64,000 nucleotides of DNA from Candidatus Multivoradales bacterium (GTDB lineage Bacteria > Acidobacteriota > Thermoanaerobaculia > Multivoradales > JAHEKO01), in NCBI GenBank assembly GCA_965223155.1, contig CBDCVR010000013.1:192001-256000 (forward strand), given 5' to 3'. Positions 1-64,000 of this stretch are shown here, one piece after another. A program made the translations under genes and the position numbers. Under the pieces are notes generated by a model. That model did not search any database. It was not told the origin of the DNA and saw only the letters and a list, made by a program, of their open reading frames with translations. How positions within the stretch are numbered: the stretch's first letter is position 1; each line of letters starts with the position of its first letter.

Positions 1-2124
1 GTCTCGGACGGCAGCGGGAGCACTGGCTCAGCGACCAGGCTCGCCTCCCGGCGCACCTACGGTCTGGGCTTGGATGAGATCGTCCGCCAGGAGACCGATG
101 TCGACGGCGACGGCACCCTCGAGACGGTGACCGTGCCGGTCTACGACTCGACCGGCAACCTGGTGCTTGCGACCGGCCCGGACGGGCGCACCCTCGAGCG
201 CTACGAGTACACCCCGTACGGCGGCCGGACGACCTTCACCGACTTGACCGGTCCGCGCCTCGAACAGCTCCGCGCGGTCGAGGGCCCTGGCGGGAGCACA
301 GGCGGCGGCGAGCTCTGGCTCGAGCTCTCGGAGGCGGCGTTACCGGTTCCACTCGAAGCGGCCGCAACCGCGGATACACTTACCGTCAGCGTGGATGGAG
401 CAGTCGAGACCCTGACGGTGAGCCAGCCGGTCCTGACCGGCCGGGAGGCCCGGCGCCGCGTGGTGCTGGCGCTCGGCACGACCCCGGCGGCCGGTGCCGC
501 CGTCGAGCTGACGATCCCGGGCTCCGCCCTGGTGGACGAGTCCGGCAACGAGGCGAGCGCCGACATCACCCAGAGCTTCACCTGGCCGGGAGCCGGTTCC
601 GGTAGCTCGGGTAGCTCTGGCTCCGTCGTCTTCGACGACACCGACCCGCGCGTGGGCCTCGTCTCGACCTACCGGGACGGCAACCCGGTCCTGACCGTCC
701 AGCTCTCCGAAGAGGCGGACCTGGCTGCTGCGGCCACCGCCATCACCCTCGACGGCGCTCCGACCTCCTGGACCCTCGAGCCCGACCGCTACACCCTGAG
801 CAGCACAGCCAGCCTCCCGGCCGGCACCCACACCCTGGCAGTCTCGACCACCCCCCTCGACCTCGCCGGCCGCGGCCTCACCGAGCCCTTGGAGCTGACC
901 TTCTCCGTGACCGCGAATCCGTCCGGCGCCGGCTGCGCCCCAGGCACCCTCTGCGGCTCCGCCAACACACCCTTCCTCTACGAAGGCCCCAAGGCGAACC
1001 AGGTCACGACCTCGACGGTAGGGAACGCCCACGGCTTCCACGGCCGGCCCGTCGATCCTGAGACGGGGTTGGTCTTCGTTCGGAATCGTTTCTATGACCC
1101 GGAGATGGGGCGGTTTATTTCGGACGACCCGCACCTCTACAGCGACGGACCGAACACCGGGCAGTTTGCGCTCAACAGCCCCTTCGTCCTGGGCGACTCG
1201 ATGGGGACGGCAGTCCACGGGTATGCGACGGCGCGGCTAACCCGAGGTCAGGCCCATGCCGGTTACGTGCACTTCGATCCGGTGAACCCGACGACGTTCG
1301 TGCCCCAGGACTCGGCTTCCCGGGGGTACGCTCCGTTTCGGTCGATGATGGCAGGCGTGATGGCAGGCAAGAGCCGTCTGGTGACGTTTGTCCATGGCTA
1401 CAACGTCGAGGAAGGTGGGCAGAAGGGATTCCGGGACGCCTTGACCCATCTCGACGACGGGTTTTCCGGGGCGGGAGTCCCACAGGACCTCTACGGTTTT
1501 ACCTGGAAGGGAGATCCGCTCGGGCGTCCGGCTTCGATGCCGTTCTTCTGGTGGTCGGAAGGCAACGCCGATCTCGCGGGCTATGCCTTCGGCCGCTACT
1601 TGATGCACACGCGCCAGGCTGCGGGCGCGGGACCGGACCTCTTTGCGATCACGCACAGCCTGGGGGCGCGAGTCGCGCTTCGCGGGTTGCAATTTCTCTC
1701 GACGCTGCGTAAGGGTGCGGACAATGCGGGCTCCCACCAGAACCTGGATGGATTGTTCATGCTGAATGCCGCAGTGACGAGGGGCTCGATCCTTCCAGGA
1801 GGCTTCTTGGAGAGCGCACTGGGGAACGTGAATGCGGTCGGCAACTTCCACAGCAAGAAGGACCCGGTGCTGGCCAGGGCCTTCCGGATCGCCAAGTTGG
1901 GGCGCAGGGCGCTGGGATCGGGCGCGATTAGGGAGGTTTTGCTGCGCGGCGGGGTTACGAACCTCAGAGACTTCGACATGCTGGACCCGAATGTCGCGGG
2001 TTCGCCTGTCATGACTCACGGGGATCATCTCCACCCTGGGCTGTGGGCAGCTGCGGGGGTGAATCACGATCAGCTATTTCGGACGCTGGAGGTGCGAATG
2101 GGTAAGGCATCGAGGAACCAGTGA
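1..2124 (+). CDS. Rhs/YD-repeat polymorphic toxin, 3' part (5'-truncated by window edge); Rhs core split by Ig-like domains; C-terminal alpha/beta-hydrolase domain
   Basis: Frame is open from base 1 (VSDGSGSTGSATRLASRRTYGLGLDE...). Rhs core motifs ERYEYTPYG and GFHGRPVDPETGLVFVRNRFYDPEMGRFISDDP...NSPFVLGDSMG. C-terminal domain has FVHGYN, THSLG, SKKDPVL and a distal His. Confidence 0.9.
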   Translation, partial: VSDGSGSTGSATRLASRRTYGLGLDEIVRQETDVDGDGTLETVTVPVYDSTGNLVLATGPDGRTLERYEYTPYGGRTTFTDLTGPRLEQLRAVEGPGGSTGGGELWLELSEAALPVPLEAAATADTLTVSVDGAVETLTVSQPVLTGREARRRVVLALGTTPAAGAAVELTIPGSALVDESGNEASADITQSFTWPGAGSGSSGSSGSVVFDDTDPRVGLVSTYRDGNPVLTVQLSEEADLAAAATAITLDGAPTSWTLEPDRYTLSSTASLPAGTHTLAVSTTPLDLAGRGLTEPLELTFSVTANPSGAGCAPGTLCGSANTPFLYEGPKANQVTTSTVGNAHGFHGRPVDPETGLVFVRNRFYDPEMGRFISDDPHLYSDGPNTGQFALNSPFVLGDSMGTAVHGYATARLTRGQAHAGYVHFDPVNPTTFVPQDSASRGYAPFRSMMAGVMAGKSRLVTFVHGYNVEEGGQKGFRDALTHLDDGFSGAGVPQDLYGFTWKGDPLGRPASMPFFWWSEGNADLAGYAFGRYLMHTRQAAGAGPDLFAITHSLGARVALRGLQFLSTLRKGADNAGSHQNLDGLFMLNAAVTRGSILPGGFLESALGNVNAVGNFHSKKDPVLARAFRIAKLGRRALGSGAIREVLLRGGVTNLRDFDMLDPNVAGSPVMTHGDHLHPGLWAAAGVNHDQLFRTLEVRMGKASRNQ
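38..657 (+). repeat. Copy 1 of a ~600 bp diverged direct repeat (rhs core/Ig region); copy 2 at ~6577-7174
   Basis: Long identical runs, e.g. gtgaccgtgccggtctacgactcgaccggcaacctggtgcttgcgaccgg; differences are mostly third-position changes and short Gly/Ser indels. Confidence 0.9.
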
Positions 2125-3287
2125 CACAGAAGTTTCTGCTGTCGGCGACGACGCTGCTGTGGATCAGCTGTTCCACGATGGCGATGGGCTCCGATCCGTA
2201 CGGCCCGAAAGCGGTGAACTACCTGGATATCTCGGCGGACGGGAAGTATCTGGGGGGCGTGCGCCAAGACGGTTTCGCGTTCGTGATCGACTTAGAGAGT
2301 CGCAAGCGGGTGAGCAATCTTTCGCGCGGGAAGTTCCCGGGGCTCCCTGGGGGGCCGCGCGTCCAGTTTCTGGCGTTCCGGGGCTCCCGTGGGGAGGTCG
2401 TCTGGGATTGCCGTTCGGGGAGTGTTTGCGTGACGGACCTGGCGACGGGTGAGCGGGAGTTTCTGTTCGAGCACGACCCGCAAGACAACGTGATGGTGGG
2501 AGCGGTGTCGCGGGACGGAGAACGGATGGCGTTCGGTACGCGGGGGGAAAGAGTGTTTTCCTACGACGCGCGTACCGGCGAACAGGTGACGCTCAAGCCA
2601 AAGAACATCTGGGACCGGGTGGGGTTTCCGATGTACACACTGGAAGCGCCGCCGACGCTGGACTTCCTGATCACGGCCTCAGCGGAGGTCGGCGCAGAGG
2701 CTCTCTACGAGAAGAGGGAATCGACGCGGCGTCACGACGAGGAGCGATACCTGGAAGTGCGGCACCACGATGGGAGCTATCGACTTGAGCCGATGCATCG
2801 GGGGATCAACCTGTGGACCTGGGGGGACGACTGGCCAGAGATGATCGACGACGACTTCTCGGACAAGATTCGGGCGGACTGGTCCCGGGACGGACGGTTG
2901 GTGGCGATTAACCAACAGGGAGGTAGCTCCTACTTCGTATACGAGGTTGGCGAAGATGGGGTGCGATGGGTTACCGATCTTTCGAAGGCTGGCGCTCGTG
3001 GTTGTGATGGTATGCGGTTCCTGGATGTTGAGGGGCGGTACCTAGGCGTAGTTAGCTACGGCCACCGATTCATGGAGGTTATTGATCGAGCCACTGTCGA
3101 TGTGAACCAGTACGCTCAGGGGACGGATCTGAAGCTTCGTGAAAAGCCCGCCGGCGGCCGCCGGATGATGGTCGCTTACCCGGAGAAGGGCTGGGTCTTC
3201 CTCGGGCTTCGAAACGGTGGGATCGACTGGTACCAGTTCCAGTCGGAACCCAAGCTCTCGCTTCGGCACATCGCGACTCTCCGGTAA
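2121..3287 (+). CDS. Secreted WD40/beta-propeller-like protein, candidate cognate immunity protein
   Basis: GTGA overlap with the toxin stop; N-terminal signal peptide with Cys17; repeated blade motifs ISADGKYL, VSRDGERM, WSRDGRLV. Confidence 0.75.
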   Translation: MTQKFLLSATTLLWISCSTMAMGSDPYGPKAVNYLDISADGKYLGGVRQDGFAFVIDLESRKRVSNLSRGKFPGLPGGPRVQFLAFRGSRGEVVWDCRSGSVCVTDLATGEREFLFEHDPQDNVMVGAVSRDGERMAFGTRGERVFSYDARTGEQVTLKPKNIWDRVGFPMYTLEAPPTLDFLITASAEVGAEALYEKRESTRRHDEERYLEVRHHDGSYRLEPMHRGINLWTWGDDWPEMIDDDFSDKIRADWSRDGRLVAINQQGGSSYFVYEVGEDGVRWVTDLSKAGARGCDGMRFLDVEGRYLGVVSYGHRFMEVIDRATVDVNQYAQGTDLKLREKPAGGRRMMVAYPEKGWVFLGLRNGGIDWYQFQSEPKLSLRHIATLR

Positions 3288-3443
3288 CACGGCTCGAGCC
3301 TCAGCCCGGCCCGGCACAGGCGTCTCAAGGAAGTCATCGAAGAGCGGTCCGAGCCCAAGAAGCGGTCCTCATCCATGGGAGTTCGAGAGCCTAGGTGTAG
3401 ATGTGGACTCTGACGCAGTGGCCTGAAAAATGGACACTATCTA

Positions 3444-3959
3444 ATGAGCCAAGAGTCGTTCGAGAAAAAGGGTCGCAAGGGAGAAGAGGCCCTCAACCGG
3501 TGGCTTAGCCGGCAGGGGATGAGTTACGTTGCGGTTTGTCAGGCTTCTGAGACCTTCTCTCCCTTGTTTGGCACTGATCTCAAGAGGCCAGACTTCCTGG
3601 TGTTGCTGGACTCGATCGGCCTGATTGCCGTAGATGCAAAGTTCCACGAACCTTGGAATGGAACCTACTCGCTGGGCTATGAGGACGAGATCCAGAGGGT
3701 GGTCACTTTCGAGCGGCTTTTCCGGTTGCCCTTTTGGTATGCCTATATGAGTAGCGAAGAGGGTCGCCTTTGGTATTGGGTCAGTGCCTTGAAGGCACTG
3801 GAGGTCGGCAAGAAGAAGAAGCGCAAGAAGGACGGCAAGGAGTTCTTGTCCATAGATCTGGACCACTTCTTGCGGATTGAAGATCGCTTTGATTTTGGCA
3901 AACTCTATACGCAGAAGATGAACAGCCTACGGCGGCTGCGGAATGCTCCTGCGGACTAG
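3444..3959 (+). CDS. PD-(D/E)XK-family nuclease-like protein
   Basis: GRKGEE helix, RPDFLV, AVDAK motifs; basic KKKKRKK patch; visibly less GC-rich than core genes. Confidence 0.65.
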   Translation: MSQESFEKKGRKGEEALNRWLSRQGMSYVAVCQASETFSPLFGTDLKRPDFLVLLDSIGLIAVDAKFHEPWNGTYSLGYEDEIQRVVTFERLFRLPFWYAYMSSEEGRLWYWVSALKALEVGKKKKRKKDGKEFLSIDLDHFLRIEDRFDFGKLYTQKMNSLRRLRNAPAD

Positions 3960-6900
3960 TTGTTCTCCTCTGATGGCAGTGGGTCAGGCTCCGAGTACGC
4001 CTACAACGACTACGGCCAGGTGACGCGGGCCACGAACCCGAACGGCAATGTGACCGAGTACTCGTACTTTGCGAGCGGTCCGAGCCTTGGCTACCTCCAG
4101 GAGACGGTTGCGGCACCGGGCGTGCTGGATCTAGCCACCCGGTACACGACCGACGCCCGGGGCAACGTCACGGCGGTGACGGATCCGCGGGGAGTACGAC
4201 ACACGACGGTCTACAACGAGCTCGACTGGCGGGTGGCCTCGACCCAGGCGGCGTCGGGGGCGTCGTCCACGCCGGCCCTGGGCTATACCTCGAGCTACCT
4301 CTACGACGCCAACGGCAATCTCGTAACCGAGCGGCAGCCGTTCGGGGAGACGGGCTCGGCGGCGACCGAGACCCGGTACACCTACGGTGCCTTGAGCGAG
4401 CTGGTGACGACGACGCGGGAGATCGAAGCGGGCGGCGCCGTCACCGTCGAGAGGCGGGCCTACGACCCCAACTACAACCTGGAGTCGGTGATCCACCCGG
4501 AGGGGAACGAGACCCGCAACGTCTACGGTCCGCGCAACCTCCTCCTCTCGACGACGCGAGGCTTCGGCTCGCCGGAGGCGGTCGTTGACTCCTATGTCTA
4601 CAACGCCGACCGCGAGCGGACGGCCTACACCAACGGGCGCTTGCAGAGCTTTGCGACCGAGTACGACGGCTACGGGCGGGTGGCTCGGGTGGTGGACCCC
4701 CTGGGCAATGCGACGGTGTCGAAGTACGACGCCAACGGCAACGTGGTCGAGTCCGAGCACTACGACCCGGCGGGGACGCTCCTGGCGGAGTCGGCCGGCG
4801 AGTACGACCTTCTGAACCGGAAGACGGCGAGCCTCGAGGCCCTCTTCGACGCCGGGGATCCTACGACCGAAGGGATCCTGCGCTCTGCGACCGTCTACGA
4901 TGCGGCCTCGAACGTCCTCCAGACGACCGACGCCTTGGGTCGGACGACGGTGTCGCGCTACGACTCAGCCGAGCGCCTGGTCGAGACCATCGACCCGGCC
5001 GGCAACCGGCTGGTGCGCACCCTCGACGCCAACGGCAACGCCACCTTGACGGAGTCGGTCGAGACGACCCCGGACGGCGGCACGGTGACGGTTCCGTACC
5101 AGACGGCCTACGATGCCTTGAACCGGCCGGTCTCGCGCACCGACGCTTTGGGGAACATGACCCGGACGGCCTACGACGCGCGCTCGAACGCGATCCGGCA
5201 AACGGACGCCGAAGGGCACGTGACGGCGTCGTTCTACGACGGTCTCGACCGGCGGATCCGGGCGGTGCGTCCGGAGGGGATCTCGATCGAGTCCGCCTTT
5301 GACGGCAACTCCCGGCTGACCCGGTACCGGGACGCTCGGGGCAACGAGACGAGCTGGACCTACGATGCCCTGGACCGGAAGGCGACGACGACCTATCCGG
5401 ACCAGACGTCCGAGAGCTACGCCTACGACGGCGCCGGCAACGTGACCCAGGTTGCCGACGCCAACGGCTCGACCGTGACCCAGACCTACGACGCGGCGAA
5501 CCGGCTGACGGCACGCTCGGTGGCGGCGGGTCCGGGCATCGAAGGCATCACGACCGAGACCTACGGCTACGACGGCCTGTCCCGGGTGGTGACGTCCGAG
5601 TCCCCGGCGGCGGTGACGAGCTTTGCCTACGACTCGCTGTCGCGGATGACCTCGGAATCGCGTGCGGTCGGCGGCGGCTCCGGCTCGACCGCTAAGATCG
5701 TCTCCTACGCCCACGACCGGGTGGGCTCGGTGACCCGTGCCACCTACCCGTCGGGGCACGAGGCGGCCCGGACGTTCGATCCGCTGGATCGGCCGCTGGG
5801 GGTCCAGGCGGGAACGGCTGGAGCGGGGAGCCAGGCCGTCTCCTACGGCTACAGGGGCCCGGACCTGGTCCAGACCAAGGCCCTGGGCAACGGCGTTGCG
5901 GGCGAGATGGCCTTCGACGGGGCGAAGCGAGTGGTGGGCACCTCGTACAGCCGGCCTGGCTCCAGTGGTTCGAGTGGCTCCAGCGGCGGCTCCGGTACGG
6001 CCTTCTCGGAGACGATCGCCTGGAGCCCGCGGCATCTCAAGGTCGAGACCACCCGGGCGGACCTGGGCGGGCGCGGGCTCCTGCTGGCCTACGACGGGGC
6101 GGGCCGAGTGACCGCGGCAGACAGCGTGCCCTCGCCCCAGACGGCCAACAACACGACCCCTGCCGGAGGGACGGGGTCCTCTGGAGGCGACGGCTTTGCC
6201 TTCGCCTACGACGCGGCCGAGAACCTCCTGTCCCGCTCGCGCTCGACCGGCCTCGGCACCGAGACCTCGGCCCTGCCGCTCGACGGCTCGGGCCGGAACC
6301 GCCCCGGTGAGGCGGACGGCCAGTCCCTGACCTACGACGCCAACGGGAACCTCGTCCAGAAGGGCAACCAGCGCTTTCACTACGACTACCGGAACCGCAT
6401 CGCCCGGGTGAGCGACGCGACCACCGGCGCCACGGTCGCCACCTACCTCTACGACAACTTCAACCGGCGTCTGGCGAAGACCGTCGAGACGGCGGAGGGC
6501 CCCAAGACCACCGAGACCGTCTGGGGCGGCTGGCAGAACCTGGAAGAGTATGTCTCTGCCGCGGGTGGAGGCCAGCGGCTTGCCTCCCGGCGCACCTACG
6601 GGATGGGCCTCGACGAGATTGTCCGCCAGGAGACGGACGTCGACGGCGACGGCACCCTCGAGACCGTGACCGTGCCGGTCTACGACTCGACCGGCAACCT
6701 GGTGCTTGCGACCGGGCCGGACGGCCGCACCCTGGAGCGCTACGAGTACACCCCGTACGGCGGCCGCACGATCTTTACCGACTTGACCGGTCCGCGCCTC
6801 GAACAGCTCCGCGCGGTTGGGAGCACAGGCGGCGGCGAGCTCTGGCTCGAGCTCTCCGAGGCGGCGTTACCGGTTCCACTCGAAGCGGCCGCAACCGCGG

Positions 6901-7202
6901 GTACACTTGCCGTCAGCGTGGACGGTACCGTCGAGACCCTGACCGTGAGCCAGCCGGTCCTGACCGGCCGGGAGGCGCGAAGACGCGTGGTGCTGGCGCT
7001 CGAGACGACCCCGGTTGCCGGTGCTGCCATCGAGGTGACGATCCCGGCCGAAGCCCTGGTGGATGAGTCCGGCAACGAGGCCACTACCGACATCACCCAG
7101 AGCTTCACCTGGCCGGGAGCCGGCGCTGGTAGCGCGACCTCGGTCATCCTCGATGACACCGACCCACGCGTGGGTGTCCCGTCCGCAGTGTCCGCGCGGT
7201 AG
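3960..7202 (+). pseudogene. Second Rhs/YD-repeat gene fragment, lacking N-terminus and C-terminal toxin domain
   Basis: 1080-codon YD-repeat ORF begins mid-repeat directly after the previous stop with no RBS. Homology to copy 1 ends at DDTDPRVG (7174), followed by unrelated sequence and a stop. Confidence 0.8.
6577..7174 (+). repeat. Copy 2 of the rhs core/Ig direct repeat
   Basis: Aligns by eye with 38-657; ends abruptly at gtggg|tgtcccgtcc. Confidence 0.9.
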
Positions 7203-8345
7203 TAGTTGACGTTCTTGGAGTCATTTTGTGGCCGGGCGGGCATTGGTCTCCGCTCCTGCCACGAGATGTGCCTCGATTTCCTAGATTTCTTTCTTCCTAG
7301 AGCCCCGCTCGTTCCCGGCCGAGACGCCTGAACGCGCTTCGCCCCCGGACGTTCGTCTCTGTTGCGGAAGCTCCGCATGGATTTGGCCGCCGCCCCCTCG
7401 CCCCGTCACTCCAGCCATCGGTAGCCGACGAGCACGCCGTGCCAGGTGGAGTAGAGGCGCGGCCTTGGTACCGGCTTGCGGACAACCCGCCAGGCCATGG
7501 CGGGTGTCAGGCCGTCGAGGTGCTGATGCGGGCGCAGGTGGTTGTACCAGGCGGTGAAGGTGTGGAGATCGGTGTCATCGGGCACAAACTGAGGCGCTGA
7601 TTCGCGGACCGCCCGGATCGCTTGCTTGAAGGTGAGAAAGAAGCGCTCGACCCTGCCGTTTTGCCAGGGGGCGTAGGGCGCAGTCCGCTGATGGCGGATG
7701 CCGAGAAGGAAGAGGCCGAGTCGAAAGGTCTTCGATGTGAAGACGGGTTCGTTGTCGGTGCGAAGACACTTGGGCCGCCCGTAGCGCTCGACTAGGTGGA
7801 GAAGGGCTCGTAACAGCGCGAGTGCCGTTCGCTCTCGAACTGCCGCGAGCATGAGACAGGCTCGCGTGCCGTGATCGAGAACGCCTAGGGCGCGCTTACC
7901 GTTCTCCGACCCGTTGGCGAGGTGGGTCAAATCGAGTCCCCAGGTGTGGTTTTGAGGGATCGGTCTCGGACGGCGGTGCTTGAGCCACTTCCGCTTCCGT
8001 ACGATCTCGAGCTGGCTTGCGCGCACGACGCCGGCGACGTAGGTCTTGCCGACAGTCATTGATCGGCTCGCGGCGTGGAGGTGATTGAAGGTGATGGCGA
8101 TCTTCCGGCAGCCGTTTTGGGGCATGAGAGCCTTCAGGCGGACGACCTCTCTGCGGACCCAGAGCGGCTTGGGTTGGCGAAGGACGCTTCGGTTTGCCCT
8201 GCCTCCCGGGGCCTTGCCTCGACGACGACGCCCGAGCCTGCCGCGTTGCAACGAGATCCAGCACCACCAACGCAGGAAGACAACCAGGCCGAGGGCGACG
8301 GCGACTCCCGCCGCCTGAGAGAAGCTCATGGTTGCGGAGTCTAGC
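7175..8345 (-). mobile_element. Putative insertion sequence (DDE/rve transposase, IS481/IS3-like); high-coordinate boundary uncertain
   Basis: Starts with TGT exactly at the rhs breakpoint (7175 TGTCCCGTCCGCAG) and contains a transposase; no clean matching inverted repeat or target duplication found. Confidence 0.55.
7406..8329 (-). CDS. Integrase-core (rve) DDE transposase
   Basis: HTH-like WVRREVVRLKALMPQNGCRKIA; catalytic WGLDLT, RTDNE, WQNGRVERFF; WYNHLRPHQHLDGLTP. ATG 8329 chosen because TAGACT lies 8 nt upstream. Confidence 0.85.
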   Translation of the reverse strand: MSFSQAAGVAVALGLVVFLRWWCWISLQRGRLGRRRRGKAPGGRANRSVLRQPKPLWVRREVVRLKALMPQNGCRKIAITFNHLHAASRSMTVGKTYVAGVVRASQLEIVRKRKWLKHRRPRPIPQNHTWGLDLTHLANGSENGKRALGVLDHGTRACLMLAAVRERTALALLRALLHLVERYGRPKCLRTDNEPVFTSKTFRLGLFLLGIRHQRTAPYAPWQNGRVERFFLTFKQAIRAVRESAPQFVPDDTDLHTFTAWYNHLRPHQHLDGLTPAMAWRVVRKPVPRPRLYSTWHGVLVGYRWLE

Positions 8346-8352
8346 TCGGTAG

Positions 8353-9200
8353 AATTGTGAGGCGGATCGAAGTGTTTGCCTCGTTGCCCAAGATCGGCTA
8401 CCGGTACGAGGAGCGAGCTGGCCACGAGGTTCGGATCTTGCTCTATGGGCACCACGCATCGCGTACTTGCTAACTGCGGAACGAGAGACTCGCCTTCTTG
8501 GGATCTTCTACGGGGCACTCGAGCTCGAGCTTTCTCTCTACCCTTGGCCGTCCGGTAGAATCAGCGTGGCGAATGTGGCCGTCGGCCTGGAGGGGTGCGG
8601 TGCTGACTTTCCGGCTGATCTCTAGGTCGGTTCGGGTGTGTCGTACGAATCGGGAATCCCGACGCTGTGTGATGTGCATGAAGCGTTCGGGGTCGACGAT
8701 GCACAAGGTGAAGGCTTCCCGATGGGATCTGACGACCCGCTCCCGGCCCGGCTGGCCGCGGATCCACTTGGGACATTTATGCGTTTCTCGGAGGTCCAGG
8801 TTCGCGCCATCGTGGCGGATCCAACTCCAACTCTCGAGATGATCGCAAGGCTTCACCGCGAGGGGCGGGTAGGTCGGAGTTTCACCGACAACGCTAACAA
8901 CCTCATCGCCAAGGTCGGCGTACCCTTCGAGCGCACGCGTGGCTCAGGCGTATTCAATGAACGCCATCCGGTGACGTTCTCCTCGCGCAATCTGATTGTC
9001 GTTGGCGTGGCGGCAGATCGTCGCGAGGTCGTTCGGCAGGCACGCCGTCGGCGCATGAGAGTGATTGTCGTCAACCCGTGCGCCACGGTCTCGCCGAATG
9101 TTCAACATCTGGACTTCCTCCGGCCCGACGATCGTTTCTACAGGCGACAGCGAACACCTATTTCGAAGCGGTCGGCTCAGAGCTCGGCTTGTCCGCCTGA
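8353..9200 (+). pseudogene. Decayed Sir2/sirtuin-like NAD-binding protein gene
   Basis: FPADL*VGSGVSYESGIP (GxGxSxxxGIP, in-frame TAG at 8623), TDNANNL, LIVVGV, VIVVNP; probable frameshift near 9146 restoring TANTYFEAVGSELGLSA* (TGA 9198-9200). 5' limit uncertain. Confidence 0.6.
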
Positions 9201-9323
9201 GAGATGGCCCAGGCTGGGTGGAGAGGTCAGCTTCGGTAGGACCCGAGCCTACCCGCGAGAGCGGGCCTTGCCACCGGTCGGTCAGGTGTGGCGGTCCGAG
9301 GGTTCGCGGCTCATAGTCGGGCG

Positions 9324-10706
9324 ATGCCGACGATCATCGAGCCGTTTCGGATCAAGTGCGTCGAGCCGATCACGCTGACGACCCGGGAGGAGCGCGAGGA
9401 GCTGCTGAAGAAGGCCGGCTACAACCTGTTTCGCCTGCCGGCTTCGGGAATTCTGATCGACCTTCTGACCGACAGCGGTACGGGCGCCATGAGTGCCGCG
9501 CAGTGGTCGGCCATGATGCGCGGCGACGAGTCGTATGCGGGGAGCGACAGCTTCGACCGGTTCGAGGCGGCGGTTCGGGACATCTTCGGCTTCGAGTACG
9601 TCATCCCGACCCATCAGGGCCGCGCTGCCGAGCGCATCCTGGCGGCTACGCTGTGCCGGCCGGGAGACGTGGTTCCCAACAACACCCATTTCGACACGAC
9701 CCGGGCGAATATCGAGGCCGCGGGTGCCGTGGCGCTGGATCTGCCCTGCGTAGAATCTCGGGACCTGGGCCGCGAGTATCCGTTCAAGGGCAACATCGAC
9801 CTCGAGGCCCTGGCTAAGGCGCTCGACGAGCACGCCGGCTCGGTGCCATTCGCGATGGTCACGGTCACCAACAACGGTGGTGGGGGACAGCCGGTGTCGA
9901 TGGCGAATCTCCGAGCCGCATCGGAGCTCTGCCGCAGGCGCGGCGTGCCGTTCTTCCTGGACGCGTGCCGCTTCGCCGAGAACGCCTATCTGATTCAACG
10001 GCGGGAGCCAGAGTACGCGGGGAGCTCGCTTCTCGAGATCGCGCGCGAGATGTTCTCGTGCGCCGACGGCTGCACCATGAGCGCCAAGAAGGACGGCATG
10101 GCCAACATCGGGGGCTTTCTGTGCACCAATGATGCTCAGGTAGCGGGCCAGGAGAAGGAACTCTTGATCCTGACCGAGGGTTTCCCGACCTATGGCGGCC
10201 TGGCGGGCCGGGATCTCGAGGCGGTCGCGGTGGGACTCTACGAGGCGCTGGACCCCGAGTATCAGAAGTATCGGCACGCCTCGATCCGCTACTTGGGCGA
10301 CCACATCGCGGCGGCTGGCGTTCCGATCGTCCAGCCGCCGGGCGGCCACGCGATCTATATCGACGCGGCCCGAGCCTTGCCACATCTGGAGCGCTCGGAG
10401 TTTCCCGGGCAGGCCCTCGCGATCGCGCTCTATCTCGAAGGGGGTATTCGGTCGGTGGAAATCGGCTCGGTCATGCTCGGCCGGCGCGATCCCGAGACCG
10501 GCGCCGAGCAGCCCGCCGAGCAGGAGTTGCTCCGTCTGGCGATTCCGCGGCGGGTCTACACCAAAAGCCAGACCGACTACGTGATCGAGACGATCCTGGC
10601 GGCGCTCGAAGCTCCGGAGACGATTCCGGGCGTGCGGATCGTCGAGCAGCCGGCGGCGCTCCGGCATTTCTCGGCGGCGTTCGCGCCGAACGTCGGAGCG
10701 GCCTAG
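9324..10706 (+). CDS. tnaA: Tryptophanase (PLP beta-eliminating lyase)
   Basis: EPFRIKCVEPI, IDLLTDSGT, MSAKKD (PLP Lys); Trpase-type HFDTT, RSVEIG and LRHF rather than tyrosine phenol-lyase residues. Confidence 0.9.
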   Translation: MPTIIEPFRIKCVEPITLTTREEREELLKKAGYNLFRLPASGILIDLLTDSGTGAMSAAQWSAMMRGDESYAGSDSFDRFEAAVRDIFGFEYVIPTHQGRAAERILAATLCRPGDVVPNNTHFDTTRANIEAAGAVALDLPCVESRDLGREYPFKGNIDLEALAKALDEHAGSVPFAMVTVTNNGGGGQPVSMANLRAASELCRRRGVPFFLDACRFAENAYLIQRREPEYAGSSLLEIAREMFSCADGCTMSAKKDGMANIGGFLCTNDAQVAGQEKELLILTEGFPTYGGLAGRDLEAVAVGLYEALDPEYQKYRHASIRYLGDHIAAAGVPIVQPPGGHAIYIDAARALPHLERSEFPGQALAIALYLEGGIRSVEIGSVMLGRRDPETGAEQPAEQELLRLAIPRRVYTKSQTDYVIETILAALEAPETIPGVRIVEQPAALRHFSAAFAPNVGAA

Positions 10707-10746
10707 GGCCTCGGCCGGACGCCGGCCCTGTCCCGCGTTCGCCCGG

Positions 10747-11571
10747 TCAGCCGAGGGCGACGTCGAGGATCATCATGACCACGAATCCGGCCACTAGGCC
10801 GAGGGTGGCGGCGTCGGCGTTGCCGGAGCTTTGGGCCTCGGGGACGACCTCCTCGACCACCACGAAGATCATGGCGCCGGCGGCGAAGGCGAGTGCGTAG
10901 GGCAGGATTGGCTGCCAGAGCGTGACCGCGGCGGCGCCGAGCACTCCGGCGACGGGTTCGACCGCGCCCGAGAGCTGACCGTAGAAGAAGCTCTTGGAGC
11001 GCGAGAAGCCTTCGCGGCGCAGCGGCATCGACACCGCCAGCCCTTCGGGGAAGTTTTGGATGCCGATGCCCAGGGCCAGGACCGTGGCGCCGGCCACCGT
11101 GGCCGAGTCAAGGCCATGGGCGGCGGCTCCGAAGGCGACGCCGACCGCGAGACCCTCGGGGATGTTGTGGAGGGTGATGGCCAGGACCAGTAGGGTCGTG
11201 CGCTCCAGATTCGTCGGGATGCCCTCGGCTGACTCGATCGGGGCCTTGAGATGGACGTGCGGGGTTACGAGATCGGCCAGGCGCAAGAAGAGAGCGCCGA
11301 GGCTGAAGCCCACGGCGGCTGGAAACCAGGTGGGTACCGCGAGCCCCGCCGACATCTCGATGGCCGGTGCCAGGAGAGACCAAAAGCTGGCGGCGATCAT
11401 CACTCCGCCGGTAAAGCCGAGCATGACGTCGAGCACCTTGCGGTTCTCTTGGCGGAGGAACCAGACCAAGGAGGCTCCGGCGGCGGTCAGCCCCCAAGTG
11501 AAGAGCGTTCCGACGAGCGCTTGGTGAACGGGCCCGAGCTCGAGGAAGCGCGACCAAAGCGAATCCACCAT
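10747..11571 (-). CDS. ZIP-family divalent metal transporter (ZupT/GufA)
   Basis: AITLHNIPEGLAVG, GIGIQNFPEG, multiple transmembrane helices. Confidence 0.92.
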   Translation of the reverse strand: MVDSLWSRFLELGPVHQALVGTLFTWGLTAAGASLVWFLRQENRKVLDVMLGFTGGVMIAASFWSLLAPAIEMSAGLAVPTWFPAAVGFSLGALFLRLADLVTPHVHLKAPIESAEGIPTNLERTTLLVLAITLHNIPEGLAVGVAFGAAAHGLDSATVAGATVLALGIGIQNFPEGLAVSMPLRREGFSRSKSFFYGQLSGAVEPVAGVLGAAAVTLWQPILPYALAFAAGAMIFVVVEEVVPEAQSSGNADAATLGLVAGFVVMMILDVALG

Positions 11572-11717
11572 CAACTCAGTCTACGAGCGTGGGCGGCGCG
11601 GCACAATCCGGGACGGCGGCCGGACCGGCGAGTCCGTCTGGCCGAGAGCAGCGAGTTGAAGGCGCGATGGGGGAGAGCGTCTCGTGCGCGCGCTTGGCGT
11701 TGAGCGCGAAGCCCGAA

Positions 11718-13028
11718 TCAGCCGGCCGGCATCGTGACGACGACTTCGTTGCCGAAGTTCGAGCGCTTGCCGGAAGCAACGGCTCGAATGCGGAACGCAT
11801 ACGTGACGCCGGGCTTGAGGCCGGTTACGACGAGGCGTTTGACGTTGGCCGAGGGTGAGGCGATGCGGCGGAAGCGCTTGGAGCCGCGCTTCATCTGAAC
11901 CTCGAAGCCGGTTTCGTTCTTGGAGCGGTCGCGCCAGCGCAGGCGAATCCGGGTTGGGCTCAAGACGCGGACTCGCAGCCGGCCAGGAGCCTTGATCGAC
12001 GGGCCGTCGTCGCCGCCGCCGTCGCCACCGCTGCCACCGGGGAGATCCGCGATTTGCACGAGAGTGGTGCCTTCGCCGCTGGCCGCGACGCGCGAGCCTC
12101 CAAGGATGTAGAACTTGCCGCGGAAGAGGACATGGCCGACGCCATGAAGAGCTTCCGGTGCGGGTTCGAGCAAGGTCCAGGCGTCGGCGGCCGGGTCGTA
12201 GCTCTGCAGTACGTTCGACACCGCGCCGCCACCGATGTCTTCGCCGCCGTAGGCGTAGATCTTTCCGTCGTGCACGCCAACCGCGTGGCCCGACGCGGGG
12301 GATTCCATCCGTGCGCCCTGCGTCCAGGTGTCGGAGACCGGGTCGTAGATCTGAGTGTCGTTGCGGTTGGCGAGGTTGTTGCGGCCGCCGACGACGTAGA
12401 TCTTGCCGCCCAGGACGCCGCCGAAGACATGCTCGCTGGCCCTGGGCAAGGGGGCCAGCTCCTCCCAGGAATCGGTGGCGGGATCGTAGACCTCGTGGGC
12501 GGTGACGGCGCCGCCCGTGATGATGCTCCGGGAGCCGCCGATGGCGTGGATCTTGCCGTTCCGAACCACGGTTGCCATGGCGGTTCGCGCGGTGGGCATC
12601 GCTGCGCCCTCGGACCAAGTTTCGGTCGCGGGGTCAAAGATCTGGAGTGTCGAGCTCGCGAGCCCGGTACCGGCCACCACGTAGAGCTTGCCCTGGACGG
12701 CGACGACGCCGGCATGATGGGTGCCGGTCGGGAGGTCGGGCCCCACGCTCCAGCGGCCGGCCGCGGGATCGAAGATCAGGAGAGCGTGCTCATTCTCTTC
12801 CAGGAAGCCGCCCGCCGCGTAGATCTTGCCGCCGATGACGGCGGCTCCGAACTCGGAGTTCGCGATCGGCATCTCCGGTCCGAACGACCAGGTCACCGGC
12901 TGAGCCGCCGTAGGTCCAGGAGCGACGAGGAGGAAGAGGAAGAGTCCCGTCAGAAGGCCGATGAGGTGTTTGGCGATACGGGTGGTTGGAAGGCGCATGA
13001 CGTCTGGGTGGCGCAAGTGCAGTGCCAT
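11718..13028 (-). CDS. Secreted Kelch-repeat beta-propeller with C-terminal fibronectin type III domain
   Basis: Signal peptide; about six GKIY..GG....YDP....W repeats; WRDRSKNETGF...GLKPGVTYAFRIRA FN3. Alternative start 12998. Confidence 0.85.
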   Translation of the reverse strand: MALHLRHPDVMRLPTTRIAKHLIGLLTGLFLFLLVAPGPTAAQPVTWSFGPEMPIANSEFGAAVIGGKIYAAGGFLEENEHALLIFDPAAGRWSVGPDLPTGTHHAGVVAVQGKLYVVAGTGLASSTLQIFDPATETWSEGAAMPTARTAMATVVRNGKIHAIGGSRSIITGGAVTAHEVYDPATDSWEELAPLPRASEHVFGGVLGGKIYVVGGRNNLANRNDTQIYDPVSDTWTQGARMESPASGHAVGVHDGKIYAYGGEDIGGGAVSNVLQSYDPAADAWTLLEPAPEALHGVGHVLFRGKFYILGGSRVAASGEGTTLVQIADLPGGSGGDGGGDDGPSIKAPGRLRVRVLSPTRIRLRWRDRSKNETGFEVQMKRGSKRFRRIASPSANVKRLVVTGLKPGVTYAFRIRAVASGKRSNFGNEVVVTMPAG

Positions 13029-13263
13029 CGGGGGCGTGCCGCGAATCCTCGAGTGACGGAGCCTGGCAGAGCGGGCCCTTCTGGGGTGGCCGGGGTGACG
13101 GCGCCGGGCTGGGCCCGGAGTCCCGATCCGGTTCGCCGGACAGAGCGGTTCAAGACACTGAAGTTGGTAGCGGGAGACGCCGAGGACCAGACGAGGCCCG
13201 GATCGATGACACCCGGCGAGCCGCCGTGCGATGGATCCGCAGGGTCCGGTGGGCGGAGACCGG

Positions 13264-14871
13264 CTAGGGACCCTGAAGGACCTTGAGCGGGCCGGACACA
13301 GCCGGCGGCGGCGAAGCCGCGACCGGCACCGAGGCGCCGGCTTCGCCCAGGCGCGGCTCCCAGAACTGCCCGGCCTCGTAGAGACACCGGATCTGGGCGT
13401 ACTGGAAAAGGGCCCGCATGACCGGCTCCTCGGACTCGGGCTTGTTCCGAACGGCCGCCCGGACCGTGTTCCACATGGCCTTTTCCTCGTCGCCGCGCTG
13501 CACCATGCGCATGACCACGGCCACGGCCTCGGCGTCCACGGGGCGCATCTGACGGCGGACGGCGCCGGCCTTGCCGGCCAGCGCGCCGCGGCGCGGGCCG
13601 AGCGCTTCGATCATGTTGAGGACTCGCTGGGTGAAGTTCTCGGGCGAGTAGAGCTGGTTGCCCAGCCACTTGAGGCCGTCGAAGAGTTGCTCGCGGCTCA
13701 TCTGGTTGGGGATGACGTTGGTATCCCAGGGAGAGCCCGCGGTCTCCGAGCCCTCGACCAGGCGGCCGCCGGTCTCCATGCGTTCGTGAAGTGGCGTGGC
13801 CTCGGGAGCCACCAGCGCTCCGACGGTGAAGGTCGGCACCGGTGCCGCCATGGCGAAGTCGAATTGGGTCTGGAAGATGTCGAGGCCGTCCGAGTCGAAG
13901 CCGACGATCATGCCGCCCTGAACGGCGACTCCGTGGTCCAGGAAGACCTCGATCTGCTCGTGCAGGTCGAGCTTCAGGTTCTGCCGCTTCTTGGTCTCCT
14001 TGAGAGCCTCGGGATTGGGTGTTTCGATGCCGATGAAGACGTTGAGGAGGCCGGCGCGCGCCAGCAGGTCCATCAGCTCGGGATCCCGGGCAGCGTCGAT
14101 GGATACCTGGGTGCTGAAGGACATCGGGCCCTCGGGACGGTTCAGGTTCCACTCGGCGACGGCCGCCAGGATCTCTTTGGCCCGCTTGCGATAGACGGTC
14201 AGATTGTCATCGGCTAGGAAGACCTCGCGATAGCCGATGTCGTAGAGGACGTCGAGCTCGGCCAGGATCTGATCCACCGGCTTGTGCCGCTGCTTGCGGC
14301 CCAGATACTGGATGACGTCGCAGAACTCGCACTCGAAAGGACAGCCGCGCGAGGTCTGGACGCAGCCGCTCAGGGCCCGGTCGTTGGGGTAGAGGTCCCA
14401 GCGCGGCAGGGGCGAGGTGGAGAGCTCGGGCTGGGTGCCGGTGTACTCCTCCTGCCAGTCGCCGCGTTCGAGGTCGGCGAAGAAGTCCGCGGCGATGCCC
14501 TCGAACTCGCCCACCACCAGAATGTCGCAATGCCCGCGCATTCGGCCCGGTGAGAGTGACGCGTAGGGCCCGCCGATGATGACGGTCTTGCCCCGGTTAC
14601 GGAACTCCGCCGCGAGCTCCAGCATCCGGGTGCCCTGAGTGATCTTGCCCGTGATGCCGATGAAGTCGGCGTCGGTGTCCAGATCGACCGGCTGGATGTA
14701 CTCGTCGCAGAGCTCGACCCGCCAGTCCTCAGGGGCGAAGGCGGCGATCGTCGTGACCGCCAGGTCGGCGATCGAATGCGCCGGTTCGAGCCCGAAGTGC
14801 TGAAACGCCTCGGCGCCGAAATAGCTTGGATAGAGCGATCGTGGATTGATGAGATACAGGCTTTTCGCCAT
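13264..14871 (-). CDS. B12-binding radical SAM protein (HpnP/DUF4070-like)
   Basis: GGPYASL B12-binding region; QTSRGCPFECEFC; DDNL; FIGIETP; GGMIVGFD. Confidence 0.88.
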   Translation of the reverse strand: MAKSLYLINPRSLYPSYFGAEAFQHFGLEPAHSIADLAVTTIAAFAPEDWRVELCDEYIQPVDLDTDADFIGITGKITQGTRMLELAAEFRNRGKTVIIGGPYASLSPGRMRGHCDILVVGEFEGIAADFFADLERGDWQEEYTGTQPELSTSPLPRWDLYPNDRALSGCVQTSRGCPFECEFCDVIQYLGRKQRHKPVDQILAELDVLYDIGYREVFLADDNLTVYRKRAKEILAAVAEWNLNRPEGPMSFSTQVSIDAARDPELMDLLARAGLLNVFIGIETPNPEALKETKKRQNLKLDLHEQIEVFLDHGVAVQGGMIVGFDSDGLDIFQTQFDFAMAAPVPTFTVGALVAPEATPLHERMETGGRLVEGSETAGSPWDTNVIPNQMSREQLFDGLKWLGNQLYSPENFTQRVLNMIEALGPRRGALAGKAGAVRRQMRPVDAEAVAVVMRMVQRGDEEKAMWNTVRAAVRNKPESEEPVMRALFQYAQIRCLYEAGQFWEPRLGEAGASVPVAASPPPAVSGPLKVLQGP

Positions 14872-14948
14872 GGGCTCTCCCGGCTGCCCTCGAGTGACGT
14901 TGAAGCTCGGATGCTGGTCCGATGAAGTCTACTACGAGGGCGTTTCGG

Positions 14949-15452
14949 TCACTGGGAGCGGTAATTGGTGAACTGCATGTCGATGCCCAAGTCGCGCTCC
15001 TTGAGCAGAGCGATGACCTGTTGCAGGGTGTCCCGGTCCTTGCCCGAGACCCGCACCAGATCGCCCTGGATCGAGGTCTGAACCTTGAGCTTCTCGTTCT
15101 TGATGATCTTGACGATCTCCTTGGCCTTCTCGGTCGGGATGCCCTGCTGGAGTGTTACTTCCTGCCGGACCGTGCCCTTTGCGGCCGGCTCGATCACGCC
15201 GTAGGCGAGCGCCTTCAGGGACACGCCCCGGCGCACCAACTTCTGTTGCAGAATTTGATTGACCGCCCCGAGCTTGTACTCGTCCGCCGAGCTCAGGGTC
15301 AGCCGATGCTCCTTGTCGTGGAATTCGATGCCGGAGCCCGTGCCTTTGAGATCGAATCGTTGCAGGATCTCCTTCATTGCTTGATTGACGGAGTTGGCGA
15401 CCTCGGCCAGGTCCACGTTGGAGGCGATGTCGAAAGAATTTTGCTTGGCCAT
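14949..15452 (-). CDS. yajQ: YajQ-family nucleotide/c-di-GMP-binding protein
   Basis: SFDIASNVD, QRFDLKGT, IQGDLVRVSGKDRDTLQ, QFTNYR. Confidence 0.93.
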   Translation of the reverse strand: MAKQNSFDIASNVDLAEVANSVNQAMKEILQRFDLKGTGSGIEFHDKEHRLTLSSADEYKLGAVNQILQQKLVRRGVSLKALAYGVIEPAAKGTVRQEVTLQQGIPTEKAKEIVKIIKNEKLKVQTSIQGDLVRVSGKDRDTLQQVIALLKERDLGIDMQFTNYRSQ

Positions 15453-15470
15453 GAAGTCGTCCTTTCCGGC

Positions 15471-16385
15471 CTATGGGTCCAGGCTACGGAGATTGTTCAA
15501 GGTAACGGTGGAGACGTGTCGCATTCGAGACCGAACGAAGTCCGGGGTGATCGAGTCTACCGACTGATTGGGCCCGTCGATGCCGAAATTCTCCTGGTCG
15601 AACACCAGGATACCGGCCGCCCGCCGGAAGTTGGTGAGCCTTCGGAAGCGTAAGCCGCCGCCGCTCCGCAGGTAGCTGTAGGCGAAGAGCTCGAGGCGGG
15701 CCGTTTGCGGATCGAACCAGAAGGTGAACTCGTCGTCCGCGTCGGTGCTCGAGCCCGGAGTGAAGGTCACCTTGACGCGGTGGAGGCGCTGCCCGTCCCA
15801 GTCTTCGATCCCCAGGTCCTCTTTCCAGACGCCCGGGTCGTTCAGCTTGTAGGGCAAGAAGGTGAAGTAGACGCGCTGCATCACCCAATCGGTGAGACGG
15901 GCGGCGCGGTCGGCGTCGACCGGGCGGCGCTGGCCGTCGAGGAATTCCTCGACCCGATCGTTGGTGACCCGAGCGCGGCGGATGGCACCCGTGCCGGTCT
16001 CGGCTTCGACCCGGTAGTCGAAGAGGCCGCCTCGCCGATCCACCTCGAGGCGGGCGCAGCCGGACTTGGAGCAGAGATCGAGCGCGAGCGAGCTGTTCTC
16101 GTACCGGGGGCCGCCATGAAAGGCGATCGAGCGATCCACGACGTCGAGACGGGACACCGGCGCCGAAGCGGCCAACGCGGCCGGCCGGCCCGGCCGAGCC
16201 GGTGGCTCGGTGCCGGAGCAGGCCGCGGTCGCGACTCCGAAGACCAGGCCGAGGACTATCGCTGGCAGGCTAGGCGGGCTCTTGAAGCCCCTGCTGGGTC
16301 GATCATCCGGAACTCGGCCGGCTCGAGCCCGGCCGGCCCAAGCCCGGTTAGCCCGGGCCAGGGACGATCCGTGCGAGGACGTCAA
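15471..16385 (-). CDS. Hypothetical lipoprotein (DUF6503-like)
   Basis: Hydrophobic stretch ending TAAC; IAFHGG, YFTFLPYKLNDPGV motifs; start uncertain. Confidence 0.65.
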   Translation of the reverse strand: MTSSHGSSLARANRAWAGRARAGRVPDDRPSRGFKSPPSLPAIVLGLVFGVATAACSGTEPPARPGRPAALAASAPVSRLDVVDRSIAFHGGPRYENSSLALDLCSKSGCARLEVDRRGGLFDYRVEAETGTGAIRRARVTNDRVEEFLDGQRRPVDADRAARLTDWVMQRVYFTFLPYKLNDPGVWKEDLGIEDWDGQRLHRVKVTFTPGSSTDADDEFTFWFDPQTARLELFAYSYLRSGGGLRFRRLTNFRRAAGILVFDQENFGIDGPNQSVDSITPDFVRSRMRHVSTVTLNNLRSLDP

Positions 16386-16406
16386 GAGCCGCGCCGTCCG
16401 CGTTGG

Positions 16407-17237
<831 letters not shown>

Positions 17238-17278
17238 AGCGCGTGGAAACTATCATGGTGTTCTACGGAACGCCCGAC

Positions 17279-18532
17279 GTGCGAGACGACCCTACCAACC
17301 GCCCGGATCCGCTCGGAATCCAGGAATCCTCGGACTCCGGCCGCTCTCCGGCAACGCCGTCGAGTCGGGCCTCCGGCGCGGCCGAGCAATGGATTCGAGA
17401 GGCCGCCCTCGAGCTGGGATTCGACGAGGTCGGCTTTGCCCGTCTCGACAGGCCGGCGACGTCGGGAGCGTTTCTGGACTGGCTGGCTACCGGGCGGAAC
17501 GCCGGTATGGCGTATCTCGAGCGCTGGGTGGAGAAGAGGTTGGATCCCAAGCTGGTGCTGCCCGGTGCTCGAAGCGCCGTGTGCGTGGCGCAGCGCTACG
17601 TTGCCTCGCCGGCGGACGCGGTAGACGGCGAAGGCTCGCCGGGCACCGAGAGCGCCGGATCGAGCGAGCCTCTCCGGGTGGCCCGGTACGCTCGTGGCGG
17701 CGACTACCACGACTCGATGCTGGAGCGCTTGCAGCGGTTGGAGGAGCGGTTGCGTGGGCGCTTTCCAGAGGCACGGACCCGTCGCTACGTGGACACCGGG
17801 CCGGTCCTGGAGCGGGATCTCGCGTACCGGGCAGGGCTGGGCGCATTCGGCAAGAACACGAATCTGCTGCACCCCGAGCTGGGGTCGTGGTTTCTACTGG
17901 GCGAGGTCTTGACCACGCTGGAGTTGACTCCGGGAGACCCGGTTGCCGATTTGTGCGGCTCGTGCACGGCTTGTCTCGATGCCTGTCCCACCGGGGCGCT
18001 GCCCGAACCCTTCGTCCTCGACGCCAATCGGTGCATCAGTTTCTGGACGATCGAGCACCGGGGGGCGATTCCCGAGCCGGTGCGCGGCGATCTCGCCGGC
18101 TGGCTCTTTGGTTGCGACATCTGTCAGGAGGTCTGTCCGATGAACGCGGCTGCCACGCCGGCGCCGGTGCGGTCCGAGCTTCAGCCCGGCGCCGCCGTTG
18201 CCGGCCTGACCCTGGGTGGCCTCTTGCGCCTCGACCGCGAGGCCTACGTCGAGCGCTTCCGGGGCAGCCCGATGAAGCGAGCCAAGCTCGCCGGGTTGAA
18301 GCGGAACGCGGCTCTGGCCATGGCGGCCACCGGGGACCTGCGCTACGTCCAGGTGCTGGGAGAGGGGCTGGCCGACGCGGAAGCCGAGGTGCGGCAGACT
18401 TGTGCCTGGGCTTTGGCGAGGCTAGGAGGGGACGCGGCCAGGGGTTTCCTCGAGGCCAGGCGCGAGTCCGAAGCCGACCCGATGGTGCGGATCGAGATCC
18501 ACCAAGCGCTCGAAACTTCCGGGATTTCTTGA
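17279..18532 (+). CDS. queG: Epoxyqueuosine reductase
   Basis: RYARGGDYH, VDTGPVLER, CGSCTACLDACPTGA, FGCDICQEVCP, C-terminal HEAT-like repeats; start uncertain (17243-17279). Confidence 0.92.
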   Translation: MRDDPTNRPDPLGIQESSDSGRSPATPSSRASGAAEQWIREAALELGFDEVGFARLDRPATSGAFLDWLATGRNAGMAYLERWVEKRLDPKLVLPGARSAVCVAQRYVASPADAVDGEGSPGTESAGSSEPLRVARYARGGDYHDSMLERLQRLEERLRGRFPEARTRRYVDTGPVLERDLAYRAGLGAFGKNTNLLHPELGSWFLLGEVLTTLELTPGDPVADLCGSCTACLDACPTGALPEPFVLDANRCISFWTIEHRGAIPEPVRGDLAGWLFGCDICQEVCPMNAAATPAPVRSELQPGAAVAGLTLGGLLRLDREAYVERFRGSPMKRAKLAGLKRNAALAMAATGDLRYVQVLGEGLADAEAEVRQTCAWALARLGGDAARGFLEARRESEADPMVRIEIHQALETSGIS

Positions 18533-18558
18533 CACTCTCGAAAACCCCCGCCTATACT
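18529..18558 (+). promoter_or_regulatory. Sigma70 promoter of the rpsA operon
   Basis: TTGACA (18529-18534), 18 nt spacer, TATACT (18553-18558); SD AGGAGG at 18647-18652. Confidence 0.75.
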
Positions 18559-18662
18559 CCGAAGCCCCGAGTTCCCAGGCACTTAGCGAAGCTCGGTGCC
18601 CCCGCGTCAGCGGAGGGCGACAGGCCACGGGCCTGATCAAGACACCAGGAGGTATTGGTTTC

Positions 18663-20462
18663 ATGCACCCGACCGAAGAACGGCAGGAGTCGACCGACGT
18701 CGACATGCCGAGCGCGGCCAACTCAGAGGAAACCGGCGAAGCTCAAGCCGCCGGCGACGACATGAGCTACGAGGATCTGGCCGCAATGTACGACGCGAGC
18801 ATGCGTCATTTGAGCGAAGGCGAGATCATCAAAGGGACCGTCATTGAGCTGACGGCCAACGACGCGGTAATCGACGTCGGCTACAAGTCCGAGGGGCTGG
18901 TTCCCCTGCACGAATTTTCGACCCGGGACGGAGATATTTCCGTACAGCCGGGCGACGAGGTCGAGGTTCTGCTCGAGAGGGCCGAGGACGTCGAAGGCCA
19001 CGTCTTGCTATCCAAGCGCAAGGCCGAGCGCATGCGCGTCTGGGCCGACGTGGAGCGCAGCTATAACGCCAGCGAGGTCATCAAGGGCCGCGTGCTGGAT
19101 CGAATCAAGGGCGGCCTGACCGTCGACATTGGCATCCGCGCGTTCCTGCCGGGCTCGCTGGTCGACATCCGGCCCATCAAGAATCTGGAGTCGCTTTGCG
19201 GCGAGGAGCTTGAGTTCAAGGTCATCAGCATGGACCGGCGACGCAACAACGTCGTCCTGTCCCGCAAGGCTGTGCTTGAGAAGGAATTCGCCGCCAAGAA
19301 GAAGGAGACCTTGAACAGCCTCGAGGAGGGGCTGCGGATTCAAGGCGTGGTCAAGAACATCACCGACTACGGTGCCTTCGTGGATCTGGGCGGCGTGGAT
19401 GGGTTGCTACACATCACCGACATCTCGTGGGGCCGGGTCAACCACCCGTCCGAGCACTTCAGCGTGGGGGACGAGGTGGAGGTCGTGGTGCTCAAGTTCG
19501 ATCCGGAGACCGAGCGGGTCTCCCTCGGCTACAAGCAGCGTGGCGAAGATCCCTGGAACCTGGTCGACAAGAAGTACCCGCTGGGCGCCCGCGTGCGCGG
19601 CAAGGTCGTGAGCCTGGTTGACTACGGCGCGTTCGTCGAGCTCGAGGACGGCGTCGAGGGCTTGGTCCACGTCAGCGAGATGTCCTGGACCAAGAAGGTC
19701 TTGAATCCGTCGAGCGTGCTCGAGGTGGGCGACGAGGTCGAGGCCATCGTCTCGGAGCTGGATCTCGGCCAGCGGCGGATCAGCCTGTCCTTGCGTCAGG
19801 CCGAGCGCAATCCGTGGGAGGAGCTGGCTGTCAGCCACCCGATCGGATCGGTGGTCGAGGGCGAGGTCCGGAACCTCACGGAGTTCGGCGCCTTCGTTCA
19901 TATCACCGAAGAGATCGACGGTCTGGTCCACGTCTCGGACATGAGCTGGACCAAGCGGGTTCAGCATCCGGGCGAGGTTTTGACCAAGGGCGACAAGGTC
20001 AAGGCCAGGATCACCGGCATCGACGTCGAGAACCAGCGCGTGTCGCTGTCGATCAAGGAGTTCATGCCCAACGCTTGGGACGATTTCATCGGCGAACACA
20101 AAGTCGGCGACACCATTACCGGCAAGGTCGTCAACGTCACGGACTTCGGCCTCTTCGTCGAGATCGACGACGGACTTGAAGGTCTTGCCCACGTCAGCGA
20201 GATCGACGTCGATGGCGGCTCGTTGGTCGGGGCGTTCGAGCTGGGACAATGGGTCTCCGCCCGCATCCTGCGAATCGAGGACGACGACCACAAGATTGGT
20301 TTGACCATGCGAGGTGTCTCGCAGCCGAGCGAGGACGAGATCGCCGAGTTGGAGGCGCAAGACAGCGCCGACTCGGCAGTCGAAGCCGACGCGGCCGAGT
20401 CCGAGGAGATCGATTCCGAGGATGCTGCCGTTGATTCGGCAGTGGCGGGGGAAGAGGAATAG
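18663..20462 (+). CDS. rpsA: 30S ribosomal protein S1
   Basis: Tandem S1 domains: DVGYKSEG, KNITDYGAFVDLGGVDGLLHITDISW, EGLVHVSEMSW. Confidence 0.97.
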   Translation: MHPTEERQESTDVDMPSAANSEETGEAQAAGDDMSYEDLAAMYDASMRHLSEGEIIKGTVIELTANDAVIDVGYKSEGLVPLHEFSTRDGDISVQPGDEVEVLLERAEDVEGHVLLSKRKAERMRVWADVERSYNASEVIKGRVLDRIKGGLTVDIGIRAFLPGSLVDIRPIKNLESLCGEELEFKVISMDRRRNNVVLSRKAVLEKEFAAKKKETLNSLEEGLRIQGVVKNITDYGAFVDLGGVDGLLHITDISWGRVNHPSEHFSVGDEVEVVVLKFDPETERVSLGYKQRGEDPWNLVDKKYPLGARVRGKVVSLVDYGAFVELEDGVEGLVHVSEMSWTKKVLNPSSVLEVGDEVEAIVSELDLGQRRISLSLRQAERNPWEELAVSHPIGSVVEGEVRNLTEFGAFVHITEEIDGLVHVSDMSWTKRVQHPGEVLTKGDKVKARITGIDVENQRVSLSIKEFMPNAWDDFIGEHKVGDTITGKVVNVTDFGLFVEIDDGLEGLAHVSEIDVDGGSLVGAFELGQWVSARILRIEDDDHKIGLTMRGVSQPSEDEIAELEAQDSADSAVEADAAESEEIDSEDAAVDSAVAGEEE

Positions 20463-20542
20463 GCGAGCCTCGGGCCTGGGGCTCGCGAGCACGCACGGAT
20501 ACCAACCAAGTGATGGGGGATCGCTAAGTGGGTACGAACGGA

Positions 20543-20821
20543 ATGACCAAGGCCGAGCTGGTCGAGGAGGTCGCCAGGACGGCGCAGCTCACCAAGAAGC
20601 ACGCCGAGTTGATCGTCAACACGGTCTTCGAGAGCATCGTCACGTCGCTCAAGGATGGTGACAAGATCGAGCTCAGGGGATTCGGAAGTTTCCGGATTCG
20701 GAATCGCGGTCCCAGGATTGGCCGGAACCCCAAGACCGGGGCCCAGGTGCACGTACCCTCCAAGCGGATTCCGTATTTCAAGCCCGGCAAAGAGCTGAAG
20801 GATCTACTCAACGAAGACTAG
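20543..20821 (+). CDS. ihfB: Integration host factor beta / HU-family protein
   Basis: MTKAELVEEV, IELRGFGSF, GRNPKTG, PYFKPGKELK; follows rpsA. Confidence 0.9.
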   Translation: MTKAELVEEVARTAQLTKKHAELIVNTVFESIVTSLKDGDKIELRGFGSFRIRNRGPRIGRNPKTGAQVHVPSKRIPYFKPGKELKDLLNED

Positions 20822-20866
20822 GGAGTTTCCGGCCGGTAGGCGTGGTCGCGCCGCAAGCCGGCAGGG

Positions 20867-21313
20867 ATGGGAACTCCGGTCCTCTTCATCGATCTTGTGG
20901 CCGATTCCGAAGTGACAGCCCCCGAGGCTCCGCTGCAGAAGGTCGAGACCGGGCACTTGGTCCGGTCCGTCCTCCTGGCCTGGTTGGTGCCGGGATTCGG
21001 GCACCTGGCTCTGGGCAAGAAGACCCGAGCCGTGGTGTTCTCGGTCCTCATCTTCGCCTCCATCGGGATCGGTTTGAGCCTCGACGGCAATCTGCATCGG
21101 ATCGTTCCCGACCGGCCGCTCACCATCCTGGCAACCTTGGCTTCCATGGGCTCGGGGCTGCCGTACTTCCTGCTGCGCTATATCCTTGGGTACGCGGGGG
21201 AGCTGACCGCTCCCGGCTACGAGTACGGGTCGGCGTTTCTGCTGACCGCGGGCCTGATGAACCTCCTCCTTGTGCTGGACTGCTGGGATATCGCCCTGGG
21301 ACGGAAGGACTGA
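20867..21313 (+). CDS. Membrane protein (DUF6677-like)
   Basis: LAWLVPGFGH, EYGSAFLLTAGLMNLL; hydrophobic helices. Confidence 0.75.
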   Translation: MGTPVLFIDLVADSEVTAPEAPLQKVETGHLVRSVLLAWLVPGFGHLALGKKTRAVVFSVLIFASIGIGLSLDGNLHRIVPDRPLTILATLASMGSGLPYFLLRYILGYAGELTAPGYEYGSAFLLTAGLMNLLLVLDCWDIALGRKD

Positions 21314-21317
21314 CTCG

Positions 21318-21509
21318 GTGCCGGTCAACCACGTCCTGCTCATGACCCTCTACGCGGTGATCGTGAGCCTGTTTTTTGCCTTTCTTTGGCGCCGGGAGAC
21401 CCGAGGCCGGGTTAGGCTCTTCAGCCAGTTGATGCTCGGCCTCCTGGGCGGCGGTATCCTGCTCTCGTGGCTGATGTACTTCTTTCCGTTCGGCCCGCCG
21501 GGAAGTTAG
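21318..21509 (+). CDS. Small two-helix membrane protein
   Basis: GTG start 5 nt after previous stop; HVLLMTLYAVIVSLFFAFL...LLSWLMYFFP. Confidence 0.65.
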   Translation: MPVNHVLLMTLYAVIVSLFFAFLWRRETRGRVRLFSQLMLGLLGGGILLSWLMYFFPFGPPGS

Positions 21510-21648
21510 CCGGGGCCTTTGCCGCTGGTGCCTGTCCGGCCGTTGAGCTCGTAGGGCTCTTCATGGCAAGGGACCTGGCAATGCCCACCGCCCGCGCCAA
21601 GGACGAGAGCGGCTTTGTCCCGGCGCGGCGCGCGCCGTGGGGATGTCG

Positions 21649-22842
21649 ATGAGCGCGCGCAAGATCCTGGTCGTCGCCGGTGAGGCGTCTGGGGATCTCC
21701 ATGCTGCACGCCTGGTGGCGGCCCTCAAGCGCCTGTCTCCGGAGCCGCTGGAGTTCTTCGGTCTGGGGGCCGGCGGTCTTGCTCGCGAAGGCGTCAGGAT
21801 CATCGACGACGTAGCCAGCATCTCGGTCGTGGGGCTGACCGAGGTGCTGAAGGTCTATCCACGCGCGCGGAGCATGTTCCGTCGCGTCATCGCTCGGGCC
21901 CGGGTGGAACGGCCGGACCTGGCGGTGCTGGTGGACTTCCCGGAGTTCAACATGCGGCTTCTGCCCAAGCTCGACGGCCTCGGGATCCCGGTGGTGTACT
22001 TCATCAGCCCCCAGGTCTGGGCCTGGCGGCAAGGCCGGGTCGAGACGTTGGTCCGGCACGCGCGCAAGATGCTCGTCCTGTTCCGATTCGAGGAGCGCTT
22101 CTATTCGCAGCGGATGGACGCCGTTCACGTCGGCCATCCTTTGGTGGAAGAGGTGCCCAAGCTGGCGCAGGCGTGGGATCGAATTGAGGATTGCGGCGTG
22201 CAACCCGGGGAGCCCACGCGGGTGGCGCTTCTGCCAGGGTCGCGGCGGAGCGAGGTGCGGCGGTTGCTCGAGGTCCAGCTCGGCGCGGTCGATCGGTTGC
22301 GGGACCGGTTCGAGGTCGAGGAAACCCTGGTCGTGGCCCCGACATTGGCCGACAAGGTCTACGAGGAGGCGTTCCCGGGAGCGGCCGAGCGGCTGCGATC
22401 GGTCGCTCGGGTCCGGGGCGAGGATCGGTTCCAGGCGATCGCGCGATCGCATGTGGCGATCTGCGCTTCGGGGACGGCCACTCTGGAGGTAGGATTGCTG
22501 CGCACGCCGATGGTGGTCGTGTACCGCTTCGGTCCAGCGACCCACTTGCTCGGCCGCCTACTCGTGCGCATTCCCCATGTCAGCTTGGTCAATCTGGTGA
22601 TGGCAAGACGGATCGTTCCGGAGTTGCTCCAAGGCGGGTGCACCGCGCCAGCGGTCGCCGCCGAGGTGGCGTCGATCGTGACCGACTCCGAGCGGCGCGG
22701 ACACATGATCGAGTCCCTGGATGGCCTGCGCGCCGAGCTGGGGGAGGCGGGCGCCAGCGAGCGGGCTGCGCGCGAGATTTTGTCGCTTCTGGCCGAAGCG
22801 CAGGCGGGAAGGTCCGTGCAGGCCGCGGGAGGGGCTCAATGA
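21649..22842 (+). CDS. lpxB: Lipid-A-disaccharide synthase
   Basis: AGEASGDLH, DFPEFN, SPQVWAWR, LLPGSR, SGTATLE. Confidence 0.95.
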   Translation: MSARKILVVAGEASGDLHAARLVAALKRLSPEPLEFFGLGAGGLAREGVRIIDDVASISVVGLTEVLKVYPRARSMFRRVIARARVERPDLAVLVDFPEFNMRLLPKLDGLGIPVVYFISPQVWAWRQGRVETLVRHARKMLVLFRFEERFYSQRMDAVHVGHPLVEEVPKLAQAWDRIEDCGVQPGEPTRVALLPGSRRSEVRRLLEVQLGAVDRLRDRFEVEETLVVAPTLADKVYEEAFPGAAERLRSVARVRGEDRFQAIARSHVAICASGTATLEVGLLRTPMVVVYRFGPATHLLGRLLVRIPHVSLVNLVMARRIVPELLQGGCTAPAVAAEVASIVTDSERRGHMIESLDGLRAELGEAGASERAAREILSLLAEAQAGRSVQAAGGAQ

Positions 22843-24677
22843 CCGTCTACGGCTTTCTGGCCCGCCACTTCGTGCGCTACTGGCCGTTTCTGCTGATCGC
22901 GCTTTTTCTCTCCGGAGTCTTCGCGCTATCGACCGGAGGCCTGGTGGCAGTCATCGAGCCGGTATTCGACGAAGTGCTACTGGCCGGAAAGGGGGACCTA
23001 GCCGCCGGTGGCGCCGAGGCAGTGACGACCGTAACCGAATCCGGGAGTGCGATCGACGGGGTGCTGAAATCGGGCTACGAACGGCTGAAGGGCGCCTTCG
23101 GGGTGACGCCGCGCACAGTCGTCTACTTCGTGCCCCTCCTGGTCGTGGGCATCTTTCTCATCCGAAGCGCCGCGGCGTTCTTGAGTAGCTACGCGCTTCA
23201 GCACATCGGTCTCGGGGTCACGACCGACATCCGCAACCGGGTCTACCGCCGCATTCTGGACCAGTCGAGCCGGTTTCACGCTCTCCACCCTTCGGGCGAG
23301 CTCACCAGCCGGATCGTAAACGACGTGAGCTTGATCCAGGTCGCGGTCTCGACGCGGGTCAAGGATCTCGTGCAGCAATCGTTGACGCTGGTGGTGCTGG
23401 CGGTTCTGCTCTTCACCAAAGACCCCAAGCTGGCGCTCTTCTGCCTGGTTCTGTTGCCGGCCGTGCTCTATCCGATCGTTCGCTTCGGCCAGGGCATGCG
23501 GCGCACCAGCCACAAGAGCCAGGAGCGCATGGCCGATCTCGCGAATCTGGTGGGCGAGGGCGCACGCGGCCACCGCGTGGTCAAGGCCTTCGGCATGGAG
23601 GACTTCGAGTACGGGCGGTTTCATACCTCCACCCGGCGTCACCTCCGAGTGAACCTGTGGGCGAGCGCCCTGGATGCCCTGTCCAGCCCGGTGATCGAGA
23701 CCGTTAGCGTTTTCGGCATGTGCGGGCTCCTGATCTACGCGGGCATCCAGATTCGGGACTCCGCCATGACCTCCGCCGGCTTCATTGCCTTTCTGGTGAA
23801 CCTGGTCTGGATGTACGAGCCGATCCGTAAGTTGAACCGAGTCAATCTGGTCATTCAGCAATCGCTGGCCGCCGCCCGGCGGGTCAAGCACCTCTTGGAG
23901 CTGCCCATCGAGATCGCCAACCGGCCCAACGCCCAGGCGATCAGCACGGTGGACGCCGACATCGTCTTCGAGAACGTGTCGTTCGCCTACACCGAGCAAG
24001 TGGTTCTGCGCGGGGTGCAGCTCCGCATTCACCAAGGAGAGGTTGTTGCCTTGGTCGGGCCCTCGGGAGCGGGCAAGAGCACCCTGGTCAACCTGCTGCC
24101 CAGATTCTTCGATCCCGACTCGGGCTGCGTTCGGATCGACGGCATCGACATCCGCGATTTCACCTTGGACAGCCTGCGCGCCCTCATCGGTCTGGTGACC
24201 CAGGACACGGTGCTCTTCAACGACACCATCCGCAACAACATCGCCTATGGCCAGGCGGACGTGGCCATGGAGCGCATTCGGGAGTCCGCGGCGGCCGCCT
24301 ACGCCGACGAGTTCATCATGCGCTTGCCGCAGGGATACGACACCGTTATCGGCGAGTCCGGGCTGCATCTCTCGGGCGGCCAGCGCCAGCGCCTGGCGAT
24401 CGCGAGGGCGCTGCTCAAGGACGCGCCGATCCTGATCCTGGACGAGGCGACCTCTCAGCTAGATGCCGAATCCGAGGCGGTCGTCCAGAAGGCGCTCACC
24501 AATCTGATGGAAGGCCGGACGACCCTGGTGATCGCCCACCGGCTGGCGACCGTGCAGATCGCGGACCGGATTGTGGTGCTCGAGGCAGGGCGTGTGATCG
24601 AGGAGGGCGGGCACCAGGAGCTGATGGCCGGCAACGGCACCTACAAGCGCCTCTACGATCTCCAGTTTCAGGAATGA
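22839..24677 (+). CDS. msbA: Lipid A export ABC transporter
   Basis: TM domain plus GPSGAGKS, LSGGQRQR, ILDEATS; ATGA overlap with lpxB. Confidence 0.88.
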   Translation: MTVYGFLARHFVRYWPFLLIALFLSGVFALSTGGLVAVIEPVFDEVLLAGKGDLAAGGAEAVTTVTESGSAIDGVLKSGYERLKGAFGVTPRTVVYFVPLLVVGIFLIRSAAAFLSSYALQHIGLGVTTDIRNRVYRRILDQSSRFHALHPSGELTSRIVNDVSLIQVAVSTRVKDLVQQSLTLVVLAVLLFTKDPKLALFCLVLLPAVLYPIVRFGQGMRRTSHKSQERMADLANLVGEGARGHRVVKAFGMEDFEYGRFHTSTRRHLRVNLWASALDALSSPVIETVSVFGMCGLLIYAGIQIRDSAMTSAGFIAFLVNLVWMYEPIRKLNRVNLVIQQSLAAARRVKHLLELPIEIANRPNAQAISTVDADIVFENVSFAYTEQVVLRGVQLRIHQGEVVALVGPSGAGKSTLVNLLPRFFDPDSGCVRIDGIDIRDFTLDSLRALIGLVTQDTVLFNDTIRNNIAYGQADVAMERIRESAAAAYADEFIMRLPQGYDTVIGESGLHLSGGQRQRLAIARALLKDAPILILDEATSQLDAESEAVVQKALTNLMEGRTTLVIAHRLATVQIADRIVVLEAGRVIEEGGHQELMAGNGTYKRLYDLQFQE

Positions 24678-24728
24678 TCGAATCCGGCGCCGGGCCGGCC
24701 CCGGAGACTCGAGGGTGGGAGGACGAGC

Positions 24729-25610
24729 ATGCGTAGCATGACCGGCTACGGCGAAGGTACGGCCGCCTGCGAACGGCTCGAAGTGACCGCGACCCTCCGG
24801 ACCGTGAACCATCGGTTTCGCGACGTCGCGGTGAAGATGCCCGAGGACTTCCGCGCCCTGGAGCCCAAGGTCGCCGAAGCCATCGCGGCCGGCGTGCACC
24901 GGGGGCGGGTCGAGGCGCGGATCGAGGTGCGCGCCCTGGTCGAGCCCGAAGTGCGCGTCGACGTCCGGCGGGAGGTGGCCAGGTCGTACCTGGCCGCGGC
25001 CGGGGAGCTCGGCCGTGAGCTGGAGGCACCGGGACGGATGGGGGTAGTGGACCTGCTCCGGCTGCCGGAAGTCACCAGGATCGAGGTCGGTGCGGAGGCC
25101 GCGGACGAAGAAGTTGCTCGGGCATTTGGCGAGGCCGTGGAGCAGGCGGTCCTTACGCTCAACCAAACTCGTGCCGCCGAGGGCCAGCGCATGATTGAGT
25201 CGATTCGGGGAATCGTGGCGGAGCTCGAGTCGGTCGTGGCCGCCGTCGTCACGGACTCGGTGCGGGCCCGGGAGGGGATGGAGGTTCGTCTGCGCGAGCG
25301 GCTGGCCGAGCTCCTCGAGGAGCCCTCCGCGGTGGGCGAGGATCGTCTGGCCCAGGAAGTGGCGATTCTGGTGGACAAGGCGGATGTGCGCGAAGAGGTC
25401 GAGCGACTGCAAGCCCACCTCGAAGGCACTCTCGACGCGGTCACTGGCGACGGCCCTCACGGTAAGCGGCTGGATTTTCTGGTGCAGGAGCTGCTGCGCG
25501 AGTTGAACACGATCGGATCCAAGTGCCGGGACGCGGCCGTCGCGAAGCTGGTGATCGAGGGCAAGCTCCTGACCGAGCAACTGCGCGAACAGGCCCAGAA
25601 CGTGGAGTGA
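24729..25610 (+). CDS. yicC: YicC/YloC-family endoribonuclease
   Basis: MRSMTGYG, VNHRF, GKRLDFLVQELLRELNTIGSK, EQLREQAQNVE. Confidence 0.93.
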   Translation: MRSMTGYGEGTAACERLEVTATLRTVNHRFRDVAVKMPEDFRALEPKVAEAIAAGVHRGRVEARIEVRALVEPEVRVDVRREVARSYLAAAGELGRELEAPGRMGVVDLLRLPEVTRIEVGAEAADEEVARAFGEAVEQAVLTLNQTRAAEGQRMIESIRGIVAELESVVAAVVTDSVRAREGMEVRLRERLAELLEEPSAVGEDRLAQEVAILVDKADVREEVERLQAHLEGTLDAVTGDGPHGKRLDFLVQELLRELNTIGSKCRDAAVAKLVIEGKLLTEQLREQAQNVE

Positions 25611-25615
25611 GCGCG

Positions 25616-26260
25616 ATGACCGCCCCGGGAACCCTGCTCATCATCTCGGCGCCCTCGGGAGCCGGTAAGACGACGCTCATCCGGGAGGCCATGGCCTCGA
25701 CCGGTACGGCGCTGCCGGGAATCGAGTTCTCGGTAAGCCACACCACGCGGCCCCGGCGTCCGGGAGAGGTGGACGGTCGCGACTATCACTTCGTCGATGA
25801 GCCCACGTTTCGGGCCATGATCGAGCGGGACGCCTTTCTGGAGTGGGCGGAGGTCTACGGGCAGCTCAAGGGAACGTCCACGGCAGCCGTGCTACCGAAG
25901 CTGGAGCGAGGAATCGACGTGATTCTGGACATCGACGTCCAGGGCGCGCGGCAAGTGCTGGATCGGTATCCGGAGGCTATCGGAGTGTTGATTTTGCCGC
26001 CCAGCTTCGTCGAGCTGGAGCGCCGTCTGGAGGCTCGAGGAGCCGACGATGCCGAGCAGGTTCGGCGCCGGCTGGAGCTCTCCCTGGCCCAGATCGAGCG
26101 TTATGAACTCTATCGATATGCTATATTCAATGAGGACTTAGAGCGTGCGAAGGAGACCTTGCGCGCCATCCTGATCGCCATTAGACATCGCCGGGAGAGG
26201 CAGCACGATCGGCTCGAGTCGATTCTCGAAGATTTTCGTGTCTCCCTGGACAAGGAGTAG
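25616..26260 (+). CDS. gmk: Guanylate kinase
   Basis: SAPSGAGKTT, SVSHTTRPRRPGEVDGRDYHFV, LDIDVQGA. Confidence 0.96.
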   Translation: MTAPGTLLIISAPSGAGKTTLIREAMASTGTALPGIEFSVSHTTRPRRPGEVDGRDYHFVDEPTFRAMIERDAFLEWAEVYGQLKGTSTAAVLPKLERGIDVILDIDVQGARQVLDRYPEAIGVLILPPSFVELERRLEARGADDAEQVRRRLELSLAQIERYELYRYAIFNEDLERAKETLRAILIAIRHRRERQHDRLESILEDFRVSLDKE

Positions 26261-26262
26261 TC

Positions 26263-26508
26263 GTGCGAAACTATCCCGACAAGATTGATAGCAAGTTCCG
26301 CTTCGTGCTGCTGTCGGCGGCTCGCGCCGAGCAGATGATGCAGGGCGGACGGCCGAAACCCGAGATCGCGGCGCAGCTCGAAGGCCGCAAGTTGAGCCGA
26401 ATCGCCATGGACGAGGTCGCCGGCGACCTGATCACCTGGGACTACGGTCCCGCGCCCGAGCCCGAGGTCGAAGCGGAAGGCGACGAAGCGGCCGGCGACG
26501 AGAGCTGA
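26263..26508 (+). CDS. rpoZ: RNA polymerase omega subunit
   Basis: IDSKFRFVLLSAARAEQM; gmk-rpoZ-coaBC synteny. Confidence 0.88.
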   Translation: MRNYPDKIDSKFRFVLLSAARAEQMMQGGRPKPEIAAQLEGRKLSRIAMDEVAGDLITWDYGPAPEPEVEAEGDEAAGDES

Positions 26509-26554
26509 AACGCCGCCTAGAGGCGTTCCACGGCGAATTCCGGCAAGGGCACAC

Positions 26555-27802
26555 ATGGCGTCGCCGCCCCGAATTCTTCTCGGAGTAACCGGCGGCATCG
26601 CGGCCTGCAAGGCGCCCTTCGTGGTGCGCGCGCTCACTGAGCGGGGCTGCGAGGTGCGCTGCGCCCTGACCCGGGCCGGAGGGTCGTTTGTGGCTCCGCT
26701 GGCGCTGGAGGTACTCTCCGGGGCGGCGCTCTTCGATGCGAGCTATCTGGCCCCGGGCACTGCGGGCCGGGAGCTCCACATCGACGCGGCCCGCTGGGCG
26801 GACGTCGTGTGCGTGGCGCCGGCGACGGCGAACTTCCTGGGAAAGCTGGCACGCGGGCTCGCCGACGACTTCCTGTCAACCATGCTGCTGGCGTTCGAGG
26901 GGCCGGTGCTGGTCGCGCCTGCCATGCACGAGACGATGTGGCGCCAGGAGTCGGTCCAAGGCAATCTGGCGACACTGGAGACCCGCGGCGTCCAGACGAT
27001 CGGTCCCGAAACCGGCCGCCTGGCGTCGGGAGAGTGGGGTGTCGGGCGGATGAGTGAGCCGGAGACGATCGCCGCGGCCGTGCTCGAGCGCTTCGCCGAC
27101 GCTCGGCGGCTGGCCGGCAAGCGAGTTCTGGTCTCGGCAGGCCCGACCCGAGAGGCGCTCGACCCGGTGCGCTTCCTGTCGAATCCCTCCTCGGGGCGGA
27201 TGGGCTTTGCCATGGCGGCGGCTTGCGCCGAGTTGGGAGCCGACGTCACTGTGGTCGCCGGACCGACCGAATTGCCGGTGCGTGGCCGGGTGCGCCGGAT
27301 CGACGTGGTGACCGCCGCCGAGATGGGGGAGGCCATGGCGCGCGAGTCGGCCGGGGTGGATTGCATCATCATGGCCGCCGCCGTGGCGGACTACCGGCCG
27401 CGAGCGGTGGCGGTGCAAAAGATCAAGAAGACCGACGCCGGGCTCGAAATCCAACTCGAGCGCACCGAGGACATCCTGTCCGGTCTTCGCGATCTGGCCC
27501 CGGAGGCGGTTCTGGTGGGCTTCGCCGCCGAGACCGAAGCGCTACTGCAGCGAGCCCGGGAGAAGCTCGAACGAAAGCGCCTGGACTTCATCGTTGCCAA
27601 CGACGTGGCGCGTTCGGACAGCGGTTTCGCGAGCTCGGAGAATGAGGTGACGCTATTGGCTCGCGACGGCGAGTCGGTGGCCTGGCCCAAGATGGACAAG
27701 CGGGTGCTGGCCCGGCTTCTGGTCCGGCAAGTCGCCGAGCGGGTCGCGGATTCGGCACCGGCTACCGAGGAAGGAGGGGACGTTGTCCGACTCCCTGGCT
27801 GA
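26555..27802 (+). CDS. coaBC: Phosphopantothenoylcysteine decarboxylase/ligase
   Basis: GVTGGIAA, APATAN, APAMH, AGPTREALDPVRFLSNPSSGRMG, GFAAET. Confidence 0.95.
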   Translation: MASPPRILLGVTGGIAACKAPFVVRALTERGCEVRCALTRAGGSFVAPLALEVLSGAALFDASYLAPGTAGRELHIDAARWADVVCVAPATANFLGKLARGLADDFLSTMLLAFEGPVLVAPAMHETMWRQESVQGNLATLETRGVQTIGPETGRLASGEWGVGRMSEPETIAAAVLERFADARRLAGKRVLVSAGPTREALDPVRFLSNPSSGRMGFAMAAACAELGADVTVVAGPTELPVRGRVRRIDVVTAAEMGEAMARESAGVDCIIMAAAVADYRPRAVAVQKIKKTDAGLEIQLERTEDILSGLRDLAPEAVLVGFAAETEALLQRAREKLERKRLDFIVANDVARSDSGFASSENEVTLLARDGESVAWPKMDKRVLARLLVRQVAERVADSAPATEEGGDVVRLPG

Positions 27803-28487
27803 CGCGCTGGCCTACCTCCGAGACCTGGGTTTCGAGGAGGTGCGTGCGGCGGCGGTCGGTACGCAGTCCTCCGGAAGCGGACCGACAGACGACCCCGCGA
27901 TGGCCGAGGACGCCGCCGAGCGCGAACGGACTCTGGCCCAGGTCGCAGAAGAAGCGGACCGGTGCGAAGCCTGCCGGCTGGCGTCCGGCCGGCAGAACGT
28001 CGTCTTCGGATCGGGCAATCCGAACGCCGATCTCATGTTCATCGGCGAGGGTCCGGGCGCGGCCGAGGACCGGCAGGGACTGCCCTTCGTGGGGCCGGCG
28101 GGGGAGCTTCTGACCAAGATCATCCAAGCCATTGATCTCGACCGGCAGGACGTCTACATCGCCAACGTGGTCAAGTGCCGGCCGCCGGGGAATCGGGACC
28201 CGCAGCCCGACGAGTCGGCCGCTTGCCGTACGTTTCTGGACCGCCAAGTCGCCCTGATCCGTCCGAAGCTGATCGTTGCCTTGGGCCGCGTGGCGGCCCA
28301 GAACCTCCTCGAGACCGGCTCGCCCCTGGGCCGGCTGCGGGGCAGCTGGCACGAGTTCTCGGGGGTGCCGCTGCGGGCCACGTACCATCCCGCCGCGCTG
28401 CTTCGGAACGTGTCCTTCAAGCGTCCGACCTGGGAGGACATGCAGGTCGTGCGCGACCGCCTGGCCGAGCTCACCGCCGGGGGCTGA
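27783..28487 (+). CDS. Family-4 uracil-DNA glycosylase
   Basis: CEACRL, IGEGPG, PFVG, NVVKCRPPGNR, TYHPAALL. Confidence 0.93.
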   Translation: MSDSLADALAYLRDLGFEEVRAAAVGTQSSGSGPTDDPAMAEDAAERERTLAQVAEEADRCEACRLASGRQNVVFGSGNPNADLMFIGEGPGAAEDRQGLPFVGPAGELLTKIIQAIDLDRQDVYIANVVKCRPPGNRDPQPDESAACRTFLDRQVALIRPKLIVALGRVAAQNLLETGSPLGRLRGSWHEFSGVPLRATYHPAALLRNVSFKRPTWEDMQVVRDRLAELTAGG

Positions 28488-28531
28488 GCGGCCTTCTTCG
28501 CCAAGCCCAGACTGGTACTATTCGACGATCC

Positions 28532-29542
28532 ATGTCCGCCGAACCGCAGACACTCCCGGCGTCCGACCGGCCGAACGCCATGGCTCGAGATGCGCGCACG
28601 GAAGCGCCGGTCGACGTCAGCGTGCTGGTCCCTGTGCTCAATGAAGAGGGCTCGGTACTCGAGTTGGCGGAACGGGTGGCGCGGGTGCTCGAGGACCTGG
28701 GCCGGACCTACGAGATCGTGTTTATCGACGATGGGTCCGTGGATCGAACCGTGGCTCGGGTGCGAGACGCCCATGCCGCCAACCGGCGCGTGCGGCTAGT
28801 GCGTCTGCGCGGCAATTTCGGCAAGGCGGCGGCTATCTCGGCGGGCGTGGAAGCGTCCCGCGGAGCGATTCTGATCACCATGGATGGCGACCTTCAGGAC
28901 GTACCGGAGGAGATCCCCAACTTCCTGCACAAGCTCGAGGACGAGGAGCTGGACCTGGTCTCGGGCTGGAAGCGTGATCGTAAGGATCCGGTCTCGAAGC
29001 GCTGGCCTTCGAAGCTCTTCAATTGGGCGACCCGCAAGATGGCCGGCGTCGACTTGAACGACTTCAACTGCGGGTTCAAGGCCTACCGCCGCGAGGTGCT
29101 GGACCAAATCGCCCTCTACGGCGAGCTGCATCGCTACATTCCGGTGCTCGCGAGCCGCCGAGGCTTCCGCATCGGGGAGCTGCCCGTCAAGCACCACCCG
29201 CGCCGCCACGGTGTCAGCAAGTACGGCTGGGATCGGTTCTACAAGGGCTTGCTGGATCTCATCACCGTGCTTTTCATCACCAAGTACACGCGCCGTCCGC
29301 TGCATCTGTTCGGGGCCTTCGGTTTGATCGCGCTGGTGACCGGCTTCGCGATCAATTTCTACCTGCTGCTTCAGTGGTGGCTGAACGACGAGTACCTCTC
29401 CCAGCGGCCTCTTCTTCTGCTGGGAGTGCTGCTGATGCTTCTCGGAATTCAGGTACTGACGACAGGGCTGATCGGCGAGATGATCACCTTCAAGAATTTC
29501 GATCGTTCGGACTCCTATTCGGTCAAGGAAACCCTGGGTTGA
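28532..29542 (+). CDS. GT2 polyprenol-phosphate glycosyltransferase (ArnC-like)
   Basis: VPVLNEE, IDDGSVD, NFGK, MDGDLQD, DFNCGFKAYR, C-terminal TM helices. Confidence 0.9.
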   Translation: MSAEPQTLPASDRPNAMARDARTEAPVDVSVLVPVLNEEGSVLELAERVARVLEDLGRTYEIVFIDDGSVDRTVARVRDAHAANRRVRLVRLRGNFGKAAAISAGVEASRGAILITMDGDLQDVPEEIPNFLHKLEDEELDLVSGWKRDRKDPVSKRWPSKLFNWATRKMAGVDLNDFNCGFKAYRREVLDQIALYGELHRYIPVLASRRGFRIGELPVKHHPRRHGVSKYGWDRFYKGLLDLITVLFITKYTRRPLHLFGAFGLIALVTGFAINFYLLLQWWLNDEYLSQRPLLLLGVLLMLLGIQVLTTGLIGEMITFKNFDRSDSYSVKETLG

Positions 29543-30798
29543 ACGGACCGCTCGAGGTCCTGTTCCTCACCCAGACCTTTCCCCGCTTTCCCGACGACAC
29601 CGCCGGCCCATTCATTCGCGACCTGGCGCGGGGCCTGGTTCGGCGGGGTGACGCGGTGACCGTGCTGACGCCGCACGCCGAGGACGTGCCCGAGCGTTGG
29701 CAAGTCGATGGCGTGGAGGTCCAGAGCTTCCGCTACGCTCCCGAACGACTCGAGGTGATCGGCTACGGCCGGAGCTTGGATCGCGACGAGTCGATTCGGC
29801 CGGCTGCGGCGCTGGCGACCCCGCTCTTCGTCGCGGGGGCGCGGCGGGCGCTGCGGCGGGCGCTCCGGAGCCGGCGGTTCGATCTGGTGCACGCACACTG
29901 GGTGGTTCCCAACGTCCTGGTGGCGGCGCCGGTCGTGGGCGGCGTCCCGCTCGGCGTGGGGCTCCACGGCAGCGACGTCTTCCAGGCCGAGCGCCCGGTC
30001 CTGCGGACTCTGACCCGGCGCGCTCTGGGTGGCGCCGCATTTCTGACCGGCTGTTCGCCCGAGCTCGTGGACCGGGTATGCGCGCTGGGGTTCCCGCGCG
30101 AGCTGGCGGCGGTGATTCCGTACGGGGTGGACGTCGAGATCTTCGCTCCAGCCGGTGCCGATGAGGCGAAGCGGCACCGGGCGGCGGCCTGGCGCCAGGA
30201 GCTGGGCGTGCCCGAGGACGCTCCGATGATCTTGAGCGTCGGCCGGATGGTCTCGAAGAAGGGGTACGACGTTCTTCTGGAGGCCCTCCCTGAGATCCTG
30301 TCGGCGCTGCCCGAGGCGCATGTGGTGCTGGCCGGCGCCGGGGATCTTCTGGAGCCGCTGCGGCGGCAGGGTACCGAGTTCTCGGGCCGCCTTCACTTGC
30401 CCGGAATCGTCTTGCGGGACCGGTTGCCGGATCTCTACCGGGCGGCGGATTGTTTCGTCCTGCCCGCGGTTCATGACGACCGCGGCAACGTCGATGGGTT
30501 GCCCAACGTGATCCTCGAGGCGATGGCGTCAGGACTGCCGGTGGTGGCCTCCGAGATCTCTGGGATACCGCTGGCGGTGATCGACGGGATCAACGGCCGG
30601 CTGGTTCCGGAGCGCGAGCCGAAGGCGCTGTCGGTGGCGCTCGCCGAGGTCGCGGCGGAGCCGGATCGCGTGCGGCGCATGGGCGAGGCGGCTCGGAAGC
30701 GTGCTGCGGCCGAGCTGACCTGGGACGTGGTGGCCGGCCGCTACCGGGAGGCGTATGTGGCCGGCTTGGATCGGGCCGCTAGCCGTTCGGCGCGCTAA
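29539..30798 (+). CDS. GT4 glycosyltransferase
   Basis: HAHW, HGSD, SVGRMVSKKG, DGLPNVILEAMASG; TTG start overlapping the GT2 stop. Confidence 0.88.
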   Translation: MNGPLEVLFLTQTFPRFPDDTAGPFIRDLARGLVRRGDAVTVLTPHAEDVPERWQVDGVEVQSFRYAPERLEVIGYGRSLDRDESIRPAAALATPLFVAGARRALRRALRSRRFDLVHAHWVVPNVLVAAPVVGGVPLGVGLHGSDVFQAERPVLRTLTRRALGGAAFLTGCSPELVDRVCALGFPRELAAVIPYGVDVEIFAPAGADEAKRHRAAAWRQELGVPEDAPMILSVGRMVSKKGYDVLLEALPEILSALPEAHVVLAGAGDLLEPLRRQGTEFSGRLHLPGIVLRDRLPDLYRAADCFVLPAVHDDRGNVDGLPNVILEAMASGLPVVASEISGIPLAVIDGINGRLVPEREPKALSVALAEVAAEPDRVRRMGEAARKRAAAELTWDVVAGRYREAYVAGLDRAASRSAR

Positions 30799-30827
30799 CC
30801 GTTTGGGCCAGTTTGACTAGCTCGAGG

Positions 30828-33029
30828 TCAGCCGTCCCAGCTCGCGGTTCCGAGAGTCTCGAGGTCCGCCCGCCGGCGGCGCAGATCGAAGACCAGCCGG
30901 TACGACGTCGCCGAGCGCAGCTCGACGGGTTTGGAGAAAGGGCCTAGAGGATCTCCGGTCGGCGGGCGCACGGTGATCGTGACTCGTCCCGGGGCCAGGA
31001 GCCGGCGCTCGGTGGGCGCTTGGCCCCAAGCGGTGCCGTCCACGTCGATGGTTGCGACGGCAGTGTCCGGGACCACGGCAACGACCACCGCGGCAGGGGG
31101 GCCGATGGGCGATTCCAGAGTTTCGGCGGCTCCGGGAGCGAGCCCGACCTGAACCGAGCGCCTGACGCTGTAGGTGGGTGTCTGGAGAGCGAAGGTCACC
31201 GTGTGTTCGCGAGCCGGTAGCTCGAAGACACGGCGCGTGTTGAGAGGCTGGAAGGGGCCGCCGTCGATCGACACGGTCATCCGTGGATCCCAACTCGGCC
31301 GAATGAGGAGGGTGGCGCTGCCACCAGTGGCCGGAACCGGAGCGCCGGCTGGGATCGTCTCAGCGCTGCCCGGGGCGGAGGTGGCGAGGGCTGGCGTGGC
31401 CGCCGACGGATCGGCGCCGGTCGCGCCTTCGCCTTCCGGCGGGAACTGCCGGTCCGCGGTTCGGGTTGCGGAGGGGGAGGGCTCGCCCGGCTCCGCCGTC
31501 GGGCTGTTCGAAGAAGCCGTCGGCTCGAAGGGAGCTGTCGAGGATGGATCGGGAACTTGGTCCTCTCGAATCGCGGGGTTCGCCCGATTTGCCTGACTTC
31601 GAAACTCGGCGCGACGGGCGTCGAGTCCGGTCTCGGACAAAGTGTCCAAAAGTGCACCAAGACGAGACTCCACGGTGGCCGTCAGGGTCCGTCCGGCCTC
31701 GGGCGGAAGGCGGCCGGCGACTCGATTGGGTAGCCACGCCGAAGGCCAGGCGCCAATCCATTGCCCCGCGGCGAGGTACCGAGCCCAGGGTCTGGTGGCT
31801 CTGATGCCTCTGATGGCTCCGATGCCTCCGCTGGCTCCGATACCCGCGACCGCCTCGCCGGCCCCGACCGACCCGTCAACGAGCCTGTTCCAGGCCTGCG
31901 GCGCGGGCCAAAGGGCGTATGCAGCAAGGAGTCCGAGGGCGAGAAGGGTGGCGAGACCGGGGAGAAGCCGGTGCCGCCACCAGAGTTGCCCGCCTTCGAG
32001 AGGGATCGCGGCGCTGGAGCGGCGAGCCGGTGGACGGGGAGCCGCGATGGGGAGCTCGGCCAGCGATCCCTGGCGCCCGTTGGCGAGCGGCCCAACATCG
32101 GGCAAGGGGATCGGTACGGTGTCGGACGAGGGCTTGGCCAGTCGGGGGTCGGCGAGCAGCTGGTCGAGCTCCGCGGCGACGCCGTGCAAATCCGGCGGCC
32201 TTCGCTCCGGCCCTCGCGCCAGGCAGCGGTGGACGAGTCGGGCCAACTCGGCTGGGAGCTCTGGCGAGTGGGTCCGGACCGGCTGCGGCCTGGTGTGGGC
32301 GATGCGATAGAGAAGGGCTGAGAGGGTGTCCCCCTCGAAAGGACGCACTCCGGTGAAAAGCTCGTACGCCACGACGCCGAAGGAGTAGACGTCGGTACGG
32401 AAGGTGGGTCGCGTCCCCTGAATCTGTTCGGGAGCGAGATAGGCGGCGGTCCCGACGGTGGTTCCAGTGCGCGTCAGATCGGAGGGCGACTCTTTGAGCG
32501 CGGCCACCCCGAAGTCCAGGATCCGGATGCTGTCGTCGGCCAAGAGGCGGATGTTCGACGGCTTGATGTCTCGATGCACCACGCCCTGGTCGTGAGCGTG
32601 GGCCAGGCCTTCGGCCACCGAGCGCAAGATCTCGAGACGGCGTCGCAGCGGCACCGGGGGTCCCCGATCGATACGGTCGGAGAGATCCTCGCCGTCGAGC
32701 AGCTCCTGAACCAGGAAGGGCACGCCTTCGGCGATGCCGAAGTCGAACAGGCGGACGATGGCCGGATGGTCGAGCTTGCCGACGATCTCCGCCTCCCGCG
32801 CGAAGCGATCGCGCACGTCGGGCTGCATCGACGCGCACTTCTTGACGGCTACAGGGCGCTTGATCAGCGGATCGTAGCCGCGGAAGACCATGGCGAAGCC
32901 GCCGGCGTTCAATGGTTCGATCAGCTCGTAGCGATCCAGGCGCTCGCGGCTCGAGTCCGGCGCAACGCCAGTTTCGGACCGGGACCGGTGCTCGATACGA
33001 GCGGTCTCGAAAGTCAATGGCTGGGTCAT
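30828..33029 (-). CDS. Membrane-anchored Hanks-type Ser/Thr kinase with C-terminal PEGA-like beta domains
   Basis: AGGFAMV, VAVKK, HRDIKPSNI, DFG, YLAPE, DVYSFG; TM helix; Pro/Ala linker. Confidence 0.9.
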   Translation of the reverse strand: MTQPLTFETARIEHRSRSETGVAPDSSRERLDRYELIEPLNAGGFAMVFRGYDPLIKRPVAVKKCASMQPDVRDRFAREAEIVGKLDHPAIVRLFDFGIAEGVPFLVQELLDGEDLSDRIDRGPPVPLRRRLEILRSVAEGLAHAHDQGVVHRDIKPSNIRLLADDSIRILDFGVAALKESPSDLTRTGTTVGTAAYLAPEQIQGTRPTFRTDVYSFGVVAYELFTGVRPFEGDTLSALLYRIAHTRPQPVRTHSPELPAELARLVHRCLARGPERRPPDLHGVAAELDQLLADPRLAKPSSDTVPIPLPDVGPLANGRQGSLAELPIAAPRPPARRSSAAIPLEGGQLWWRHRLLPGLATLLALGLLAAYALWPAPQAWNRLVDGSVGAGEAVAGIGASGGIGAIRGIRATRPWARYLAAGQWIGAWPSAWLPNRVAGRLPPEAGRTLTATVESRLGALLDTLSETGLDARRAEFRSQANRANPAIREDQVPDPSSTAPFEPTASSNSPTAEPGEPSPSATRTADRQFPPEGEGATGADPSAATPALATSAPGSAETIPAGAPVPATGGSATLLIRPSWDPRMTVSIDGGPFQPLNTRRVFELPAREHTVTFALQTPTYSVRRSVQVGLAPGAAETLESPIGPPAAVVVAVVPDTAVATIDVDGTAWGQAPTERRLLAPGRVTITVRPPTGDPLGPFSKPVELRSATSYRLVFDLRRRRADLETLGTASWDG
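31797..31841. repeat. 5 x 9-bp imperfect tandem repeat inside the kinase gene
   Basis: ggctctgat gcctctgat ggctccgat gcctccgct ggctccgat. Confidence 0.8.
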
Positions 33030-33362
33030 TGCGTTCTGTCCCCGAGCGACCCCGTACGGTGTGTGCAGCGCGTCTGCGATCGTAACCACGATAGGCTGGC
33101 GCCGGTGTGAAGCGCGCCACATCCAAGTACTTGCCGATCCATCGGGCAAGCCCGCAGACCTGCTCGCGGACCGGCGAGGAGCTGCTCCTCGACCGGTGGC
33201 AACAACCGTCCCTCGCGGGAGCGTCCCTTAGAGCGCGCCGCCGGCTGGATCGGTCCCGACGTGCCCGGATGCGGGCCAATTGGCAGGGGCGCTATCGCGA
33301 GCTGCCGCAAGCGCTGGTGTTGGTCCAGACCGGACATCCGGGCAAGTGCGGAGTGCCGGACG

Positions 33363-34463
33363 ATGGCTGGTAAGGCGCCCGCGAGCGCTCTCGACGCGCT
33401 CCTGGCGCGGATGGTGGCTGCCGGGGCGGTGTCGGCCGCGGCCGCTCTGATCGGCGATGCCCGTTCGGTGCGGTTGGAGGCCGCGGTGGGCCGCGCTGCC
33501 GGCCGTCGGCACGGCCGGACCGTCCCCGAGGGCGCACCGGTGAGCGCCGCCAGCCGGTTCGATCTGGCGTCGCTCACCAAGCCCTTCGTGGCGTCTCTGG
33601 CGCTGGTGCTGGACCGGCGGGGCCTGCTGCCGCTCGACACCCGAATCGGCGGTCTACTGCCCACGACCGCGGGTTGGTTGGGCCGGAAGCACCTGGCTTC
33701 CCTGTTGCGCCATCGGGCTGGGCTGGCGGCCTGGGCACCGGTCTACCTGGGGGAATCGAAGTCGTGGAAGGCGCCGCCGCGGGCCGAGGGCCGGGGTGGG
33801 CGGCGCAGACCTTCCGAACTGGTGGCGGGTGAGCTCGCCGGTAGGTTGGTCGGGCAGCCCGTGGGGACGTACAGTGACCTTGGGTACTTGCTTTGGTGCG
33901 AAGCGGCCGAGCGTGCGCTGGGGCGCCCTCTCGAGACTCTGCTGGCCCGGCACCTAGCTGGACCTCTTGGCTGTTCGGGGCTGGCGGCATCTCCCGGGCC
34001 GGAGCCGGGAGTCGTAGGTTGCGCTCTCGACACGCGTCGAGAGGTCGAGTTGGCGGCCGGTCTTGGCCTAGAGATTCCGTGCTTGCCGGCGCCTGGGTTG
34101 GGGGTCGTCCAGGATGGCAACGCCCGCTTCCTCGGGGGCGTGCCCGGTCACGCGGGCCTCTTCGGGAGCGCCCGGGACGCTTGGCGCTTGGCCGCTGAGT
34201 GGCTCCAGCCCGGGCGGCTTCTCGACCGGGCTCGAGTCGTTTCGGAGTGCGGCCGGCGGGGACCTTTCGTGGCCGGCTGGCGGGTGCGCCCCCCGGCGGC
34301 GCGGGGACTCGGTGGCCGTTGGCTAGGCCACACCGGCTTTACCGGCGGGGGCGCCTGGTTGCGCGTGGATCGAGGCGAGGTCCGGGTGCTGCTGGCGCAC
34401 CGGACCGCGGTGGACGTGGACCTGACTCCGTACCGGCGTGAGTTCCTGCGTTTGGAGCTCTGA
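33363..34463 (+). CDS. Beta-lactamase/serine hydrolase family protein
   Basis: FDLASLTK (SxxK), YSDLGY, GHAGLF, GHTGFTG. Confidence 0.85.
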   Translation: MAGKAPASALDALLARMVAAGAVSAAAALIGDARSVRLEAAVGRAAGRRHGRTVPEGAPVSAASRFDLASLTKPFVASLALVLDRRGLLPLDTRIGGLLPTTAGWLGRKHLASLLRHRAGLAAWAPVYLGESKSWKAPPRAEGRGGRRRPSELVAGELAGRLVGQPVGTYSDLGYLLWCEAAERALGRPLETLLARHLAGPLGCSGLAASPGPEPGVVGCALDTRREVELAAGLGLEIPCLPAPGLGVVQDGNARFLGGVPGHAGLFGSARDAWRLAAEWLQPGRLLDRARVVSECGRRGPFVAGWRVRPPAARGLGGRWLGHTGFTGGGAWLRVDRGEVRVLLAHRTAVDVDLTPYRREFLRLEL

Positions 34464-34609
34464 GGCGGGTTCTGTCGCGGAGGCGGCGGCTGGTGTCGCC
34501 GGCGCGCCGGTCGTGGTAAAACTCCCGATGCGGGCCGGGGCACTCCGGCCGGCGTCCGGCCGGGACACGGTCGGCACTTTGCGAACCGAACATTGAGGGA
34601 CGATCTGCG

Positions 34610-35797
34610 ATGAGTATGGAGAAGGATCTTGTACTTCTAGATGGCGTGCGCACGCCCATGGGTGAGTTCAACCAGTCGTTTGCCGGCGTCTCGGCGATCG
34701 ACCTGGGAGCCCACGCCGCCCGGGCGCTCTTCGAGCGTTCCGGCGTCGAACCGGCCGAGATCGACCATAGCGTCGTCGGCAACGCCCTCCAGACCTCGAC
34801 GGATGCCATCTATGGCGCGCGCCACGTGGCCCTCAAGTCGGGTGTGCCCGAGGACAAGCCCGCCCTGACCGTCAACCGGCTGTGCGGTTCGGGCATCCAG
34901 TCGATTCTGAGTGGCGCCCACCTCATCCTGGCGGGCGAGGCTGGCACGTGCCTGGTCGGCGGCATGGAGAACATGAGCCAGGCGCCGCATTGCATCTGGG
35001 GCGCCCGGCGTGGCCTGCCCCTGGGCCGCGGCAAGCTCGAAGATCTGTTGATGGCATCCCTCTTGGATTCGTACTGCGGCTACTACATGGCGCAGACGAG
35101 TAACAACCTGGCCCGCGACTACGACATCTCTCGCGCCGAGCAGGACGAGTTCGCGGTGCTCAGTCAGCAACGGGCGGCGGCCGCCGCGGAAGCCGGCCGG
35201 CTTGCCGATGAGATCGCGCCGGTCGAGGTCGGCAAGGGCAAGCGGGCCCGGACCGTGTCCGTAGACGAGCATCTGCGCCCGGAGACCACGGCCGAGACCC
35301 TGGCGAAGCTGCCCACGGTTTTCGACGAAGACGGCTTCGTGACCGCGGGCAACGCTTCGGGCATCGTGGACGGCGCGGCGATGATGTTGCTGACCACGGC
35401 CGAGGCCGCAGAGGCCAAAGGTAGGATCCCGTTGGGCAGGATCCGGTCCTGGTCGGTCGTGGGTGTCGAACCGTCGCGCATGGGCATCGGACCGGCTCCG
35501 GCGATCCGGGAGGCGGTGGCGCGGGCCGGCATGTCTCTCGGCGACCTCGATCTCATCGAGATCAACGAGGCGTTTGCCGGCCAGATCCTCGCCGTGGTTC
35601 GGGAGCTGGATCTCGACACCGACAGGCTCAACGTCAACGGCGGCGCCATCGCTCTCGGCCATCCGCTCGGGGCCACGGGGACCCGGATCACGCTGACTCT
35701 GCTCAAGGAGCTTCAGCGCCGGGGTGGTGGCGTCGGCGTGGCCTCGGCGTGTATCGGGGGCGGGCAGGGCATCGCCATCGTCGTCGAGACGGTCTAG
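34610..35797 (+). CDS. Acetyl-CoA C-acyltransferase (thiolase)
   Basis: NRLCGSG, EINEAFA, NGGAIALGHPLGATG, CIGGGQG. Confidence 0.95.
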   Translation: MSMEKDLVLLDGVRTPMGEFNQSFAGVSAIDLGAHAARALFERSGVEPAEIDHSVVGNALQTSTDAIYGARHVALKSGVPEDKPALTVNRLCGSGIQSILSGAHLILAGEAGTCLVGGMENMSQAPHCIWGARRGLPLGRGKLEDLLMASLLDSYCGYYMAQTSNNLARDYDISRAEQDEFAVLSQQRAAAAAEAGRLADEIAPVEVGKGKRARTVSVDEHLRPETTAETLAKLPTVFDEDGFVTAGNASGIVDGAAMMLLTTAEAAEAKGRIPLGRIRSWSVVGVEPSRMGIGPAPAIREAVARAGMSLGDLDLIEINEAFAGQILAVVRELDLDTDRLNVNGGAIALGHPLGATGTRITLTLLKELQRRGGGVGVASACIGGGQGIAIVVETV

Positions 35798-35946
35798 CGA
35801 AGCCGTCTCGACCAGGTAAGGGGTCCGGCCGGTGCGGGGATGCCCGTTCTGGACGGCTCTCCGGGTTGCGATTGGCTTAGCGTCAGATCGCCACGCTCGA
35901 TTGCGTCTTTTCTAGGTAGCCGGTCCGGCCAGGACGGCTTACCAAG

Positions 35947-36654
35947 ATGGGCGCGTTGATCCGAGACATGGACCTGCTGGAGCGGCCGCGCGAGCGGTTG
36001 CTGGCGAACGGCTCGGCGGCGCTTGCCGACAGCGAGCTGGTCGCCATTCTGCTCCGGACCGGCGGCGCCGGGCGCTCGGCCGTGGCCCTGGCTCGCGAGC
36101 TACTGCGCGAGATGGGAGGCCTGCCGGGCCTGGTGGGTATTGGCGCCGACGCGGTGCGGCGTCCGGGACTGGGAGACGCCAAGGCCGCGGCGGTGCTAGC
36201 GGCGGTGGAGATCGCGCGGCGCCTGGCCCGGGCCGAGATTCCAGATCGGCTGCCGCTCTCCCGGCCGGAGGCCGTGGCCCGGTACCTCGCGATGCGCTAC
36301 GGCAATCGCGGCCAGGAGGTCTTTGGCGTCCTGTTTCTGGACTCGCGCTCGCGCTTGCTCGCTGAGCTCGAGATCTTTCGCGGGACCCTCCAGCGGGCTT
36401 CGGTCGAGCCCCGCCAGATCTTCAAGGAGGCTCTGCTGCGGAACGCCGCGAGCCTCATCGTGTTCCACAACCACCCGAGCGGGGATCCGTCACCGAGCGC
36501 TGAGGACTTGGCCTTCACCCGGCGCCTCGTGGCGAGCGGCGAAGTCGTGGGAGTGCGCCTGCTGGACCATCTGATTCTGGGCGGAAGCGGCGCCTGGGTG
36601 TCGTTGCGCTCGCGCCCGGATTGGCCCCTCGCGGAGGCCCTGCGCTCGGCCTGA
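35947..36654 (+). CDS. radC: RadC/JAB-domain protein
   Basis: ERPRERL, LAAVEIARR, HNHPSGDPSPSAED, LLDHLI. Confidence 0.94.
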   Translation: MGALIRDMDLLERPRERLLANGSAALADSELVAILLRTGGAGRSAVALARELLREMGGLPGLVGIGADAVRRPGLGDAKAAAVLAAVEIARRLARAEIPDRLPLSRPEAVARYLAMRYGNRGQEVFGVLFLDSRSRLLAELEIFRGTLQRASVEPRQIFKEALLRNAASLIVFHNHPSGDPSPSAEDLAFTRRLVASGEVVGVRLLDHLILGGSGAWVSLRSRPDWPLAEALRSA

Positions 36655-36821
36655 CGGCTTCGGGTACGGGAATCCTACGTTTCGGGCAACCAAGGCCGCG
36701 GACCGTCTTGCGAGCCCCGGGCGCCCGGCCGCGGCCCTGCGCCGGGTCGTGGGTCCGAGGTAAGATTCCGGTATCCGTTCGGGCTGTTTCGCCGCCCGAT
36801 CCCCGGGTTGGCCCGCACGCA

Positions 36822-38738
36822 ATGAGCAGTCCCTTCTATCTCTCGACACCGATCTACTACGTCAACGACTTGCCCCACATCGGGCACGTCTACACCACCA
36901 TCGTGGCCGATACGGTGGCTCGGTACCGCCGGCTCGCGGGCGATGACGTGTTCTTCGCTACCGGCACCGACGAGCACGGCGTCAACATCTTGCGCACCGC
37001 GGAGCGGCGAGGTATCAGCCCGCAGGAACAGGCCGATCGGGTGGTCTCTCGGTACCGGGAGCTGTGGAGCGAGATCGGCATCTCCCACGACGACTTCGTG
37101 CGCACGACCGAGCCGCGCCATCATCGTGCGGTGGCTGAGATCGTCCGGAGGATCGAGGCCAACGGCGATCTCTACTCGGCGAAGCACGAGGGCTGGTACT
37201 GCGCCTCGTGCGAGAGCTTCTACACCGAAAAGGAGATCGGTGCCGACCGGCTGTGCCCGATTCATGAGACGGAGACCGAGTGGCAGTCGGAGGAGAACGT
37301 GTTCTTCCGGTTGTCGAAGTACCAGGAGCGCCTGCTGGAGTGGTACGACCGGCCCGGTTCGGTGGAGCCGCAGAGCCGCCGCAACGAGGTTCGGAGTTTC
37401 GTCGCAGGGGGGCTCCGGGACTTGTCGGTGAGCCGCGCCGGCCTGACTTGGGGCGTGGAGTTCCCCGGCCATCCCGGCCAGACGGTCTACGTATGGCTCG
37501 ATGCGCTCACCAACTACCTGAGCGTGCTTGGCTTCGGGACCGAGCCCGAAAGCGAGCGGCTGCGTTTCTGGAGCGACGAAGCGGGCCGCCGGCTTCATCT
37601 CGTGGGCAAGGACATCTTGCGGTTTCACGCCGTCTACTGGCCAGCCTTCCTGATGTCGGCTGGACTGCCTTTGCCGACCACTGTCTGGGCTCACGGCTGG
37701 TGGCTTCGCGACGACAAGAAGGTCTCGAAGTCGGTCGGCAATATCGTTTCCCTGGACGAGGTTTTCGAGCAGTTCGGCGTCGATCCCGTCCGGTACTTCC
37801 TTCTGCGGGAGATGGTATTCGGCCAGGACGCGAGCTTCTCGGACGAGGCCTTCGTGGATCGTTTCAACAGCGACCTCGCCAACGATCTGGGCAACACCGT
37901 GAGCCGGCTGGTCAAGCTCTCCCGGACCGCCTTCGACGGCAAGACGCCTCCGGAAGCGTGCGGCAACAATCCGGTCCGGGAGACCGCGCTCGCGGCGCTC
38001 GCCGAGTATCGCGAGGCGATGGATGCCCTGGCGTTTCACCGCGCGCTGCGCAGCCTGTGGCGAATCCTGGCCGAGGTCAACCAGTACCTGGTGAGCCGCG
38101 CTCCCTGGAAGGCGCTGAAGGAAGGGCCGGCCGACGACGCGGTCTCGCGCGTCCTCTGGAACGGGCTGGAGGGGTGTCGCCTGGTGGCGGCCGGGTTGGT
38201 CCCGATCATGCCCGAGCTGGCGCCGCGCATTCTGAAGGCCATCGGGGCCGGGGTCCCTGAGAGCCTCGAAGGGTTGGAATGGGGCGGGCTGCCGCTGTCG
38301 GCCGAGTTGCCCGAGCGCCAGGCACTGTTTCCACGAATCGACAAGAAGGCGTTTCTGGCCGGGGAGGCGCTCGTGAGCGCGGTACCGCCGGTGGAGGACA
38401 CGAAGGAGACAGAACCGATGATCTCGATCGACGAATTCTTTCGTACCGAGCTCAAGGTGGCCGACGTTGTCGCCGCCGAGCGGATTCCAAAGTCCAAGAA
38501 GCTGCTCAAGCTCACGGTCCGCCTGGGGGAGGAGGAGCGCACCGTGGTTGCCGGCATCGCCGAAGCGTACGAAGCCGAAGATCTCGTCGGACGGCAGGTC
38601 GTGGTGGTGGCCAACCTGCAGCCCGCCAAGCTCATGGGCGTCGAGTCCCAGGGCATGGTGCTGGCGGCGTCGGTGGACGGTAGGCCGGTACTGGTGCATC
38701 CGGCGCAGGAAGTGCCCGGCGGGACCCCCGTGAAGTGA
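36822..38738 (+). CDS. metG: Methionine-tRNA ligase with C-terminal tRNA-binding domain
   Basis: TPIYYVN, HIGH, GTDEHG, YVWLDAL, GKDILRFH, KVSKS, GVESQGM. Confidence 0.96.
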   Translation: MSSPFYLSTPIYYVNDLPHIGHVYTTIVADTVARYRRLAGDDVFFATGTDEHGVNILRTAERRGISPQEQADRVVSRYRELWSEIGISHDDFVRTTEPRHHRAVAEIVRRIEANGDLYSAKHEGWYCASCESFYTEKEIGADRLCPIHETETEWQSEENVFFRLSKYQERLLEWYDRPGSVEPQSRRNEVRSFVAGGLRDLSVSRAGLTWGVEFPGHPGQTVYVWLDALTNYLSVLGFGTEPESERLRFWSDEAGRRLHLVGKDILRFHAVYWPAFLMSAGLPLPTTVWAHGWWLRDDKKVSKSVGNIVSLDEVFEQFGVDPVRYFLLREMVFGQDASFSDEAFVDRFNSDLANDLGNTVSRLVKLSRTAFDGKTPPEACGNNPVRETALAALAEYREAMDALAFHRALRSLWRILAEVNQYLVSRAPWKALKEGPADDAVSRVLWNGLEGCRLVAAGLVPIMPELAPRILKAIGAGVPESLEGLEWGGLPLSAELPERQALFPRIDKKAFLAGEALVSAVPPVEDTKETEPMISIDEFFRTELKVADVVAAERIPKSKKLLKLTVRLGEEERTVVAGIAEAYEAEDLVGRQVVVVANLQPAKLMGVESQGMVLAASVDGRPVLVHPAQEVPGGTPVK

Positions 38739-39511
38739 CCGGTTTCATCGACTCGCACTGCCATCTCCAGTACTTCTCGGCCGAGGAGCAAGCCTTCTTC
38801 TTGGACCGAGCCCGCAATCGGGGCGTGGCGGGATTCCTGGTGCCTGCGGTGCGGCTCGATGACGTCCCCGGGATCCTGGAGCTGGCCGAGCGTGAGGACG
38901 ACGTATGGTGCGCCGCCGGGGTTCACCCCCATGAAGCCAGCTCATGGCGATCGGGCGACGCGCGGCGCCTGGCCGAGTACCTGGGCCATCCCAAGGTGGT
39001 GGCGGTGGGCGAGTGTGGTTTGGATTTCTTCTACGACCGAGCGCCCCGGGATCAGCAGCTCGGGGTCATGCGGGCTCAGTGGGACGTGGCGCTCGAGCAC
39101 GGCTTGCCGGTGGTGGTGCACAACCGAGATAGCGACGCCACCATGCTGGCCGCCCTGGCCGATGATCTCTTCGGCGAGCTGACCGGGGTGATGCATTCGT
39201 TTGCCGCGAGTCCGCAGATGGCGCGGACGGTTGTTGCCCACGGCTTCTACGTCGGCGTCTCGGGCATGGTGACCTTTCCCAAGGCGGACAACGTTCGGGC
39301 GATCGTCGGCGAGGTGCCGGCGGACAGGCTCCTGGTCGAGACCGACACCCCGTATCTGACACCGGTGCCCTACCGGGGCCGTCGCAATGAGCCTGCCTTC
39401 GTCTACGAGGCCGGCAAGCGCCTTGCGCAGGAGCTGGGAGTCTCGGTAGAGGAGTTGGAGGACGGCACGAGCCGGAACTTCTACCGGCTCTTTCCCAAGG
39501 CCGCCGGATAG
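38735..39511 (+). CDS. tatD: TatD-family hydrolase
   Basis: DSHCH, GVHPH, GECGLD, VETDTPYL. Confidence 0.93.
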   Translation: MTGFIDSHCHLQYFSAEEQAFFLDRARNRGVAGFLVPAVRLDDVPGILELAEREDDVWCAAGVHPHEASSWRSGDARRLAEYLGHPKVVAVGECGLDFFYDRAPRDQQLGVMRAQWDVALEHGLPVVVHNRDSDATMLAALADDLFGELTGVMHSFAASPQMARTVVAHGFYVGVSGMVTFPKADNVRAIVGEVPADRLLVETDTPYLTPVPYRGRRNEPAFVYEAGKRLAQELGVSVEELEDGTSRNFYRLFPKAAG

Positions 39512-39532
39512 CCGGGGCCCCGGTATCGGTAC

Positions 39533-40309
39533 TCAGATCGGGTTGGGAACGTCGACGAAGGCCACTTCGAGCGAGTACCGGTCGGCCAGATAGTCGCCCA
39601 GTGCCCGGATGCCGAGGACCTCGGTCCGGTGGTGGCCGGCGGCCACGAAGTGGATCCCGGCCTCGAGAGCGACGTTCATGACCCATTCGGTGGGCTCGCC
39701 GGTGATGAAGGCGTCGAGCCCCAGCTCGATGGCCTCATAGATGGCCTTCGAGCCGCCGCCGGAGACCATGCCGACCGTGGAGATCGCCGCCGGGCCTCCG
39801 GAGAAAGTGAGCGGGCTGCCGCCGAAGGCGGCTCTGCAGCGTGCGAGGAGCTCGTCGGGAGAAATGGGTTCCGGAAACCGTCCGAAGTGTCCGATGTCGG
39901 CGCCGCCGAAGTTCGCGAAGGGCTGGAGCTCGTCGGCGCTCGCTCCGAGGGCGCCCAGGCCCAGGGCGTTGTTGCCCAGAGTGGCGTGGGCGTCCAGCGG
40001 CAGGTGGTAGGCGAGGAGGTTCAACTCGGCGGCCAGGAGCGCTTGCAGGCGGTCCTTGCGGAATCCGGTAACCCGCCGCGAGTCCCCTTCCCAGAAGAGC
40101 CCGTGGTGGACAAGGAGGGCGTCGGCGCCGGCCGCGGCGGCGTGCTCGATAAGCTCGCGGCAGGCGGACACCCCGGTGACCACAGAGCGCACCCGTTTCG
40201 CGCCCTCGACCTGTAGGCCGTTGGGACAGGCGTCCCGGAACCGATCGATCTCCAGCAGCTCGCCGAGATGCCGGAGGATTCGATCGCGTGACGTTCCGTC
40301 GTCCGTCAT
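39533..40309 (-). CDS. Nif3/YbgI-like dinuclear metal protein
   Basis: PNGLQVEG, VHHGLFW, YHLPLDAH, GHHRTE. Confidence 0.92.
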   Translation of the reverse strand: MTDDGTSRDRILRHLGELLEIDRFRDACPNGLQVEGAKRVRSVVTGVSACRELIEHAAAAGADALLVHHGLFWEGDSRRVTGFRKDRLQALLAAELNLLAYHLPLDAHATLGNNALGLGALGASADELQPFANFGGADIGHFGRFPEPISPDELLARCRAAFGGSPLTFSGGPAAISTVGMVSGGGSKAIYEAIELGLDAFITGEPTEWVMNVALEAGIHFVAAGHHRTEVLGIRALGDYLADRYSLEVAFVDVPNPI

Positions 40310-41433
40310 CGAGCCGCTTCCGCCGCGCTCGACGTGTCCTGAGCGTTGATCAGGGTGCGAAGGGAGTCCAAGTCCTGGTGGCAAGCCAGGAAGGCATCCA
40401 CCAGGGCCGGGTCGAAGTGGTGTCCGCGGTCCTTGGTGATCCGCCGGATCGCCTCTTCGTGCTCGTAGGCTTGCTTGTACGGTCGGGGGCTGGTGATGGC
40501 GTCGTAGGCGTCGGCTAGGGCGACGATGCGGGCCGACAGCGGGATCGCCTCGCGCGCGAGCCCGTTGGGGTATCCGGCGCCGTCCCAGCGCTCGTGATGG
40601 GCGTAGGCGATTTCCATGCCCATGGATAGGAACGTCTGTCCCGGATGGGTCTCGACCACGCTCCGTAACGTGTCGCCGCCGATGGTCGTGTGGCGCTGCA
40701 TGATGGCGAACTCGTCGTCGGCCAGGGGACCCGGCTTGTGCAGGATCGCGTCGGGAATGCCGACCTTGCCGATGTCGTGCAGAGGGCTCGAACGGTGCAG
40801 ATGATGCACGAACTCGGAATCGACCTGGCTCCGGTAGGGGCCATGCTTGCCGAGCTGCTCGGCCAGGCGGCGCCCGTACTCGCTCATCCGTTCCAGGTGG
40901 AGGCCGGTGTCGATGTCGCGCGACTCGGCCAGCTTGGCGAGGGTGATGAGGGCCAGATCCCGGGTCTCGAGGATCTCACGGGTCTGGGCCTCGATCATGT
41001 GCTCGAGGTTGAGGCGGTAGGCCTCGTTCTGACGCTGAAGCTCGTAGCGCTCGAGAGCCCGGCTGACGGTGTTCGACAGCTCTTCGAGCTCGAACGGCTT
41101 GATGAGATAGTCGTAGGCACCCTCGCGCAGGGCCTGGCGCACCACCGACATCTCGTGGTGTCCCGAGACCATCACCACCTGAGCGTGCGGATCGAGAGAC
41201 TTGACCTTCCGCAACAGCTCGAGACCGGTCATGTTCGGCATCTGGACGTCGGAGACGACCAGGGCCGGATGCGGCTCGACCAGTGCCTGTGCCAAGCCCT
41301 CCTGGCCGTCGACCGCGCTGCGCACGGGATGGCCGAGGGCTCGGATCTGGTTCACCAGGAGCCGGCGGATGGCGTCATCGTCGTCGACTACCAGGACATG
41401 GCGCGACGAAGTCGCTTCGGACGAGCTGGTCAT
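40306..41433 (-). CDS. Response regulator with HD-GYP phosphodiesterase domain
   Basis: VVDDD...SDVQMP...KPF receiver; LHDIGK, HHERWDGAGYP. Confidence 0.93.
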   Translation of the reverse strand: MTSSSEATSSRHVLVVDDDDAIRRLLVNQIRALGHPVRSAVDGQEGLAQALVEPHPALVVSDVQMPNMTGLELLRKVKSLDPHAQVVMVSGHHEMSVVRQALREGAYDYLIKPFELEELSNTVSRALERYELQRQNEAYRLNLEHMIEAQTREILETRDLALITLAKLAESRDIDTGLHLERMSEYGRRLAEQLGKHGPYRSQVDSEFVHHLHRSSPLHDIGKVGIPDAILHKPGPLADDEFAIMQRHTTIGGDTLRSVVETHPGQTFLSMGMEIAYAHHERWDGAGYPNGLAREAIPLSARIVALADAYDAITSPRPYKQAYEHEEAIRRITKDRGHHFDPALVDAFLACHQDLDSLRTLINAQDTSSAAEAAR

Positions 41434-41556
41434 ACGTCTCCCGCACGGCAGGGCAGCGGACTCGCTTCTGCGTGAACGGCCAGTCTAGCCGGAGCGGCCG
41501 GATCGAGCTGTGATCCGGTCCACTCCGGCTGGAACCTGGACGGGCTTGAGGGCGAG

Positions 41557-43794
<2,238 letters not shown>

Positions 43795-43906
43795 TTTCTC
43801 TACTACTTTCTTTGTTGCCGTGACGTCCTCGCGCGGGCGCGAGACGCCCGCGAGGCGTCCGGGGCCTCCACGGAGAGGACTGTCTGGTTTGGGTGGCCCT
43901 AGCGGG

Positions 43907-44176
43907 CTACTTGCGGATGCCGAGTCGTTCGATCAGGACGCGATAGCGCTCGACGTTCTGGCCCTTGACGTAATCCAAGAGCCGGCGCCTCTGTCCAACC
44001 AGGCGGAGCAGGCCGCGGCGGCTGTGATGGTCTTTCTTATGCGTCTTGAAGTGCTCGGTCAGATCGTTGATGCGATGGGTAAGAAGCGCCACCTGCACCT
44101 CGGGCGACCCGGTGTCGCCGTCGTGCAGCCGGTAGTCTTCGATGATTTGTGCCTTCGAGGCACCGTTCTGGAACAA
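43907..44176 (-). CDS. rpsO: 30S ribosomal protein S15
   Basis: [24 protein letters not shown]; TTG start with AGGAGG upstream. Confidence 0.97.
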
Positions 44177-44256
44177 GTCTCTTTCCTCCTACGTCTACTT
44201 TTCTTGCCGCGCGGATGCTACCACAGGGGCAGTCTTCAGAATAGCCCTAAGTGCCC

Positions 44257-45168
44257 TCAACGAAAGACGATCCGGGGACGGATTACGCTCAAGCCGCGGT
44301 CGCCGAGGCTCTCGACCACCGAGCCCACCGCGACCAGCTGCCGGCGCTGGTTGACCAGCTTGAGCCAGTCTCCCTCCTCGCTGCCGGGTTGCTGCGTGAC
44401 GATGGTTTGGCCGTGGCGGATCCGTCGCTCCTGCTGAGGATCGGCCGTGATGGTGGAAAAGGGCAGAGGGATCTCGTCGAAAGAGATCCAGGCCGGCCCC
44501 AGAGTGGTGAGCTCGCCGGAGAAGCCGGCTTCGAGCGCGTCGGCCGTGGTGGCGGCCTCGACCGCGAACGGACCGACCGCCAGGCGGCGCAAGGATTCCA
44601 GGTGCGCGCCGCAGCCGAGCGTTTCACCCAAGTCATGCGCGATCGAGCGGACGTAGGTCCCCGACGAACAGGCGAGCCGGAAGGCTAGCCGGCCGTTTTC
44701 GAGCGGCTCGGTGCGCTCGAAGTCGAAGATGGTGATCTGTTTCAATGCGGTCGGGACCTCTTTGCCCCGCCGGGCCAGCTCGTAGTACTTGACGCCCTGA
44801 ATCTTCTTGGCGCTGTAGGGTGGTGCCGCCTGTTCGGAGACTCCGACCATTGCGGCCATGGCGTCAGCCAAGGCTTCGGCCTCCAGGCCGTCGATCGGAC
44901 GCTCGCTGGTGACCGTGCCGCTGGCGTCATAGGTATCCGTGCTGGCGCCGAAGGCGATGACCCCGGAGTAGGTCTTGGGAGCGTTAATCAGGAACCGGGT
45001 GAGCCGGGTGGCAAGACCCAGGGTGAGAACCAGAAGTCCGGTTGCCGCCGGGTCCAAAGTGCCGCAATGCCCCACCTTCTTCTGGCGGATGGTCCGCCGC
45101 ACCGTCTGAACCACGTCGTGGGAGGTGCAGTCGGGGGTCTTGTCGATGAGCAGGAGGCCGCTATGCAT
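44257..45168 (-). CDS. truB: tRNA pseudouridine-55 synthase
   Basis: TSHDVV, VGHCGTLDPAATG, PPYSAKK, CSSGTYVRS. Confidence 0.96.
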   Translation of the reverse strand: MHSGLLLIDKTPDCTSHDVVQTVRRTIRQKKVGHCGTLDPAATGLLVLTLGLATRLTRFLINAPKTYSGVIAFGASTDTYDASGTVTSERPIDGLEAEALADAMAAMVGVSEQAAPPYSAKKIQGVKYYELARRGKEVPTALKQITIFDFERTEPLENGRLAFRLACSSGTYVRSIAHDLGETLGCGAHLESLRRLAVGPFAVEAATTADALEAGFSGELTTLGPAWISFDEIPLPFSTITADPQQERRIRHGQTIVTQQPGSEEGDWLKLVNQRRQLVAVGSVVESLGDRGLSVIRPRIVFR

Positions 45169-46165
45169 AGGTGGGCTTGTTGGATTCCTTGAGAGAAGCC
45201 GTCAGGGCTTCGATCACAGCTTGGCGGGCCTCCGCCGGAGCCAGGTCCGAGGCGAAGCCGGCAGCGTTGTGATGGCCACCGCCGCCCTGCGCGCGGGCGA
45301 TCTCCTCGACGTTGAGCCGCCCCCGACTGCGCAGGGACACCTTCGACCCGCCCTCCGGAAGCTCACGCACCACGGCCGCTGCCTCCACGCCGTCGATCGA
45401 GCGCGGGACGTTGATCAGCCCCTCGGTATCGCCGGACGTAGCCCCGGAGCTTTCGAACATCTCTCCAGTGAGCAAGGCCGTCGCCAGCCGACCGCCGGCG
45501 TGAAACTCCAGGCTCCCGAGCATCTCCCGGGTCAGGAGGACCGATGCCGCCGACCGGCTCTCGTAGAGCCATTGAGCAACCTCGGCGGGCAGCGCGCCCT
45601 CGCGGGTGAGCCGGGCGGCGGCGTCGAAGGCCCGCTCGGTCGTGTTGCCGAAGCGGAATCCGCCTGTGTCGCTCACCAGTGCCGCGAGCAAGCACGTCGC
45701 GGAATTCCGGTCGAGCCGCAGGGCCAGTGCGTCGGCCAGAGTCACCAGCATCTCACCCAACGCCGGCGCCTCACTGTCGACCCAGTTGGCCTTGCCGTAG
45801 TTGGCGTTGCCCAGGTGGTGGTCGATGTTGATGAGATCGACGCCAGCGCCGAGAAGCTCGTCCTCCAGTCCGCAACGGTCCAGCGTCGGGCACTCGAGCA
45901 CGACCACGGCATCCGCGTCGGCGAGCGCCGCGGGCGGTTCGGTGCCGGTGTGAGTCCGGTTCGCTCCCGGAAGATGGCGCAGAACCGAGGGCACCTCGTC
46001 CCGCAGCCAGATCTCGGCCAGCTTGCCGCCCGAGCGCAGCAGGCGGGCGAGGCCCAGGCTGGACCCGATCGCGTCGCCGTCCGGATTGCGGTGGCTCGTG
46101 ATCAGGAAGCGCTGGCCGTTGCGTAGCTCGCGCAGGAGCGCGAGCGGTGCGTCATTCTTCTTCAT
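45161..46165 (-). CDS. nrnA: DHH/DHHA1 phosphoesterase (NrnA-like)
   Basis: HRNPDGDAIGS, IDHH, DTGGF, GGGGHHNAAG. Confidence 0.88.
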   Translation of the reverse strand: MKKNDAPLALLRELRNGQRFLITSHRNPDGDAIGSSLGLARLLRSGGKLAEIWLRDEVPSVLRHLPGANRTHTGTEPPAALADADAVVVLECPTLDRCGLEDELLGAGVDLINIDHHLGNANYGKANWVDSEAPALGEMLVTLADALALRLDRNSATCLLAALVSDTGGFRFGNTTERAFDAAARLTREGALPAEVAQWLYESRSAASVLLTREMLGSLEFHAGGRLATALLTGEMFESSGATSGDTEGLINVPRSIDGVEAAAVVRELPEGGSKVSLRSRGRLNVEEIARAQGGGGHHNAAGFASDLAPAEARQAVIEALTASLKESNKPTYA

Positions 46166-46499
46166 GAAGCTGCTCCAGGAGTTGTTCGATGTGCTGGCTG
46201 TGCTCGGGACCGCGATCCAGCTCGAAGCGAAGATCCGGCGTTGTCTTCATGCCCCGCAAGCGACGGGCCAGCTCGTTTCTGAGGAATCCTCGGGCACCGT
46301 CGAGGGCCGCTAGGATTTCGCTGCGCAGGTTGTCGTCTCCCACCACCGAAACGGAGATGATGGCCCGTTTGAGATCCGGCGTCAGGCGTACACCCGAGAT
46401 CGACGCCTGGCGGACACGGCCGTCATGGACTCGGCGCAGGAGGACGTCCGCGAGCTCGCGCCAGACCAGGTCCGCGACTCGATCGGGCCGGTGGCTCAT
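46152..46499 (-). CDS. rbfA: Ribosome-binding factor A
   Basis: RPDRVADL, LTPDLK, ARGFLR, TPDLRF; synteny. Confidence 0.93.
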   Translation of the reverse strand: MSHRPDRVADLVWRELADVLLRRVHDGRVRQASISGVRLTPDLKRAIISVSVVGDDNLRSEILAALDGARGFLRNELARRLRGMKTTPDLRFELDRGPEHSQHIEQLLEQLHEEE

Positions 46500-46789
46500 C
46501 GGAAGTCCTCGAGTAGCTCGGCTGTCCAGTCCAGCAGCAGGGCGCCCTCGACCGAGTCGATAAGGCGGCGGATCGCATCCAGGGTGGCGCGGGCGCGCGA
46601 GCGGTCGGAGTTGACGAACGCGAAGCCCAGCCGCGCGCGCTGGTGGAGGTCCTGGTCGGCGACCTCGGCCGCCGAGACCTGGAACCGTTGCCGGACGCGG
46701 TCCAGCACGCTCTTGACCACTCGCCGCTTGTCCTTGAGGCTGCGCGCGGACGGAATGTGAAGCTCGGCCACACCGATTCCCACGATCAT
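46496..46789 (-). CDS. DUF503 (YlxP-like) protein
   Basis: SLKDKRRVVKS, VSAAEV..QDLHQR; between infB and rbfA. Confidence 0.9.
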   Translation of the reverse strand: MIVGIGVAELHIPSARSLKDKRRVVKSVLDRVRQRFQVSAAEVADQDLHQRARLGFAFVNSDRSRARATLDAIRRLIDSVEGALLLDWTAELLEDFR

Positions 46790-46856
46790 TGCTGCGTTCT
46801 CGTCTTGAGGACCGGGCCGCTCGGCTCCGGTCCGTTGATTCGGGACGGCTCCGCTG

Positions 46857-49118
46857 CTAGAGCGACGGAGCGATCTCTTTCTTGAGGTAACCCTCGATCA
46901 CGTCGCCCGGCTTGACGTCCTGGAACCGTTCGAGCCGGATGCCACAGTCGAAGCCGGTCCGGACCTCGGAGACGTCTTCCTTGAAGCGGCGGAGCGACCC
47001 GATGGCGCCGTCGTGAACGACGACGTTGTCCCGCAGCAGGCGGACCTTGGCGTTGCGGGGAATCGTGCCTTCCACGACATGGCAGCCCGCGACCACGCCG
47101 AGTTTCGGGATGGAGAAGATCTCCCGCACCTCGGCCCGGCCGCTGGTGACCTCCTCGAAGGTGGGTTCCAGGAGTCCGGTCATGGCTTTGCGCAGCTCGC
47201 CGGTGAGCTCGTAGATGACCGTATGGAGGCGGATGTCCACCGCCTCGCGCTCAGACAGATCGGCGGCGTTCTGCTCCGGGCGCACGTTGAAGCCGACGAC
47301 GATGGCCTCGGAGGCCGAAGCCAGTAGCACGTCGTTGGTGGTGATCGCTCCGACCCCGGAGTGGATCACCTGGACGCGCACCTTGTCGGTGGAGAGCCGG
47401 CCGAGGGCGTCGATCAGAACCTCGACCGAGCCCTGAACGTCGGCCTTGAGCACGATCGGCAAGTCCTTGGCCTCTCCGGCCTGAATGCGGTCGAAGAGCT
47501 GATCCAGCGAGACCTTGCCGGCCGCCGGTGCCAGAGCCTTCTGCCGCAGCTCTTCACGGCGAAAGTCCGCGACGCTGCGAGCCTTCGACTCGCTCTCGAC
47601 CACCTGGAAGGGATCGCCCGCATCCGGCACCTCGTTGAAGCCAGTGACTTCCACCGGCGTTGCGGGGCCAGCCTCGTCCAGGCGGTCGCCCAGGTCGTTG
47701 GTCATCGAACGCACGCGACCGTGGGTGGCTCCGGCGACGAAGACGTCGCCCGTGTGCAAGGTGCCGTTCTGAACCAAGACGGTGGCGACGATGCCGCGCC
47801 CGGCTTCCTTCTGAGCCTCCAGGATCAGGCCCTGGGCCGATAGGTCGGAGTCGGCCTTGAGCTCGAGAAGATCCGAGGTCAGGAGAATCATCTCGAGGAG
47901 CTCGTCGATGCCTTCCTTCTTGAGCGCCGAAATCGGCACGGCGACCGTGTCGCCTCCCCATTCCTCGGCCGCCACGCCGTGGTCGGCGAGTTCCTTCTTG
48001 GCCCGCTCGACGTTGGCGTTGGCCTTGTCAACCTTATTGATGGCGATGATGATCGGGACGGCGGCAGCCTTGGCGTGATCGATGGCCTCGATCGTCTGCG
48101 GCATGACGCTGTCGTCGGCGGCAACGACCAGCACGACGATGTCGGTGGCCTTGGCGCCGCGGCTTCGCATGCGGGTAAACGCCTCGTGACCGGGCGTGTC
48201 CAGGAAGACAACCTTGCGGCCGCTGACCTCGACTTGGTAGGCGCCGATGTGCTGGGTGATGCCGCCGAACTCGCTTTCGGTGACCTTGGACGAGCGGATG
48301 GCGTCGAGCAGCGTCGTCTTCCCGTGATCGACGTGGCCCATGATGGTGACAACGGGGCCCCGCGGCTCGGTGCCGTCCGACTCCTCGCGCAGCTGGACCT
48401 CTTCTTCGAAGGTCACGGTCATGGCTTCGACCCCGAGGGCCTCGGCGACCTCGAGCGCCAGCTCGGGCTCGATGACATGGTTGATCGTCGCCATGACGCC
48501 CTGGCCGACAAGATGGCGGATCAGGTCTTTCGACTTGACCCCCAGCTTCTCGGCGAATTCGCGCACGGTCATGGCCTCGGTGATCGTGATCGGATCGGTC
48601 GGCGCGTCCTCCTTGAACGAGATCGCCTGGCTAGCGCTGCGCTGGCGACGCCGGCTGCGTCGCTCGCGGCGGCCGGTCTCCTGGACTTCGGCGACTTCGG
48701 CTAGAGCCGCGGCGGCTTCTTCGGCGGCCCGCTCGGGCGGAGCGGCCTGGTCCTCGGTGGTCTTGCTAGGTGCCGGTGTCGCCGGCTTCGGCGTCCCGCT
48801 GGTCGGGATCGTCCGAATGCGCGGTTCGACGCGCTGAATCATGCGCCGGCCGCGCGGCCGGAGACCCGTGGGCATGCGCCGCTGGGGAGGACGGCGGCGG
48901 GGGGTCGGTTTGGCGGTGGCCGCGGCCTCGGCGTCCCGGAGGATGACCTCCCGCGGCTGAGCCATGGCCTTGCCCTGAAGCACGGCGGCGATGATGCTGG
49001 AATCCACCGTCGGGTTCTTCTCGTCGATCTGCACCCCGATGGACTTGAGCTTGAATAGCAGGTCCTGGCTCTCGATGCCCATCTTCTTGGCCAGATCTTG
49101 GACCCGAATCTTTCCCAT
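46857..49118 (-). CDS. infB: Translation initiation factor IF-2
   Basis: [32 protein letters not shown]. Confidence 0.98.
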
Positions 49119-49155
49119 TTCTTGGAACTCCTGACAGCGCGCGCCTGCGGCCGGC

Positions 49156-50622
49156 TTACTCTTCCTCGGATGCCGCTCCGTCGGCGTCTTCCGCTTCCTG
49201 CAAGGCCTGGCTCAACGCGGCCATGAAGTCTGAGTCATCGACCGCGGGACTCTCGCTCACGGCCGGCTCGGCCTCCATGGCCACTTCTTCTTCTGCCGGC
49301 GCGTCATCATCCTCGCGGAAGGTCTCTGCCCATTGGAGGATGGCCTTGGCGGTCTTGGGGCCGACGCCTTCCAGCTCGGCGAGGACGTCCGGATCGGCGG
49401 CCAGAAGCGCGCCCAGTTCGCCGTATCCGGCTTCCGCGAGGATCTCGGCGGTCTTGGCACCTACTCCCGGAGCCGCGGTCAGGTCGAAGACCCTTTCCGG
49501 AGCGGCCTCGGTCTCTTCAGCCATGGCGGTTTCCAGCATCTTGGCGAGGGCGTCGGCGACCTCGTCCTTCACGTCCGTTTCACTCTTGATGTCGATCTTG
49601 GACTTCAGGAGCTCCGCCGCCAGGCGCACGTTCTGGCCGCGCTTGCCGATGGCCAACGAGAGCTGCTCGTCCTCGACGATCACGTCGAGATGCGGCGTCT
49701 CACCCTGGTGGGTCACCGAAACGCGGGTGATCCGGGCCGGAGCGAGGGCGCTCTGGGCAAAGGTCACCAAGTCTTCGCTGTACTCGATGATGTCGATCTT
49801 CTCGCCGCGCAGCTCGCGGATGATGGACTGCACCCGGGACCCCTTCATGCCGACGCAGGCGCCGACCGGATCGACGTCTCGCTCACGGCTGAAGACCGCC
49901 ACCTTGGCGCGCTCGCCCGGAGCACGGACCGCGGCCTTGATCAGCACCGTACCGTCGTAAATCTCCGGGACCTCGGTCTCGAACAGCTTGACCAGGAGGC
50001 GCGGATCGGTTCGGGATAGGACCACCTGGGGCCCCTTGGGCTGCATGTGAACGTCGATGATGACGGCGCGGATGCGCTCGCCCTGGCTGTAGCGCTCGTG
50101 ACGGGACTGCTCGCTACGCGGCACCACGGCCTCGGTGCGGCCCAGATCCACGATGATGTCGCCGCGCTCGAAGCGCTTGACGGTGCCGTTCAGGACCTCG
50201 CCGACGCGATCGATGTACTCGTTGTAGATCTTCTCGCGCTCGGCCTCGCGCACACGCTGGTACAGAACCTGTTTCGCCGACTGAGCTGCGATGCGGCCCA
50301 GACCTTCGGTCGAGATCGGGATGTGGATCTCGTCGCCGACGGCGGCGTCGGGCTTCTCGTCTGCGGCTTCCTCGACGGTCCACTCGGCCAGCGGGTCCTC
50401 GACCTCGTCGACCACGGTCTTGACGATGAAGGCGTCGAAGCCGCCGCTGGAGCGGTCGAAGGTGGCCCGCACGGGAGCCTTGATGCGGTGCTGCTTCTTG
50501 GCCGCCGACGCCATCGCGTCTTCGAGCGCCGAGATCCATCGATCGATGTCGATGTCCTTCTCGCGCGAGACCTGGTCCAAGAGCTCGGTGAGGTTGAATT
50601 CGGGTGCTTTTACTGCCGCCAT
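49156..50622 (-). CDS. nusA: Transcription factor NusA
   Basis: GRIAAQSAKQV, DPVGACVGMKG, LSLAIGKRGQNVRLA, C-terminal HhH repeats. Confidence 0.97.
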   Translation of the reverse strand: MAAVKAPEFNLTELLDQVSREKDIDIDRWISALEDAMASAAKKQHRIKAPVRATFDRSSGGFDAFIVKTVVDEVEDPLAEWTVEEAADEKPDAAVGDEIHIPISTEGLGRIAAQSAKQVLYQRVREAEREKIYNEYIDRVGEVLNGTVKRFERGDIIVDLGRTEAVVPRSEQSRHERYSQGERIRAVIIDVHMQPKGPQVVLSRTDPRLLVKLFETEVPEIYDGTVLIKAAVRAPGERAKVAVFSRERDVDPVGACVGMKGSRVQSIIRELRGEKIDIIEYSEDLVTFAQSALAPARITRVSVTHQGETPHLDVIVEDEQLSLAIGKRGQNVRLAAELLKSKIDIKSETDVKDEVADALAKMLETAMAEETEAAPERVFDLTAAPGVGAKTAEILAEAGYGELGALLAADPDVLAELEGVGPKTAKAILQWAETFREDDDAPAEEEVAMEAEPAVSESPAVDDSDFMAALSQALQEAEDADGAASEEE

Positions 50623-50634
50623 GAGATGAGATTC

Positions 50635-51126
50635 CTAGAACTGCGGATCGAGCCGCGTTTGCACGATGTCGTGGAAGGGGACCGTGCGGGTGCCATCGGC
50701 GAACTCGAAGGTCGCCGCGGAGCCCGACGGGTCGAGGCCGACGAGGACCGCCTCGTCGGTGCGTTTGCGGCCCGAGTCGGTCCAGGTGATGCGGACGGCG
50801 GAGCCGCGGAAGCGCTCGTAATCTCCCCCGGAGTAGAGCTCACGGTCGAGCCCGGGGGAGCTGACCTCGAGGGTGTAACGGCCGCCGCCGAAATCGACCA
50901 CGTCCAGAAACGCCGACGCTTCCCGCGAGACGGTCTCGCAATGGGCCAGCCCGACGCCCTCCTTGCGATCCAGGATGAGTTTGAGGACGCCGCCGGCGAA
51001 CGAAGCCTCCAAGAGCTCGCAGTCGTTGCGTCGGGCAACGGCGACGAGCTCCTCACAGACCTCGGCCGGGACGTTTCTGGTCACCGGGTCGGTGGTAGGT
51101 GGTGCCTTCGTCTGAGCGTTCTTCAT
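50635..51126 (-). CDS. rimP: Ribosome maturation factor RimP
   Basis: CETVSREASAFLD, YTLEVSSPGLDR; upstream of nusA. Confidence 0.92.
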   Translation of the reverse strand: MKNAQTKAPPTTDPVTRNVPAEVCEELVAVARRNDCELLEASFAGGVLKLILDRKEGVGLAHCETVSREASAFLDVVDFGGGRYTLEVSSPGLDRELYSGGDYERFRGSAVRITWTDSGRKRTDEAVLVGLDPSGSAATFEFADGTRTVPFHDIVQTRLDPQF

Positions 51127-51150
51127 CCTTCGCACTCGCGCTCCGACGAC

Positions 51151-51180
51151 AAAAAAAAAGGAGTGGGACGCCCCCACTTC
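51151..51180 (-). terminator. rimP-leader intrinsic terminator/attenuator
   Basis: Minus strand GAAGTGGG-GGCGT-CCCACTCC-T9 upstream of rimP, matching the known rimP-leader hairpin pattern. Confidence 0.8.
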
Positions 51181-51271
51181 CCCATCGTCGGCCCGCCGCA
51201 GCCCATCGTTGGCCCTCTGCCGGCTCCCCGCCGACAGCCGGCAAGAGAGCCCGGGCAACGCGAGCGGCTCG

Positions 51272-51301
51272 ATTATAGGCACGCTTTCAGGCCGCTTTCA
51301 A
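51272..51301 (-). promoter_or_regulatory. Sigma70 promoter of the rimP-nusA-infB operon
   Basis: Minus strand TTGAAA (51301-51296), 18 nt spacer, TATAAT (51277-51272). Confidence 0.7.
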
Positions 51302-51503
51302 CCCGTTCGAGGGATCTCGCTGAAGTGGCCGTCGAGACCTCTGTTGCGGTCATTGCGGCTGCCTCCGAGGAGCGGGAGTCCTGCCAAATTGGCGCCGCGG
51401 GTCGCTCGAAGCTACCTCCTCGGGCTTCTGAGCGTGGCAAGCGCCTTGCTTCCGGGTCCCTCGTGGTTACTTGCCGAACGATCAGCCAGCAGGGAGGACG
51501 AGC

Positions 51504-53024
51504 ATGAAACCCACGAGCCGAAAACTCTTGACCGCGGTGCTCGTCTTTGGGGCGGTGGTCTTTGGCATGGTCCTGGCCGGTGGCCTCGACCTGACCAGCC
51601 CGAGCGTCAGCGCGCCCACCGACTCCAGCCGAGCCCGGCCGGCGCTGGCGGTCTCCAACGGATTTCCGGATTTTGCCGAGCTGGCCGATCGCGTAGGCCC
51701 GGCGGTCGCCTCGATTGAGGCCCGGTCCTTCGAACGGGCGCCCTCGCGGCGCCAGGTGGATCCCTTCGAGTTCTTCTTCGGTCCGCCCAGGCGGCGGGAC
51801 CCCCGCAATGAGGACAATGGCGACGGCGAGGAGTTTCGCCAGGAGTCCGGCGGCAGTGGCTTCGTGATCTCCGCCGACGGCCTGGTGGTGACCAACAACC
51901 ACGTCATCCGAGGCGCCGAAGAAGTTCAAGTGCATCTTGGCGAGCGAACCTACGAGGCCGAAGTCAAGGGTAAGGACGCGGCCACGGATCTGGCCCTGCT
52001 GCAGATCAAGGGCGAGGGCGAGTTCCCGTATCTGGATCTGGGCAACAGCGACGAACTCCGGGTGGGCGAGTGGGTGATGGCGATAGGCAGTCCTTTGGGC
52101 CTCGCCGACACCGTGACCGTCGGCGTCGTCAGCGCAAAGGGCCGCCGCATCAACATCAGCCAAGAGACGCAGTCGTTCGAGAACTTCATTCAAACCGACG
52201 CCGCGATCAACTTCGGCAACTCGGGCGGACCTCTGGTCAACCTTCGGGGAGAGGTCGTCGGCATCAACACCGCGATCAACTGGGGCTCCGAGAACATCGG
52301 TTTCGCCGTGCCCGTCGGCATCCTCGAACAGGTCCTGCCGGCTCTGCGCGACGAAGGGCGAGTCCGCCGTGGCTACCTGGGCATCGGCGTGCTGGACCTC
52401 GACCAGGACGCGGCCGAAGCCTTCGGCCTGACCTCGACCGACGGGGCTCTCGTGACCGACGTCATGGAGGACCAGCCGGCGCAGAAGGCCGGCTTGCGCC
52501 AAGGCGACATCATCCTCGGCGTCGATGGCAGGAAGATCAAGACCACGCGCGAGCTCATCGACTATGTTTCGCTCCAGGGTCCCGAGGCCAGCGTCGAGGT
52601 CGAGCTGCTGCGTAACGGCAAGCGCATGACCAAGACGGTGCAGCTGGCCGAGCGTCCGAGCGACACCGCCGAGGTCCCCGAAGCGGACGAGGACGAAGAG
52701 CGGGGGATCGAGTGGCTCGGTCTCCGCTACCAGAATCTGACACCGGGACTCCGCGAATCGCATGGCATCCCCGACGGTTTCGAAGGGGTGTGGATCACCA
52801 GCGTCTCGCCGCGGAGCCCGCTCTACGACGAAGGCGTCCAGACCCGGAACGTCATCAACATCATCACCGAGGTCAACGGTGAGGCGGTGACGGACGTCGA
52901 AGAGTTCGAGGCGATCGTCCGCGACGCGCCGCCGGCCTCGCGTCTACGAATCTATCTGGAGCGTTTCTCTGGCGGCCGGGAGCTGGGACCGATCTTCGCC
53001 TTCCCGCAGGTTCCGCGCGAGTAG
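51504..53024 (+). CDS. degP: DegP/HtrA serine protease with two PDZ domains
   Basis: GSGFVIS, TNNHVI, DLALL, IQTDAAINFGNSGGPL; GGAGG RBS. Confidence 0.9.
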   Translation: MKPTSRKLLTAVLVFGAVVFGMVLAGGLDLTSPSVSAPTDSSRARPALAVSNGFPDFAELADRVGPAVASIEARSFERAPSRRQVDPFEFFFGPPRRRDPRNEDNGDGEEFRQESGGSGFVISADGLVVTNNHVIRGAEEVQVHLGERTYEAEVKGKDAATDLALLQIKGEGEFPYLDLGNSDELRVGEWVMAIGSPLGLADTVTVGVVSAKGRRINISQETQSFENFIQTDAAINFGNSGGPLVNLRGEVVGINTAINWGSENIGFAVPVGILEQVLPALRDEGRVRRGYLGIGVLDLDQDAAEAFGLTSTDGALVTDVMEDQPAQKAGLRQGDIILGVDGRKIKTTRELIDYVSLQGPEASVEVELLRNGKRMTKTVQLAERPSDTAEVPEADEDEERGIEWLGLRYQNLTPGLRESHGIPDGFEGVWITSVSPRSPLYDEGVQTRNVINIITEVNGEAVTDVEEFEAIVRDAPPASRLRIYLERFSGGRELGPIFAFPQVPRE

Positions 53025-53047
53025 GCGTTTCACAAACCTCCTTGGCC

Positions 53048-53078
53048 GGGGCCGGCCCGCGATCTGCGGGCCGGCCCC
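53048..53078. terminator. Perfect 13-bp GC hairpin downstream of degP (possible terminator or stabiliser)
   Basis: ggggccggcccgc-gatct-gcgggccggcccc; no U-tract. Confidence 0.45.
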
Positions 53079-53282
53079 CAGCCTGCACCTCGCACCAGCA
53101 TCCGGTCCGAAGGCCACGCATGCCCGGGCTTCTCGACGTAGCCACGGCCACGCTTGCATCGCCCCGCCTCGCCCGTCGTACCTTCTAACATTCGCGAACG
53201 CCGGTGAGAAGTCCTGGCTAGCCATCTCGCAGCGTCCCTAGGCCGGGCGCCGGAGTCCCCCGAAGACGGTAGACTCCGCGCC

Positions 53283-54670
<1,388 letters not shown>

Positions 54671-54671
<1 letters not shown>

Positions 54672-55264
54672 TGCCGGGCGCCGTGGACTCGGTCCCCGAA
54701 CTGGACCTCGAGCGGGAGCTTCTGGCCTCAGGGGCGCTTCGGGAGGGACATTTCGAGCTCTCCTCGGGCCTTCATTCGGCTCGGTACGTCCAGTGCGCCA
54801 AGCTGCTTGAAGCGCCCGGCCGAGCCGACGCCGTCGGCCGGGCCCTGGCGCGCCGGTTGCTGGACCTGCCACTCGACTCGATCGTGGCGCCGGCCCTGGG
54901 CGGCCTGGTCATCGGCTACACCGTGGCGAAGGCTCTCGACGTCCCGTTTCGGTTCGTCGAGCGCTTGGCGGGCGCGATGGCCCTGCGGCGTGGATTCGAG
55001 CTGGCGCCGGGCGAGCGGGTCGTGATCGTGGAAGACGTGGTGACCACCGGGGGCTCGGCGCTCGAGGCCGGCGAGGTGGTGCGGTCGCTCGGCGCCGAGG
55101 TCCTGGCCTATGCGGCGATCATCGATCGGACCGGCGGCGTCGGGCCCTTCGATGCACCGTTCGCCTGTCTCCACGAGCTCGAGGTCGCGACCTTCGACCC
55201 CGCGTCGTGCCCGCTGTGCCGACAAGAGGTTCCTCTGTCGATTCCGGGCAGCCGCCGCTCCTGA
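54671..55264 (+). CDS. pyrE: Orotate phosphoribosyltransferase
   Basis: GHFELSSGLHS, VEDVVTTGGS, CPLC tail. Confidence 0.93.
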
Positions 55265-55331
55265 CGCAGGCGCGGCCGATTGGCTGGTGGCCCGGGGGTC
55301 CGACGGCCGTCTGGGTTGCAGTCGTGGTGCT

Positions 55332-55562
55332 CTAAGCGTGCCGGTAGAGCCGGTCGATCGCGCTCTTGAGCGCCGGGATGCGGCCCAAAGACTCGGCATC
55401 GCGGGCGGAGACTTCGAGGGGCCACTCTTGCTCGGCGATGTCCTGGACGGCAATCGTCCAGGTGCCCTCCTCCGCGCGCCAGGCTCCCTCGCCGGCGAGC
55501 AGATTCCAGCCAGAGGGAAGGTAACTCCGCACTTCGAGGGCGGTATAGCCGGGGTCGCTCAC
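55332..55562 (-). CDS. Small hypothetical protein (76 aa)
   Basis: Fills the intergenic gap; protein-like composition (EVRSYLPSGW); TAGACT 6 nt before the GTG start. Confidence 0.55.
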   Translation of the reverse strand: MSDPGYTALEVRSYLPSGWNLLAGEGAWRAEEGTWTIAVQDIAEQEWPLEVSARDAESLGRIPALKSAIDRLYRHA

Positions 55563-55755
55563 GAGGGGAGTCTATCTCGACTTGGAACCGGCTGGAATCG
55601 GTCGCGGGCCGCATTGGGGATGAAAAATGCGATCGTGCCGGCGTGCTAGGATCGGGGTCCGGAAGGCGTTCGCTTTCCGGCAACCCAGCAGGCTAGCGGC
55701 CGGACCTCTCGCGAGCTCGGACTCACGAGTTCGGCGGCGCTGACGCGAGGACGAC

Positions 55756-56898
55756 ATGAATCTTGATTTGAGTGACGAGCAACAGCTGCTCAAGGACGAG
55801 GTCAACCGATTTGCCCGCGAGGTGGTAGCGCCGCGCGCCAAGGAGATCGACGAGTCGGGGATTTTCCCGGACGGCTTCTTCCAGCAGGCGGCCGAGTTGG
55901 GGCTCGCGGGTGTGGCCGTGCCCGAGCAGTATGGCGGCTCCGGGATGGACACCGTGTCCTACTGCGTGGCCATCGAGGAGATCAGCCGCTTCTGTGCCAC
56001 CAGCGGGGTGATCCTGTCGGTCAACAATTCGCTGGTCTGCGATCCGTTGCTCGAGTTCGCCAGCGAGGAGCAGAAGCACGAATTTCTGGAGCCGCTGGCG
56101 TCGGGCGCGAAGCTGGGCTGCTTTGCCCTGACCGAACCCGGAGCCGGCAGTGATGCCGCCGCCTTGAGGACGACGGCGAAGCGAGACGGCGACGACTACG
56201 TGCTGAACGGCAACAAGGTCTTCATCACCAACGGCACCGACGCCGATCTGGCCCTGGTCTTCGCGACCGTCGATCTCGAGCTCAAGCACAAGGGCATCAC
56301 GGCCTTCATCGTGCCTTGCGACACCGAGGGCTTCAGCCGTGGCACCCATGAGTACAAGCTGGGGGTCAACGCCTCCGGAACGACCGAGCTCGCCTTCGAA
56401 GACATGCGGGTGCCAGCGACCCAGAGGATCGGTGAGGAAGGCGACGGGTTCAAGATCGCCATGCGGACACTGGACGGAGGCCGTATCGGAATCGCCGCCC
56501 AGGCGGTGGGCATCGCGCAGGGAGCCTTTGACGAAGCCATGAGCTACGCGCAGGAGCGCGAGCAGTTCGGACGAGCGATCTCCAACTTCCAGGCGATTCA
56601 GTTTTACCTGGCCGACATGGCGACCGAGATCGACGCGGCTCGTTTCCTGACCTGGAAGGCCGCTTGGACCAAGGACGTCAAGAAGCGCTGCACGCTAGAG
56701 GCCGCTCAGGCCAAGCTCTATGCCTCGGAGATGGCCCAGCGGGTGACCAACAAGGCGCTCCAGATTCACGGCGGCTATGGCTATACCCGGGAGTACAACG
56801 TCGAGCGGTACTTCCGGGACGCCCGGATCACCGAGATCTACGAGGGCACGAGCGAGATCCAAAAGCTGGTTATCGCGGCCTCGGTGCTGGCGGACTAG
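55756..56898 (+). CDS. Short-chain acyl-CoA dehydrogenase
   Basis: FALTEPGAGSD, NGNKVFITNG, GGRIGIAAQ, QIHGGYG, IYEGTSEIQ. Confidence 0.95.
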   Translation: MNLDLSDEQQLLKDEVNRFAREVVAPRAKEIDESGIFPDGFFQQAAELGLAGVAVPEQYGGSGMDTVSYCVAIEEISRFCATSGVILSVNNSLVCDPLLEFASEEQKHEFLEPLASGAKLGCFALTEPGAGSDAAALRTTAKRDGDDYVLNGNKVFITNGTDADLALVFATVDLELKHKGITAFIVPCDTEGFSRGTHEYKLGVNASGTTELAFEDMRVPATQRIGEEGDGFKIAMRTLDGGRIGIAAQAVGIAQGAFDEAMSYAQEREQFGRAISNFQAIQFYLADMATEIDAARFLTWKAAWTKDVKKRCTLEAAQAKLYASEMAQRVTNKALQIHGGYGYTREYNVERYFRDARITEIYEGTSEIQKLVIAASVLAD

Positions 56899-57120
56899 CG
56901 GGCTGGTGGTAGACGCTCCCATGGTCGTTCGGCAGTGCCGCTCGTCGGGTCGGCGAGGCGCGAGTTCCTTGGACCCTCGTTTTGGGCTAGCCGGAGATCC
57001 CCCCCAACGCCGGCCGCCTGGGTCTCTGTCCCAGGTGGCCGTACCTTGGACCAGGCTCCACGACGTGCGCGGCGCGGCCGTCGGGACCACGGCTGTGAGC
57101 TGCTAGGTCCGGAGGCGGTG

Positions 57121-58293
57121 ATGGCGGGCGCGGACGGATCCATCGGTTTCGCCTTTGAGGAAGAAGAGGAGCTGCTGCGCCTCGAGGTGCGACGCTTCGC
57201 CGAAGAGCGCATCCGTCCCGGCGCGGCGGATCGGGATCACACCAAGACGTTCCCTGACGAGATCGTCGCCGAGATGGGCGAGATGGGGCTCTTGGGGATG
57301 ATGGTGCCGGAGGAGTACGGCGGCGCCGGCTTTTCGGTCTTGAGCTACGTGCTGGCGGTCGAGGAGCTGGCGGTCGTCTGTCCGTCTACCGCCGGCACCA
57401 TGAGCGTCACCAACTCGGTCTGTTGCTGGCCGATCGCGCACTTTGGAGCCGATGAGCTGAAGGCTCGGGTGCTGCCGGAGCTGGCCAGCGGCGAGGCGCT
57501 CGGTGGCTTCGGCCTGACCGAGCCGGGCTCGGGCTCGGACGCCGGATCGCTTCAGACCAGCGCCGTGCGCGACGGCGACTTCTGGGTGCTCAACGGAGAG
57601 AAGGCTTGGATCACCAACGCGGGCTTCGCTCGCTATTTCGTGGTGATGGCCAAGACCGACGCCGAGGCTGGCAAACGCGGTATCAGCGCCTTCGTGGTGC
57701 CGGCCGACGCGCCGGGATTCGAGATCGGCCAGCCGGAGAGGAAGTTGGGCCTCCACGCCTCGAACACCGCGCCTCTGGTCTTTCGAGATTGCCGCGTGCC
57801 CGCCGCCAATCTGATCGGGCGGGAAGGGCAGGGCTTCAAGATCGCGCTGGCGACCCTGGACCACTCCCGTCTGGGCATCGCCGCCCAGAGCGTGGGGATT
57901 CACCGGCGCGCGCTCGAGTTAGCCATTGCGTACGCTAAAGAGCGGGTGCAGTTCGGCCGGCCGATCGCCAAGCATCAGGCGATCCAGTTCAAGATCGCGA
58001 CCATGGCCACCGAGTTGGCCGCGGCGCGCACCCTGACCCATCGCGCGGCCCTGGCCGAGGGCCGAAAGGACGGGGGCAGGCTGGCATCCGAAGCCAAGCT
58101 CTTCGCCTCTGAGGCCGCCAATCGAGCCTGCTACGAAAGCCTTCAGATCCACGGCGGCAACGGCTTTTCGGAGGAGTACGAGATCGCTCGGCTCTACCGG
58201 GACGTGCGGGTGACGACCATCTATGAGGGCTCGAGTGAGATGCAGCGCCTGGTGATCGGCCGGCACCTGTTGCGTCGGCACTCGTCCCAATAA
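57121..58293 (+). CDS. Acyl-CoA dehydrogenase
   Basis: LTEPGSGSD, NGEKAWITN, QIHGGNG, IYEGSSEMQ. Confidence 0.93.
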   Translation: MAGADGSIGFAFEEEEELLRLEVRRFAEERIRPGAADRDHTKTFPDEIVAEMGEMGLLGMMVPEEYGGAGFSVLSYVLAVEELAVVCPSTAGTMSVTNSVCCWPIAHFGADELKARVLPELASGEALGGFGLTEPGSGSDAGSLQTSAVRDGDFWVLNGEKAWITNAGFARYFVVMAKTDAEAGKRGISAFVVPADAPGFEIGQPERKLGLHASNTAPLVFRDCRVPAANLIGREGQGFKIALATLDHSRLGIAAQSVGIHRRALELAIAYAKERVQFGRPIAKHQAIQFKIATMATELAAARTLTHRAALAEGRKDGGRLASEAKLFASEAANRACYESLQIHGGNGFSEEYEIARLYRDVRVTTIYEGSSEMQRLVIGRHLLRRHSSQ

Positions 58294-58310
58294 CGGCGGA
58301 GGGCGGCCGG

Positions 58311-59366
58311 GTGGCGATCAAAGGTAGGTTGGAGAAGGTGGGCCTGAGCTCCCTGCTGGAGCTTCTGGCGCTGTCGGGCGCGAGCGGACGAGTCAAGGTC
58401 GCGCAGCCCGCCGGCGAAGGGCTGATCGTTCTGCGCCAGGGCAAGGTGATCTTCGCCGCCTCCAGCTCGGTGCGGGAAACCCTCGGCCACATCCTGATCT
58501 GCAAAGGACACTTGTCGGAAGCCGGGCTGTCCCGGGCGCTCGAGATCCAGCACTCCTCCGAAGACGAACGCAGGCTCGGGACGATTCTGGTCGCCGAAGG
58601 ACTGGTCGCCCAGGAGACGCTCGAAGACTGTGTGATTCGCCAGAACCAGAAGGTGCTGCGCGAGCTCCTGGGCTGGACCCGTGGCTTCTATCGCTTCGAG
58701 CGCTTCGAGATTCCGGAGCTGGGCGAGATCGAGGTTCGCGCTCGTGAGTTTCTCTTGAAGGAAGGCATCTCGGCCGACCGGGTCGCGATCGAGGCGGTCG
58801 CCGACGAGCTGGAGCGGGACGAGCGCCAGCCCCAGCCCAGGCGCTCGCTGGGTAGCCTGATGCGGGAGTTCCGGACGCCGAGCTTCAGTGGCGAGGTGAC
58901 GTTGCCGCTGCTGCGATTTGCCCGCGGCTTGACCCGGCGCGGCGCGATCTTCAGCGCCAGCCCGCGGGGCTTTTCCGGAGTCGGGCAGTACGGTCTCGAG
59001 GCCGACGAGGCGCGGGCCGCGGCTCGCATCCGATCGGTCGTGGTCGGCCTGGGTGAGCCGTCCGTTTTTCGCGAAGCGATCGCCCGGCGCGAACCCAAGG
59101 TGCTGACCCCGAAGGACAACGCCGTGAACCGCCGTCTGCTGGACGAGCTCGGCGGCGGTTGGCCCCGAGAGGTGCTGCTGGCGCCACTCATCGTGAGCGG
59201 GCGGGTGCTGATGATCTTGTATGGGGACAACCTCCCCGGCGGCGAACCGATCGATTCGATCGAGGGCTTGGAGGAGGTCCTGTTGCACTCGGCTCTGGCC
59301 ATGGAGAAGAGCCTGCTCGACAAGCGGATGGAGTACGCGGTCGAGCTCCGCCGGGAAGACTCGTAG
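58311..59366 (+). CDS. DUF4388 (PATAN)-MshEN-GAF-like protein
   Basis: IKGRL...LLELL....SGRV N-terminus; TLGHIL..G...L..ALEIQ and [12 protein letters not shown]...L....Q motifs; [17 protein letters not shown]. Confidence 0.75.
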
Positions 59367-59448
59367 ACGTCTTCACCGGGCGCGCCCGCCTGACGGATCT
59401 TGGGGCCTCTGCCAGCGCTATACTCAGCCTTTCCGGAAAGGACCTCGC

Positions 59449-61212
59449 ATGCCCGACGACCAGGATTCCCGAACCAAGTCCGCCGCGGTGCTCGAGCCGC
59501 CGGCGACCGAGGAGCCGGAGGCGGCGGAGTCTTCCGACGCTTCCGGCGCGACGGACGAGCTCACCGGCTCCCGCGAGCGCTGGGAGGCGGCGACGGCCAA
59601 GAGCCGCGAGCGCAGGCCCTACTGGAAAGAGGACTTCACCACCGTCTCGAGCATGACCATCCCGCATCTGGTGACTCCGGATCGGGTGGCCGATCTCGAT
59701 CCGCTCGAGGACATCGGGATTCCGGGCGAGTTTCCGTTCACCCGCGGCATTCATCCGACCGGCTATCGAGGCAAGCTGTGGACCATGCGGCAGTTCGCCG
59801 GCTTCGGCACGGCGGCCGACACCAACCAGCGCTTCAAGTACCTGCTGGAGCACGGCCAGACCGGTCTGTCGGTCGCCTTCCACCTGCCGACCCTCTACGG
59901 CTACGACTCGGATCACGAGATGGCCCGGGGCGAGGTGGGTAAGTGCGGCGTCGCGGTCGACAGCCTGGCCGACATGGAGACCCTGTTCGAAGGGATTCCG
60001 CTGGACCAGGTGACGACCTCGATGACCATCAACTCGACGGCCCCGATTCTCTTCGCCATGTACCTGGCGGTGGCCGAGAAGCAGGGCGCCGACATCCAGA
60101 AGCAGGTGGCCGGAACCCTGCAGAACGACATCCTGAAGGAGTACATCGCCCAGAAGGAGTACATCTATCCGCCCCGGCCGTCGATGCGCCTGATCACGGA
60201 TCAGTTCGCGTTCGCCGCCCAGGAGGTGCCGCGCTGGAACACGATCTCGATTTCCGGATACCACATCCGCGAGGCCGGATCGACGGCGCTGCAGGAGTTG
60301 GCGTTCACTCTGCGCGACGGCATGGAATACGTGGAATACGGTATCCGCGCGGGCCTCGACGTCGATTCGTTCGCTCCGCGGCTGTCCTTTTTCTTCAATA
60401 GTCACAACGACTTCTTCGAGGAGATCGCGAAGTACCGGGCGGCACGCAAGATCTGGGCGACGGTCATGCGTGATCGCTATGGTGCCCAGAACCCACGCTC
60501 CTGGATGCTTCGCTTCCACACCCAGACGGCCGGCTGTTCGTTGACCGCGCAGCAGCCGTACAACAACGTGGTGCGGACCACGATCCAGGCTCTAGCCGCG
60601 GTGCTGGGCGGTACCCAGTCGCTGCACACCAACTCGCTGGACGAGACCTTGGCTCTGCCAACCGAGGAGAACGCCCGGATCGCGCTTCGCACCCAGCAGA
60701 TCATCGCCCATGAGTCGGGCGCCGCGAACACCGTGGATCCGCTCGGCGGCTCGTACTTCATCGAAGAGATGACCCGGCGGATGGTGGAGGGCTCCTTCGA
60801 CTACTTCCGCCGGATCGATGAATTCGGCGGCATGGTCGAAGCGGTGGAGGCGGGTTTCCCGCAGCGCGAGATCATGGACGCCGCCTACCAGTACCAGCGC
60901 GCGATCGAGGACGAGACCAAGCTCATCGTGGGGGTCAATGCGTTCGAGCTCGAGGACGAGGAACCGCTCGACATCCTGTACATCTCGGACGATCTCGCCG
61001 ATCGGCAGACTGCCTCCCTCGACGGCGTCAAGGATCGCCGCGACGGCGGGACCGTCGAGCGGACGCTGGACGCGCTCCGCAAAGGAGCGTCCGGCGACGC
61101 CAACACGATGCCGCTGATCCTGGATTGCGTCCGTGCTTATGCGACCGTCGGGGAGATCGGCGACGCCATGCGGGACGTTTTCGGTACCTACGAGGAGCCC
61201 GCGGTTTTCTGA
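59449..61212 (+). CDS. icmA: Acyl-CoA mutase large subunit, isobutyryl-CoA mutase-like
   Basis: [42 protein letters not shown]. Confidence 0.8.
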
Positions 61213-61334
61213 GCCGGGTTCTCGGCGGTCGCCGTTGACTCGATTCGGCGGCCGAAGGGCGTGCGCCGGCCCCCCGGGAATGAGCTGGAGACCGTCCCCG
61301 AGACGAAAGCTCGGCTGCTAGAATCGGCCGGCCT

Positions 61335-61751
61335 ATGAGCACGAACGCGCGCATTCTCATCGCCAAGCCCGGTCTCGATGGGCACGACCGCGGCGCCAAG
61401 GTGATCGCCCGAGCTCTGCGGGACGCCGGCTTCGAGGTCATCTACTCGGGCCTGCGCCAGAGCCCGGAACAGATCGTCGCCGCGGCGGTCCAGGAGGACG
61501 TGGCGGCGGTCGGAGTGTCGATTCTTTCCGGAGCCCACAACGTGCTGTTGCCGGAGATCACACAGGGTCTGGCCGAGGAAGGTGCTGGAGACATCCTCGT
61601 CTTCGCCGGCGGCATCATTCCCGAGCAGGACATCGGGCCGTTGAAGGAGGCGGGGATCGACGCGATCTTCCTGCCTGGCACCGCTACGGGAGACGTCGTG
61701 TCCTACCTGAATGAGCGGCTGGGCCTGAATGCGGTGGCGGGCGGTTCGTAG
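61335..61751 (+). CDS. icmB: Cobalamin-binding small subunit of acyl-CoA mutase
   Basis: [10 protein letters not shown] (DxHxxG), SILSGAH, GGIIP. Confidence 0.85.
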
Positions 61752-61771
61752 CGGAAGCACCGGAGGGAGTT

Positions 61772-62524
61772 ATGAGCAGGAAGATTCTTCTCGCGGACGA
61801 CAGCGTCACGATTCGCAAAGTGGTCGAGCTGACGTTCATGGACGAGGACTACGACTTGGTAGCGGTTGCCAGCGGCGATGAGGCGCTGAGCACGCTGTCG
61901 AGCTCGACGGACCTCGTCATTACCGACGTCCACATGCCCGGGACCGATGGCTATGAGGTGTGCGAGACGGTCAAGGAGCGGTTCCCCGACAAGCCGGTTC
62001 TGCTTCTGGTGGGCACCTTTGAGGCGTTCGACGAGGAGCGCGCCGAGGAAGTCGGTGCCGACGATTTCTTGAAGAAGCCGTTCGACTCGCAGGAGCTGCT
62101 GGGGAAGGTCCGGAACCTGGTCGCCGCGCCCGCGGCCGCCGCTTCGCCGACGCCCGAGCTGACGCCGATCGAATCACCCTTGGCCGTTGCGGCGCCCGCC
62201 GGGGATGACGGTGGGACGGCAGACTTCGAGCCGGAAGACATGCCGGAGACTCCAGCGGCGGCCGACATGGTTGCCGAGCCCGCTTCAGAGCCTTCCCCGG
62301 AGCGCGCGGAGGTTGCGGCCGATTCCGCTTCCCAGGTCGCGTCTCCCGCCACCGCCGAGGCCCCGCTCGAGCTCTCGGACGAGACGGTGGATCGGATCGC
62401 GCGCCGCGTGGTCGAGCTCCTGTCCGAAGAGTCGATTCGCGACGTCGCCTGGGAGGTCATCCCCGATCTGGCGGAAGTCGTGATCAAGGAGCGTCTGGCC
62501 GAGCTCGAAGCCTACGACGAGTGA
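61772..62524 (+). CDS. romR: RomR-like response regulator (receiver, acidic Pro/Ala linker, RomR-C helix)
   Basis: LLADDSVTIRKVV, LLVGTFEAFDE, KPFDSQ; C-terminal IRDVAWEVIPDLAEVVIKE. Confidence 0.75.
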   Translation: MSRKILLADDSVTIRKVVELTFMDEDYDLVAVASGDEALSTLSSSTDLVITDVHMPGTDGYEVCETVKERFPDKPVLLLVGTFEAFDEERAEEVGADDFLKKPFDSQELLGKVRNLVAAPAAAASPTPELTPIESPLAVAAPAGDDGGTADFEPEDMPETPAAADMVAEPASEPSPERAEVAADSASQVASPATAEAPLELSDETVDRIARRVVELLSEESIRDVAWEVIPDLAEVVIKERLAELEAYDE

Positions 62525-63348
62525 CGCCGCCGGCGGACGCTTGGGGCCCGCAGCCTTTCGACGTCTGGTGCCGCTCGCTTCATCGCCAGGCAGCGGGCGA
62601 CCAACGCTGCTGGGTCCTGGTGCGCTCGGTCGATTCCACCAACTTGCTGGTGCGGTGTCTGCTTCTCCGGCAGGACGGCGAGGACCGGATCTCGAGCGGC
62701 ATCGGCGTCGTGGCCTACGAGCAGACCGCGGGCCGGGGCCGGCGTGGCAATCAGTGGTTGAGCACCGCCGGCCTGGGAATGTACCTGAGCCTGGGATATC
62801 CGGGTCTCGGCCTGACGAAGTTGCGGGCGCTGCCGCTGCTAGCGGCCCTCGGCGCCGCCGAGGCCGTCTCGGCCTGGATCGAACGTCGGGTCGAGCTCAA
62901 GTGGCCGAACGACCTGCGCGTCGGCGCGGCCAAGATTGGAGGCGTGCTCGTGGAAAGCGTCACGCGAGGCACCGGCAGGCTGGGTCAGTCCGCGGTCGGC
63001 AACGCGGTGGTGGGAGTCGGCGTCAACTGCCACCATCGCGAGCCCGATCTTCCCTTGGCCGAGAGCTCTTCCCTGGAGCTTCTGGGAGCCGGCGGCGTCG
63101 ATCCGGTGGCGCTGGCGTTCGACGTCGCCCGCGGTATCGATCGTGAGTTGGCCGCCGGGGACTGGCAGGACACGCTCGAGCGCTATCGAGAGCGCCTGCT
63201 GCACCGGCCCGGGGATCGGCTGCGCTGTCGGCATGGCGGCCGGGTCGTGAATGGACGGTTCGCCCGCGTCAACGAGCGCGCCGGCCTCGAGCTGGAAACC
63301 GAGGATGGTGTCGTCGAGCTGCTGTCGAGCGAGGTTATCGAGGGATGA
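62521..63348 (+). CDS. birA: Biotin-protein ligase
   Basis: VDSTN, QTAGRGRRG..W, LKWPND, KIGGVL, GVGVN. Confidence 0.93.
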   Translation: MTPPADAWGPQPFDVWCRSLHRQAAGDQRCWVLVRSVDSTNLLVRCLLLRQDGEDRISSGIGVVAYEQTAGRGRRGNQWLSTAGLGMYLSLGYPGLGLTKLRALPLLAALGAAEAVSAWIERRVELKWPNDLRVGAAKIGGVLVESVTRGTGRLGQSAVGNAVVGVGVNCHHREPDLPLAESSSLELLGAGGVDPVALAFDVARGIDRELAAGDWQDTLERYRERLLHRPGDRLRCRHGGRVVNGRFARVNERAGLELETEDGVVELLSSEVIEG

Positions 63349-64000
63349 ACGCTGATAGCGGAGGCGAACGGACGCCGGGCTCCGAGGGCGGTGGGGCGCA
63401 TGGCTACTTCCTGGCTCTCGAGGAGACCTTCATCCGACTCCGGGGAGCTCCGCTCCTGCTGTCGCCAGCCGATTGGCAAACGGCGCGCGCGTGGCTCGAG
63501 GAAGGCGTGCCTCTGGCGCTGGCGGTGCGGGTCATGGAGCAGGTGGCTGAGCGCTGGAAGGGAGCCGGGGTTGGCACGAGCGGCGCGGACGCCGGCGAGC
63601 CGGATCGGGAGCGCGTACGGCGCGGAGCCCTGGCCGGGATTCGGAGCCTGCGCTATTTCGACGGCGCGGTTCGGGGAGCCTGGCGGCGGGTGCGAGAGAT
63701 GGGTGGGGGCGGGGAGCGTTCGGATGCGCCCGTGTCCTGGGACGTGGATGCTCGCCTGCGTCGCCTGGCCGAGGCCGTCCCAGTGGATCTGCGCGACGCC
63801 GGCCGGCTGCGGGCGGCGGTGGTGGAGCTTCTGGGATCCGAGGCCGAAGTCGCGGAGGCTGCCCTGGCTCGCCTGGACCGGGACTTCCTGGATGCGGCGG
63901 TCGGGGATCTCTCCGCGGAGCGGCTGGAGACCGTGACCCGCTCGGTTGCCGCCGCGCGCGAGCGTCTGCGCGAGCGGATCGGAGCCGAGGAGCTCGAGGC
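63345..64000 (+). CDS. Hypothetical helical protein, DnaD-like motif pattern (3'-truncated by window edge)
   Basis: ATGA overlap with birA; open to the window end; YFLALEETFIRLRGAPLLLSPADWQTARAW...IRSLRYF..AV..AW. Absent from the ORF track because no stop is in the window. Confidence 0.75.
   Translation, partial: MNADSGGERTPGSEGGGAHGYFLALEETFIRLRGAPLLLSPADWQTARAWLEEGVPLALAVRVMEQVAERWKGAGVGTSGADAGEPDRERVRRGALAGIRSLRYFDGAVRGAWRRVREMGGGGERSDAPVSWDVDARLRRLAEAVPVDLRDAGRLRAAVVELLGSEAEVAEAALARLDRDFLDAAVGDLSAERLETVTRSVAAARERLRERIGAEELE

Follow-up and report, generated by a model that had tools for sequence, protein, structure and literature searches.

A predicted pair of Ig-like domains between the YD-repeat shell and the core of giant Rhs proteins

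The Rhs locus and its two copies

The window (the whole stretch of DNA analysed here, 64,000 nucleotides) opens inside a forward-strand reading frame, 1..2124, which continues past its 5' end and encodes the C-terminal 707 amino acids of an Rhs protein (copy 1; GC3 of 0.83). It is the C-terminal end of a giant polymorphic toxin of the Rhs/YD-repeat type, whose source is probably an acidobacterium close to the Thermoanaerobaculia. The N-terminus and the upstream region fall outside the window, and only 74 amino acids of the copy 1 shell lie inside it. These form the last YD repeats of the cocoon (1..222), which AF2 models as beta-hairpins and which end in the hairpin ERYEYTPYG (aa 66-74 of the translated frame, nt 196-222); RHS_repeat matches them below threshold (15.5 bits, aa 48-74). 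Downstream, on the same strand, are a first Ig-like domain (238..588, aa ~80-196), a Gly/Ser-rich linker, GAGSGSSGSSGS (589..627), a second Ig-like domain (628..918, aa ~210-306), a linker back to the core (919..1008) and the Rhs-associated core with its aspartyl autoprotease segment (1009..1206, aa 337-402). Within the core, GNAHGFHGR (aa 341-349, nt 1021-1047) is followed by DPETGL (nt 1054-1071) and RNRFYDPEMGRFISDDP (nt 1081-1131).

The frame closes with a C-terminal toxin domain (1207..2121, forward strand), which is probably an alpha/beta hydrolase of the DUF900 type (lipase/esterase-like). This domain has no Pfam match, and a PDB sequence search returned only an antibody chain (E 0.66). 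An ESM Atlas feature search placed it near DUF900 clusters (0.93-0.90, a lead only), and its HGYN and THSLGA motifs are ones that we take to belong to a DUF900-type family. The toxin tips of relatives are polymorphic and cover at least seven families: DUF6765, TreTu_C, EndoU, TseH, DUF900, Ntox10 and Lipase_3. The start of a 388-aa beta-propeller-like frame (2121..3287, forward strand) overlaps the toxin stop codon. Its matches are to propeller families of the WD40 type and score well under the respective cutoffs, and its position makes it a candidate immunity protein.

A second Rhs copy (3960..7202, forward strand) is truncated. It consists of a YD shell of ~946 aa (RHS_repeat, 206 bits in 12 stretches; YD_repeat_2x, 161 bits) followed by the first Ig-like domain only (6762-7175). 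An earlier note on this DNA had placed an insert at the same point of both copies. This holds, with a start at 6762, directly after ERYEYTPYG (nt 6735-6761), rather than at 6780, and with the first unit alone surviving. The likeness to copy 1 stops after DDTDPRVG (nt 7175), and the frame then ends with VPSAVSAR and a stop codon. DNA repeats join the two copies (38-293 with 6577-6832 at 92%; 292-591 with 6819-7118 at 91%). A mobile element carrying an rve-family transposase (7406..8518, reverse strand; rve and rve_3) appears to have cut copy 2; a search for its terminal inverted repeats gave no convincing pair, and its ends could not be placed. In the close relative P0002 the C-terminus is scrambled. 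No secretion component, PAAR, prePAAR, VgrG, Eag chaperone or T6SS gene was detected in a scan of 46 ORFs of the window.

The insert, its fold and its family

Judged from sequence, the Ig tandem is a true insertion into the C-terminal plug, that is, into the Rhs-associated core. In copy 1, 266 aa separate G74 from G341, and the distance from the end of the YD hairpin to the start of the TIGR03696 match (aa 337) is 260 aa, whereas the equivalent spacing is 7-18 aa in all five insert-less relatives (P0167-P0171). In one of these, P0168, a single unbroken TIGR03696 match spans this point and covers profile positions 1-76, compared with only 10-75 of 76 in the window. The proposal that a two-unit insert splits the core halves is therefore borne out; its length had been put slightly low, at ~255 aa instead of 260-266 aa.

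Core HMMs had been expected to fragment or miss such a protein and to give a split match. Neither occurs. TIGR03696 yields one match in the window and not a pair, at 50 bits against a cutoff of 32.5, lacking just the first nine profile positions, and it also matches 56 of 60 relatives. PDB Rhs cores, in a sequence search, match the window at aa 337-402 only. NCBI already gives relatives the name 'RHS repeat-associated core domain-containing protein'. The gain for annotation is small: standard HMMs name such proteins correctly, and it is the insert that goes unreported.

The end of the copy 1 core reads DSMGT, and a DPxGL-like motif is present in 58 of 62 aligned rows. This core has one aspartate within DDP, at aa 376, and another at aa 399; the putative catalytic aspartates were placed by counting along the Tse15 alignment and from the title of 8uxt ('D1369N, D1391N'). 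With DSMGT in place of DPxGL, copy 1 may cleave poorly.

Modelling indicates that the insert consists of a pair of beta-sandwiches with an Ig-like fold of Big_5 type. The AF2 model of the window frame (pLDDT 85.9, pTM 0.82) shows two sandwiches with pLDDT of 93-98 across the Ig blocks (93-98 in domain 1, 95-98 in domain 2), falling to 71-88 in the linker between them and to 73-91 in the linker back to the core. There were 33 Foldseek PDB matches at E<=1e-3, and the best were tandem Ig-like domains (LdtMt2 domains, titin Z1Z2 and IgG Fc). The two units had been described as repeats of one pattern; LSE lies at nt 325-333 and 703-711, and homology of the units is confirmed by hhalign (profile aa 80-196 against profile aa 206-306: probability 97%, E 9.1e-11, 86 columns). 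Two Big_5 hits had also been predicted. The window instead gives one sub-threshold PF13205 match, on unit 1 alone (aa 119-194; 19.2 and 21.5 bits against a gathering cutoff of 23.6). Among relatives, 33 of 60 match Big_5 at E<=0.01 (best E 1.5e-8), and the nearest ESM Atlas clusters to the insert are Big_5 (0.87, a lead). Together with the models, these matches uphold the assignment to Ig-like folds of the Big_5 kind.

Domain 1 carries the conserved motifs TPPxVEQVR, LWxExSEE, QPVxxGRxAxRRLV and ALxDxFxN...FxWP, and across the insert eight residues are at least 90% conserved (G147, R153, D179, F181, N183, W195, W257 and D287). The inter-Ig linker of the window is ~8 aa longer than in most relatives. 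The C-x5-C loop in the linker back to the core (CAPGTLC, nt 934-954) is present as the earlier note stated; as a family signature it was rejected, being confined to five of 64 aligned rows, those of the window and its close relatives P0002, P0003, P0006 and P0007.

The insert is a property of a whole subfamily, as had been suspected. Searched alone against a representative library (50% identity clusters), it found 208 clusters at E<=1e-3, 135 at <=1e-10 and seven at <=1e-30; it was this exhaustive search that revealed the family, a word-index search with the insert alone having given three matches among 8000 scored candidates. The insert occurs in 162 of 171 stored proteins, and the order YD-Ig-Ig-core in 94. 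A further 45 have the insert and core with no preceding YD repeats, and most of these start inside the insert. Of 15 genome loci, 13 are titled as Acidobacteriota or Thermoanaerobaculia MAGs, mostly the latter, a taxonomic range that is a lower bound given that the genome scan used two peptide patterns from a four-sequence alignment. The loci include one labelled 'Deltaproteobacteria' (L004) and one labelled Dehalococcoidia (L010), each of which may reflect a transfer or an error of binning. The group apparently comes from soil and sediment Acidobacteriota. Relatives attain giant lengths of about 3600 to 5100 aa, and their N-termini contain CarboxypepD_reg, Big_5 and LVIVD, with Big_5 scoring 74-104 bits there.

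Conservation along the alignment places the insert in the conserved scaffold and not in the variable payload. Mean pairwise identity is 0.42 in Ig1 and 0.39 in Ig2, compared with 0.53 in the last YD repeats, 0.61 in the core and 0.13 just past the cleavage site. The idea of a hypervariable targeting region was rejected on these values (0.39-0.42 against 0.13 at the toxin start).

Comparison with known cocoon proteins

A 1200-aa model of the relative L014 (pLDDT 92.7, pTM 0.86) keeps the cocoon and the plug; its insert region is 42% identical to that of the window, and the model lacks the N-terminal third of the shell. It superposes on Rhs1 (7pq5) over 936 aligned columns with an rmsd of 4.2, and on 8qja_D over 945 columns. 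These numbers are about the length of the model minus its ~264-aa insert, although the aligned residues were not itemised. As modelled, cocoon and plug thus keep the arrangement known from solved Rhs structures, and the Ig pair is predicted at high confidence.

The solved T6SS Rhs effectors (Photorhabdus Rhs1 7pq5, Pseudomonas RhsA 7q97, Tse5 8cp6, Tse15 8uxt and RhsP 8h8a) share with this family a YD cocoon, a core with an aspartyl-protease segment, a variable toxin after the core and a downstream gene. Foldseek relates their cocoons to the model at E 1e-42 to 1e-48 over about 936-945 aligned columns. Unlike in the proteins described here, their core segment follows the last YD hairpin with nothing in between, and their Ig-like domain belongs to the N-terminal plug (PMC8636562). 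The N-termini of L011 and L014 differ as well (CarboxypepD_reg, Big_5 and LVIVD), and the window holds no PAAR, VgrG or T6SS genes. The L014 shell, from DUF6531 to the last YD hairpin, spans about 1330 aa, whereas that of T6SS Rhs1 runs from residue 272 to about 1277.

Teneurins and bacterial teneurin-like proteins (6fb3, 9ifo) also match by structure (Foldseek E 1e-31 to 1e-37). A preprint (bioRxiv 10.1101/2025.11.11.687626) describes YD shells with Ig-like/FN-type domains in the plug and N-terminal adhesion-type domains (BIG, CarboxypepD), and reports teneurin-like proteins in Acidobacteriota among other phyla. In teneurins, however, an Ig-like plug at the N-terminal end is accompanied by an NHL propeller; L011 and L014 have no NHL match, and DUF6531 precedes their shell. 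The teneurin plug is also uncleaved (PMC8765631), whereas DPxGL is found here in 58 of 62 rows.

Tc toxins (TcB-TcC; 4o9x, 6h6g, 4igl) offer another parallel. They are described as a big cocoon around a ~30 kDa toxin cut off by the same core, with a folded domain (a beta-propeller) that interrupts the shell and works at one of its poles (PMC8765631 and PMC8636562). That propeller, unlike the Ig pair in the C-terminal plug, lies at the N-terminal (TcB) end and docks on TcA; the window showed no TcA-like gene. Big_5/SbsA-type domains resemble the insert as beta-sandwiches; the window domains differ in scoring below the gathering cutoff and in their site inside an Rhs core. We found no literature description of an Ig insert in an Rhs C-terminal plug, in a search that covered few subscription journals. 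As far as could be found, then, an Ig pair inside the Rhs core is undescribed, as the earlier note had supposed, in proteins that are themselves of a known Rhs type.

Position and possible role of the Ig pair

Taken as a whole, the explanation that we favour, and hold to be reasonably probable, is a giant Rhs toxin with a conserved Ig tandem in its plug, carried outside the C-terminal pole as a fixed appendage. The tandem sits after the last YD hairpin and ahead of the protease segment, in the plug that seals the cocoon and severs the toxin. The toxin (here DUF900-like) would be enclosed and cleaved after the core, and the Ig pair may bind a conserved partner or surface, or buttress the plug. 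In addition, ~1 kb of conserved insert plus core would provide longer homology for swaps of toxin cassettes between the main gene and downstream truncated copies.

The earlier note had proposed an outward display of the domains as adhesion or targeting arms; the argument for an outside position here is the size of the cavity. From the partial specific volume of protein, two Ig domains (~25 kDa) would take up about the whole of a 28,000 Å^3 cavity. The three-turn Rhs1 cavity measures ~28,000 Å^3, holds a 16-kDa toxin and has the C-terminal plug deeply embedded (PMC8636562), and four-turn Tc cocoons hold ~30 kDa (PMC8765631). Because the cavity cannot hold the pair plus a toxin of ~30 kDa, the pair is predicted to lie outside the C-terminal pole. 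A tandem inside the cocoon, where it might keep the toxin unfolded as a spacer or chaperone or fill a larger cavity, would gain from the L014 shell being longer than that of T6SS Rhs. Yet the pair would almost fill 28,000 Å^3 before any toxin is added (among the stored proteins the median tail after the core is 268 aa and the longest 439 aa), and these proteins also have related Big_5 domains in their N-terminal part, which is presumably extracellular; we consider the inside position unlikely.

The insert might instead be a tolerated passenger, that is, a duplicated Ig pair from the stalk that inserted by chance into a tolerant loop and persists only because its removal would disturb folding. 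It would then have no binding role, and its practical effect would be more conserved DNA for toxin-cassette recombination. Weak unit-2-like domains, scoring 6-29 bits in the N-terminal regions of 11 of 13 giant proteins checked, are in keeping with such an origin, as are the 91-92% DNA identity of copies 1 and 2 across the insert and the 45 YD-less proteins, which fit repeat-induced contig breaks or orphan cassettes. On the other hand, the loop motifs (QPVxxGRxAxRR) and the eight near-invariant residues are conserved, the insert is kept at 39-42% identity clade-wide, and the large L014 model is confident overall. These observations suggest selection beyond tolerance, and we regard the passenger as unlikely. 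An artefact, whether from a chimeric assembly, a pseudogene or a chance likeness of motifs, is hardly credible. The truncation of copy 2 by a mobile element and the scrambled end of P0002 could invite such a reading, but the GC3 of the open frame, the confident fold models and the same order in 94 independent proteins speak against it, and the 208-cluster search, the family alignment and the 15 loci complete its refutation.

Within the preferred outside position, the pair could also act as a handle: binding to a conserved part of either the target cell or the surface machinery of the producer would shift the plug and open the cocoon at its C-terminal pole. We give this extension little credence, rating it as quite unlikely. 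If true, it would mean that giant surface-displayed Rhs proteins can release their toxins without the mechanical pull of a T6SS.

How an Rhs cocoon opens and releases its toxin is disputed even for T6SS effectors, and the RhsA and Tse15 papers propose different routes. Across the solved Rhs, Tc and teneurin structures the N-terminal plug varies and the C-terminal plug is constant (PMC8765631 and PMC8636562). In the Ig-bearing clade a conserved, folded two-domain addition sits inside this otherwise constant plug, so that the clade serves as a natural experiment on the capacities of the C-terminal pole. It also provides a concrete structural target and, for the Thermoanaerobaculia, which have been little studied, a marker of a lineage-specific family of toxins.

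Insertion into the C-terminal plug

Copy 1, a plus-strand rhs gene that begins upstream of window base 1 and stays open to base 2124 (707 aa, GC3 0.83; window G+C 66.7%), belongs to the Rhs/YD family of polymorphic toxins, its core HMM scoring over the cutoff. That HMM, NCBIfam TIGR03696 (Rhs-associated core), gives 50 bits (cutoff 32.5) at aa 337-402, spanning profile positions 10-75 of 76 only, and Pfam RHS_repeat gives a sub-threshold match at aa 48-74. The first 420 aa match nine distinct PDB sequences (Rhs, Tse5, Tse15, RHS2/TcC-type and SGS4 proteins), the best-matching stretch lying within aa 337-403 in all nine. The landmarks in the earlier note proved exact on re-checking, all on the plus strand: ERYEYTPYG at 196-222, LSE motifs at 325-333 and 703-711, a C-x5-C loop at 934-954, GNAHGFHGR from 1021 and RNRFYDPEMGRFISDDP at 1081-1131.

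That note had described the core as split by an insertion, and the insertion is real. A search with the 301 aa of the copy 2 shell that precede the insert gave 40 matches, and all stored proteins were scanned with HMMs for three parts of the aligned family: the last YD repeats, the insert and the core. Among 21 newly stored proteins scanned, all 12 with a strong last-YD match and a core match carry the insert between them. The five most distant matches with both flanks (P0167-P0171) lack it, their flanks standing 7-18 aa apart; in P0168, TIGR03696 matches contiguously (profile 1-76) and the junction reads SYEYSAFGE, then ten residues, then QPYSYTGREYDEETGL. The 260-266 aa of copy 1 thus sit, on the core model, at about profile positions 9/10. 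The C-terminal plug of Photorhabdus Rhs1 comprises, according to PMC8636562, residues 1263-1357 and cleavage follows L1342; the insertion point therefore lies within the plug, about 65 residues ahead of the cleavage site.

The insert itself consists of two Ig-like domains, as had been proposed. In hhalign the profile of aa 80-196 matches that of aa 206-306 with 97% probability (E 9.1e-11), and in an AlphaFold2 model of aa 1-420 (106-row alignment; mean pLDDT 85.9, pTM 0.82) each unit is all-beta apart from a single short helix, and the 10-residue blocks of the two average pLDDT 93-98. Foldseek returned 33 PDB matches to this model at E<=1e-3; M. tuberculosis LdtMt2, with its two bacterial Ig-like domains, heads them (E 3.4e-5), and titin Z1Z2 and IgG Fc come next. 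The low TM-scores (0.16-0.20) reflect the YD and core parts included in the query and differing domain angles. The Ig units of copy 1 themselves lie under the Pfam cutoff for Big_5 (aa 119-194, 19.2 bits against 23.6), and of the 60 family members scanned, 33 have a Big_5 match at E<=0.01 (best 1.5e-8). ESM Atlas neighbours belong to Big_5/SbsA-Ig clusters at 0.87, graded by the search itself as a lead only.

The cocoon/plug scaffold is predicted to survive the insertion. A 1200-aa model from the giant rhs gene L014 (about 870 aa of shell, insert and core; 58-row alignment) has mean pLDDT 92.7 and pTM 0.86, with insert blocks at 89-96; the high pTM suggests, short of proof, that the Ig pair is held at a fixed place with respect to the shell. 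In Foldseek the model matches cocoons of known structure with E-values from 1e-42 to 5e-48, superposing most tightly on Rhs1 7pq5 (936 columns, rmsd 4.2, TMq 0.60) and 8qja_D (945 columns); these 936-945 columns approximate the model length minus the insert of about 264 aa, a comparison of counts rather than of listed residues. Across 62 rows, leaving out near-duplicates of the window, P0002 and P0003, mean pairwise identity is 0.53 in the last YD repeats, 0.42 in Ig1, 0.39 in Ig2 and 0.61 in the core; it is 0.13 in the 18 residues past the cleavage site. By this measure the insert belongs with the scaffold, not with the payload.

A clade of large genes with varied toxin tips

The insert defines a clade, and the suggestion that it is a family-wide feature holds: in an exhaustive search with the insert alone, 208 representative clusters reached E<=1e-3, 135 reached <=1e-10 and 7 reached <=1e-30. 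The alignment comprises the window and 63 rows chosen from 150 listed matches for having most of the insert, the remainder being mainly short fragments. Its rows share a single conserved order: ERYxYxPYG; in Ig1, TPPxVEQVR, LWxExSEE, QPVxxGRxAxRRLV, ALxDxFxN and FxWP; in Ig2, DxxAPxV, LExxFSEExDL, DG..WTL, DRYTL, GxHTL and DLxG; then a short linker and GNxFGFHGxxxDxETGLxYxRNRYYDPExGRF...DPxGL.

The insert is present in 162 of 171 stored proteins (P0001 left out). A YD segment before it and a core after it occur in 94, the core only in 45, the YD segment only in 11 and neither in 12. Incomplete architectures are mostly fragments beginning or ending inside the insert; exceptions with sequence past the insert but no core detected include P0062, P0099 and P0148. 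The 45 YD-less proteins (P0014, P0020, P0029, P0039, P0049, P0058, P0063 and others) run from insert to core and toxin, most starting within a few residues of the point where their insert match begins. They may reflect contigs broken at a repeat, or they may be orphan toxin cassettes with a homology arm beginning inside the insert.

A genome scan with two peptide patterns only, which makes the taxonomic range a lower bound, found 15 loci, titled as 10 Thermoanaerobaculia/Thermoanaerobaculaceae MAGs, three 'uncultured Acidobacteriota', a 'Deltaproteobacteria bacterium' (L004) and a Dehalococcoidia (L010). Twelve of the 15 locus ORFs extend past the locus 5' end, 11 of these already showing 1931-4006 aa, and the largest protein among the insert-search matches has 5118 aa. 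In the 3625-aa L011 protein, CarboxypepD_reg, Big_5 and LVIVD precede DUF6531 (residue 1662), with RHS repeats and PT-TG after it; L014 has the same N-terminal set. The L014 gene lies in two overlapping frames (1..6525 and 6113..11956), a frameshift or assembly error, and a downstream ORF (14015-15082) matches Phage_sheath_1 below threshold (27.8 bits against 31.4), a possible sign of a contractile system close to the rhs locus.

Toxin tips in 60 members include DUF6765 (six members) and, in one member each, TreTu_C, EndoU, TseH, DUF900, Ntox10 and Lipase_3. The copy 1 tip (aa 404-707) has no match in Pfam or among PDB sequences; its Atlas resemblance to DUF900 alpha/beta hydrolases, at 0.93, counts as a lead only. 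ORF 2121-3287 (388 aa), whose start overlaps the stop codon of the toxin, may encode the immunity protein to a DUF900-like toxin; it has weak WD40/beta-propeller-type matches only (18 bits, far under cutoffs). The copy 1 cleavage motif (aa 399-403, nt 1195-1209) is DSMGT, the site being DPxGL-like in 58 of 62 aligned relatives, and its close relative P0002 is scrambled from that point onward; together these may indicate poor cleavage or decay.

Copy 2 and the surrounding locus

Copy 2 (3960..7202) has a 946-aa shell and the same junction as copy 1, with ERYEYTPYG at 6735-6761, and retains Ig1 only. Its likeness to copy 1 ends at nt 7175, directly after which it closes with VPSAVSAR-stop; the unrelated Lipase_3 tip of P0003 ends in the same eight residues. 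An rve transposase gene lies downstream on the minus strand, up to 8518. The shared ending suggests that one rve-type element has entered two separate rhs genes; the ends of this element were not definable. Upstream, a 171-aa ORF (3444-3962) has lower G+C (GC1 0.53, GC2 0.37), matches the HYExAFE family weakly (21 bits, cutoff 60) and terminates at a TAG (3957-3959) that is in frame with and abuts the TTG opening copy 2 at 3960. Since P0002 also begins with MFSSDGSGSG, the junction at the copy 2 start recurs and may mark the edge of a recombined stretch, not a genuine N-terminus.

None of the 46 window ORFs scanned is a secretion gene, and the rest of the window carries housekeeping genes, among them the nusA-infB-rbfA-truB-pnp region, metG and rpsA. 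A protein of 436 aa that combines Kelch repeats with an fn3 domain (minus strand, 11718-13028), adjoining a radical-SAM/DUF4070 gene, is unrelated to the insert.

Position and role of the Ig pair

Accessory domains of known systems sit at the N-terminal end and leave the C-terminal plug uninterrupted, unlike in this clade: an Ig-like plug in T6SS Rhs effectors, a beta-propeller in Tc BC components, and an FN-plug with NHL in teneurins. A literature search that covered passages of PMC11461821, PMC8765631, PMC8636562 and bioRxiv 10.1101/2025.11.11.687626 found no description of an Ig insertion in an Rhs C-terminal plug. As an observation, this apparently undescribed variant within the Rhs/YD family is solid.

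Whether the pair fits inside the cocoon was estimated from protein specific volume. The cavity of Rhs1, whose toxin has 16 kDa, measures about 28,000 A^3 (PMC8636562), and three-turn cocoons hold about 15 kDa against about 30 kDa for four-turn Tc cocoons (PMC8765631). The shell here is about one third longer than that of Rhs1, and tails past the core in stored proteins measure 268 aa at the median and 439 aa at most. The two Ig domains, which when folded amount to about 25 kDa, should find no room inside next to toxins of such length. An internal position is less likely; because the pair plus toxin would exceed the estimated cavity, a position outside, at the C-terminal pole, is favoured.

The pair may also be a merely tolerated passenger. 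Variable target recognition is disfavoured, since the arginine-rich loop is conserved and conservation is scaffold-like; the same features point to the Ig pair engaging a constant partner, or a surface of the shell on which it docks.
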